From assembly GCA_951804945.1 (NCBI GenBank), contig OX638151.1, positions 40,362,001-40,426,000 on the forward strand: a DNA stretch of 64,000 bases, written 5' to 3'. This document shows, in pieces, positions 1-64,000 of the stretch. This DNA is from Podarcis cretensis (taxonomy: Eukaryota). A program made the position numbers and the translations under genes. Within the stretch, counting starts at the first letter, position 1, and each line of letters starts with the position of its first letter. Under the pieces are notes generated by a model. That model was not told where the DNA came from, made no database searches, and saw only the letters and a list, made by a program, of their open reading frames with translations.

Positions 1-3000
1 TAATAAGGCACCAGTTCCCACTCTTTGGCTCCTGGCCATACTTGGTCCTTACAAGGTTAGGCAGATTAATTTCAAATGACTTAACAGGCCAGTTAGAATG
101 CAATCGGACAGAGCTGTCTGCAGTGTAGTCAAGATCAGAAAGTTCAGCTGATGATAATTATTGCACGGCAATACATTGCCCCAGAGTAGAAGAATATGAG
201 ACATGATGGCACAAACCCCAGACAAACAGGGAAATGGTGCTCCTCACACCTTGTACCACGTTGCATTCAACTGAGTTTATCATGGAAAAAACAACACGGT
301 GGCTAATTTACACAGCCGGATGTTTTAAAATATTCATTGTAAAACTTGTCTGGTAGAAAACAAATAAAGGAGGCTTCTGTACAAGGAAAGCTGGGGTGTG
401 AAAAACTAAAAATAGATGTTGCATAAGCCAAGCAGTAAAACTCTGCTTTAAAAAATGTGGTCTGCAGAGATGTCTGAACTGGAATGTACCAGGAACTCAA
501 ATAAAAGGTGAAAGGCACATCATTTCCTCTGAATAACCTTCAGGAGGCAGATCTACACAGCAGTTTTATATGCTCTCAGCACAGTTCATTAGCATGAAAC
601 CAGATCTGTATTTACATCATGTACCTGTCCGCCTGTAGTAAGTGCAGATGGCCTCCAGGGAACCTGGTAGGGAACTGGAAGAGGGTGCTGTTGTTTTTTT
701 CTCCTGTTCTTGTCCACAGCACACACTCCTGCTTCTGACCAATGATATGTAGCCTGGCCCTATGCATATTACATCAAAGTCATTGGGACTAATGCCCAAG
801 TAAACATGCATAGGGTTGTAGGCTAATTATACTGGCAATTGTGGGCAGGTGGTAGGTTGGTAATTTTTGTGGTAGTTTGAAAGCAAATAGTGGGGAAAAT
901 GAAGTTTGCCCAGAGTTTTTGTTGCAATATGGAAAGGGGTGTTTCTTTTAAGGAACTTTGCCTTGACATGAAAACCTAATTTTCCACTGCAGGAAATAAT
1001 AATGTAAGCATTCTATTGATTTCCAACATTAATTAATATCATATTAGTGTGGCAGCATAGCTAGATGCCTTTCTACCCTATAATTCTACTAGACAAAGTG
1101 TGATCCGCAGCAACAAAATGTTGCACGCTATGCCCCCCACCCAAGACCAGAGTCTCCAACCCAGTGCCCACAGGTTCTGGTATGTTGACCAATACTTCTT
1201 ATGGTGCCCACAAACATAAATATCTCCCAAAAATCCACTGTGCATTGTTTGTTTTTCCTGCTCAGTTCTTATTTTCATTGGCTTGTCATCTCCTACACTG
1301 ATGTGCCCTTTTAAACATACATGCTTTTCATGGGGTGCCAGGACTGAAAATCTATCCTCCCTTCCATTCTGAACCGAGGAAAATTCTGTGAGAGAATGTG
1401 GTGTTAGATGTTGTAGATTATCTTTTCTCCATTGATGGCTGGGACTTAGGTCTGTACATTTTTGTGCCCTTATCTCTTTTTCTGTTCTTTTAGCTGCAAC
1501 AGTCATTTTGTGTTATGCCATTCCCCCACAGCCACCATTTTGTGTTACACCACAGCTGCCATTTTGTGACTGATGCTCACAGTACTTTCTCAAAATTTCA
1601 GATGTGCCTGCTAGTCCATTAAAGCTTGACAAGTGCTCCTATTCATGGTATTAGGCAGCCATACCTTCTTCTAGGATAGTAAAACTATATGGAGTCCTCA
1701 TAGGGCTGGTTTTTGGGGGAGGGGTGCTTCCTTAGATTTGTAAACAAGTTTTTTGAACAAACCCCTGGGTTCCCTGAACATGCTGACACTTTCCTCTTGT
1801 TTCACAGTTGACCTGTTTTGGCTCCATTTCTGTCATCACCCACCTTCTGAGTTCACTATTAGAGGGACTCATATATTCTCCCCAGATTAAACCATCAGCC
1901 ACTAACTAAGGCTTCACTAAGTTCCCTGTGAAAAGGGATTGATTGTTAAACCACTCTGGGAATTGTAGCTCTATGAGGGGAATAGTGGTCTCCTAACAAT
2001 TCTTAACACCCTTGACAGACTACTATTCCGATGATGCTTTATGGGAAGCTATAAATATACCGTGCAGATGGGGTCTTGGTTTGGCTAGTCAGTCCCTGAA
2101 CAAAACAGCAAATTCAAGTTAACAAAAGAACCATTGCACCAAGCTGAGAAATGCTCCAAAAACTGTGTGCTTGGTCAACTAACATAGGAGAAACAAGATT
2201 TCCTGGAAATCAGCTACAAGGGTGAAAGCATGGATTTTGAGAAATTTGTGGACCAGCTTGCATTCTTGAGTGCTGCAAGAGTAGTCTGGAAGGCCCTGAG
2301 GTTGCTGGGGAGTGGAGTGTTCAGTGATTCTGCCTTGAAGTTAGTCCAAATGCTACCTACCCGTAGGCTTGTAAATAAACAGCTTTACATTTAAATCTAT
2401 ATTTGCCAGGTGCAACTCATGCAGGAGTGCTGGCTTGGCCCCACGACCATGGGTGCCCCTGGCTGTGGGTGCCATGCAGTGTGCATGGCCCTGGCACAGA
2501 AATTTGTGGGTGCCCAGCCCCCTCATGGGGAATTTTGTGGGCTCTTGGGCACCCAGGGCCCCAGGGAGTTGACACCTATGAACTCATGCAAGGATGGGCA
2601 CCAAACTATCAGGCTCCACAACCAAGCAGTGAACCAGGTAGTCATGGTTTGTGTGATTGTGATGTGGTTTTTGGCATGTAAAAATTGATGGTATCTCTGT
2701 AGGATTCCATAGCAATTCAGAACCAACATTGTGTGAAAGAAGCTTTCTCATTCTCCCCAGTTGTCTCTTGGTGATTGTAGTCAGAAGTGCATAGATGCTC
2801 TATTATCCAGAAACATATCATGCTTATTTTTTTAAAAAAGGAAAAAAAGGGAGAAGTGCATAGATGCTCTCTCTCCAAGGCCACAATTACAATGTGCATC
2901 CTCAGCACTGTTGTGTCTGTTCTTGGTGATCCTTCTGACTAGAACTCCCCATAGCTCAAAGGAAGGGCAGCAAAACAATGGCATTGTACAGTTATCTCAT

Positions 3001-3287
3001 GATGATGATAACATTCCAGCAATTTGCCAAGAGAAGAAAGGACATTGAATCCATCATAATATTAAATTAGCTTGTTATTCATCCATTGGAGATAGAGTGC
3101 AACAGCTCATCTGTGCAAAGTCCAGCATCACAAGTACAGAATCTATGTGAGCCTTTTGAGAAATTGCACACGTGGACTTAGGTTTGTGTCAGTTCCACAT
3201 CCCTTTGTTCATCCCTCCATTCTGTCCTATTTCCAAATTGATTCATGACTGCACAGTTTTTAGTGTGCATAAAAATTGTATTTAGAT

Positions 3288-3430
3288 NNNNNNNNNNNNN
3301 NNNNNNNNNNNNNNNNNNNNNNNNNNNNNNNNNNNNNNNNNNNNNNNNNNNNNNNNNNNNNNNNNNNNNNNNNNNNNNNNNNNNNNNNNNNNNNNNNNNN
3401 NNNNNNNNNNNNNNNNNNNNNNNNNNNNNN
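3288..3430. other. Assembly gap (143 N)
   Basis: Run of n characters. Confidence 1.
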
Positions 3431-4043
3431 TTTTCTCACAAAATATGTATTAATTTCATAACATTTATATATGGCTTGATAACATATTTTTTCTAAACAT
3501 ATTTGTTATGGGCCACCCAAATGTCTGCCAAGCAGTAGCCAGATTCCAGGGATCTTGGCACTTAAGCTGAGTTTGCATTCCTTGGGAATGAGGCACAGCA
3601 GAGACTGCCATGTCTTTATGAAATATGGTTTATTTCATACATATTTACAACCTGAGTTTTGATGGCGTACAGAATGTTACACCCCATGAGTGCCTCTTGT
3701 TGCTTGTCTCAGAGCTTCAGCAAGTTTGGGTGCAAAGCAGCAGCCAGCTGGGCTCCCCGGTCTCTGTGTGCAGCCAGCGCCACATGGAGTCATGACCGAT
3801 CCCTCCTTCTTCCCAAAAGACGATGCTCCAAAACCTCTGTTTTAAAAGGGCACCTTTTTTCCTGTGGTCTTACCCCAGGCAAACTGCCTCTCTCATTTCT
3901 GTTATTTCTGTCCACTTTTCAGCCAAGGGAAGAACAGCTTCAGCATGGTCAATTGTTCTTAATAGCCCAGTACTTGGCTTTCTTTGTGTTCTTAATGGTG
4001 CCACTGTCAACAATCTCCTGAACAGGATAACTGGTTCAGCCTG

Positions 4044-4566
4044 CAAGGTAAAAGGTAAAGGTAAAGGACCCCTGGATGGTTAAGTCCAGTCAAAGGCAGC
4101 CCTGTTTAGGGAAGTTTTTAATATTTGATGCTGTATTGTTTTTAACACTTGATTGGAAGCCGCCCAGAGTGGCTGGGGAGACTCAGCCAGATGGGCGGGG
4201 TATAAACAATAAATTATTATTATTGCTATTATTATTATTATTATTATTGGGTTGCGGCACTCATCTCACTTTCAGGTTGAGGGAACTGGCATTTGTCCAC
4301 AGACAGCTTTCCAGGTCATGTGGCCAGTAGGACTAAACCACTTCTGGTGCAATGGAACAGCATGACAGAAACCAGAGTGCACAGAAACACTGTTTGCCTT
4401 CCTGCCACAGTGGTACCTATTTATCTACTTGCACTGATGTGCTTTCGAACTGCTAGCTTGGCAGAAGCCGGCACAGAACAACAGGAGCTCACCCCATCTC
4501 AGGGATTCGAACCGCCAACCTTCTGATCAGCAAGCCCAAGAGGCTCAGTGGTAGACCACAGCACCA
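4044..4566 (-). mobile_element. Sauria SINE with an internal L2 3'-end insertion
   Basis: (AAAGGT)n tail at the left end, SINE core (ggtacctatttatctacttgcac, tttcgaactgctag) and tRNA-like head at the right. TSD ggttcagcctg at 4033-4043 and 4567-4577. Confidence 0.9.
4095..4248 (+). mobile_element. L2-type LINE 3' terminal fragment with (TTA)n tail nested in the Sauria SINE
   Basis: ggcagccctgtttagggaagtttttaat...gccgcccagagtggctgggga...cagccagatgggcgggg matches the 3' end of the L2 fragment at ~7235-7325. Ends in (TTA)n. Confidence 0.85.
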
Positions 4567-4696
4567 GGTTCAGCCTGTATTTTTCACTGATCTGGCATTT
4601 CCCCTCCAAATATTAGCTAAATTCTACTATTTACTAAATTTAGGAATGTGGGGAGACTGACCCCAGCACAAAATTGATAACATGATTTTATCTCAA

Positions 4697-4722
4697 AGTG
4701 TGTGTGTGTGTGTGTGTGTGTG
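4697..4722. repeat. (GT)n microsatellite
   Basis: Perfect dinucleotide run. Confidence 0.95.
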
Positions 4723-6063
4723 TAAATGAATTTTATCCTAAAATATGCATTTAAAATATATTTTGGAATAATTTTTGGAGCTGAGAATGCTGGTGCAAAG
4801 CTTAGAGTAGTATGAAGGCTGGCTCATTGTGTTCACGTGAGTGCATTAGCAAATTGGGTTGATTTCCACTGGAATTCACAAGGAGGGAATGCCTAACATG
4901 AACACGTGAATCTAAGTGTGCAAATAATGCAACACCTTGATTTTTCTGGCAGATCCCTGACTTCAAGCGGTGATGTGTGCTCTGTTACATGGTGGTGCTG
5001 ATGGCAGAGGAGAGTGTATCTGAAGCAGCTGCACAAACCATGGAGTGGATACTTATTGTACAGACTCTGGATAAAAACTGCTTACTATGGCACATGCAGG
5101 CCTCTGCCTTTAAAGCAAACTTGCTTTGTGTCCTTTCCAGTCTTTCGAAAACAAAGATAATAATTGCAAGAACCTTCACATATTTTTTTCCCCAAATTTC
5201 CACAATAACTGCTATTCAGCAAGACAGACAGCAACAGGAAAGCCAATTTTGAGAAAACTAACCCCAAAACTAAACATCAGTGCAGCACTAATTCAATATT
5301 TATATAAAGGGAGGGGGAGAACGGCGTCTTACTATATCTTTCCAAAACCATTAAAATATTGTTCCGTTTCATATCAATCTATTTGTGTTTTACCTTATCT
5401 CTTGTACCCAAGTGCTATTGGTTAACGTGTTCATTGATGCAATAAGAAAGCATTGTTTGGTCAACATATCCCCAGGAAAGACTTGGATGGGGTACATGTC
5501 ATTCTGAACAAGGATATTGTTACCAAAAGCTCCAGAGAGAGATATATCTTTCCATTGACTTGAATAGTGGGAGGAGGAGGTGGTGGTAGTGGTTGAACAA
5601 TATTGCGGGGAAGGGACGCTGAAGTAAATATTAAAAAGTGTTTCTTAACACTTAAATACTTACTTCAACTTCCTTTCCCCAAATCCTTGTGATTGGATTG
5701 CTCTGGGGAAGCCATTCATTGTGATTAAAAGCTACACCTGTCCATCAAAGTGGAAGATCTTTTCACCTCTTCACTCCCTTCCCTCTTAAGCTCATTTCCA
5801 GAATCATCTTCATTTTGCTTTTTAAAATATACAGTGGTTGCTTTTGGATATGCAGCATTTGTGGGGTACATGAGTCCACAGAGCAGCGGAGGGCATTAAG
5901 GCAATCCTTGATCCAATTCAAGATGCCTTGTTAACAGGGCAATCTGAATGTGGCATGTGAAAAGCTCACCTGATTTCACCTGTTTGAGAAGTATTTATTT
6001 ATTTCTATTTATTTCCACTTCCTCAAGGATACAGGAAAGTGATTTAACAAATCAACTGAAACA

Positions 6064-6247
6064 CAGTGCTTTTTTTCTTTTTTTAAAAAAGTTTAGGGGT
6101 ACTTACTCTCATTTTGACTCAAGAAAATCACCATTTTATAGTTCAAATCAGGAAAAATAAATACAGTAAATGGACAAAAGTACAAAGATTTGCAAAATGT
6201 TTAGGGGTATGTGTACTCTGCTTCCCCCCCCCCCAGAAAAAGCAGTG
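6064..6247. mobile_element. Short non-autonomous DNA transposon (hAT-like MITE)
   Basis: Imperfect terminal inverted repeats CAGTGCTTTTTTTCT / AGAAAAAGCAGTG and repeated internal gtttaggggta. TSD not recovered. Confidence 0.5.
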
Positions 6248-6374
6248 GATATAGACCCCCAACATGTACTATACAAAGTTCCCAAAAATGTGGTCCCTTG
6301 GGCACTAAGAAGGTTGCAAACTTTTCAAACTGTTGTTTGAGCTTCCATTAGTACCTCAAACACAGAGCCATAAA

Positions 6375-6660
6375 GATGCAAGAATAGCCTGCTGGATCAG
6401 GTCAATGGCCCACCTAGTCCAGCATCCTGTTCTCACAGTGGCCTGTGGGAAACCCACAATAAGGATTTGAGCAGAAGAGCACTCTGCCCTCCTGTCGTTT
6501 CCAACAACTTTTCTTCAGAAGAATTGCTGCTTCCAGCAGTGGAGGCAAAGCATAGCCATCAAGGTTTGTAGCCATCTTCTCTTCCATGGATTTGTCTAAT
6601 CTTCTTTTAAAGCCTTCTAGGTTGGTGGTCATCACTGCCTCCTCTGGAAATGAGTTCCTG
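6375..6660 (-). mobile_element. CR1 LINE 3' fragment
   Basis: Minus-strand translation NLEGFKRRLDKSME (CR1 ORF2 end) followed by the typical 3'UTR (cactgtgagaacaggatgctggactag). Confidence 0.8.
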
Positions 6661-6979
6661 TGGGAACTCCAGCACCAGGAGATGGCATTGCCAAGCTCCT
6701 GCCAAGGCCCTTGACCCAGTCAGGGACCCATTGCCAATTCCCAGAGCCTCCTAGCTCTGCAACTTCCTGTTCTTGCTATTGTTGCCTATTCAGTTGTCCT
6801 CTCCGAATGAATGAGCAAGGAGAAATTAGCAGCCTGATTGCCCTCTCTTTCTGGAAGGTAGTGTAGACTGGCCCCAGGGAGAGATGAGAAGCAAAGAGAC
6901 AGCAACAATGGTGGCGAGGAGAAGGAGTTATGTGCACTCATGCTGGGGCAGCTACTGAGAACATCTTGCCCAGTATGTT

Positions 6980-7350
6980 TCCAAGTACTGTGTTGGTGCT
7001 GACCTTTAAAGCCCTAAATGGCCTCTGCCCAGCATACCTCTCCACCTCCATCGTTCAGCCCGGACACTCTGTGTCCAGCTCTGAGGGCCTTCTGGCAGTT
7101 CCCTCACCATGAGAAATGAAGTTACAGGGAACCATGCAAAGGGCCTTCTCAGTAGTGGTGCCCACCCTGTGGAACGCCCTTCCACCAGATGTCAAACAGA
7201 TATACAATGACACAACCTTCCAAAGACATCTGAACGCAGCCCTATATTGGGAAATTTTTAATGCTTGATGTTTTGCTGTGTTTTGGAAGCTGTCCAGAGT
7301 GGCTGCAACAACCCAGCCAGATGGGTTAAGTAATAAGATAAAATAAGTAA
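6980..7350 (+). mobile_element. L2 LINE 3' fragment
   Basis: Encodes VLVLTFKALNGLCPAYL, homologous to the ORF2 C-terminus of the L2 at 29916-30236, followed by a 3'UTR and AT-rich tail. Confidence 0.85.
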
Positions 7351-7352
7351 TA

Positions 7353-7593
7353 CAGTGGTATCTTGGTTTAAGAACAGTCCTGTTTACGAACTATTCGGTT
7401 TACGAACTCTGCAAAACCGGAAGTAGTGTCCCGGTTTGCAAACTTTACCTCAGTCTAAGAACAGAATCCGAATGGTGGACGGGCATTGGCGGTGGGAGGC
7501 CTCGTTAGGGAAAGCGTGCCTCAGTTTAAGAATGGTTTCAGTTTAAGAATGGACTCGCAGAATGGATTAAGTTCATAAACCAAGGTACCACTG
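7353..7593. mobile_element. Tc1/mariner-superfamily (pogo/Tigger-like) MITE
   Basis: TIRs CAGTGGTATCTTGGTTTA / TAAACCAAGGTACCACTG, TA target duplication on both sides. Confidence 0.9.
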
Positions 7594-8402
7594 TAAATTA
7601 TTATTATTCTTTTGTAGCTTTATGGCAAGTATGCCTTTATTGTCAGCAGTTAACTTTTATTGCTGGACCAACGAGCACCTGCCTCTGAATTATGCTAACA
7701 GTTTTGGGACTATTTTTATTACTATGACTAACCACTATGTGAGAAAGAGAAAGGTGAATAAATACAATGCAAGCCAATAAACCAAATGATTGACCTTACC
7801 TACTTGGTGTCCCACAGCTGACCTTGCAGTTTGCTTCTGACACGAAACTTGGAGACTCCTCCCATGGAAAATGAGGCCACCTTTTTAAACACACCCAGGA
7901 ACATCCCAGTAGCTGATGACGTGATTAGGCATAATATTATAGCTGCAGGTCAGCCATGCAGCCAAGGTATATACAACCAAGCCGTACAGCCAGACTCTTG
8001 TAACTCAAATGTGGAATGAGGTGATTGCCTTTCTTCATCACATGACGTCTCAGTTGGCAAATCATTAGCTAGCACATTTCCATGTGAAGCTAACCTCTCT
8101 AATATATTTGTCCTGCATCAGTGCTGAGGCCGCCATCAGAATAAGGGATTTCTCTTAGGGCTGACTGAAAACGGCCTCCCCAAATTCTTCACCCTATTTG
8201 CACATGGTGAAATGGAATCCATTTAGCCCTGTATTCCCAAGGAAAAGTCTCTAGTAGTTTTGGGAGGGCCCATCCTTCCAAATAAGAGTATTCCCTGGGA
8301 ATTTCTCAGATAATTGTTTTATGAGAAATGTCAGCTCAGCTTCATTTCTCACTAACATGGTTGCCACCTCTATCCCCCAGCTATGCCTGTTAGGATAGTA
8401 TA

Positions 8403-8764
8403 AAGGTAAAGGTACCCCTGCCCGTATGGGCCAGTCGTGTCCGACTCTAGGGTTGTGCGCCCATCTCACTTAAGAGGCCGGGAGCCAGCGCTGTCCGGAG
8501 ACACTTCCGGGTCACGTGGCCAGCATGACGAAGCTGCTCTGGCAAGCCAGCACCAGCGCAGCACACGGAAATGCCGTTTACCTTCCCGCTATAAAGCGGT
8601 ACCTATGTATCTACTTGCACTTAGGGGTGCTTTCGAACTGCTAGGTGGGCAGGAGCTGGGACCAAAAGACGGGAGCTCACCCCACCGCGGGGATTCGAAC
8701 CGCCGACCATACGATCGGCAAGTCCTAGGCACTGAGGTTTTACCCACAGCGCCACCCGCGTCCC
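8403..8764 (-). mobile_element. Full-length young Sauria SINE
   Basis: CpG-rich, tRNA-like head with B box (GGTTCGAATCC on minus), (ACCTTT) tail. 13-bp TSD ttaggatagtata at 8390-8402 and 8765-8777. Confidence 0.95.
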
Positions 8765-9265
8765 TTAGGATAGTATAGTACACGTCTAATTCTTTCAAAG
8801 ATGTTAAGTAAGGGAGAGAAGGCTCCAGGCTATTTCTTGGGCAGAGTTTTGAAGGGAGTTTAGAGGAGCTGGCTTTGTGGAGCAGATGATGATTTAACCA
8901 AGAGATCACTTTAGAATCCCGAGAAGAAGCATTCTCATTTTGTGCAGGGCCTGGATGAATCTGAAGTAGGTATGAGGGAGAAATTTGTTCAGGTTTGTAG
9001 CTACCTATTATTATACATAACTTCCTAGATCAATATGTGAATTGAAACAGCTACACTTCACCCCTTTGGCAATCTGGTAGCATTTTGGCTATAATCACAC
9101 CCTCACCACACATTTAAAGCACATGCCTTCCCTCAAAGAATCTTGGGAACTATTCACATGATTTTTTTGGAGAAAGCCATGTATTTTAATTGAATGGTTT
9201 GGATGTGACCTAGACGAAATAATAGACATTGTCATAAAAACTTATTCAGCCATAAATCATACTAT

Positions 9266-9375
9266 AGGGTAGTATTCAACACTAGTCCTACACAGAGTAG
9301 ACCCATTGAAGTGAATGCGTACGTTCATTGATTTTAATGGGTCTGCTGTGAATAGGGTTTAGTTGAGTTCAACCC
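9266..9375. mobile_element. Short palindromic MITE-like repeat
   Basis: Hairpin gggtagtattcaac..cagagtagacccattgaa / ttaatgggtctgctgtg..gttgagttcaaccc. Same family as 27898-28361. Confidence 0.65.
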
Positions 9376-9426
9376 ATGGATTTTGTCCTCTCCATTATTT
9401 GTTTTTGGCTGGACCATCTTGCAAGA

Positions 9427-9545
9427 CAGGAGTGGGGAACCTGCAGCCCTCCAGATATTTCTGGATTGCATCTTCCTCCCTCCCTATCTATTGGGGCTGA
9501 TATGAATCTAACAACATCTCTAAGGCCACAGGTTCACCTCCCCTG
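9427..9545. mobile_element. Short hAT-like MITE (related degraded copies near 23050-23170, 26750-26850, 27390-27700, 39405-39535, 50410-50530, 53560-53690)
   Basis: CAGG..GGGGAACCTG / CAGGTTC..CCCCTG termini, imperfect 8-bp TSD ttgcaaga/ttgtaata, recurring core ctccagatg..ggactacaactccc. Confidence 0.65.
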
Positions 9546-10055
9546 TTGTAATAGATATTGTAACCAGTGCAGATGATTTCTGAAATGTGATGCACAAAGA
9601 AGCAAACAAAAGCAGATGTGCGCAAAGATGCTGGAACTGGTTGGAAAGCCTCACAGCATCTTCTTGAGCACCGTGTGAGTTCTTTAACAGGCGGTAAATC
9701 ACAAGGGTGGCCTTGTGCTGTGGAATGTGCCTACTTGAGGAGGTAGCACACATGTTATTGTTAGGTAAAGGCAGCTGATAGGCAAGAAGATTATTTACAA
9801 CATGCAGCTATCAGCAGCACCAGAGATGGCCAGTAAATCTTTAGATCCAAGTGTCCAAATGCAATCAACACCACTGTAAATTTACAGATCTCCTTAGCTT
9901 TGGAGATCCTGCTTTCCTTTCATGCCACTGGGCAGGGAGGGAGTACAAGTAGATACATATTTCAGTTAAGATTGCAATCAATTCTGTTTTGCCTGCCTAC
10001 TGCAACACAGGGTGAAGCAAAATATTATAGCACACGGTTCTTCCATTTTGGCACA

Positions 10056-10116
10056 TTGTTGTTGTTGTTGTTATTTAGTTGTGTCCGACTTTTCGTGACC
10101 CCATGGAGCAGAGCAT
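10056..10116 (-). mobile_element. Bov-B (RTE) LINE extreme 3' end with (CAA)n tail
   Basis: Reverse complement of ccatggggtcacgaagagtcggacacgactaaacaacaac, as seen at 59018-59071. Confidence 0.85.
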
Positions 10117-10122
10117 GAACAT

Positions 10123-10348
10123 AAAGGTAAAGGGACCCCTGACCATTAGGTCCAGTCGTGGCCGACTCTGGGGTTGTGGCGCTCATCTCGCTTTATTGGC
10201 CGAGGGAGCCGGCATACAGCTTCGGGTCATGTGGCCAGCATGACTAAGCCCCTTCTGGTGAACCAGAGCAGCGCACGGAAACGCCGTTTACCTTTCCGCT
10301 AGATTGGTACCTATTTATCTACTTGCACTTTGACGTGCTTTCGAACTG
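10123..10348 (-). mobile_element. 5'-truncated Sauria SINE
   Basis: aaaggtaaagggacccctgaccattagg tail and SINE core up to tttcgaactg. tRNA head missing. Confidence 0.9.
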
Positions 10349-11710
10349 GTGCTAATTACCGTACCTACCTCAAGCCCTTGGTATGGTGGTGGTCTAAAAG
10401 AGGGCGAAACTAATTATGAATTGCATATTTGTTGTTTTTTTTAAATTTTAGGTTAAGGCATCATAGCAACAATGAAAGGAGCCATGTTTCCCAAACCGGT
10501 AAAGAGTCATGTGTGAGAAACGGATATTTACAGTAAACTGCCAACTACTGTAGACTGCAAGTGATAAAAATACTGGGGGGGGGGTGATGTATCTGCATGA
10601 ATAAAACATTAACCAGGGTGGAGTGTGGCACCAGTGACATGTGCATCCCTTACAGGCTGTACTGCTTCCCAGGCCTCTGATTCCATTCCACTGTTGCAGA
10701 GCCAGTCCTTTCCACATTTGTTGCCTCTCCCCCCCCCCCAACCCTTCCTCCTGCTCCTGCCTGGTGGTAATTACAGAAGAGGTGTGATGCTCCTCAGAGC
10801 ATAAATTCATTCCATCTGTAAAGGTTGCACCCAGTCGGCATCTTGGCAGATGCCTAAATTCCCTTCCCATCATGTGCTAACTTGCACTGGGAGTGAATCA
10901 CATCAGTGCCAGCCAGGTAGGAATGGATTAATTCACCTTGTGCTAATTGCTGTACAATTCCACTTAAATATATGGGCAATTCCACCTTAGAAAGAAGCAA
11001 AGAAGAAAGTCAACGGGTGCAGAAAGTCAATGGGCGCACATTTAGCAGTGAGTAAATACCAGTCAGGAATCCTGCTTTCACCCTGAGGCTTCTTCACCCA
11101 TGTAACAATTTCTCGATCATAATAAAACTGATGGCATTACCACTGGTAGTGTGAACTCTTGTTGGGCGCAGATCATTAGAGTAGGTTTAAACAGTAGTTG
11201 TTAATACTGCGGTGCGTGGAACAGTGTTAATGGATCAAATCACTCCCACAATGGAAAGTTTCCACAATCTGTACCTCTGATTATTATGAGTAGCATCATA
11301 CCAGTAGATCTTCCTGGAAGCTAGTGGTGTAGTAGTAAATTTTGAAGTGCAGGAGTTGATCATGACAGTTTCCATAACTATGCTTCCAAGGACAGCCCAA
11401 AATTCAGGAAGCTCTGAATTAAACAACAGCCCCACCCACCCAAAGAGTAGCTATGCATAGCACAATAAGCAACTTATGAAAATCAGTGTGACTGCAGTCC
11501 TGTGCATCGTTTCATGGCAGTAAGTTCCCAGAATTCTTTGAGGGGAGGCAAGTGTTTCTAATGTGGATGTGACAGGTGATCAAACCAGGTGTTTCATTTA
11601 TGTCTTTTCCAGTAGAGCTTTTAAACACGTATTTTAAGCACATGGTTAATCATGTGAGTCTGTTGCCTCGCTCCTGTGCATGTGTGCTCAGTGAGTTGAG
11701 ATCTTTCTAG

Positions 11711-11772
11711 GCAGCAGGCACATGGCGCTATTGATACTCGGTCAGTTCTTTGATTATATCCAAACTCTGAAG
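11711..11772 (+). CDS. Candidate small exon with ATG (MALLILGQFFDYIQTLK), host gene unidentified
   Basis: tttctag acceptor at 11710, cacATGG start at 11722, AAG|gtaact donor. The other two frames contain stops. Lies in a repeat-free block. No homology recognised. Confidence 0.25.
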
Positions 11773-13636
11773 GTAACTTTCCACTGGCGCTTGGCCAGTA
11801 AGGATTTCACATGTGTGTAAAGATGTTTCCCCCGTCTCTGACTCTTTTTTTAGACAGCTTATCTCTCTCACTATCACCCTGACATTTGTTTTGGCTTTGA
11901 GTTTAATTACCTCTTGAATCGAACAAAGGTTCAGATCAGGTAGAGATAATAGGAAGTCAATGAAGTTGATGTGTAGGAAATAATGACACCAGAGGTGTTG
12001 GTCCGTGCAAGACGACCCCTCCGGGATGAGAAACAAAGGCAGATAAGGGAGAAAGCAATGAATCAATCATCTGTGGAGCAGAAAGATGTGTACAAAGGTG
12101 TCTGGTGTTTGTATCTGCATCCCACCTGGATGGCCACAAACAAAATACAGTTCACTTAGACAAATTCCTGTGCACTGGAGCAAAGCCAGGTAGGAATGCA
12201 GGGAAGCATCTGGAAATGTATCTCTGGACCAGGAATAAACATGGGGAAATTAATCAAGTTACAAGGCACAGCAAATCTGAAACACCATTCGTGACTGATA
12301 AGAGGATAAATCATTCTTATTGCAGCAGGGTTTACAGACCACCAACATGACCAGACCTCCATTGTGGAAGGAAGATTAGACCGCTGCACTGAATGAAGTT
12401 TACGTACTAAGAAGCCTTGGTAATTCAAAGAGCTAAACAAAATAGCCACAGGAAGGACAGTGTACACAAGGACACAGAAACAACTTGGATCAGAAGACAC
12501 CGAGAAGGAGGGAGAATCATTTCGCATTCCACCATTCCCTTGTGTGCGCTAATTAGGAAGGTCTACAAACTGGACACGGGTTTACACTTAATAAAGTCAC
12601 TGGGGGCTACGGGATCTGGAGTTTTTTGTTTTTATTTCTCTTTATTTAACAACATTTATATACTGCTTGATTATAACAAAACCTCCCAATGGTTTGAAAG
12701 ACCTGCAACCTGTTTATTGGAATTACAGCCTTCTGAAAGGATTAAGCAGGCTCCTGGATACTTTATACCAGGACATTTTGGGAACCAATTGGCTATCCCA
12801 GAGGTCATCTTCTAGTTTCTTGATTGTGAATAATCCCTTCTTTCCCTAGCCTCTCCTGTGTCCCTTCCTCTTGGGGACATCATCACTGGAGGTTCTGAGG
12901 GGGTTGTTGTTGTTAGAGCATGTGGTTTGTAAGTTTCCTAAAACATCATCGTTGTACTCCGTGTTTTACAGAGTTAGAAGCACCAAATGCCTGAGAGTCT
13001 TACGGTTTTATCTCTGGAGGTGGGAGCGGGACAGGGGCAGAGGAAGGCACAGGGACAGATGCAAAGATTATGAGGAAAAAGCTACAGGCAGCTACAGGTA
13101 ATTAGGTTCTGCTTCAGCTGAGCCCAAGAGCAAAGGGGATAATTCAACCATGAATGAGATCTATTCTAAGGAGCGAGATGGAAGGATGGCACCGCATAGC
13201 TGGTCTGGGAAGGTGTTCCAGCCAATGTGATGCTCGTCCCTGTTCACGCCTTCTTCTTTATTGCGTATCTTTTAGAGTTTGGGACAAGATCAAAAGCAGG
13301 ACTGGATTCAGGGGATCGTTTCTTCCCTGCCAACACAACTGCAGCCACTCTGCCCTTCTTGGCAGGCTCCTCTTGATTTCTGCTTCACAGTCCAAGGATT
13401 GTGAAAGCATTGGGGAGGTGCTGTGCTGTGCTGTGCTGTGGTTTTTGTTTTTGTTTTTGTTTTGCTCTGGCATTTTCTTGCACTTGGAAGACATTGTTTT
13501 GCAGCCAAAGCCATTTGTTAAATTAAGATTCCTCTTCACACCGTGTCTATCAGTCAGAGTGGGTAATGACTCTGGGAGGTGAGAGAGGCCTTTTCACAAT
13601 TCCTCAGATACGTGGGGGATGCAAAGCAGAACTAAA

Positions 13637-13693
13637 ATGAAAGACAATCAGGTCTGTAATGGCATCCAAGCTGTGGGCCTCAGCTTCGAGGAG
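13637..13693 (+). CDS. Candidate first coding exon (MKDNQVCNGIQAVGLSFEE), host gene unidentified
   Basis: aaaATG start, 19 open codons, GAG|gtaatg donor in phase 0, repeat-free context. No homology recognised. Confidence 0.2.
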
Positions 13694-14619
13694 GTAATGA
13701 GGGAGCTTAATACGACAGTTTCCAATGACGTGTATATGTTGGAAAGTTCATCTTGAGGTTAAAACCCCTTTTGTAATTTCTTCAGATTAGATCTCTTGAG
13801 TCTAGAAAAGTGCCGGCTCAGAAAGGGCATGACTGAAATAGATTAAAAACAGCAAAAAAGTGTAGAAAATGGGGATATGGAACACCTGTTTACTCTTTTG
13901 CATACTTCTTGAATGAGGAAGTGCTAAGCACAGTGAACCCAAAGGATGTCCCCAGTAAACACGTGGAACTTCCTGGGAGTAAAACTCACCCCCGCCTTTT
14001 TTTTACCTAAGCAAATTATGTGATGAAAATATTGTGTAAGGTCTTTCTTTCTATCCCACCGACATCTGAACAGAGTTGGCAGGAATGCAACAGAGGGCTG
14101 TCTTGGTCATAGGCTCTGCAGCTTCTGTCTAAGGCATCTTATCACATCTCTAATTGTCATCTGACTGCAGACAAAGACATTTTATCCAGACAGATTTTTC
14201 GACTTGTTATGCACATTCTATGTTAGTGCACTTGTTTTAACTCATTTTTGTCAGTTTTACTGATGTGTCTTATCTGCTTTGTGTATTTGTAATTTTGCAT
14301 TTTATTGCTGCTTTACTATATTTAATCAACTTAATGTGTTTATATTTTATTGCTATTAGTCACCTTGAGCACCATTAGGCTGAAAGTCAGGATACAAACT
14401 GAACAAACAAACCCTATTTTGCACATACAGATTCATTTGCTTGCCTGCCTCCCAGGGCTGGTGCAATATTAAGCCTGGGGAATAACAACAACACAGGATT
14501 CTGATCGTTGGTCTTGAATTGATCTTAGCTATCTAAATCCCTGCCTGGCACCTAGCTGAATCTCTCAATGAAAATGTCAACCCCATATGCAGTTTGGGAA
14601 AAGGCAAATCCATGTTAGT

Positions 14620-14785
14620 AGCCCTGTAGTAGCCATTGATAGCCTCATTCTCCAGGAATTAGTCTAATCTCCTTTTTGAAGCCATCCAAGTTAGTGGCCA
14701 TTACTACATTTTGCTGTAGCAAATATCATAGTTTAATTATATCCTGTGTGAAAAATATTTCCTTTAGTCTGTCCTGAATCTTCCA
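14620..14785 (-). mobile_element. CR1 LINE 3' fragment (degraded)
   Basis: tctaatctcctttttgaagccatccaagttagtggcca and cctgtgtgaaaaatatttcctttagtctgtcctgaatctt match the CR1 ORF2 end seen at ~6590-6650. Confidence 0.65.
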
Positions 14786-14789
14786 TCCG

Positions 14790-15170
14790 ACAAATGGGTC
14801 AATTTGGGTTTCTCTCAGTTTCTCATCTCTCCAATATTAAGTTCATTTCGCCACATTTCTGTATTATTATTTTCTTTTTTTAAAAAAACGGTACTCGTAA
14901 GATCCACCAGCAATTTAGTGCACGTTGCTCCCAATATGCACATTTTGTATCCAGTTTTGCCTAATATAATGTATTTTCTCAACTATATGTATTTTAATGG
15001 ACACTTCCCCCTAACATTAACACTTGTGATTCACATTTTTGGCTCGGAAGCCTGCATTGCAAAATTCATACAACTGAAATATTCAAAGGATATCTGCATT
15101 TTGTTTCATGCATTGTTTCAGGAAGTGCAGATTAGGCATGCTCATATTAAAGCTGAATTTCTCCCCATTC
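14790..15170. mobile_element. AT-rich ~400-bp non-autonomous DNA transposon family (other copies ~26030-26400, 34060-34560, 44716-45140, 53080-53510)
   Basis: Recurrent motifs ctcagtttctcat, tatgcatttttg and gaatttctcccccatc in several dispersed copies. The copy at 44716 begins AGGGATGGGGAGAAATT. Superfamily (Kolobok/T2-like) is an inference. Confidence 0.6.
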
Positions 15171-15604
15171 TTACTCTTAGGGCTGTATTCCTAAGGGGGT
15201 GTAGCATTGCTTTAAATGTGTTCTGCAAAGCAGGTGGACTTGGGCATAGATACTTTGTTGATGGACATCTACAGATTGATATGTACATGTGTTCTTCATC
15301 TGAGTTCCCTCTCTCTGTGCAGGATTCCCCACACTAACCCTGTCATTGTTGCTTTCCTCCAGTGAACCAGCAGGTTTCTTCTGAGAAAGTAAGAGGAGAC
15401 AATGCAGCCAAATTGACCCACATTTTTCAATGAGTCTCCTCTCCCCTGCCACATTGATCAGCCCAAAGGCATGTTGAGTCTGAAGAACTAAACACCCCTA
15501 TCCTATATTTTCATCAGAACTCTATCCATTGATATCAGATTGAGACATTCATAATCTAAAAATAAACTACTAAAAGCACCCCATCTTTTTCCGGATTAGC
15601 ATTA

Positions 15605-15846
15605 CAGTGGTACCTTGGCTTAAGAACTTAATTTGTTCTGGAGGTCCGTTCTTAACCTGAAACTGTTCTTAACCCGAGGTACCACTTTAGCTAATGGGGC
15701 CTCCCACTGCCGTCACACCTCCGCCATGTGATTTCTGTTCTCATCCAGAAGCAAAGTTCTTAACCCGAGGTACTATTTCTGGGTTAGCGGAGTCTGTAAC
15801 CTGAAGCATCTGTAACCTGAAGTGTCTGTAACCCGAGGTACCACTG
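15605..15846. mobile_element. Tigger-like MITE
   Basis: TIRs CAGTGGTACCTTGG / CCGAGGTACCACTG, TA TSD. Near-identical to 36458-36683 and 53246-53487. Confidence 0.92.
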
Positions 15847-15857
15847 TAGTTGGAAAG

Positions 15858-16050
15858 GGAGACATAGGAATTTGCCTTGTACCAAGCCTGATCATTGGTC
15901 CATCTTGCTCAGTATTGTGTATACTGATTGGCAGCTCTTCTCCAGGATTTCCAATGGAAATATTTCCCAGCCCTCCTGGAGATGCTGAGGAATACCTTGT
16001 GCCCTTTGTATGACAACAAATGGGCTCTATCCCCCTGAGCTACAGCCTAT
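15858..16050 (-). mobile_element. Squam3-type tRNA-derived SINE (degraded)
   Basis: Reverse complement of the element at 45978-46052/46701-46823: acatagga tail, ggtccatcttgctcagtattgtgtatactga core, ctgagctacagcc head. Confidence 0.75.
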
Positions 16051-17699
16051 TTCTTTGGAGGATCCAAACAGCATGAAGAACAAAAGAAACAACAAACCCT
16101 GCAAAAAAAAAATTGCTTTCCCCACTCACTGATGATAGACGAATGTTCTTTGGGGCAAGTAATATGACTTTAGGTTTAAAACAAAGCCCAATTATGTTAT
16201 ACAGCATTTGCCCTTTGTAAGCCAGGCCGTCTTCTGATTTTAACCCCCTCTACTCATACCCTTTTTCACACCACAGGCACCTCTTTTAATTGGTTCACAT
16301 GTTTCAATTCCACCAGAATGATCTGTGCCATTTCCAACTACTTGAGAATTGCTCGTTGCAATCCATGAAGGTCACCTATGGGTGTCTGTTCTGTTGACAG
16401 ACCAGACAACCTGTCTTGCCTACACTGGGCCCTCATCCAGAAAATGCTGCCATTAAGAACACACTTTCAAGTGACTTTACCTCATCTGGCCCTCTGCTAG
16501 CAGGTGAACGAACCATAAATCCAAGGAACTTCATATTTGTCTTTCTAGACTCCTACTCATCCCAGCAACTTCTTCTAAACCTCTATAAAATTAATTCATA
16601 TACAGCACATGCTTAAAACACACCAAGAAGAAATGACAACCAAAATAAATCTGAAACAGCAATCTGAGTTTATTTCTAAGTGTATAATACAAAAATAACC
16701 AAAAACATTCCTTAAAAAAATTATAATAAGAAAACTGTCTCCATTTTCCCAGGGAAAAGACTGTTTTCTGAGCTGTGAGCAGTCCCTTTTCTTACAGTCT
16801 AAAAATATAGGTTTATATTTGTAAATGCCAAAATCATCTTAAAGGAAGTTGCTTTTATTACAAGGGGTTTAGTTCATGGAAATGGTTGTTCCACTTTTAG
16901 TGGCAATCTTGAAATGGTGGCAATACAGAAAGCTAAAGCCGAATCAAATGGAGCTGTAAAAATAAAGCCATGTTAAGTTCAGTGTCAGTGAAATATAGGG
17001 TTGCCATACATCCAGGAATTCCTGGGCACGTCCTCTTTTGGTGGTCCTACATGCCCATCCAGGGGTAATTCTACATTTTAAAGCCAATGTGCTATATTTG
17101 GGGTTAAAAACAAAAAATGTGTGGGTGGCTCTGGTTCAGATGAAGGATAGAGAGGAGTTTGTAAATGTATGTAGAAACTAACCTACTCTACAAAGTTTAC
17201 ATCCATTGCTCTGCCTGCTTTGCCCCTGCCTCCACCCACCACTGACACATGGCCCTCAGAAGGTTGCCCAGAAGGGAATGTGGCCCCCAGGCTGAAAAAT
17301 GTTTCCCACCCCTGTTTTATATGCAAAGCCAGCACATCAGAAAGAAAGTTGGGATAGAACTCTGCCTCTGACATGTTCCACTTTCTGCAGGTGGTGGTGG
17401 CTTTCAAAGGAAGAATTATCCTTTCTAGAGATGATACTGTCCTGTAACAAACAACACTACTTGCCTCCTTGGTTGTTCAAACAAATGTCTCCAAATCCAT
17501 TCCCCTGAACCTTTGGGTATTTTCCCCTGAGGAAATTATCATTCCTCTTTTTCATTTGTTGTTTTTCCCCCTTCCAGGTTTTCTGCCCTTATTTTGAAGC
17601 AAGTTACTCAGAGGAAAGATAGTTAATTACTTCACTAGGGTAATTTTGAAGTAGGGTCTTGTTGCTGCTGCAGCTGGGAGTTTTCCAGTTGGTATTGAC

Positions 17700-17930
17700 C
17701 TGCCACAGGGCCTTTTGAGTGGTGGATCCCCATCTGTGGAATGCTCTCCCTGATAAGATCTCCCCTTTGCTGACTTTCAGGAAGTACCTAAAAACCCTGA
17801 TTGTGAGACTGTTTTTAACTGTTTTTAGAATGCTTTGTAAATGCTTTTCTGATACAGTATCAATGTATTTGCTGCCTGGGCTCCTTCAGAAGGAAGGGCA
17901 AGATATAAGTTGAATAATATTACTACTACT
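17700..17930 (+). mobile_element. Old L2 3' fragment
   Basis: Translation PHLWNALPD..FRKYLKT resembles the L2 ORF2 end, followed by a 3'UTR and (TAC)n-like tail. Confidence 0.6.
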
Positions 17931-17947
17931 ACAGGAGAAAGGGAATG

Positions 17948-18173
17948 GGTCCAAACCACTGAGCCTCTTGGGCTTGCAGAACAGAAGATGTTGGGAAAGA
18001 TGGAGGGCACAAGGAGAAGGGGGCGACAGAGGACGAGATGGTTGGACAGTGTTCTCGAAGCTACAAACATGAGTTTAACTGAGCTGCGAGAGGCAGTGGA
18101 AGACAGGAGTGCCTGGCGTGCTCTGGTCCATGGGGTCACGAAGAGTCGGACACAACTAAAGGACTAAACAACA
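17948..18173 (+). mobile_element. Chimera: partial Sauria SINE head joined to a Bov-B 3' end
   Basis: 17948-17987 matches the SINE head at 45281-45320. 17987-18173 matches Bov-B at 58877-59060 (MLGKMEGTRRRGRQRTRWLDSV..WRALVHGVTKSRT). Confidence 0.85.
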
Positions 18174-19007
18174 ATAGGTCTGTGTTTTTGAGTAGGCCCA
18201 AAAGGTAGAGACAATGGTGCTGCAATAGCTTGAGGGAAAGTTACAGGCCAGAATGGGTGTTTGGGAGGGCAGTGCTCCCTTCTTCAATTTGTACTTGGAC
18301 ACCTCTGAATTCAACGTCATATTCAGAACCACAAAGCCATCGCCTTTATGGAGCAAAGTACAAGCGCTCACCACTCCTCTGTACCATTTTTAGGCAAGGC
18401 TAACATTTACTGGTGTTAGCCTCATGTATGCAACCCATCTGCCTACATATAGCTCTAGGCATCTAAAATTAGGTAAGCCATCCTATTCTTGAGGGGGGCA
18501 GATCAGAGCGGATGAGTGTTAGAAAAGGAACAGTGATGTAATGCAGGGGAAATAAAATAAGCAACCCAGCCTTGACCTACTGTCCTCTTCACCAGGGCAC
18601 AATTGTATTCTGCTTTATGCAGAATCATCTTTAGTGGCCTGTGTGCAGTTACTGGAGCAAACAAGCTCTGGGCTCCATGTTGTTCCATATAAAGCCCACT
18701 ACAGCGCAATGACTCACTGCTTTGTGATATAAATGGGCATGCACATCCAGAGCACCAGTTGCTTCGGACTACAGCTGGACTGCAGCAATAGTAATCAGAA
18801 TGAGTCACGTGCTTCAGGACAGGTTTAACTGGGCATGTGGTGTGTGTGAAAGCTTTGCAAAACTGGATCTTGCTAAATTGGGTTGTACCCATTTTATTTT
18901 TTTGCAAAGACAAAAACAAATCAATGGTGGGGTAAAACTGTACACAGATCTCCCCTGGTCCCTTTAAGAACATTGCTCTTAACCACAACAAGAATAACTG
19001 TTGTGGT

Positions 19008-19028
19008 TGCTGCTGCTGCTGCTGCTGC
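19008..19028. repeat. (GCT)n / (CAG)n trinucleotide repeat
   Basis: About 7 units tgctgctgc. Confidence 0.9.
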
Positions 19029-21510
19029 AGTTTTATCCCAGCTTTTTCTCCAAAGAGCTCAAAGTGATGGACATGGTTCTCCCCCTCCTCATTTAATCCC
19101 CACAACTATGTTTCTTTGAACTGTTATAAGTGGTATTTATTCAGCATGAGTGATGGGCCAGTCCAAACCTCTCTTTTGTAATGACCATCAAGACTGTCCA
19201 CTGCATTCTGAAATCAGCTTCATGAAACAGGAGGGTGAGGCTATTGTATATCTGTAAGTGCTTTATCTAGGAGCACTCGTTCTTCCTTTGAAAGCAAGTC
19301 TCAAGCTTTACGATTTTGGCTAAAGATGGTTTATGCAAACACATTCTCAGGACATCTGTACCTTCTACAGAAGGATATTTGTGTTAGCTCGTGGTTCAAA
19401 GCTTTTAATAATAAACTACATTTATTGGGCCTTTCTGTAAATTTCCTTCAGACTCAAAGCCATTCCCAGTAAAAAAAGATTCTTAGCCTTCTGATTAAGA
19501 ATATGGATGCAAAGTGTTCCATGTCAGCTGCTCCTAAAATCTGCTTTCCAATTCATCTTTGTTTGTCTTCTGACTTTTCTAAGGGTCATACCAATTAATT
19601 GGATGGCCTGACTCTCCCCAAATATCAGCTAATCTTTTCTAGGGCTAGATGTGTTTTTCTTTTCTGTTCAATGGTCATTTTGGGGGTAAACAATAAACAA
19701 ATAGGTCTGCCCTCTATGGGGGTGGAGCAACTGAAACATTAACACGTGGGAGGGGATGTATGTAACTTTTATAGAAATGAGCAAAATAGATTATCTACCT
19801 CCATCCTACTAAAATACTAAAAGGACTTTTGGGTGATGTTTGACTTACTTATCAGCTGACATAGACAAAAAAACCAAAAAACAAAAACAGTTGCTTGGTT
19901 TCTGCTGCAAAGACCAGTAAATAGATTTTGTGGATTTAATCATATCTTGTTTGTTCCCTTCCTTAGTTTTATAAGATTGTAACCTGGCTCATGTTAGAAA
20001 TTGAATGATTTTGGTATTTTATTTTGCTTTTATCAGATCAGCGACCATACAATAAAATCTGTATTTGGAACATTCCTGCGTGTGTGTGTGTGTGGATTTC
20101 TGAAAGGCGTTAGATTCTCAACAAGGTTTACAGGCCACTTTTAGATTATATCCAGGATTAAATTGCAAAAGAAACACTCAAACCCAGTATATATTAATAG
20201 CATCTGTTGTGGTTACTTCTTTATATCTCATAATATCTATGCATTTCAGTGTCATCACAGGCCAGGCAGTGACCTTTCTTTTAAAAGCATAAGAATGTGT
20301 GCCTTTAGCATGCATCCCTGATGCCCAGGCACATCGAAATGTTTATTATCATGTTTATTCAATGCACAAAACTGGAGAGTTGACCCAGGATTGAGGTGCT
20401 CCTGAGTAATGTGTGGTCTGAGACAGGAGAGGGATGAGGTCTGCCAACTCTGCACTCCCTAAATGATCCTTGAGGTTTCCTGTTATAAACCTTCTTTGTG
20501 CATACCTTCTGCATGCTTACCAAAAAAAAAAAAAAAAGGTCTCTCCACCTCTTCGCCCAACCCCCACATGCCTCATAATGCGTTGTGCAATTATTCTATT
20601 ATTTAACCCCTAGCCATAAATCCTGGCCAATTGGCAAGCCACTCACAGCTCACTGCCTAATCTTTCACCAAACCAATATTTGCAAGGTGTGTAATTGCAG
20701 CCGAAGAAATGGGACCGGCGTGGTGGTGACAGACGAGACAAAGCAGCATCCCTGGCAGCTGCAGGAACAGCAGCAGTTGGGAGCTCCAAAGGGCGGTACC
20801 TCCCAGGAGCCGGAAAAGGACCAGCTCAGGGCAACTGCTGGCGCCACACAGAATGCTCTGGCTGTGAGCATCAGGCTTTGTGGGCACTGAATGCCTCTTA
20901 ACACATTCCAGTGCCCTCAAGACAAGGGAAATTGAAGGTTGACTCAGATGGCTTTTCTTTTCTTCTTTTCTTTTTTGGTGGAGCTATCCTACTCTTAGAA
21001 TATTCTTGGTAAACCAACCAATTCTCTTTGTTTGCTTTAGCAAAGCACATGACTCTCTCGCACTCTCTCTCCTCTCCACACTCACACACCCCATTCCCTT
21101 TAAAAACATATCTAGGTCTTCTGGCACCTTTCAACCAACACAGCAGCACCAGACCGGCTGACTGAAAGCTAACCTTTTCATCAAAAGAAATAGCACAAGT
21201 AGAAACTATGGGATTCTTCCCCCCTTATTTCTTCTTCATTCCATTCCTTTAGCTTTTATTAAGAAAAATTGTTCTCCCACCTATCTGCATTTTCCGAAAA
21301 GCCCTACAAAGCAGCTAACAAATAAAGGATGCAATCCCAGGACCATACATAGGATAGGTCATATCTCCTCTTCTGAGAGAGGAAAGCATTTAGACAAAGC
21401 AGAGTTTCCAGAAGATCAGTATTAAGTGAGCAAGCTTGCACAAGGAGAGATGCTCAATGAGATATGCAGAAACCAAATGATTGTTTCCTTGTGACAAACA
21501 GCTTCTAGAT

Positions 21511-21699
21511 CATGAGTAGGCAAACTAATGCCCGGGGGCCGGATCCGGCCCAATCGCCTTCTAAATCCGGCCCACGGATGGTCCGGGTATCAGCATGTTT
21601 TAACATGAGTAGAATGTGTGCTTTTATTTAAAATGCATCTCTGGATTATTTGTGGGGCATAGGAATTCTTTCAAAAAAAAATTAGTTTGCTGACCCCTG
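21511..21699 (+). mobile_element. hAT/Charlie MITE, OC1 (OposCharlie1)-like
   Basis: TIRs CATGAGTAGGCAAACT / AGTTTGCTGACCCCTG and a perfect 8-bp TSD ttctagat (21503-21510, 21700-21707). Internal aaaatgcatctctggattatttgtggggcataggaatt recalled from OC1-type non-autonomous elements. Confidence 0.85.
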
Positions 21700-24600
21700 T
21701 TCTAGATCTTAACTAAGTTCTCTCTCCCCGCCCCCCATCCAAAGTCTCCTGGAACTCAACCCATTATGCGGTGAACTGTCTAAGCATGACCCAAGTCTCT
21801 TGTGGTGCCCTCATATGATCCATTTGCCAGAAGGAGGTTGCAGTCTGGTTAATGTGTGCACACATACTTCTAAATATCAAATACAGCTGGCTGTGCACTC
21901 AGATGTCATGGGCTGCCCCTGAAAACAATTTCATGTAGGCCCCAAGGTAGAAAAGTACCTGGATGCCTTTCCTGCTCCTAAGAAAATTCAAGAAGACCTC
22001 ACGACAGCTATAGAAAGTCAAGGGCAGGTTGGGAGAGCGGAGCTCTTCTAACAGTGTATGCACAAATGGAGGCAATTGCAATGAACATTAAATCCTATGA
22101 CGACAGATGGGGAGGAGGCACATCCAGAATCTATGATGCATGACTATCTTTGACAACCAACCTTTTTGTGTTTCTAATCCTTCCCCCCTGGGTTCCCTCC
22201 CTTAATGGGAGCATAGACCCTCATGCTAGATTTAGCTTCCTCAGGTAGAGAAAAGCAACCTCTGAGGCAATGAATTAGAAGCAAGGAAAACACAGTTGAG
22301 CATTTAGTACCACCTGCTGCTCATGCTTCTATCAAAGAATGGGCAAAGGTCAGTGGTTGGCCACCGTGAGAACAGAAAGCTGAACAAGATGGGCCTTTGC
22401 TCAAATCCAGCAAGGCTTTTCTTAAGTACCTAACACTCTGTCCCCGGCATCCATTAGAAGAAATGAAGGAATAGGTTGGCTCCATAGCTAGCAAAAGGTG
22501 TGTTTGAAGTATGAATCATTGAGAATTGCGCAAGCCCAGAAGTTTAATGTAATATCTGAATATTTTTAAGTGATTCATGTCACACCCTTCACTATGACTT
22601 AATCTGAAGCACATGAACCCTCAGGGCAAGGTCTGAATTTTTATTTTCTTTAAAGCAGCACACTAACTTATGGATCATTTTAGTGCTGAATCAAAGCAAG
22701 TGCATGCATTAGTGAAAAGTGGACTAACATCATTGCAGAATATTTTACTCTCATTCAGAAGGTCCTAAAATTTATGGATAAGCTACATATTATGATGCAT
22801 GATGCCATCAAATGGAGGGAGGCAACCATTTGCTGGACTAAACTGTGGCAATAATAAAAATCAAAAGCCAGGAGAACTGACTTTAGTTTAGATTTTTGCA
22901 ACACCTAGTTGAACAGGGGTAAAATTGAGGTGTCTCCATGTGAATTGACTTTGTGTCACAGAATCTCTATGATATTTCTGGGGCAAGCTCAATTTTAGTT
23001 CACATGAGGAGCTGGCTCATAAGATCCCACCATAAGACCATAGACATGGACATCTTTCCAGGTAGGAGAGTCACACCAACACAGATGACAGCCAGCATGG
23101 CCAATGATTATGAATAATGGAGTCTGTGGTACAAAACGTATGCAGGACATCAGGTTTGTGAAGGCTGTGTGCTTGATACAGCTTGCCCTGAAGAAATAGT
23201 AATAATAAACAATGCACCTATTGTTTTCTAAGCATTGTACAGAGTTTTAAAAAAGATGCTACCTGGCTTCAGAAAAGAAAAAAGAAGCAATGGGGGGGAG
23301 AAAAAGAAAGCAACTTCTTATCAATGTACATAATCTTATAGTTGGAATGGCCACTGATTATATAGTTCTAGAAGAAGAGGAGCTAAAATGGCAGTTGATC
23401 CACTGGAGTGGTCTTTGCTGTCTGTCCTCTTTCTGAGAGTTTGCAAAATTTGATGGGTGGGATTCACCTAACAAGGCCCATCAGTGGAAGCCCAGTGCAA
23501 GGGCTTCCCCCCTTTCTTCCCCCGCCCCTATCAAAAGATTGGCTCCGGAGAAGTTGGGAGAACCCCACAACAGTGTGTGGGGGGGGTATGGGTTGAGGGA
23601 TCATTCTGTCTAGCAAGCTGAAATGCTTGTGCAGACAGGACGTTCATCGTAGCTCGACAATGATTTCCACCCAATGATTCCTAACAATGGAGCATATAAT
23701 CTACAAGATGCCAAGCACTGGGGATGTGCTCTAGATCTTTCTCACTTGTAGCTTCTAGTACTTTCAGCAGCCCTGTTTTCTGCACCACAACCAATGGTAA
23801 CTCAATTATTGTTTGTTTTGTAATCCCAGGTTCCATGGCAAGTCAAGCAAATTATGTAGCATAAATAATATGTGTCTATTTATATAATACATTTGGGTGG
23901 TAAAATTTGAAATTACTCACTGCAAGTTATGATTTTTACTCTGAACCCTGTGCATTGCAGAAATTACCATATTCTTGTCTTTAAGGCACATGGGCATCCA
24001 TTTGCCTGAAATGAAATATATTAGGCAAAAGATTGACATTTTTATTAGTAATTTTCGCAAACTCCCGCATCATAACAGAGTGCTGGCTAGCTCCAGGAAA
24101 AGGGTCCTTGTTATAAAGGCCATACACATCCAGTGGGTCGTTTTGTTATGTTGGACCCTGTAATTGCTTTCAACTATTGCAATTGCTCAACAGCATTTTT
24201 GGTCAAGATGTTCTTCTTGAATGGAATTCAGTGGGATTGTTGCTGGATTAAAATTAGCAGTGAATCCAGACATGGGCTCCATCCATTCCAACGGGGGCAC
24301 GTGTTTTCGTTCAGTGTCCCATAAGCCTATGAATGCAGGGAGCCGATCTTTGCCAGAACATTTGGTTTTCTTTAAATCTCTTACTTCCCTTATGGTTTAG
24401 ATGCCATTGTCCTGATGGTACAGAAACAGTATATTGAGGGGCAATGTACACGTCTCAAGATTTAAATGTGTTTTGTGTTTGCCTACAGCTTTAGTTAAAG
24501 AAGGTTTTATGAAGCAATTGTGTTCAAACTCGATGGGACATTTTCTAATCTACAATGGTCCCTGAAAAGCAGTGTTATATTATTTCCACTTCTCATTTCT

Positions 24601-25542
24601 AGTCATACATTTGGCCCATGGTGATGGTTTTTGGGGGATAAACTTGGCTGAAAGCCTGTTCTTGGGACTGGACAAACGCCTGCATTAATAAATAGGTGCT
24701 GTGGATTTGTGAGTGCTGAATGCTCACAGAACTTCCTCCTTCTCAGTAAAGAACTTTCCAGAGCTGGACGGAATCCTCTCACCCAAGGTATCCATTGGGT
24801 CTTTTTGGAGAGGAAGGAATATAAAGGGCTTCTTCTTCTAGCTGATTGATTGGTGGTGGGATAACAGTGAGTGGTCAGAGGGAGAAGAGGGACACTTCTG
24901 GGAGGGGGAGATGTGTTGGTCACCATGTAACACTGGAGAACCACTGTGATAATGTAGACCTGGGTTCAAATCTGTACTCAGCTATGGGGCTCACTGTGTG
25001 GACAGGGACATATCACAACTTTACAGGGTTGTTAAAATAAGATGGTGCGAATCAGTCTGTGTCATCCTGACACATAAATTAATTTCATTGTTTCTTCTTA
25101 TGTCTGTAAAACAAACAGTCCCATTGGTGACCTGTGCGGTCAGCCTAGGAAAACAGAATTTTAACTTAAAATATTGTCAAGCCATACTTCGAGAAATTGA
25201 AATGTGATTTAAACAAACATAAAGTCAAATCACCCTCATATACAAGCTCGCTCAGCTCAGTTGCCATTCTACTTTATGTTGGTTGCATTTAGTGGTTTGG
25301 CAGATCCTTGCGTATTTTTGGATCAAAAACTCTGACCAGAAAGGACAAAAGGCCCTGGAATGAAGTGCAGGGAAGACTCCAGCAAAGAGGACTATTTATT
25401 TATTGTTTTAAAAATAGTTCAGCCAATCTCTAATTGTATTGATCTTGGCAAACGAATATTGTGATTTTCATTTTATTTTTGCCGTGTTCCATTTTAAACA
25501 GCAGATAAAAATAGTGGACAAAAATTGTGTGTGTGTATGTTT

Positions 25543-25562
25543 ACACACACACACACACACAC
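25543..25562. repeat. (AC)n microsatellite
   Basis: Perfect dinucleotide run. Confidence 0.9.
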
Positions 25563-26494
25563 CCCAATGCATTTTTTTCTTCCCTTATATTGTACGAGTG
25601 CAGGATGATAAATACTGAGCATGGGAGGGGGGTGGGGGTGGCCTGCCTTCTTTCTTTTTGTGCTTTTGCATTTCCAACTTTGTTCCTTCCCCTCTCCCAC
25701 CTTTTCCTTTGTCTCATCCTTTGTACTGTCGTCTGTGCTATAGTTCCCTTAACAACCTCCCTCTCTTCATTTGCATTTCTCATATGACTGTAACCTTATT
25801 CTGAGGCCTTTGTTGCATAACAGACTTCAGTCCCACTCCTTCATTTGTCTACTGTAATAAATAAACAGAGAGATAAACAGGTAAATAGGTAAGAGAAACT
25901 TTTCAACTCCAAAGTAAATCCCACTATGCTCAATGGGGCCTACGCCCAAGTAAGTAGGCACGAAACTGCAGCCTTCACCTGAGTTTATCTATTTTTTCAG
26001 TGTCTGACTTATATCCAGTTCTCCTAGGGACGCAGACATCTGTCAGTTTAGCTGTTTCTAAGTTCTTCATTTTTAGAGTCTCAAGTTCAGTTCTGCATCA
26101 ACTAGCTTTTTTTTTTAAGGAAGTTTGTGGTCATTTTCATTGGTGCACAATCATCCTGATGTGCTTGTTTTTGTATGCAATCTTGGCCAACGGTGTGCCT
26201 AATGGTGTGCTTTTCTACTAATATTATTTTTTGTCCACCTAATATATGCTTTTAAAATGCATTTACTATCTGGAAAGTGACTTCAAAATATTTGAAGAAG
26301 TGTGAATTTTGAAGAGCAGATGCACTTCAGTTTTCATTGGTTCAGAATGTGGGAACTAGGTAAATTCTTACTAAAATGTGAATGAATTATTTTCTCCTCT
26401 GTCCTTAGCTCTACCAAGCACCCCAGTTGCTTGTGGGCTTCAAATTGAAAAAAAGGGAAGAATTAAAATACAATGGATAGCTAATTTAATAAAT

Positions 26495-26748
26495 AGTGAG
26501 CACTCAGGGCTGATTTCCTTAAGAATGGAGAGGTTTGATCTTCTTGCAGTCCATGGGACTCTTAAGAGTCTCCTCCAGCACCATAATTCAAAAGTATCAA
26601 TTCTTCGGCGATCAGCCTTCTTCATGGTTCAGCTCTCACTTCCATACATCACTACTGGGAAAACCATACTTTTAACTATACGGACCTTTGTTGGCAAGGT
26701 GATGTCTTTGCTTTTTAAGATGTTGTCTAGGTTTGTCATTGCTTTTCT
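26495..26748 (-). mobile_element. Bov-B (RTE) LINE internal ORF2 fragment
   Basis: Translation KKADRRRIDTFELWCWRRLLRVPWTARRSNLSILKEISPECS, a typical Bov-B ORF2 C-terminal region. Overlaps the copy at 58671. Confidence 0.92.
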
Positions 26749-27897
26749 GTTGCTGCACTACAACTCCCACAATCCTGACCTTGCAAGCTGGGGCTGATGA
26801 GAGTTGGACTCTAGAAACCTCTGGAGGGCCACAGGTTGCCCAGCCCAGCCTTAGGGGATAAAGGTCTTATTATGACTTCCTTGTGTCTGGCATATGGTCT
26901 TCCACGAGGTCATTGAACTTCTAGACAAATCCTTGGTTGATAGGAATGATCACAGCTCATTTGAGGAAGACAGTTGACATTTCAGCTGGTATACTTTCAA
27001 AGCTGTTTTGTTTTTTTAAACTCTGAGAACAGATAAAATATATTATGGCCAGGCACTGTGTACACAATACTCTTTCACTCAATCCTGCTGAACTTTCTTC
27101 CAAATTCTTTTGGATTATTAGCTTCTTTGGAACCAAAGGTGTTGATAACATTTGAAACCAGCACAAAATACTAGGCTGCCATTGGGAACCTTGGCAAGTA
27201 TGCTGGATTTGCTCTTGGAAAAGCAGGAACTATATTGCTATTTTGTGAAATTGTTGTTTTAAACTTGTTGCAAACCGCCCTGAGTGATGCATTTGCCTTA
27301 GATGGAGGGGACAGAAATGCTTAAATAAATACCCCTATTCAACAATGGATTCATTTTGGTCTTGGGCTTTCCCACTGTTTTCAAGCAGCCTTTGCCAATC
27401 TGGTAATTTCCAGATGTTCTGGACCACAGCTCCTATCAGTCCCAGAGTCGGGACAACTGTGTGAACTGGCACTGCTGGGAGGTGTAGCCCAGAAAATCTG
27501 GAAGGACACCAAACTGGCAAAGGCTGCTTTGAGGTTTCAGTCTTATAAGAATTTGGGATGAGAACTGGAGGCTAATGTAGGTCTCTTGAATTAGCCTCCA
27601 GTTCTCAATAAACCCAGCCAGCCTGGCCCATCTGGGATGGTGGGAAATGCAGCTCAGCAACAGCTGGATGGTCAAATGTCGTTTCCCCCCCCCCCCCGTG
27701 ATACAGATGTACTCATTAGAGAACAATGACTGACAACATTTACCTGCCAAGCGTTTTTTTGTTTTTAATTTATATATCTCTCAATATCAAAATAGGCTTT
27801 GAAACAGCTTACAAAATGTAAAAGCCAGCTGCATGTACATTAAAAAATAGATGCTCATAAGTAAAATAAACAATAAAACAACACACTTAAAGAAAAA

Positions 27898-28361
27898 GGG
27901 TTGTATTCAGCCAACTTTTGCTCAGAGTAAAGGTAAAGGGACCCCTGGCCATTAGGTCCAGTCGTGGCCAACTCTGGAGTTGCGGTGCTCATCTCGCTTT
28001 ATTGGCCGAGGGAGCCAGTGTACAGCTTCCGGGTCATGTGGCCAGCTTCTGGCGAACCAGAGCAGTGCATGGAAACGCCGTTTAACTTCCCGCTGGAGTG
28101 GTACCTATTTATCTACTTGCACTTTGACGTGCTTTCGAACTGCTAGGCTGGCAGGAGCAGGGACCGAGCAACAGGAGCTTACCCCGTTGTGGCGATTCAA
28201 ACTGCCAACCTTCTGATCGGCAAGCCCTGCCAACCTTCTGATCGGCAAGCGCCACCCGTGTCCATTTGCTCAGAGTAAACCCAGTAAAATGAATGGCCAC
28301 AATTAACTTAACTCCATTAATTTCAATGGGTCTGCTCTGAGTAAAAGTTTGTTGAATACAA
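27898..28361. mobile_element. Palindromic MITE interrupted by a Sauria SINE
   Basis: Arms gttgtattca..ttttgctcagagtaaaccca and tgggtctgctctgagtaaaagtttgttgaatacaa rejoin once the SINE is removed. Confidence 0.75.
27932..28264 (-). mobile_element. Sauria SINE with an internal tandem duplication in the head
   Basis: TSD tttgctcagagtaaa on both sides. ctgccaaccttctgatcggcaagc is repeated twice at ~28202-28250. Confidence 0.92.
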
Positions 28362-29444
28362 TCAACAGTATTTAAGTGCCTACACAGTGTAACCAGCTCT
28401 TAGTCTATATCCCAGCCTTGTTTTCTGGGCCTTGCTTCTCTTACCTATATCCTGAAGCTGTTTACACTGTGTACCCAAGTAACCTAAACTTGGTGCAAGC
28501 AAATAGACAAAAATGGAAAGCTTTTCTGCAGCCTGCTGGTACAATGATTAAAATGAAATGGGCGTGAAAATGGAGCCTTCCTTTCTTCTTCACCCCTTAA
28601 AGGGTTACTTTTTCTGTACGTGTACTCAAGAATAGCACTTGGAAACCACAGTACAGGAAGATCAGATTTCCTTCCACCCTCCGTTGCTTTTGTTAATAAT
28701 AATTAGCAGCTAGCACTCAGCCCCCGGGTCACATGTCTTCTGGTGAGAGACAAGCCCTGCCACTAATCCTGGTCCTCCTCTCCCATTATTGTTCCATTGA
28801 CTACTGTTGACTTTCTTGAGAGACTGGAAACCAAGGATAAATGAGAAACTGGAATCACAGCACTGGTGGGACAGGTTTCCCTGGCCAGTATTGCAACAGG
28901 CAGGAAAAATAAATAAACAGAAATCCACCATTTATCAACAGCTGGGAGCTGGGCCTATTAAGGGTCACTGTGTGCATATGTCTCAGACTAGGATGGTGTC
29001 CTAAACCTCTGGTTTTGGATTTCACCTCCCTCTCTGGATGCATTCCATTTGCCTGGGTGCATCCTGGTTCTTAACCAACCCTTGACAACAGAGGCTTAAA
29101 ATCTTCTGATCAAAAAGGCCCCATTAATTATCAGGAAACAATCACTTTATGTCATGGATTTAGATCATCAAAAGAGAAGATTGTGAAGAACAGCTAACTG
29201 GTCCTTAGACCGAGGAGAGCAATAGTGTGATTAAGAGGAAGAATTCTGTCTCTGCATCCGATCACACTTGCAAGTAGAAGTTTTCTTTAAAGGCTGGGCT
29301 TGACTAAATGGTTACTCAAAGGAACTGGCTTCTTCTACTGGCAGCTGAAGTTTGAAGCACAGAATCAGATTCACAGAGCCCCTTTCAGGATATGTTTGAA
29401 GAGAAATAGGGGATGTGACTCCATCTAATAGTGAACTAATGTCA

Positions 29445-29572
29445 TAACAGCTATAGGATCTGCTTTGCATGCCGAAGGTCCCAAATTCAATCCCTGGCAT
29501 CTCCATGTACTAAGCTAGATGAACCAATGGCCCAACGGTATAAGGCAGATTCCTATGCTCCTATGTTCCTAA
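29445..29572 (+). mobile_element. Squam3-type SINE, internally deleted
   Basis: atctgctttgcatgccgaaggtcccaaattcaatccctggcatctcca head and ggcagattcctatgctcctatgttccta tail. Confidence 0.75.
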
Positions 29573-29710
29573 CAGGTCTGGACCCCAAATGGAGCCACTA
29601 AAAACAAGTTCATCTTCCGTTTTCTACCTCTGTGCATCCACCATAGACTATGTAAGCGAAGATCAGTGAGATTGCTAATCATATGAGCAATGCAAGTTCA
29701 AATACTACCT

Positions 29711-31700
29711 AATAATAATAATAATAAATAATAATAAATTTTATTTATATCCCGCCCTCCCCAGCCGAAGCCGGGCTCAGGGCGGCTAACAATAATCAAA
29801 TAATCAAGCAATCAAATAATCACACATTCAAAATATTTCATTATAAAAATTAATTAAAATCAAATTAATGGCAACCGATTAAGCAAGATTCTGTGCAGGT
29901 TGCCAGAGGAGGGAGTCAGGTTGCGCCCTGACCAAAGGCCTGGTGGAACAACTCTGTCTTGCAGGCCCTGCGGAAAGATGTCAGGTCCCGCAGGGCCCTA
30001 GTCTCTTGTGACAGAGCGTTCCACCAGATTGGAGCCGCAGCCGAGAAGGCCCTGGCTCTAGTTGAGGCCAGCCTAACCTCTCTGAGGCCTGGGACCTTGA
30101 GGATGTTATTATTTGCAGACCGTAGGTTTCTCTGTGGGGCATACCAGGAGAGGCGGTCCCGTAGGTACGAGGGTCCTAGGCCGTATAGGGCTTTAAAGGT
30201 TAAAACCAGCACCTTAAACCTGATCCTGTACTCCACCGGGAGTCAGTGCAGCTGGTATAGTACTGGATGAATGTGATCTCGCAGCGAAGACCCCATAAGG
30301 AGTCTCGCTGCGGCATTCTGCACCCGCTGGAGTTTCTGGGTCAGTCTCAAGGGCAGCCCCACGTAGAGCGAGTTACAATAATCCAGTCTGGAGGTGACCG
30401 TCGCATGGATCACAGTGGCTAGGTCAGGGCGAGAGAGAAGGGGCCAACTGCTTAGCTGGGCGGAGATGAAAAAATGCCGCCTTTGTTATAGCTGTAATCT
30501 GTGCCTCCATAGAGAGGGAGGTATCGAAGATTACACCCAAACTCTTAACGGACGGTGCTGGCACTAATTGCACCCCCGCAAGAGATGGGAGTTGCCCCCT
30601 CAATCCCATATCGTCCCGCCCCAGCCAGAGGACCTCTGTCTTCGAAGGATTTAACACTGCAACCGGCTCCCACGTAACCATCCAGCCACAGCTTCCAGAC
30701 ATCTTGCCAGTGTGTCTGGGGCCGAGTCAGGATGGCCATCCATCAACAGATAGAGTTGGGTGTCATCAGCATACTGATGGCAGCCCAGCCCAAAACTCCG
30801 GACAAGCTGGGCGAGGGGGCGCATAAAGATGTTAAAAAGCATTGGGGAGAGAATCGCACCCTGAGGCACTCCACACACCAAGGAGTGGCGCGATGACAAT
30901 TCCCCCCCAAGCGCCACCCTCTGTCCCCGACCAGAGAGAAACGAGCGCAGCCATTGAAGGACTGTGCCCTGGATCCCCACGTTGGCAAGGCGGTGGTCCA
31001 GGAGTTCGTGATCGACCATGTCGAAGGCTGCTGACAGATCTAGAAGAATCAGCAGCCCCGACCCGCCTCGATCCAGCTGCCTGCGGAGATCATCTGTTAG
31101 GGCGACCAGAGCCGTCTCGGTCCCATGACCAGCGCGGAAGCCGGACTGGAATGGATCCAGAGCAGATGTTTCATCCAGAAACCTACCAAGCTGTTCAGCA
31201 ACCGCTCTCTCAATCACCTTACCCAGGAATGGAAGATTCGAGACCGGGCGGTAATTGGATAGATCTAAGGGATCTAATGATGTTTTCTTTAAGAGCGGAC
31301 GCACCACTGCCTCCTTCAGTTCCCCTGGGAATGTCCCGGTGCCAAGGGACAAATTGATGATATCCCCCAGGGGGGCCTGCACCTCGTCTGGACACGCTCT
31401 AATCAGCCATGATGGGCACGGGTCAAGAGGACAGGTGGTGGGCTTTCCAGCTCGGAGGAGTCTGTCCACATCGGCTGGAGATATCCGGTCAAAGTGGTCC
31501 AATACTGGACCCGAGGATAGTCGAGGGGCCTCCAGTTCCTTTATTGTATCCAAATTGGCAGGGAGGTCATGGCGGAGCAACAGGACCTTCTCCGCAAAAA
31601 AGCTCGCAAATGCCTCACAGCTGTGTGTCAGATTGTTATTTAAATTTGGCTGTCCTTCAAGGGACGTTAAAGACCGAATTATACTAAATAATTGCGCCAG
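29711..31700 (-). mobile_element. 5'-truncated, young L2-clade LINE (~2 kb)
   Basis: RT domain plus L2-type C-terminus (RIRFKVLVLTFKALYGLGPSYLRDRL..RAFSAAAPIWWNAL), 3'UTR and (TTA)n tail at 29711-29745. CpGs largely intact. Confidence 0.96.
29916..31700 (-). pseudogene. L2 ORF2 reverse transcriptase remnant, frameshifted near 30655 and 30430
   Basis: The 351-aa frame contains NYRPVSNLPFLGKVIE, QSGFRAGHGTETAL, LLDLSAAFD, GVPQGAILSP and YADD. It continues in other frames (LNPSKTEVLW, VKSLGVIFD). Endonuclease domain absent. Confidence 0.93.
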
Positions 31701-32229
31701 GTGCAATAAACACAGAAATTATTTGGCCATCTGAGAATGATTGCTGCTTATGGTCCAAGTCTAGTGCATTGTCGCCATTTACTCCAAAAATCACAGTACT
31801 CATATATGAAGCAGCATACAGTATTCACAAGCCATCAAAATAAATGCTGTATTTATTTAGAGCTGAAATTAATCCACCTTTCATTTTTCCTAAGTGCATT
31901 TTGATAGCAGTCATTCTCTAGATGTAAGAAGGTTTTTTTGCAAATGTCGTATTTATTTAAACTAAATAAACTCACAGTTAACAACAACAAACTCAGAACA
32001 ATACAACGGTCTTCCCACTCATTAGTAGACATTGGAATGCCATTACACGCCGCGCAAAGCCTTAACCCTTAGCATGCTGCAGGAACACCCCATGTATTAT
32101 TTTAACAAATTATTCCCCCAATTTTTCTTGAGACCCTGGGAACTTGGGGTTGGCAGTTCCTTTTGCTTACAAAGGTGGAAAATGGATATGAGGTTTCTAT
32201 GACCCTATCAGATTTGGTCACATCCTAGA

Positions 32230-32425
32230 TAAGCCTGCTCTGGTTTCAAAAGGAAGATTTATGGAGAAAAAGGCTACTAACCATTATAGATATGTTCTGC
32301 CTCCACAGCTGGAGGAAGTATGCTTCTGAAAACCAGCTGCTACAGGAGGCAAGAGTGCTGTTGCACTCAGATTCTGCTAGCCAGCTTGGCCACTGTGAGA
32401 ACAGGATACTGGGCTAGGCAGACCA
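32230..32425 (+). mobile_element. Old CR1 3' fragment
   Basis: ggtttcaaaaggaagatttatggag..ctgcctccac..ggccactgtgagaacaggatactgggctag. Confidence 0.65.
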
Positions 32426-32427
32426 CT

Positions 32428-32590
32428 CATAGAATCATAGAATCATAGAGTTGGAAGAGACCACAAGGGCCATCGAGTCCAACCCCCTGCCAAGCAGGAA
32501 ACACCATCAGAGCACTCCTGACATATGGTTGTCAAGCCTCTGCTTAAAGACCTCCAAAGAAGGAGACTCCACCACACTCCTTGGCAGCAA
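32428..32590 (-). mobile_element. Young CR1 LINE 3' end
   Basis: (ATTCTATG)n octamer tail (plus strand catagaat repeats). Translation LPRSVVESPSLEVFKQRLDNHMSG. Confidence 0.92.
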
Positions 32591-35500
32591 CTGTTGGGGT
32601 CTTCTTATCTGAGTTACCCTTTCTGACAGCACTGGGTTGGGAAGGCTAATATTTGACATCGGCATATAACAGTTTTGCAGCAGCAACCAATGTCTGCGCA
32701 GTATCTGATATGCAGCTGTCAACATTTGACAGTATCTGCTTGCTGGCATGCGGCAACCATCAACATTCGCTAATATCTTCCAGGTAGCAGACAACATTTG
32801 ACAGACATTGGCATGCTTGCCTTTGCTGCCCAGGAATATCAGAAAGCAAAGGAAGAGCCAAGGTCAAATAGGCAGGCAAAGAACCAATGGACAGAGGGTG
32901 CCAGTGACAGCCCAAGGATAGTTGTGAAGCCTGGAACAGCCATCAAATCTCACTGAGAGACATGGAGGGGGAAGAGATAAGTCAGAGATAGCAGGACCAT
33001 TAAAACTTTATTGCTAAAGTGCAAAAAAAATTAATAAAAAGTTATGTCCCAGTCTCACCCTGCTCATACTGACTGTTCTAGAGAAGGCGGTTAGCATATT
33101 TTATGAACATAAGCTAGTCTCTCATTCACTTGGCTCAACATGGCAACAACCCATGGATTAAAATAGAACTCCGATTCAGCAATTTAGGACTGGACTGGGA
33201 AGCAGTTTCTTAGGTGCACAAGTCTGCAGCAAATATAACAAACAAGTAAAAATAATAATACCCAGTGTTGTATTTATTTTGAGAAACTACTATATTTTCT
33301 TTGTGACAGACTCAAATAAGGTCAAGCAGTGCCTGCTTTAAGGAGAGGAGTGCTTAAGAACTATACCTGGCAGAACATGTTTCCAAATGTTTTCATCTGA
33401 CTTTCTGAAATAGGAACTACTGCTATAATGGAAACAGCTCCTTATTTTATAACTAGGAGCATTATATAGCAGCAGCTAGTAACTATGGTGAATCATTATT
33501 GAGGATCTTGTTGGGAATCTGAGGTGAAATACCCACGTAGCTGAAGTTGTCCCCAGCTCTCAGTCACCACACAGAGGCAACTTAAGATCCAAAATAGTTC
33601 ACTGCTGTAGAAGATCAGGCTCTAGTAATGCTGTTCCGGATGTTGATCTATACATACAGTTTGTAGGCTTTGCAGATACAGATACAGATATATACAAGTG
33701 GGAAGTATTTCTGTTGCTCCAGCAATTCAAAATGTAACACACACTCCAACTCACAGACAGACTCACCTTCCTCCATGCTCAGTTCCTCCTATAGATCTGT
33801 CAATTGGTGTCATGCTAAGAGTTGGAGAGAAGCTTGTTGCAAGTGAAAATACACACACATGCACAAGGCTACCCATTTGTAATGGTCCTGTTTGTGTGTG
33901 CTACAGGACGGGGGTGTTGGAGAGAGCAGATAACCTTAAACATGTACAAGAATCTCTGCACACACTGACATTAGATCAAATTTAAAACTAATACGTAGAA
34001 TGCTAAAAACTTCCCTGTGGACACTCTTTTATATAATTTCTCTTGAAGATAGCTAAGAAGTAAGCAAATTTATTCACTTTCAGATTTTAACAGTTTCTCA
34101 TTTCTACAAACTTAATTTCATTTCTCTCGTTTTCACATCAGTGTTCAATTTTTGTAAATCCTCATGAAAATTCACCATTTTGTGTGAATTTTTCTTAATT
34201 TCTCCATGTTTCTGTGTATATTTGCCTTATAAACAAATTTTTGCAAAGCAATGTCCTCCAGTATAATGCATTTTTATATATTATGTTCACTAGTATATGC
34301 ACTTTTATTCACACTACAGCCTAGTATATGCATTTTTGTGCACAATACTTGTCTGGAGAAATGAACTGGAGGGAAGGGGGGTTATTGGCTTGTGGTTTTT
34401 TGCTCTTGTTTTTATTATGCATTTTGTGTTTTTACATTGCATTTTTATGTTGTGAATCACCCTAAGATATGGCTATGTTTTGCTTCTCATATTCTTTCAG
34501 AAAATAGGAATTAGGCAGGTTCACCTTGAAATGTGAACAGAACCAAATTTCTCCCCCATCGTTATGTGGGAAGAAAGACCCACTAGCTGCCTTATGGGGG
34601 CATAAGCTTTATTACTGCCTCTGCTTCTGTGCCTTTAAAAACAGTCTGGAATACAGAAATTAACTAGAAAAGTGTTTCTGTCCCCCACGCCATAAAGTTA
34701 TCTTAATGTCAGGAAAACGTCACTGTTAAAAAGCTGGCAACTCCTTTGTAGTGCAGAGCATTATATGACAAAATGGTGAGAAGAATGGAACAAATGGTTT
34801 CTTCTTAGAAGGTACATGTCTGAGCATATGCGCAAATGTAGGCGCCACTAAGGACTTGTTAAGAGTTGACTGTCGTTTCCTAGCTCTGTTTTAATCAATC
34901 CACCTCCTGATTAGTCTACAAAAGGGATGAAAAATCCATGTGTCTACATGGGCACTACAAAAAAAGAAGACTGCAACTGGGGAAATGTGTGGACCTTCAG
35001 ATATGAAAACTCAAGACCTTGTGGTACTGACAGGTTTAACTTGGTGCTCTGGAGCAAGAAGTGCCTGAATCACCATGGCTTGATGCTCCACCAGCATTGT
35101 TTGATCATTCCACTTCTTCACATTTCAACTCCTTGCACTTTGGAGAGAGGAAACACAGGTTCCCCCTTTGCCCTTTCCTGAATAAATGTGTCATGTTACT
35201 ATGGATACCTCCCACCAGGGGCATGCTCTTTTGCATCCTGCTAATGTCTGCATTGATTGACAAAGAGGCCCTAAATAAACCTTGTTGAATGGGTTTTGAA
35301 AGGCAAAGGTCAGGGTTGAAAACCTGTCAATGGGCAGCGCTTAATGTACATTGATCTGGTCTCCCATGTTTTTTGGTGCGGTACCGGAAACTCCCAACCA
35401 CTTGCCTGTCTCTGGTTTTACTTTTAACCACTTAATGATGCTGTATTAACCATGGCCACTCAGAAGATGCAAGTCCTATTGAATTCAGTGAACTTCACTC

Positions 35501-36457
35501 CAGGGAATTTCTCCCCGTGATTCTGTACAGTGGTACTTAATTTGTTCCAGAGGTCCATTCTTAACCTGAAACGTCTGCACACAGCTGTGACCATGGGGTT
35601 TACAATTAGGGTTCATCTATTAAATGTGTGGGACACAAATGTCACATGTTGAGTTAGGGATATGAGCAAGATGTTGGGGAGAGAGGTAGGGCAAGTGGAG
35701 GAGACATTCGGCTGCCAACTTCATTCCAGTCTCGAATCTTCAGCAGCAGCCTAATATTGGGTGGGGGGGTTAGCAGGTAATTTCTGCATATAATTGTTAA
35801 TTATATGTTAATTATATGTTAAGTTAATTTCTGCATATAATCCTGCATATAATCCTACCTTTAAAGGCACAGGAGCAAAGTTAACAGAGACAAGTTGGCA
35901 TCCCTGGAACCATAGAGGCACAGCATTGTGATTGCACTATAAATGCACATGTATTTCTCATATGTTGCATGGTGATATGTCAAAAACTGAGCATCCTCAG
36001 TTAAAGAGGAGTTTGCTCCATTGTTTTGGAAAGACTAGATATTAGTCTGACATGGAGGGATCCTGAAGCAGAACCCCCATGATACAGACCTCTGCAGAAA
36101 TATCTGCCACAACCAGCTCCAGGTTGTTGTGGGCCCTTCTGCAAGAAGACAGTCCTCTTTCATCTCTGGGTGAATGAAAAATAGACCATCCCTTCAAATA
36201 TACAAACTGATCTCCTTTATGGTACACAACCATAAGCATCTGAAAATAGGGGAAATATCTGTTACTTTCTCCAGGGGGACCACATTTTAACTAGGGCTGA
36301 CACCTATACATTGCCTCAAAAGAGAAAATGCATCAACCAGAATGAGGCCACAGATATGCATAAAACCTGCATGTGTCAGTTTGCATGTATAGATGCCAAC
36401 TTAGAAATAATTACTATAAATTAAATAGAAATACAACAAATCTCACAGTTCTTTATA

Positions 36458-36683
36458 CAGTGGTACTTCGGGTTAAGTACTTAATTCGTTCCAGAGGTCC
36501 GTTCGTAACCTGAAACTGTTCTTAAACTGAAGCACCACTTTAGCTAATGGGGCCTCCCGCTGCCGCCGCGCCGCCAGAGCACAATTTCTGTTCTCATCCT
36601 GAAGCAAAGTTCTTAACCTGAAGCACTATTTCTGGGTTAGTGGAGTCTGTAACCTGAAGCGTATGTAACCCGAGGTACCACTG
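36458..36683. mobile_element. Tigger-like MITE
   Basis: TIRs CAGTGGTACTTCGGGTTA / TAACCCGAGGTACCACTG, TA TSD. Confidence 0.93.
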
Positions 36684-38234
36684 TATTGAAATGAAACTTG
36701 GACTGGGAAGCCTTTCAAACAGAGGGCTCCTTCAACTACAGGACTGTCCTTTTCAAAGTAGTACATGTTGCCATCCAAATATTCCTGTTTCTGGTATGAA
36801 TTAGTACATTACAGCAGATGTGCCCCTCTGGCCCTGCCAAATGCCTGATCCTGCCTCCAGCCATAAAGCCTGTGGTGGCAGAATCCACAGAACCCAGAAG
36901 CTCAGAAACAACTTCAATAGTTGACCCATTTGTTTTGCAGCAGATAGTGGCATTTAAGAATCTGATACATTTACATCAAAGGGAACTATGCCTGTTGGCA
37001 CCTGTAGGTACCTGCATTGTGCTTTTTGAGAGTTTTAGTTGTTGTTTTTTTAAAATCGCTTTGGCATAAGCATGACCTCCAACTTCTTGAATCCTTTTGC
37101 ATATAGTTTTTTTTCCTCTCCCAAGTTTCCTTAGACTGTGGTTTTCCTGCTTTCAGGAGCTTGTAGAAAAGTTTCTCAAGCCTCTGCTCCCGCCACTGGC
37201 TTTGTGAAAAGATTTTCTCTTCAGTGGCTGGATCTGTAGATCCTGCAATAATCCTCCTGGACCTGAGAGAACTTGCTTGTTTTCTATTACAAATTGTATT
37301 ATTTGTCAAGCCCCTTTGCTTTTGTTACACTCAGAACTGCTTGACTTCCGCTGCTTGTTTTATAGCTGAGTCCCAACATTACAGTCTATGGGGCACTGCC
37401 TTCTCTTTCCCTGCCCTGCAGATTACCCAGTGCACTTTGCTACCTACCATAACCATCTATTGTACAACTGGATTTCGTTCTGTTTATTCTCTGCAAACTC
37501 CATTAATGTCAGGCTGTTCACTTGAACTCCTGCATCTATTCTTAAATGCCACACCTTGTCAAACTCTGACGTCCTGAATTTTGCAAATGAAAAAGGGAGG
37601 ACATAAATGTCGTGCTTGTAGGGGTGTGAAAGGGGTGTGCCAGGTGTGTCCAGGTCCCCCTCTCCCCAATGTTGTACAGAGCGGCAACCTGCCTCCCACA
37701 ACTTTCCGCATCATCTCATTGAACTTGGGTACTAGGTGTGTGGTCAACTCAATACAAGACTTGGGAGTAGTATCACAGCTGCTGCCCCGTCTTGTAAGTG
37801 TATTTGGCAGACCTGCACACAAATGATACCCAACCTGTAGGTTCTTCATGTGATGTGGAATGATTGCATTGGTAAGGTCCCTGATTGCATAGGTGCAAGC
37901 TATGCACAGCTTGTATGTGTGTAGGCTCCTTTTCACACACCAAATGCACATATGGGACCAGGGTAGAGGCAAAGACTGACAGCAGGCATGATCCCACTTA
38001 ATCCCACCTCTCCAAATAGCATCCTATGACCTGACCCAAAATATTCTGGAGGACCCCCTGAGCCTCTAAATATGGGCTTGGGAGGAGGGAATACAGGTGA
38101 TCGGAGAGGGGAACAGACAGGAAGCCCTTGTGAACTTCCCTAAATTCACTTATCTTAATCCAAGCAAAGGTGTGGTGTGTTGCCCTTTGCAACTTTCATT
38201 TTCATTGCATCATTAACAGAATTCTCCTTTGCAG

Positions 38235-38401
38235 CCAGTTTCTATTGGGCTGGTGAAGTGGTCTTTTCATGGAGAGAGGCATTGTTCTCTCCTCTACTCT
38301 GGAGCAGTACAAAGAGACTACTTGTACTGTGCTGGCACGTGTCAAGTTTGAAGACGATCCTTCCTTGCAGAGGAAATTATCCACACTTTTTCAAGGCCAG
38401 T
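38235..38401 (+). CDS. Candidate exon with ATG at 38269 (MERGIVLSSTLEQYKETTCTVLARVKFEDDPSLQRKLSTLFQGQ), host gene unidentified
   Basis: ttctcctttgcag acceptor, ttcATGG start, 44 open codons, AGT|gtatgt donor (phase 1). No homology recognised. Confidence 0.22.
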
Positions 38402-41399
38402 GTATGTGACCGTCTTGATCATGGCTGCTGCTCTCTCTGTGAGCTCATGTTGACAGCTTCTTGCTGACAGCAGCAAGGTCATCTCACTTACTCACCATGA
38501 ATAGAACTGGCAATTTTGCTCACCTCTGTGGACAAAACTAGACATGGCATGTTATCAGCAATTGTGTGTATGTTTTTTGAGAGTAAGAAGTTGATGGCCT
38601 GATGCAGATCAGGACCCTGGCAGAGATAGGGGTCTTTAATGCATCCCCACCCCCTGGCTGCAATCCCAATCCAGATCAGGAGGCTAGTGCCTGCTATTTG
38701 CATTGGGAGGAAGACTTCCATAGGCAAAACTTTCCTCCTGATGGGAGAACTTTCCTCCTGATGCAAATAGCCAGCACAGGGGGACTGCTAATTGCATGGA
38801 TAGTGTCGCATCCCATTTGGCCCCAGGCAAATGGCATGAAGAAGTTTTACAGCAATGTGCAAAATGACAGGGTCTGTTTGTAGTGGTAGAGGACGACAGT
38901 CCACTTGCCAGAAGCAGAGTGAAGCTGTCATTCACAAAAAGGAAGCAGCTGAGTCAGACAAAGGGAGGAGAAGAGACTGCCTTTCCTACTTACCTGCTGG
39001 TGCTGCTACTGGAGCAGTTATGGAGGCGGGTAGGTGGTAGGGTTGAGAAAGTAGTGGGTGAGAAAGTGGGAGCGGGTTGGGGACTGAGTACGAGGAGGAG
39101 GAAGCAGTTGAATTCTTCTCCAGCAAAGATTGAAATATGAGCTGCAGAAGAATTCAAAGGCTCTAATGCTCACCTTGTATTTTAGAAGGGGACTGTGAGC
39201 CTAGTATTCATATTAAGTATTAGCAGCATCACTGCTGACTCCCAAAGCTTTGATTTGCATTCATGATGTGTAATTGTGCCAGCTGGGCAGGTAAAAAGTA
39301 AACACCAAACAATATGCAAAGTGTGAAAGAATAGAATGCCAGCCATGTTTTCCCAATGTCCCAAATTATTTCAGGCTTCTCTGGAACACTGTAAAAATGT
39401 ATAACAGGGTTGAGGAACCTGTAGCCTCTGGATGTTGTTGGACTGCAGCTCCCATAATCTTTGATCATTGGCCATACTAGCTGAGGTATTGACAGAGCCC
39501 AGTAACATCTGGTGGGTCATAGGTTCTCCATCTCCATTTAGAAAAGATGCTTAGTTGCAACCTAGCAGTACAAGGTTTTGAATATTGTTCTGCAAGAAGG
39601 TTCTGATTCACACATATATGTAGTCCTGCCTACAAGAAGCATTTATTTCCCCACAAACACTTTTTTAAAAAACAGAAACAAAGTCTTTCCTTTAAAATAT
39701 CTATAAATATTTGCAAATGCCTATTGGCAGAGATTTGATTAAAATTTGATTAAGAAACATATACCCCACTTTTAAAGGGAAATTCTACCCCAAGCTGTTT
39801 ACAAATAAATATATGCCACCCCCCCCCCCAAGGTACTATAATATATGAAACAGTTAAAAGGAACGTTTCATTTTCTGGCACAAAACTCACAATAGCCCAG
39901 TATAATCAAAACACAGCACTACTTCCACACAGATTGCCCACTAAAAGCCAATGTAGAAAGATAGGTCTTTAAGGTCTTTCAGGTCTTTAAGGTCATCTTA
40001 AAAGTACCAAGGGATGGTAAAACTCTATGAAAGAATTGTTTTGTTTTTTTGTTTTGCTTATTCTTCAGTTGCTTAGTTTTGAGTTCTCTTGACTTCCTAC
40101 TGTAGTATACATTCGCCCCCAGTTTATGTCAGGGTGTGTGGGTAGAAGTAAGAGGAGGGCATTTGACAAAGAGGGAAATATGTAAATTTCAAATTATTAT
40201 GCAAATCAGGCGCAGCTGCCCCTGCATCCTTATTAAAGGCATGTGGTAATTGCACCAAGACTGCCAATTTCAGCAAAGCAACTAGCCAGCAATTCCGGAG
40301 AAGAACAGAGCACGGGCCGTTTTCTCATTCCTCCACACAAACACAGTTGTAAGAAAAGGAGCAAATCACGTTCAGGGCAGACCACTAGCAGCATTTGCTA
40401 TGGATCTACAGCCAAAAGGCTTTCTGCATGCCAAACAATGGAGAGATTCAAGAGATATTGTTTTGAGACAGACCTATCTTTTGCCTCGGAAAGGCCCCTA
40501 TGAACACCCCAGACTCCCTTTAGTTGGATTCTTTCCTAATTCCTAGGCCCACAGATTAAGACCTGGCGTGGCAACCGAAGCCTAGAGGAAATGCGCTGCA
40601 TATTAAGCATCATGTGGGCATGTGAGCCCCGAGACCCTGGCATTGCCCCAGCAGAATCATATTCTCATTGCATTCCTTGGATGTCTCCCAGCCTCTGGTC
40701 TGAGAAAGTTGTGAGCCTTTGCACACTTCATTGTTCTGGTTTGGGTGTCGTCCCATGATCTGAGTGACCAGTGCATGTGCTTGTTGTATGTGCTCTCCCG
40801 AAAGGACAGCTGGGGAGGCTGAGGCGATCCTTATGGAATGTCCTTGTCCTCAGTGAACTGCCTTGAGAGCGGGCTAGCAACCTGGGTAAGGACTTGGGAG
40901 AAGGAAGCTCTCCAGGTGTGGTGTATAATCCTCCAGCCAACGTCTTTCATAGAGAAAGAACTGGGCTGTTGCAGCTGAAAAGGATCCAAAAGCTGGAGGA
41001 ATGAGAGTGTGCCAGATCCTCAAAGACCAACGAAGCATGCTTTGAGGCAAGTGGCACCCCCTAGAGGCCCCTGTCATTACCGAACATGTTGCATTTATGG
41101 GACGTTTGAACACAAGCATCTACAGTATTACTATTTATCTTTGCTTCTGTTCAGTTGGCTGAACTTTCATCATGCACATGAATGGCATATATCCAATATC
41201 AAATTTAAAAGGCAGGGGAGTGAATTATGAGTGGACTACCCTCATATAGAATCCCAAGAACTGATGCTGCACTTGAAAATACCCCTTTACAAAACAGGTA
41301 ATTCGCACATGGGCAGTGGGAATAGAACAAATAATCTGCTTAATTTTCTCCTAGCAAAATGCCAACCCAATGGTGGAAAGGTATGTGGTTGTATATATG

Positions 41400-41760
41400 G
41401 ATACCTGAAATACTATCTCTCCCCTTATATAGCAATCAAACCTTACTCTCTGCTGGTGATGGCATCCCGCAGATACCATCTCAAAAGGTGGTCCATTCTG
41501 CAGAAGATAGGAATTAGACCTTAAGTTTTAAGGAACCCACCCTCTGGAATTTCCTGCTGTTAAATACTAGACAGGCACTGTCTGGATTGTATTTTCAGTT
41601 CCTACTAAATGCCTTCTTCTTCCAACAAGTGTTTTAAGTAGATATCATTCCCTGTATGCACCTGCATTGGATCTTTAAAAATATGTTTTAATTGTTCTAT
41701 CATTTGTTCATTTGCTGCCCTAGACTCCTTTGGGAAGAAGGGTGGGGTATAAATTTATGT
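41400..41760 (+). mobile_element. Old L2 3' fragment
   Basis: ggatacctgaaatactatctctcccc, ctctggaatttcctgc and ttgctgccctagactcctttgggaagaagggtggggtataaat (L2-type 3' end). Confidence 0.6.
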
Positions 41761-43768
41761 GTTTTATCCACATATCCCCCTAATACAGACTTTTTTTTGT
41801 TAAAGAACTTCATTACCAAATTCCAGAGATGTGCAGATTTCAAAACTTTGAAGCTGCGTTTTGGTTCATGTATTGTTTTAGGAACTCAGAATTAGCCAGT
41901 TGTAAATACAAATACAAATTCTTCCCCACCATGGTGACAACAGAGCTCTCTGTCCTGTTTCAGTCCATTATGAAAACAATTTGGTCTTCAAACTGTCATC
42001 ACATTCTGGCCCTGAATTTTCTAATTACACTTAAAAAACAACCCAGATGTAGTCAAATAATTTGTGGTCATTGTTTTGGCATAGGACTGTAGAAAATGTA
42101 CATTGCCTACCCACTCATACACATGCCTTTCATTAGAAGCATTGTTAGCAAAACTGATGGCATTCATGCCCCGATAACTTGTTCTTGTGAGTGAACCATA
42201 GCAGACAAAAGTGGGTATGTTACAAGATTGTTTTGAATATGGTAGTCAACAAAAACGCAACAGCAAATAAAGTTTTATAAGGCAACAGTAAAAAAAAAAA
42301 AAACCTCTCATGTAACATTTATGATGTTTCCTAATAGAGAATTGCAAACTTTAACAAGGGACATTTTACTGTGCACGTTTCTCCCTTGGTAAACCAAAGG
42401 GTGGCAAACGTACATTTTGCTAGTGATCTGGAGATATTGATCATTGACAGGTGGAGCAAGACACTCATTCAATGACTGGATCACTTTGCTGCTTCACTAA
42501 CATTAATAGATGGGCCTTTCGAGCATGCTGACAGAAACCCAGGTGGCTGAAAGCCTCTGCACCCTTGCAAATGGATGCAGTGTTAGAAATAATGTCACCA
42601 GAACAGTGATTGACACCATCGTTAGCATTTGTGACCCTCTATATGCATGCATGCCAATTTTTAGATATTGCTGCTTTTATTTCAAGATGATCATTTGCTC
42701 TTCCATGGGCTTTTCAGTGACTCCATCAGATTGTACCACTGAAAGCTGATTTTTTTTCTCCCGGAGTACAAACGATGAATACTCTGCAATCACTCCTGCA
42801 CAATACAGCCTGTACCGGCTATGCTTATCCATCCGTATTCCTTCATCTGTATTGCAGCAGCAAACTGCAAGCTGCAACCAGGCTCAGGCACAGTATAAAG
42901 AGTGAGGACTGGATACACACACTGGATACACACTGAAAAGCAGGCTGCCTTTATACTTCAAGGCACCACTGTACCTCAACATCAGTGAACAAAACCCTTC
43001 TCTCTCCTTCAAATCACATTCTCCCATTAGCTTGGTGAGGAATGTGTTTGGCATGAACACAGACCTGTAAGGTCCTTGAAGGTGTACATTGTGATCTGAG
43101 GGTTCTCAGCAGTCAGGAGCCATTGCCTTACTTGCTGCTCCAACAGAGCAAGCATACCAACTCGGCTGCAGTACCAGCCTGCCTCAGGAATAGTCAACTG
43201 ACCTCACTAGCCAATCCTGGGTCACCACAGTCTATAAAGCCCTGGCCTCAGAATTTGTTCCTCATTCTCACCAATGAAAAAGCAGCAATACAAACTCAGT
43301 GTGCCTGGGCTAGACTGGCCCTGATTTGAGTAGAAGCAGCCATTTGTGGGGGTTCTGTTCATCCTTAGTATAAACTGGCCATTCTTAGTCAATAATAATG
43401 TGGTCAAATGTTCAACAAATCAACAAGCCCAGGACTTGAGTGTTAAGTGAATAAATCACACAACTTCTCCATTGCATACTAAAACTCAGTGAACATTTTC
43501 TTAGTCCATTTACCCTTCTGTTGCAGTTGAGAGTATCTGGACACCACGTTGGGCTTTAGTTCTCCCTTCTCCTCTCCAGCACACTTAGAAGCCCTTTATA
43601 CAGCTAATGCTACATCCTCCTTTCTGAGGGGTAACTACTCAACACACTAAGTGCAACAAATAAAATTAAACAAGAATATACTATTATGATGAATACTGCA
43701 AAATCCTCTGAAGGCCAGGGTAGACTATGTATCAGGAAATACTCTACTCTGATGACTTGCAACCACTT

Positions 43769-43885
43769 TTGTTGTTTAGTTGTTTAGTCATATCCAACTC
43801 TTTGTGACCCCATGGACCAGAGCATGCCAGGCACTCCTGTCTTCCACTGTCTCCCGCAGTTTGGTCAAACTCATGCTGGTAGCTT
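43769..43885 (-). mobile_element. Bov-B 3' end
   Basis: Reverse complement matches 58950-59065, with (CAA) tail. Confidence 0.9.
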
Positions 43886-43924
43886 TGATTGCAATAACTA
43901 TTTCTAACCATTCTGTGGGCTTCC

Positions 43925-44090
43925 AAAAGGGAACAGAGGAAGCTGACTTGGGTCAAACCTCTGGTCCCTGTACTCTAGTATTATCTACACTGACTGACAG
44001 TAGCTCTCCAGATTTCAGGCAGGGGTTTCTTTCCCAACCCTACCTGGAGATGCTGGGGATTGGGACATTCTCTGTGCAAAGCATCATCTC
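43925..44090 (-). mobile_element. Squam3-type SINE (degraded)
   Basis: ggaacagaggaagctg tail, agtattatctacactgactgacag core, tacctggagatgctggggattg head. Confidence 0.7.
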
Positions 44091-45262
44091 TCAGGAATGC
44101 GAGTGGTTGTTGCTTCCTGCCTGGGCATATTCTCTGAGAGGGAGGAGCTGGAACATCTCTAGGGGTGTAACTTGGATAGTGTTTTCTGCAGCCTGCATTG
44201 TGGTGGTTCCTTAGGAGAGCACTGGAGCATCTCCCACAAGAACAAGTTGTGTCCGATTGTGACAGATAATTCCTGTTAGAACTGCAATCAAATAGGAGCA
44301 AGGAGTCTCTGCATTCTCCTGTACTGGCATATTTTCATAGGTCTCCTTTGTGCAGAGCAGGTCTTCTGGTTTCATGAGTTTAGCATTATGCCATTTGCCA
44401 CAGACATTCTTCCGGCAAGCTTTATAATAGGCATCCTGTTCTGCAAAGCTGTGGAAATCAGACCAAGATGGAGTTAGTTAGGTGACAAATGCTGGAATCT
44501 TGGAATGGAACTTCCATCCTAGGAAGAACTGGGCTGAAGCCTTTTGCCAAAGGTGTTGGCTGCTATGTCAATAGGACAAGGTAGAGGATGGATGATTTCA
44601 ACCACAGGTGTTTTTTAGTCAGGACAACATGTTCTATTTCACTGTCGCTCTGGAGAAACAACAGACGTGGAGGTAAGAAGGGTTGAAATCTACAAGCCTC
44701 TGCAAATTTTCATATTAGGGATGGGGAGAAATTTGATTCAATTTGCACTTACAAGTCAAGCTTTCGAAATTCTCAGTTTCCTAAACAATATGAGAATCCA
44801 AACACACCCATCTTTTGAAAATCAGTTTTCTGAATTTTGCGGCACAGTTCTCCAACCAAACAATATTCATGAAAGTGTTTATATTAGGGAGCAGTTTGCA
44901 TAAAAAGGAATATATGTATAAAATATATTAGGGGAAATAACTTTTGCAAAAATGTGTTCATTAGTCAAAACTGTATATAAAAATGTTTTTATGAGGAGAA
45001 ATTTGCCTTAAACACTGAGCAATTTTCATGAGGAATTCTTGTTTTAATTGAAATTGCTGCAGAAATGTGGAGAACTGAATTTAAGACTGGAAACATGAGG
45101 AAACAGAGAGAACCAAACTGATAGATTCTTTCATTGCTAAATCAGATGAAAACTGCAGCCTATTATTAGAGATTATTTTCTCAGGAATCCCAAAGTGGGG
45201 GGAGATTGGCTTCATTTTATTGACAACTGATCCTGATACAGTATTGGTTACCTGAGCAACTT

Positions 45263-45650
45263 GGACACGGGTGGCGCTGTGGTCTAAACCACTGAGCCTC
45301 TTGGGCTTGCCAATCAGAAGGTTGATGGTTCGAATCCCCGCAATGGAGTGAGCTCCTGTTGCTAGGTCCAAGCTCCTGCCAACCTACCAGTTCGAAAGCA
45401 CCCCAAAAAGTCCAAGTAGATAAATAGGTACCGCTCCGGTGGAAAGATAAACGGCATTTCCATGCACTGCTCTGGTTTCGGTGTTCCGTTGCGCCAGAAG
45501 TGGCTTAGTCATGCTGGCCACATGACCCGGAAAAACTGTCTGTGGAGCGGACAAATGCCAGCTCCCTCGGCCAGTAAAGCGAGATGAGTGGCGCAACCCC
45601 AGAGTCATCTGCGACTGGACGTAACTGTCAGGGGTCCTTTACCTTTACCT
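45263..45650 (+). mobile_element. Full-length Sauria SINE
   Basis: ggacacgggtggcgctgtggtctaaacc (A box), ggttcgaatcc (B box), (ACCTTT) tail. TSD tacct(g/c)agcaacttgga on both sides. Confidence 0.94.
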
Positions 45651-45977
45651 CAGCAACTTGGAGGTGCTTCCCATATAAAAGAGATCTGTTCCAAGTTTTT
45701 GCTAATGATGACTTGGGAGCCTTAAGTGCTTCTGGTGGGCTGGTTTGCATGCTGGCATATATATCACACCTGAACAGGGAGCTGTGCACCTGTGTGTGTG
45801 TCCTCTATGTGTGTGCATGTGAAATTACATGTGAGTGGGACTGCTCTCAGTCTTTCTCTTTACAGAGGGCTTTCCCAGTCTCTTTCCCCATCACGCCACC
45901 TGAAAAAACTGCCCAGTTTAGCACCCATCAGGCACAGAGGTTGCTGCCAGAAAGAGATATTGTTCCTCCCTCTATAT

Positions 45978-46823
45978 GGGGAAGGGAAGTGGCTCAGTGG
46001 TACAGCATCTGCTTTGCATGCAGAAGGTCCCTGGTTCAGTCCCTGACATCTCGGGGGGGGGGGGAGGTTATGCTTTATTGAGATTAAAAAGAAATAACAA
46101 ACATAAGGATTATCCAGAAGAAAGAAAAGAAAATGGTAATATTTGTTATTCCACATCACAATAAGTTCTTCTTGAGTTTCTGAAGGCTTTCCACCACCCC
46201 ATCCTGCATCTACCACTTAGTCTATCTAGTCTTTTGTTAATTTTCATCAATATTATATTCTCTTATAATTATCCACAGAAGTCATTCAAGGCCTGCCACT
46301 GACGTCATATTTTTACAGTAATCCTTAAGATATTTTTTGTACATGTCCCATTTCCTAATAAATGTTTGATCAGTATGACCTCTCAGTTTTTCTGTTATTT
46401 TTGCCAACTTGGCATATTCCAACAGTTTACTTTGCCACTCCAGATTTGTCAGAATTCTCTCTCCTTTCCAGTTCATAGCGATTAATATTCTTGCAGCTAC
46501 CATGGCATACAAGAATATTTCACTCGCACTTTTTGGTATGTCTGGGCCTAATATCCCCAGGAGGAAAGTCTCCGGTTTTTTTATGAAGGATACTTTGATC
46601 ATTCTTTTGAGCTCATTATAAATTACATCCCAAAATTCCTTTATTTTCTTACAGGTCCACCACATATGTAAAATTGAGCCTTCCGCTTCCCTGACATCTC
46701 TGGATAGGGCTGGGAATATCCTTTGTCTGAAGCCCTGGAGAGTCCTTGCCAGTCAGTGTATACAATACTATGTGAAATGGAGTAATGGTATGATTTAGGA
46801 TGTGTCAGCTTCCTGTGTTCCTA
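45978..46823 (+). mobile_element. Squam3-type SINE split by an L1 3' fragment
   Basis: Head ggctcagtggtacagcatctgctttgcatgcagaaggtccctggttcagtccctgacatctc resumes at 46701 and ends in cagcttcctgtgttccta. Confidence 0.85.
46053..46687 (-). mobile_element. 5'-truncated L1 (ORF2 C-terminus plus 3'UTR)
   Basis: ORF HMWWTCKKIKEFW..ETFLLGI..AARILIAMNWK..EWQSKLLEY (zinc-knuckle end of non-mammalian L1 ORF2). AATAAA at 46074-46079 (minus). 13-bp TSD tccctgacatctc at 46040-46052 and 46688-46700. Confidence 0.92.
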
Positions 46824-47663
46824 TGGAAGCAGAAACAGCTCTCCTCCTATTGGGAAAATGTCTGAAGCTTTCCTATTTTATATGCACACAGGAAGCCATG
46901 ATTAAAGTGTTTATAAAGTTTGCATTTTCTGTTCTCTCATTGCTGCCAGTAGTTCAGCAAAGATGCCACACAAACCCCTTAATAAATATCTGGGTATCTT
47001 TTTCCTGATGGTGTCAGTGCAAGTAATTCCCACGGTCCCACGCTGACACTTGAACGACAAATGGTCCAAACTCACAGCAATGTTAACATACAACAATTCC
47101 AGCTTCTGGGAAGGAAAAGTTTCCCATTTCAAGTGTGGCAAAATCCATTTGTCTCTAATTAGAAAAAGCAGAACCCACATGGCAGTAACCAATGTGCCAA
47201 GACAACTCATGAAAAATGGAGAAACATCAAAAAGGCAACAGAGTTGCATTTAAACTGATTTTTCTGAGGGAAAGCTGAGAAGAACTGAAGAGAAGCCAGT
47301 CTGGAGCAGCCAAAACAGTCTTGGGAACTGTCACATATGAAAATGACATTTGGAGAGGTGTGTCTATGCTTATGCAAGAAGCCTCCAAGCCAAGATAAGC
47401 TCTGAAAGGAAAGGAAAGGCAACAAGGCACAGTCTTCAGATCCCTGTAGGAAAGGTAAATACAATGAGCACAAATTAATGCACATCGGGGCAGAGGGAAA
47501 CCTTTACACAGATGCAGTCTGAATTGGCAAAGACTAACCAGGAAAGAGATCTTGGTGTTTATGGTGAATAGCCTCTTTTTTATTTTATTTTTATTTTGTA
47601 GAAGTGCATTATAAGATTGAACTGAATACCGGAGAATTAATGTACATAGTAACCAAAAGAATC

Positions 47664-49769
47664 TTTTTTTAAAATAAAATAATATTAATTAAATATTTTA
47701 AGGGTTACAAAAAACAAAAGTAAAAGTAATAACACCATATTAAACAAAAACAAAACAACACATCACAATAAGAAAAAAGGGGAAAAAAACAAAAACAAAA
47801 ACAAAAAACACAACTAATCTTCCCAACTTATCTTTCATTTGCTTGTTTCCTTGACCTCCTCACACCTCCCTTTTTTGTATTCTAATTCGATTAACTATTT
47901 CAGCAAATCCTTTCCATCTTTTCCAATTTTTGTTCTGTAATTTATCTCAATGTAATGTAACTTTACTTTCGCTCCTTTCACCATTTTTTAACCTTATTTT
48001 AACATTAAAACTAAAATACTTATATATGCTTAACTCCTTATAACATTTCTGCTAAATCCATAAAATATCAATCCACCATTTTTCTATCACTCATTAATTT
48101 TGCGATATTTCTATATATAAACTTTAAATTTTCCAATATTCTTCCATCAACTCCTCTCCCTGGTTTTGGATTCTGCCAGTCCTTTCCGTCAATTCCATAT
48201 AGTCCATCAACCTGGAGATCTTATGTCCGAGGCTCTTAACTCTTTTCCAGGTCCCTTCTGCAGATCTTCTTCATATTCTTTAATGCTAGAGAGCAAATCT
48301 CGAGAGAACTCCATCCTAACATTACTTTTATTCCTTCTGGACAGTTCAGCCAAATTTCCATAGTTGAAGCTAGAGTCTATACAGTGTTTCAGGACGTATT
48401 TCAAGACTCCTCCAAATCCAAAGGCCCCCAAAACTTCAATCTCCTTCAAATCCAAGTCCATGTCCCAAAAGTCAATTAATCCCTGGATAGAGAGATCTTT
48501 CCAACTTTCCTTCTTCAGTCCAACCAGGATCCAATCCTCAAAATCTGGCTTTTTCTAGATTCAATCATAAAAGGCCTCAATTTATAGTCCTCAATTTGCT
48601 TCTGTAGAACTAAGGATCCCGCTTGTATTATTTTAGGTTCAAAAACAACGACTTTCTCCTTTTCCTCCACCATTTGTTCTGCCAAGGTAGGTTCCTGTGC
48701 CAGGTCCTGAATTATTTCTGTGTTGGTGCTCACTTTTTGTCTCATGTTAGTCGCTTTCTGTTCCAAATTATCAATTTTAAAAGTCATGTCATCCATCTTT
48801 TTATGAATCTCTTCCAGCAAATAGTTTGTTTTACATAATGCAGTCAAAATAACTTCTCCTATCAACATTTTGAATGGTCCAAGGTCAATCTCTGGTTCTC
48901 AGAATCCTTATCTTGCAGCTGGAGACCTCCCAGTTACACTCCTATAACAATTTCAAAGGCTCCCTCTAGAGGGAAACAGTCCCCACTTGTATCAGTTCTT
49001 TCAAGCACAACTCAGGCATTAAACATAGTTTCGATTTTCAGTTACTTTTTCCTCCATTTTAAATGCAGAAGAGGACAATGGAAACAGTATCTTGCTCTTA
49101 TTTTAGCTAGCTGTCAAATCCGTTCTGTCAATAAACTTTCCCCAAGCGTCATCTGGCAGCCCGTTCCCAGGTTCAGAGCTGTGGTAATTTGATTTTCCCC
49201 TCACTCCTGCAGGCTTACTAAGTTCAAAATTTCCCCCCTCTTCACCTGCTTCCAAGGGGGGGGTTGTATTTTTAACCGATGGAGATTTAATCCTTTATCA
49301 AAAACTTTCAAAGACTTTAGCTTGTAACGTCTTTGCTTCAGTCTATTTACAAAAGCGGAAGGCGGACTTCCTGTTTATGACCTTCCTGCTTTGGGCGCCA
49401 AATTAAGGTACTTAAAGATCCAATTTTCCGTTCTACTCACGGGTAGTTGTTTAAAATCCAACTGCCCACAGGAAAAAGTCAGCGCTCTCCAGCAACAGCA
49501 ATGCGGCTTCACTTCGTGAAAGAAGCAGTCGATTCAAAGCACCGCGCCGCTCACCCCACGTCGCTCCGGATCCCCAAAACAGGGTTTCCCCGTGAGTAGG
49601 GGAGGCGCAAAAGGTGCCAGCCGAATCCCAGGTTCACAGGCTTCTTCCGCCTGTGATTTCAGTGGGTCCCCGCCTTCGCCGTGGCGGTCAGACCCTAATT
49701 TCCACGGAGTAAGTTCCTCCCGATCGGAAGAGCTCAGCCATTGCCGGAGGCGCCAACCCGGAAGTCCCC
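47664..49769 (-). mobile_element. Non-autonomous L1 derivative (5'UTR + ORF1-like + ORF2 terminal remnant + 3'UTR), 2106 bp
   Basis: 16-bp perfect TSD agtaaccaaaagaatc (47648-47663, 49770-49785), 5' end GGGGACTTCCGG, CpG-rich 5'UTR, coiled-coil ORF, ORF2-end remnant LMDYMELTERTGRIQNQGEELMEEYWK, T-rich 3'UTR and short A tail. Confidence 0.88.
48207..48868 (-). pseudogene. Shortened L1 ORF1p-like frame (~220 codons) with an apparent frameshift near 48550
   Basis: Heptad-rich segment LEEIHKKMDDMTFKIDNLEQKATNMRQKVSTNTEIIQDL at the ORF1 position. The second frame is open from ~48555 to the stop at 48207. Confidence 0.65.
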
Positions 49770-50753
49770 AGTAACCAAAAGAATCAAGTAGGAAAAGATA
49801 GCTGGTGGATAGCTGAATAAAAGCATCAACTCAGTATGCAACACTGAGGGTTGGGGGCGGGAATTTCTGTGCTATAGATTATTTCAGAAAAGGACTAAAT
49901 ACAGAATAGGCATTATCATATGTCTGAAATTGAGTTTCCCATAAATGTCCAGTTGGCTGCTGTGAGAACAGGATGCTGGACTAGATAGGCTATTGGCCTG
50001 ATCCAGCAGTCTCTTCTTCTTAAGAAATGCCATGTACTGTTCTACTTATCCCACTTTGAAAAGGATGTCAGGACTGTAAATTGTGAAGAGAAGGGGAACC
50101 ACAACAGTGCAGCAGTTTGGACACCTTCCCCAGGTCTTAATGCTGAAATGTTTAGTGTTAGGTGACTCAGGGGGGAAAAAAAGACAAGTATGGAGAAGTA
50201 TTGGGGGGGGGGATGAAAATGTATGGAGAGAATTCTCTCTTTCTTTGATAATACTTGAGGCCCTCTAATAAACCGTATTGGCAGTAGTTTGAGGACAGAT
50301 CTGCCTTCTCAAGTATTCTATCATGAAACTCATAATTAACCTGTGGAATGCTTGGCCTTTAGATGTGGTGGCTGCCTCTGATTAAAATGGTTTTTGATGG
50401 GGATTAAATCAGGGATGGTGAACTTTATGGACTATAATTCCCATCACTCCGACTGTTGGCCATGTTTGCTGGGACTGAGAGGAGTTGGGAGTCAAATCGC
50501 ACGTGGAAGGCCATGGGTTCCCCTCCCCTGTGTTAGGCAAACCCATGGAGGTTAGGTTTATTAGTGGCTATTAGCCACAATACCTAACTGGAACCTCTGT
50601 GTTCAGATGCAACATATCACCAAATAGTTATTGATGCAGAAGGTTTTTGCCGTGCTATTGTTCTTGTGAGCTTTCATGAAGCCACTGAGGGAAAGAGTGA
50701 TCCATAAAGGCATTCATCCTAGTATTCCTAAATGAACTTCATAAGAGACTTTG

Positions 50754-50890
50754 CAGGGCTTTTTTCAGCCAGAAATCACATCAGAACTCAGTTCCAGCAC
50801 CTCTCAGGTGGGCACCATTGCCATTATAAGAGAACAAGGGAAGCGTTCGTGGTGAGTTCCAGCACCTCTTTTTCTGGAAACATAACACTG
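50754..50890. mobile_element. Short hAT-like MITE
   Basis: CAGGGCTTTTTTCAG / CTGGAAACATAACACTG imperfect termini and repeated internal gttccagcacctct. Confidence 0.5.
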
Positions 50891-52221
50891 GTCAAAAGTA
50901 ATAAAATAACCACACGACGAGCTACAAATTAATGTGTGATACATCCCTTATAAACCTCCTTTTTCATACACCTTCGCTTGAGGTGACAAAAAAGGAAGTG
51001 CTGCTTTTAAAGAGAAACAGACAGAAAAGAGAGAGGGAAATGAAAAAGGAGGAAGGTTTAAGCTTTTGTTTTTTGAAAAATGGGGGTAGCTCATAATGCA
51101 TCACCATGTTTACAGACTGGAACATTACTGCAAGCAGAGGTACTGTGGCTGCCAGATTTGATGCCAACAAGACTTCTGGAGATAATGAATCTAGTTCCAC
51201 TGCAGTACAGGCTCTTTTGTGAAGACCCTTCGGGGGGCATGAAATTTGTGTCTAGAATAGAGTAGGTCATAAAGCAGATTTAGTATATATAGCAGGCTGC
51301 CTATGGGAGGTCTGAATAAAATAGGTTAAACCGTATTCATTTTCTTTGATTAATGCTCACATTCAAATTTGCACCTCTTTGAAAACTTGGACAAGTTTTT
51401 GACATAGATTAATTTCTTCGGTTTGCATTTTAATTAAAGTTAAACATCCGTTTCAATGGGCTTAATTAGTTTGACTAATTTGCTTAGAACAGAGTCAAGC
51501 CAAGCTGAAGCTCTGCTTGGATCAGAAAGCAATGTGACACCTCTGCCTTATTTGGTAGTCCATTCCATTGCTTTCAGTGAAACTTCCACTGTTTTCAGTG
51601 AGATTTACTTGCAAGGAAGTAAATGTATTTGGATTGCGGTGCCACTCTGTGCAGTCAAAGAATCACTCCCATTGGCTTCACTAAACTCAGGGTCAATTCA
51701 CAGAGCTGTCAGGCCACTTAAAAATAGATTTATGTATGCCGGTGCTTGCTGGCTGACTGCAAGCACCACCCCTCGCAACATTACAATTTTTAGGTGCCCT
51801 GGCAGTTGCTTTAAAATGATGTCTGCCAGCACATGTAAGCATTGCTGTCAACCACAAATTGAAATATCTTGTTGGGCAAGCACTCTTCATTTCTTTTATA
51901 AGCTTTTGTGGTCGCCCCACTGAGGCCACTGTCCCTTAGGGAAGGAAACACAAAAACTCCAGCCACATGTTGAATTTCTGCCTCACAGGTACCTTTCAAC
52001 AAATGAGTTTTTAAATGGAGTCAGGGGAAATTCAAGAGAGAAAGAAATCTAGGAGAATGACTGCAGAACAAGCAGGATAATTGTCAGGCCTGGGCATAGT
52101 AGCTCTGAGCATGTGCAGAGTTATTCATTTTCCATGAATAACAGCAGGAAACAGGAAATCTGGGACTGCGGGCCATGACTAACTTGTATATGAGCCATGG
52201 TTTCCTGAATATTCCTAATAA

Positions 52222-52570
52222 AAAGGTAAAGGGACCCCTGACCATTAGATCCAGTCATGACCGACTCTGGGGTTGCAGTGCTCATCTGGCTTTATTGGCC
52301 GAGGGAGCCGGCGTACAGCTTCCGGGTCACGTGACCCGCATGACTAAGCCGCTTCTGGCGAACCAGAGCAGTGCACGGAAATGCCGTTTACCTTCCCGCC
52401 GGAGTGGTACCTATTTATCTACTTACACTTTGACGTGCTTTCGAACTGCTAGGTTGGCAGGAGCAGGGACCGAACAACGGGAGCTCACCCCATTGCAGGG
52501 ATTTGAACCGCCGACCTTCTGATTGGCAAGTCCTAGGCTCTGTGGTTTAACCCACAGCGCCACCCGCATC
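52222..52570 (-). mobile_element. Full-length Sauria SINE
   Basis: aaaggtaaagggacccctg tail, core, and head ending acccacagcgccacccgc. Confidence 0.94.
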
Positions 52571-53245
52571 GCTAAATAGGATGCATGCTAACAGCTCGTA
52601 TCTGTATACCCACTGTTTGCAGTTTATTTGTGGGAGGATTACCTTATGGCCAGTCACAATATGAATGGGCTGTGTCAAAGTGATAGGGCACACTCCTCTA
52701 CTCCTGCACCCTTCCCTCCACTTTTGGAGACATTACCTCACTAAGCTAGCCCAGACGTACACCTGACAGAAACATAAATTGTTCTTTTTGAGGAAAAGGG
52801 GCCCTTTATTTCACTGAAAACAACTTGACTGTGAAATGGTGACGTCTGCTGATTTTCCACACATCACTCTGGTTTCTCAACACTGCCTCTTTACTCTAAG
52901 GTCTGTCCCAAAGTATCCCATTCCCCCACTCGCATTTTATTTTTTCTACCCTACTGCCTCTTGAAGCATTCTCATGTTTTTCCCCACACAGTTATTTTTC
53001 TGTGTGTTACTGTCTGTCTAAGCATTCCCATGATTTCTCCAAATGGTCACTTTTCTGCATGCATTCTGTCTCACACTTTCCCAAATTTCGCGATGCAGTT
53101 CTCCAGCCACTTAATGTGTACAAAAACAAAGTAAAGTGTGCATAAGATTTCATGTATCAGTTAAAATAACATACAAAAAAGCAAAGTGTTAGGGGAAATC
53201 ACTTTGCCAAAATACGTATCTTGGGCAAACCTGCATACAAATGTA

Positions 53246-53487
53246 CAGTGGTACCCCAGGTTACATACACTTCAGGTTACATACGCTTCAGGTTACAGAC
53301 TCCGCTAACCCAGAAATAGTGCTTCAGGTTAAGAACTTTGCTTCAGGATGAGAACAGAAATTGTGCTCCGATGGCACGGCAGCAGCAGGAGGCCCCATTA
53401 GCTAAAATGGTGCTTCAGGTTAAGAACAGTTTCAGGTTAAGTATGGACCTCCGGAATGAATTAAGTACTTAACTCGAGGTACCACTG
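53246..53487. mobile_element. Tigger-like MITE (opposite orientation to 36458) inserted in an AT-rich transposon remnant
   Basis: TIRs CAGTGGTACCCCAGGTTA / TAACTCGAGGTACCACTG, TA TSD. Confidence 0.93.
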
Positions 53488-54098
53488 TATGTATATTAGG
53501 AGGAATTTAAGTAAAGAAAGATGTAATTAAAGCTAAAGTCCAACGCACTAGGGATAGACAATGTGGTGCGCTCCACATATTTTTGGCCTACAAGTCTCAT
53601 CATCCTTGACCATTGCTTATGCTAGCGAGGGCTGATGGGAGTTGTAGCACATCATCTGGAGGGCAATACATTGGCTATCCTGGCTAAACACCTTTATCTT
53701 AGAGGAAACCCCATTGAACTCAATGGAGCTTACATCTGAGTGAACAGAAGTCGGGCAGTTAATGTCACCAGTCCTGTGCTTTGGAATATTCTTCCAGGAG
53801 AGATTGGGCAGAGCATCCTTGCTTTTGACTTTCAGGCATCTCTGAGAAAACATTTTTTTCCCCATTAACAGGCCTTTGCAGCTGTTTAATCTTTTATTTT
53901 TAATTAGAAGTCTTAACAATTATTTGTACTTTTATTTTGAAAATGGTGAGGGGTTTTGTATTCATTTTGTATGCTGCCATGATGTTATATATGGCGACAT
54001 AGAAAAACTTGTACAAATAAAAAATAAATATGGCTCTTTCCTAGGCAGTTTTGAATTTTCACAGGCATTCTGCTCTCATTTACAGTATAGACTAACAG

Positions 54099-54310
54099 TT
54101 GGTACATTCATACATTCGAAAGCGTCTCATGAAAAAGGAACTGAGTGATCCAGAACCTCAGGGAATACTGCCACAGTTACCCGGAAGTAACTTCCATGAT
54201 CATAGCGGCCATCAAAATGGAAATAGCTGCTGGGAAGTTGTGGTTGTGTCCATGGATAGCTCAGGACACAATATTACCTTCTCTAAAGAAAATGCAGGAA
54301 AATTGTGTCA
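54099..54310 (+). other. Candidate exon (two long open frames, strong donor)
   Basis: gactaacag acceptor, frame LVHSYIRKRLMKKELSDPEPQ..GKLC open across 212 nt, TCA|gtaagg donor. Second frame open from 54145. No homology recognised. Confidence 0.22.
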
Positions 54311-55059
54311 GTAAGGCTGCAATCCTATTCCCACTGATTTAGGAGTAATCTCCACTCAACTCAGTAGGACTCCTGTCTGAAATGCCATGCATAAGAATGT
54401 TCTCTAAACCTTTTATGGGTCTGAGTCAACCTACCAGATTTGCTCAGATCTTACCTGGGTAGGTTTCCATTTGAAAGTTGCCCATGCACACATTCTTGAA
54501 ACTTTGTGATAGCTTGGGGTACAGAAGAAAAAACTAAATTTAACTGAGCTGGATATTCCAGTTACTTTTTCTAAATGTAGAAGTTATTTAAACCATGAAG
54601 GCGTGCTGGCTGGAATGCAGTTTACAATGGTACTGAGGCTTTGATAGATTGTAAATACCTATCATATTGTGCTGCTTTGTTTAAGTGTTTGGGATAGCAA
54701 ATAAACCAGGCAGCTTTATGTATAGAATAGCCTCGTGAATTTCCTCAGGGAAATTAACTAGGCTGCTTTTTTATGGGAAGATTCTCAGTTATCTATTTGG
54801 GCATACCTGACAGAAGGCTTGAAGATATATGGACTTGTGTTACATCTGTACTTCAAAGAAGAGCATCAGGATGGGATTCTCTTTGTAGCCTAAGCATATA
54901 TTTACTCTAGCTTCAGTTGCTCCAATGCATGCTATAGGTGTGATTCAGAAGAAGAGAATGAGCAAAAAGAAGAATGGCCACGATAGCAAGCAACAAGGGC
55001 CTTCCTCTTATTTAGCCTCCCGCCACCAACAGCACTGTCATTTTAGTGAGACAATATAT

Positions 55060-55144
55060 AGCATACATGTTTTATATATGCTGTAAGCTGCCCAGAGTGG
55101 CTGAGGAAACCCAGCCAGATGGGTGGGGAATAAATAAATAAAAA

Positions 55145-55175
<31 letters not shown>
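55060..55175 (+). mobile_element. L2 extreme 3' end with (GTT)n tail
   Basis: aagctgcccagagtggctgaggaaacccagccagatgggtgggg as at 4157-4200, followed by (GTT)10. Confidence 0.8.
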
Positions 55176-55543
55176 GATCCTGAGAGCTCCATCAAATTCC
55201 TCATGAAATCAGGTGGGGAAAAGTGAAGACCAATTCTTGTTAGATGTGCTGATGTTCTTATTAACCCAAGTAGGAAGACATTCTCTTCCAGACACAAAGT
55301 ATGAGATTAGAAGAAAGGAATGTGAAGGGAACAGGCAAGCCCAGGAACTTAACATGTCTAGGTTACCTTTTGTGGATGTAGGGTCCCTCTGGCCTGACGT
55401 ATTATTCTGACTGACTATCTCTTCAAGAAACAAGGATTTACTGCCATTGCTATGCAATGTAACTGTGGAGAGTTTTGGATTTGTCTCCACAGCAGGATTT
55501 AAAAAAGAAGAAGATAACTTCAGTAGCACAGGTAGGGTTGGTA

Positions 55544-55768
55544 GGGTGGCACAGGTAGGGTGGCATTTCTCACTTGCCTTCTAAACACCAAGCATCGCTG
55601 CCAGTTCCTGAGAGGGGCAGGAAGCTCAGCATGGTGTGGTGGTAGTGCCAATCTGACACTGCTGCCACCTCGCTCACACAATGGCTACACTGCAGAGTGT
55701 GCCTCAACCCTCCCTCTCAAGAAGCAGTAGAACCATTTGTGAGCATCACTACCCTACCTGTGCCACCC
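55544..55768. repeat. 18-bp perfect inverted repeat enclosing ~190 bp (MITE-like)
   Basis: gggtggcacaggtagggt (55544-55561) / accctacctgtgccaccc (55751-55768). Confidence 0.75.
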
Positions 55769-55794
55769 CAGCAACTGCTATTAGACAGCCTACA

Positions 55795-56650
55795 AAGTAC
55801 TTCTTCACACATAACATGGAAAACTATGGAATTCTCTACCACAAGAAGTAGTTAAGGCCACTAACTTAAATGGCTTTAAAATGGTTTTAGGAAATTTCAT
55901 GGAAGATGTCAATGGCTACTGGGCACAAAGGTTTCTTTGAATCCACTGTTATAGGGGGGGACCTGCTCCTTTTACCTTCCAAGAGCCCATATAGAATCCT
56001 TAAGTAGGTTCCCTATTGGTAGGAGAAAATAACAGAGGCCAACCAGAGTATACTGAGAAGCAAAGCAGCTAGTAAGCCTGAACTTTATTAACTGTTGCAA
56101 CAGGGACCCCACTCACCACACACAGGAGGGAGGAGAAAAACCAGAACAATGGTGCGCAAGCCCTTATATATACTTTTGAAGTTGCCCACCCTGTAGCTCA
56201 AGACCCCCCCCCCCAAAAAAAAAAAATCATACACACATGACAGAAGGAGGCGGTCTACAGCAGAAATCCTGTCCGCCAGGATATGCTGATAATGGTCACT
56301 GATTGCTTTACCTGGACAGCCTAGCCATTCTTTTGTGATGGTAAATAGTTTAGTTCCTGAATCCAGGTCAGACATGTGGTTTATATAGTTATGTATGTGT
56401 ACATAACTTGTACATTAATGAACATTTAATTTTTTTATTTGAGACCTTAGAATTCTTATAACACCACTATTGGAGGAAGTATGCTTCTGAATACTAGTTG
56501 CTGGAAATCACAACTGAGAAGTGCAATGTTATATTCAGGTTCTGCTGGCTGGATTCCCATAGGCATCTGGGCGGCCCACTGTGAGAAGAGGACACTGGAC
56601 CAGATGGGCCTTTGGTCTAATCCATCTGGGCTTTTCTTGCATTCTTATAG
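55795..56650 (+). mobile_element. CR1 3' fragment split by a solo LTR
   Basis: aaagtacttcttcacaca..ctatggaattctctaccacaaga..ggctttaaaatgg, resuming after 56467 to ggcccactgtgagaagaggacactggaccagatggg. Confidence 0.75.
55947..56463 (-). mobile_element. Solo LTR (517 bp) of an ERV1- or gypsy-type element
   Basis: Perfect 7-bp inverted termini TGTTATA..TATAACA and 4-bp TSD ccac (55943-55946, 56464-56467). On the minus strand, TATATAAG near 56165 precedes AATAAA near 56085. Confidence 0.88.
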
Positions 56651-58670
56651 TTATGCCCCATCAAGTAGTTCAGGGAAACATCTTCAGAATAAACTTCCTT
56701 TGAAGGCAACATCACTGAAGTTTTGATGGTGCTTTTTTTTAAATCGCGGGAAGCAAAAGACTTTGCATCAAATCTAGAATCTATGTTTTGGATATACAAC
56801 TAGATCTAGTGGCAGTACATTTCCTTAAATATCCATTGTGGCTTTAATACATAAAGCCCACAATCCAACAAAAGTTAGGCAAGATTAAGCTAGCTGAAAG
56901 CAGTAGGCTTAAGAGCACCTTACTCTGTTGGACTGTGGCCCAAAACTGTGCCATCTGGAAGATTGTTCACCAGAGTGCAGAGCTTGGAAGCATCAGATGG
57001 CATCTCACCTCTCTTTGATTTTTGAAGTTGTGTTGTGCTTGAAGACTAGTTTTTGTGGTGCTCCTAAATGCTACAGGCCAGTCAGGGACAAGTTGCCATT
57101 AGGAAACAATTTCTGGCAACATCCCTGTGATGTGTGAGATGACCCTGAGTCTTGGGCCAGGCCGCAAAACTCTCATGCCCCTTCTCTTTCAAGCAGCACC
57201 ATATATTTTTATTTGTCTAGCTCACAAACCTTTGAATCCTGGGCAAACTTGATGTGAGGAAGTGGGGATGTTATACTTAGAAATGACGCCAATTAACCAT
57301 TGCTATTTATTACTTTCTTCCAGAGTTCAGCCAGGTTAGGCAAAGAACAAGGAATAGGTCACCTAGTGTTTACCTTGGCATTTTGAAGAGCAGGCCAGAC
57401 ACTTATTTTTCACCACTATTTCTTTAATGGATCCAAGTATAAACAACTCTTAAAACTTTGCTTCTTTAAGTCGGGGGTTATTTGAAGACAGGAATGGTCA
57501 ATGTTGACCCAAGGGAAAGCAAAGAGGTGGTGTCAGGATGCAATGCAAATTCTTCTGTATGATGGTAGAATCATTATTAGATAATATACTAGCTCATGGA
57601 AAAGTTCTGGAATTTGGGAGATACTTTCAAAATGCATGATGTGATTAGAGCAGGACCAAATGACTGCATATGTCCAACTAAGTTGGCAAATTTTCAGCCT
57701 GGGGATTTTCAGATCTCCAAGAATGGATTAAGTGTTGTTTTATTTATTTACTTACATCCTTCATCCTCCCTTGAAGGATTTGTCTGCACAACAACACAGC
57801 AGACACACAGCCTTGGTGATGATTATGGTCACCTGAGATGGCACCACAGCTAAATACCAAGAATTTGCAGTGTGTTGCTTCCAGTACAAGAGGTAACAGG
57901 ATTTCAGCTAAACAAGATCAAAAACCTGAAATTGCCTAGGAGAGACCAGACATAAAAAGGTGATTAATCTAAAGGTCAGACAATGCGGAACATGCCAAAA
58001 CTATAAGATCAAGAAGTAAAAAGATTGCCAGACATGTTCACATCTGCTGTTAGATTCATAAGCAATTAGCAGTTCAAGCAACGCGTTCCTTAAATAGTTA
58101 GAATGGGCATGCGTACGAATGTGGTGCAGAGAGTTCAAAGATTTGCATCCATGCATTAGACATCAGCGCTAGCAGAGCAGCTCTTTGACCCATCAAAACA
58201 CTTCACTATAAAAGCATCACCTCACTGAACAGGTGGTTCTGTCAGGCACAGTAGCAGAAGAGGAAGAAATAAAAGGGAAAGCACAACCATGCTCTTATGT
58301 CATTGGAATGCACTGAAATCCCAGCGGATTCTTCCCTGACCATATTCATCAGTTAAATATGTTAGGTTCTGTAGGCAATATAATGGATTCAGTTATTACT
58401 ACCTGGGATGCAGTTAGGGATGTCAGAGGAATCAGTTGAGAATGGACCATCATGAGGACTTCCTTCCATCCATATGTTTGACACACACGTACCCGCCCCC
58501 ATCATGACACGGACCTTCTTTCAGTGAATGACTTTTGCCTTACGTTATTATGTTTAGATACAATCCATGTCTCTGACTGAACTCATATGTGCCCTACAAA
58601 GTGCTGTTTTTAATCACTTAGGAATCTCCTCCCACTTCTTACCATACCATTGTCCATATGTTAATGTTTT

Positions 58671-59071
58671 AAGAAGGCTGATCGCCAATGAATTGATGCT
58701 TTTGAATTATGGTGCTGGAGGAGACTCTTGAGAGTCCTATGGACTGCAAGAAGATCAAACCTATCCATTCTTAAGGAAATCAGCCCTGAGTGCTCACTGG
58801 AAGGACAGATCCTGAAGCTGAGGCTCCAATACTTTGGCCACCTCATGAGAAGAGAAGACTCCCTGGAAAAGACCCTGATGTTGGGAAAGATGGAGGGCAC
58901 AAGGAGAAGAGGATGACAGAGGACGAGATGGTTGGACAGTGTTCTCGAAGCTACCAGCATGAGTCTGACCAAACTGCGAGAGGCAGTGGAAGACAGGAGT
59001 GCCTGGCGTGCTCTGGTCCATGGGGTCACGAAGAGTCGGAGACGACTAAATGAGTAAACAACAACAACAAC
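58671..59071 (+). mobile_element. 5'-truncated Bov-B (RTE) LINE, ~400 bp
   Basis: WTARRSNLSILKEISPECSLEGQILKLRLQYFGHLMRREDSLEKTLMLGKMEGTRRRG, in-frame stop after RRRG, (CAA)n tail. Confidence 0.95.
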
Positions 59072-59954
59072 AGACTTAGAGACAGTCCAGTGTGACATGT
59101 CAGTGACAATCTGCCAGTGTGGGTGGCTGGGTGGGTGCAACCACTTCTCTGTCCTCCCTGGACACTGACAAGGACATAGGAAAACCATAACAATTTCACT
59201 GAAACCTCGTGATTATTGCTTAATTACAGATATTTTGTGCACCAGCATTGGCACATGAAGAAGAAAAAATAACATCCTATAAGCACACACCCCATCTTAT
59301 TAATTTCACCAAAGATGTCCCTACCCTCAGAGGGGTGTGTATATGAATGTACCAGCCATACCACAGATACTCACAGTCAAGGGTATGAAGGAGGAATCAA
59401 GTAAGGACCCTTCCGAGTGAGCAAAAATACTTGCAGGATCTGAAATATGAGCAACAGCATTAAATAGGTTAAAATGGATATATTGAATAGTATATGAGAA
59501 ATATGCAGCATTCAAGTGTAAACAGGGAAACCATGGAAGGGGTGGATGGATGGATAAAGTAATTTACAATTTATGTTAAAATCTGTAAAGTTTTTTGTGT
59601 GAAAAATCAATAAATAAGGTTTAAAGATACTTGCATCCAGGGAGGGAAAGTGATATGTGGGGGGAAAATTGAAACTAGAGAAGTAAAAATGTGATTCAGA
59701 TAAAACCCCTCTGTTTACAGATGACACACAAGACTCTGGAAGCTGCGACTGTACATCCAGCTCCCTGCACAGGCACCAGCCATTTAAGAAATATAAAGGA
59801 TACAAACACATTTCAAGTTGCCTTTCACACATGCACACCAACAATGGAAAAGAAACTCAGAAACACTCTAAGTGGCATGTGCAGATTCTGTCTCTGACTC
59901 GAGAAAAGTATTTTGTGCAAGACAATTGCATGCCAGCCAGGACATGGTTTTGTA

Positions 59955-60102
59955 ATGGCCGACCTGCTGTCAGGGGCACATGCTCCACTTGTCAGCATTC
60001 AGCACAGTCATGTGGAACAAGCAGCAACAGTTCATGCGGACATGATGGAAGCCTTGTGTGCTTCATCTCCCAAGACAGACAGAAACAGTCAAGCACAAAA
60101 AG
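59955..60102 (+). CDS. Candidate first coding exon (MADLLSGAHAPLVSIQHSHVEQAATVHADMMEALCASSPKTDRNSQAQK), host gene unidentified
   Basis: gtaATGG Kozak context, 49 open codons, AAG|gtacat donor (phase 1). No homology recognised. Confidence 0.18.
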
Positions 60103-60253
60103 GTACATGCTCAGAGACAAGATATGAATTGGTGCTATGCCTGCTCACCGTGCCTCTCTGTTGCAGTTTGTTTCTTTGTGGTTTATTTTGATCTGTCCCC
60201 TGGTTGTCTTTCATGTCTTGGGTTAATCTTTGTGCATTTGCACTGCATATATA

Positions 60254-60614
60254 GGTAAAGGTAAAGGTACCCCTGCCCGTACGGGCCAGTCTTGACAGAC
60301 TCTAGGGTTGTGCGCTCATCTCACTCTATAGGCCGGGAGCCAGCGCTGTCCGCAGACACTTCCGGGTCACGTGGCCAGCATGACATCGCTGCTCTGGCGA
60401 GCCAGAGCCGCACACGGAAACGCCGTTTACCTTCCCGCTGGTAAGCGGTCCCTATTTATCTACTTGTACCCGGGGGTGCTTTCGAACTGCTAGGTTGGCA
60501 GGCGCTGGGACCGAACGATGGGAGCGCACCCCACCGCGGGGATTCGAACCGCCGACCATGCGATCGGCAAGTCCTAGGCACTGAGGTTTTACCCACAGCG
60601 CCACCTGCATCCCA
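60254..60614 (-). mobile_element. Full-length young Sauria SINE (same subfamily as 8403-8764)
   Basis: Shares ggtacccctgcccgta and gcgctgtcc..agacacttccgggtcacgtgg with the 8403 copy. 13-bp TSD cactgcatatata at 60241-60253 and 60615-60627. Confidence 0.95.
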
Positions 60615-63600
60615 CACTGCATATATACAAGAACTGCATATATACAAGAACCCAAAAAGCCTGTTCGCTCAGAAGAGTGGGTGGCATTATGATCCCCAAA
60701 CTAGAGCCGTATTTGGGAATATGACCAGGGTGAGTTGCAGACCCATGAGCTCGTCCTATTTATTCTAAGACATAACCCAGGAAAGGCAGTTCAGTCCTAA
60801 AGAAAATTACTAAAATTCACCGCTAGTCTGCACAAATGGAAAGTTGTGTGATAAAACTGCTCATAGATTGAACCACTTCAATCTGCAGGTGAGGGATTAT
60901 CAATAGACAGATATTGATCTATGATCTGTCTGTCTAAGTCCCTGCAGATAAAAATAAGGGAGAAGGGCTCTAGCCTAAATTTTCTCCTGACATATTCATT
61001 TTTGACATGTACAGGTGAAAAATTTCCTCCACATGAGAGCATTCAGGCAAATGATTTCACACCTGCAGTCTGAAGCGGTACCGTCCAGAAACACTTGTAC
61101 TGTGTGATACGGGTTGCCCCAGCCACTTTGGGCAGCTTCCAACAAAAATAAAAGCATAATAAAACACCAAATATTTAAAAAGGCAACAGGGTTTAGTGAG
61201 CAGGAGGAGGCTGTGGCAGAGGGCAGTCCAGATTCAGAGGCAGGAGAGGAAGGGGGCCAGGAGACAGAGAGGAGGTAGGTTGCTGAAGAATCCAGGGAGT
61301 CTTCCCCTCCTTGTGTGACCCTCCACACTGGTCTCCCAGAACATGCAGAGAAATGAAGATGGAGGAACAAGAGACAAGAGGACAGAGCCTTTGGCTGCTG
61401 TGGAAGGAACCAAGGGAGGCACCTTAGAGAGCGGTCCTCACAACTGCTTCATTGGGGCAAGACTTACTGGGAAAGGTTGCTGTGACCACTAGGGCTGAGC
61501 TGATTTGCTGCTTTGAATAAAGAGTTAACTTCACTGACATCAGGTGCTTTATTGCCTGACTTCAGCTCCTGGTGGCTGGACAGAGTCACAGCAACAGCTT
61601 CTCGGCAGCGGAGGCGCTACCGCTTATCAGGAATGGCGAGGGGCAAGGTGGCATTTAGGCTGGGATTTTGTGGGTGTATCAGTGGGAACACCAAGATTAA
61701 CTTTGCCTGCGCATCTACACAGTCCTGAACTTGGTGTCGCCTCATCCCTCTGCCACCGAAAGCCTGTTGCTGTGAGCCCTGCTGCTCTGGTTACCAGTTG
61801 CTGTTCTCATTACTTGCTTAGGGGCTTCCCATAGACAGCTGCTCAGCAGCTCTGAGAACAGAAAGCTGGACTAGATGGGCCTCTGGTTTTATCTAGCAGG
61901 GTTCTTATGTTTTCAAAAAGGTTGTGGAAGGGGCGATGTCCCTACCAGTAATACAACACAATACCAATCAGTCATGAGAAATTGAATAGCGGCTCATGAG
62001 CCCCTCCCTTCAAAAGCCGTTATTGTCACTCTTTTTCTTCCTTTTCTTCTGACCTCATTCCTCCATGCTAATCTTTTTCTGAACTTAGCACAATATCTTG
62101 CTTTGTATCCCAGAATGCAAAAGATTATTTATTGCTTCCTTGCTTCATTGTTCGGGTGGGAAGTACCCAGCATTATGGGTGGAAACCCTTGATAAAAAAT
62201 ACAGATATTCCCCCTGTTTTGTTTTGCTGTGTTATTTGATGGAGATAATCATCAAATCAACAGCTTATAATTGTTTCTTCTTCTTCAACACTCCTTTGAT
62301 AAGTATAGTTCTGTTTTTACTTTTCTCTCTGCCTTAATGATTCACCAGGCGTGTTTAGTGAATTAGTTGTTCCTTAGAGCTACGGATATTGCCTAACAAA
62401 AGTAAGTAAATTCTCCTAGGTTGGAAATAGACCTGCACCTTCAATAGATAATCTGGGCATCAAGGAGGTTTCGCCCGTCTGTCCTGAGTTATTATTTCCT
62501 TTGCCAGTGATCATGGATTTGAGCTGTAGCCAGTTTTCTTTCATTCAGATCTTTATTTCAGTCATCTTCGTTGCTGGCTGTTATTCTAAAAAGGATGGGA
62601 AAATTATATGTTTATTCATGCTCAATCTTGCCCTCCTGCTGGGAAGAAGAGGACACAAACTGATCTTTCCTCCTTTTTTATGATTCCCTTCCCTTCTCAC
62701 TGGTGGCAGGGAGTGATAAAGTCATAAATCAGGTACCTTTATCTATGAACAATTCAAATTTTCCCATTGTGTTAAGGTGAGTAGTTTGCATAGATAGTTG
62801 CTTCCAGAAGAGTGGGTGAAGAAAAGCAAACATAGAACACCATGCCCTTTATTTCAGGAAAATACCCTGTTGAAGAAATCAGCCCCAGAACAGTGGGTCT
62901 CACATTATGGAAGTGGATGCAGAATTCTTGTTCAGTAGCTCACTGCCAGTGACACAGTGCTAAAGGCAAAACTGCACCCCATGATCCATGATCAGAGAAG
63001 ACATCTGGATTCAAGGACCCAGCTGGCAGATGCATTTGAAACAAAGGATGGAGACCAACATACATTTGAACTGTGGTAGAAGTGGCTTGAATATACACTC
63101 TCTGCCCCGAAAGCAAATACATTGGGATGCAGTAGGTGGGTGTCCAAACCACTTCTAGCATCCTTTTAACGTGTGTATATGTGCCTGTCATCATCCCAAA
63201 AGAAAATTCATTTATGGGTTCTCAGTTCTTACTTTAACTATGTAATTGGTTATCTATGCATACAAAAATACAGTATAAAACGCACACGAGCTGCATCAAA
63301 TGTGAAGTGCTCATTTATGTTTTGTTGAGAGCATAAGAGCCCAGCTGGATCATCAGTCAGGCAAGAGCCTTCTCCTACTGCTGTTCCTAAGATGGTCCTT
63401 GTCCCTCTCAAATGCAACTGAGCAGCATCTGATCCTTTCCCAATTGTTGTGCGTATTTTAAAGTGACAATTGCTGAAAACAGCGCTTGCGTCCATTTCAT
63501 TTCTCAAATACAGTGCATGTATTTTATACTTGAATGTGTGTTGCTGAATATATATATATTAAAAAATGAAGTGAGAACTGGGCCCCTGTGAATCAGATAA

Positions 63601-64000
63601 TTCAGAAGACTTCTTTACTAATAGGCATCAGGTGTAGCTGTAAAGAACTACATTCCATGCTTGTGCCAAAACATCCATTATTTATTCTTAGCAAGCTAAG
63701 CTAGAAGGTGCTCAGTCTTTGGTAGCCCCAGTGAAAGTGGGCATGTTTCTCAGGTAGTAATGTGATCCACTAGCTTTTCACACACACAAAAAACACTGAA
63801 GGTAGGTCACTTCTGTCTGATAAATTCCTATCCTATATGCATTGCTTCAAATTAAGAAAGAAAGAAAGAAAACGAAACCTTGGCAAAGTAAATTCTTAAC
63901 TCGACAGAAGAAATCAAGTTATCCCCTGCACATTGCTGAACTGAAATGACTAAGCCAAGAGCCTTCCAGGTGCCAGCTTAAGTTATATTTCATCATGTTC

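Follow-up and report, generated by a model that had tools for sequence, protein, structure and literature searches.

The element at positions 47664-49769 (minus strand) of the window, a 64,000-nucleotide stretch of the Podarcis cretensis genome (contig OX638151.1, positions 40,362,001 to 40,426,000), is a decayed member of a family of L1 elements without ORF2 that is long-lived and divided into several lineages. The family is likely copied in trans, and its ORF was probably kept open for translation of the RNA rather than for the sequence of the protein. Across the family, the reading frame is protected while constraint on its amino acids is weak.

The anatomy of the locus copy agreed with the original prediction, which had been made without database searches. 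An exact 16-bp target site duplication (TSD; AGTAACCAAAAGAATC) flanks the element as a whole, at 49770-49785 on its 5' side and at 47648-47663 on its 3' side, and the minus-strand element begins with an intact GGGGACTTCCGG at 49769. The 5'UTR, given as ~900 bp, measured 901 nt (48869-49769, minus strand); it is L1 derived, as judged by identity to parental L1 5'UTRs, and presumably acts as an internal promoter. The expected frame of ~220 codons is an internally deleted ORF1 (48868-48207, minus strand) whose start corresponds to an internal Met codon in the parental ORF1 and which encodes 220 aa in intact copies; its one frameshift is a private 1-bp deletion near 48523. The abrupt join placed at 48210 is indeed the start of ORF2-derived sequence. 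At this family-defining junction (48207-48212, minus strand), the ORF1 tail (to 48212) is fused to the ORF2 end (from 48210), and the ORF's TGA stop (48209-48207) is contributed by out-of-frame ORF2 sequence. A remnant of the last ~42 ORF2 codons follows (48084-48210, minus strand), frameshifted, not kept open, and collinear with autonomous L1 ends; its peptide aligns without gaps to the L1 end at 46282-46665, with L, Y, L, T, and W in register as described. The remainder (47664-48083, minus strand) is an L1-derived 3'UTR (74-75% identity to parental L1 3' ends, ~550 nt) with a U-rich tract and a short A tail, which in the locus copy consists of seven A's; the poly(A)-signal position of that copy reads AATTAA. 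The loss of endonuclease (EN) and reverse transcriptase (RT) was also borne out, as no EN/RT coding sequence lies between the TSDs.

The junction is not unique to this locus, and the ORF is not without similarity to L1 ORF1p, two points on which the original prediction depended. Genome-wide, the 21-nt junction pattern had 761 exact matches (reversed control, 0), a lower bound on copy number. A 501-nt junction query returned 4026 candidates, and all 40 of the hits scored, the locus copy included, spanned the junction at 97-100%. The copies were expected to carry different TSDs, and a TSD of at least 10 nt was found in 37 of the 41 both-ended copies versus 1/41 mismatched flank pairs; of the 37, two come from a single duplicated locus and one is a simple repeat. 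The locus copy is among the four that the script missed. Segmental duplication could account for L051 and L053, which share one TSD and constitute a duplicated locus. As an account of the family, such duplication and a single deletion after insertion are both refuted by the 761 genome-wide junctions, the differing TSDs, and the presence of 5'-truncated copies typical of reverse transcription, and we regard the probability of either as negligible.

An intact ORF was present in 51 of 71 aligned copies (3 of 74 were skipped for incomplete span, and 10 duplicate or nested loci were excluded), with the ATG in 70/71 and the TGA in 71/71. The family comprises at least 12 subfamilies, separated by as much as ~0.4 substitutions per site; in none of them has a stop or a frameshift become fixed. 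Public contigs labeled as eight organisms contained 0.28-0.66 of the sampled element words. Four sequencing runs from four organisms covered all 30 bins, with the 126-nt deletion point bridged by one contig and the 51-nt point by another; the 48210 junction was spanned by none of the 32 contig pieces listed (of 10,852).

Some copies showed further rearrangement. L1s are nested within three of the 30 loci of the junction search, one of them young and full length (L041:1233-7378; G000:C19) and the others 5'-truncated ORF2 ends (L042:1671-3240 and L043:1693-3514). Two 5'-truncated copies with the same breakpoint (L106 and L108; G000:C1:139887 and 215831) abut telomere-like TTAGGG arrays near the contig end, and at L044, L062, L233, and L235, family or parental 5' ends adjoin, or are duplicated beside, other copies (tandem or clustered insertions). 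In part of subfamily C (L067, L071, and L072), the tail contains a second ORF2 end and 3'UTR from another L1 after the first remnant. The second ORF2 ends, together with the divergence of subfamily A and B tails after ~230 nt, suggest 3'-end swapping via template switching.

On sequence comparison, the family evidently descends from a single founder that arose by deletions from a full-length L1 lineage of the same genome. Autonomous ORF2 ends sharing the family's nucleotides were sought (410 matches), and this search led to L190 (G000:C1:17117400-17124600), which is 75% identical to the family over 948 columns of 5'UTR, ~75% identical at the 3' end, and 37% identical in ORF1 protein (E 8e-26). 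L190 is a full-length member of the parental lineage in which the 5' 4.4 kb lie in the opposite orientation to the 3' end, as twin priming predicts. Among 20 further parental-lineage loci, 17 contain ORF1s longer than 300 aa (most 382-400 aa) and none contains an unbroken ORF2; at most of the 20, the 5'UTRs of full-length parental L1s are 72-78% identical to that of the family over long stretches. The parental ORF1s at L224-L243 differ from one another by entire heptads of the coiled coil, and they repeat a C-terminal motif, RASDRRSPDRG; the family ORF terminates inside the first of these repeats. Alignment of the family profile to the parental ORF1 profile by hhalign gave a probability of 100 (E 5.8e-43, 48% identity), and the family is monophyletic (support 0.999) within the parental L1 ORF1 lineage. 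The parental ORF1 model has the order coil, RRM-like, CTD-like, and its ten best Foldseek matches were all human L1ORF1p (E 3e-6 to 1.5e-4), with low TM-scores and a low-confidence model (mean pLDDT, 55). Because of the profile match and the parental fold search, we consider the family ORF a homologue of L1 ORF1p.

Two other L1s were rejected as parents. The L1 at 46282-46690, situated 1 kb away, is a 5'-truncated 3' end on the minus strand with an open ORF2 terminus; BLASTN did not match it to the element, and it thus belongs to a different lineage. The young full-length L1 nested in L041 is 23% identical in ORF1 and 67% identical in the 5'UTR. Its lineage is full length, younger, and more distant from the family, with many copies at 97-99% ORF1 identity, and L041-type L1s are candidate helpers of the family.

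The founder deletions comprise ~157-160 nt that included the ORF1 start, 9 nt of coil sequence, 126 nt in the RRM, 51 nt in the CTD, and the whole stretch from the ORF1 tail through to the last ~42 ORF2 codons. The N-terminal deletion point (48869-48871, minus strand) was placed by nucleotide alignments to L237, L229, and L232 and by protein alignment; with it went the parental ORF1 start codon and ~50 N-terminal codons. The in-frame 126-nt deletion (42 aa, parental residues 219-260; point at 48406-48408, minus strand) affects the second half of the RRM and spans the predicted strand 228-233 and helix 237-249 in parental numbering. The in-frame 51-nt deletion (17 aa, parental residues 304-320; point at 48277-48279, minus strand) lies in the CTD. 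The N-terminal loss and the 42-aa and 17-aa deletions were found in 9/9 representatives aligned. The ORF had been read as short and diverged. It is short, but the cause is a set of discrete internal deletions and not divergence only. No microhomology or splice signature common to all deletions was found; the 126-nt, 51-nt, and ORF2 deletions have no GT-AG ends, and the N-terminal deletion is ambiguous in this respect.

Direct searches with the family ORF retrieved little. Pfam, recommended for detecting Transposase_22, gave only generic coiled-coil matches below cutoff; Transposase_22 was also missed in a full-length L1 ORF1 of the same genome and genome-wide, and the Pfam negative is thus uninformative. 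A search of 5.8 billion proteins retrieved nothing at E≤0.01 among 358 candidates, and PDB sequence searches with autonomous ORF1 retrieved coiled coils only. In the family protein model (pLDDT, 44), which rests on a shallow alignment and says little about folding, residues 3-70 are predicted to be helical and form the sole stretch above pLDDT 50.

Conservation of the frame itself is pronounced. Across 12 subfamilies, subfamily-majority stops numbered zero versus ~26 expected over 0.94 substitutions per site on well-supported internal branches, while the same tally for the other five frames gave 33 and 35 (the other sense frames), 7, 19, and 13. Because this tally uses intact copies, we also consider a sample free of that bias, 70 of the 761 junction copies, of which 47 span the ORF and the remainder are cut on the 5' side. 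No subfamily-fixed disablement was present in this sample. The ORF was intact in 22 of the 47 full-span copies, and 2 of 49 disabling events were recurrent: a CGA codon (R190) was affected in five copies, which belong to three reference groups, and two unrelated copies have a 7-nt deletion in common. Stops accounted for 12/269 singleton variants versus 0/180 variants in at least three copies (p=0.002), with one stop found in two copies. Shared indels were in frame in 3/3 cases within the ORF versus 3/30 in the UTR and tail (p=0.004), and further subfamily indels of 21 nt and 9 nt are in frame as well.

An open frame might instead reflect sampling or arise as a by-product of RNA-level constraint, such as a purine-rich sense strand or an element near the stop. 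Subfamilies C to F were initially found by protein search, as this explanation would have it. Synonymous divergence also reaches a minimum at codons 198-220 (0.157 versus 0.55-0.88 elsewhere), partly through the junction search, and fitted sense-strand exchange rates in the family ORF are strongly asymmetric (C-T 14.8, far above A-G at 3.4). Neither sampling nor RNA-level constraint, however, fits the junction-only sample without subfamily-fixed disablement, the many stops in the other sense frames, or the confinement of indel phase bias to the ORF, and we judge this explanation very improbable.

The start ATG is retained in 12/12 subfamilies, which is weak evidence alone because Met137 is likewise retained in 12/12. 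The adjoining ORF2-remnant frame is unprotected, with a commonest open length of 5 to 38 codons, depending on the subfamily; reinitiation via the overlapping TGATG at the junction was rejected, as this downstream mini-frame is not kept. Fixed stops are absent near the C terminus too, including at the CpG-prone CGA codon 190, where a stop would extend the 3'UTR by just ~90 nt. Because late stops are also absent, simple nonsense-mediated decay is a poor fit; more probably, the requirement concerns association with ribosomes or termination at a set position.

In contrast to the frame, the protein sequence showed little sign of selection. The original prediction of dN/dS<1 was mostly not realized: pooled over five disjoint subfamily contrasts, dN/dS was 0.85 (confidence interval [CI], 0.66-1.12) versus a neutral within-subfamily baseline of 0.96 (0.75-1.23), and between family and parent it was 1.0-1.07. 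Contrasts among parental ORF1s gave 0.19-0.32, and those within the L041 lineage, a second L1 lineage, gave 0.13-0.25; all of these values are pairwise, not branch specific. Single contrasts did fall below 1 (A-D1, 0.56 [0.37-0.87]; A-G2, 0.52 [0.35-0.76]), and the upper bound was below 1 in 7/21 net contrasts, which are mutually nonindependent. The coiled coil gave 0.75 (0.53-1.07), and N:S in shared versus singleton variants gave p=0.07. Given the sub-1 contrasts, the coil value, and the N:S comparison, weak protein constraint is possible. A neutral simulation in which stops alone are forbidden yielded 34.7±5.0 invariant residues versus 41 observed and also reproduced exchange severity and codon-position variability; the observed invariant residues and conservative exchanges were reached in 13% and 14.5% of simulations, respectively.

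The principal alternative is that the truncated protein is functional: while it is being translated, its coil would assemble together with the ORF1p that intact L1s supply and thereby tether the half-L1 RNA to L1 particles, or it would act as a dominant-negative competitor. If few residues mattered, dN/dS would be only slightly below 1, yet the full length would be required. This possibility draws on the several deep contrasts at ~0.5-0.6 with CIs below 1, the coil value, the predicted helix at residues 3-70, and the fact that late stops were never fixed. Against it, the RRM and CTD, described in PMC5381506 as the conserved RNA-binding parts of vertebrate ORF1p, are incomplete, with half of the former and part of the latter deleted. 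Prolines also intrude into the coil, the NLRIRA motif is disrupted, and the data fit the stop-forbidden neutral simulation. Moreover, a coil-only function would tolerate stops beyond about residue 100. We favor translation to the junction stop, which we hold to be probable, over a functional coil-only protein, which we consider rather unlikely. If the protein were functional and evolving fast, positive and purifying selection acting together could likewise average to a dN/dS near 1, in keeping with the strictly kept frame and mean values of 0.85-1.0; the invariant residues and conservative exchanges are not in excess of the neutral simulation, however, and such a mixture is improbable.

Translation of the RNA, the preferred reading, could act as follows. 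The retained 5'UTR would drive transcription by Pol II, and ribosomes would read the RNA from the conserved internal ATG as far as the junction stop. Translation would keep the RNA stable and ribosome bound, and the ribosome-bound RNA would capture ORF2p and functional ORF1p of autonomous L1s in trans, with insertion through target-primed reverse transcription. Mobilization in trans by L1 ORF2p is likely, being consistent with the anatomy of the element and with the presence of young, full-length L1 copies in this genome. As for the truncated protein, RNA binding of the kind shown by ORF1p is predicted to be absent. Pol II transcripts are described as requiring a supply of ORF1p in addition to ORF2p (PMC2666806), and L1 RNAs encoding N-truncated ORF1p are described as relying on ORF1p in trans (PMC5860796). 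We tentatively propose that the ORF is a translation handle: across about one substitution per site of master-lineage evolution, selection would have kept 220 codons open between a fixed ATG and stop, whatever those codons encode.

How non-L1 RNAs overcome the cis-preference of L1 is a long-standing question. If the translation-handle proposal is true, the family would offer evidence from nature that the passage of ribosomes itself makes an RNA eligible for capture by L1 proteins in trans, and it would represent a stable intermediate between LINEs and noncoding, SINE-like parasites. The family extends half-L1 elements beyond mammals and separates ORF retention from protein retention, which are usually coupled. 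Its open but near-neutral frame is a ready reporter for distinguishing translation, RNA stability, and the coiled coil in trans-mobilization. In repeat annotation, copies of this kind would be taken for L1 fragments and masked, or else called orphan genes.

Among known systems, the closest is HAL1 (half-L1) of mammals, reportedly described by Smit (1999) and by Bao and Jurka (2010). The latter are said to have found that the ORF1p of mammalian HAL1s evolves faster and is under purifying selection as a cis-acting protein, and to have argued that ORF1p is needed. The original prediction of a HAL1-like family stands insofar as this is an amplified, ORF2-less L1 derivative with ORF1p homology. An ORF1p-encoding HAL1 under clear purifying selection is unsupported, because the RRM is reduced by half, the CTD is shortened, and pooled dN/dS is neutral-like. 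Mammalian HAL1 is described as a nonautonomous L1 derivative with a 5'UTR, an ORF1-derived frame, and an L1 3' end but without ORF2, in accounts whose HAL1 hosts are mammals only (PMC5753468, PMC13756887, PMC8535693, PMC4161310). Like these elements, the lizard family has an L1-derived 5'UTR, ORF1 frame, and 3' end, arose independently from a local L1, lost the EN and RT of ORF2, and was amplified with a common junction, TSDs, and A tails. Unlike them, it encodes an ORF1p that appears to evolve near neutrally and lacks the N terminus, one half of the RRM, and a segment of the CTD. As the complete ORF1p of HAL1 (coiled coil, RRM, and CTD) is absent, we file the family as a HAL1-like variant and not as a HAL1 member. 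No squamate HAL1 or ORF1-only L1 was found in the main texts of the openly searchable literature; the accessible text of PMC5381506 makes no mention of HAL1 or "nonautonomous."

The family also resembles the human L1 5'UTR/ORF1 SpIREs, described as having lost the ORF1 start and using a downstream Met, with a truncated ORF1p and a need for ORF1p in trans; SpIREs, however, are splice products in which ORF2 remains, and they are evolutionary dead ends (PMC5860796). In contrast, the lizard family retains a whole 5'UTR, was amplified through many subfamilies, and has 126-nt, 51-nt, and ORF2 deletions without GT-AG ends. Processed pseudogenes and SVA are Pol II RNAs mobilized in trans by L1, with TSDs and A tails. 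The family shares these hallmarks and, probably, the reliance on L1 proteins in trans; unlike processed pseudogenes and SVA, it is wholly L1 derived, has its own presumed promoter, and has maintained an open frame over long master lineages.
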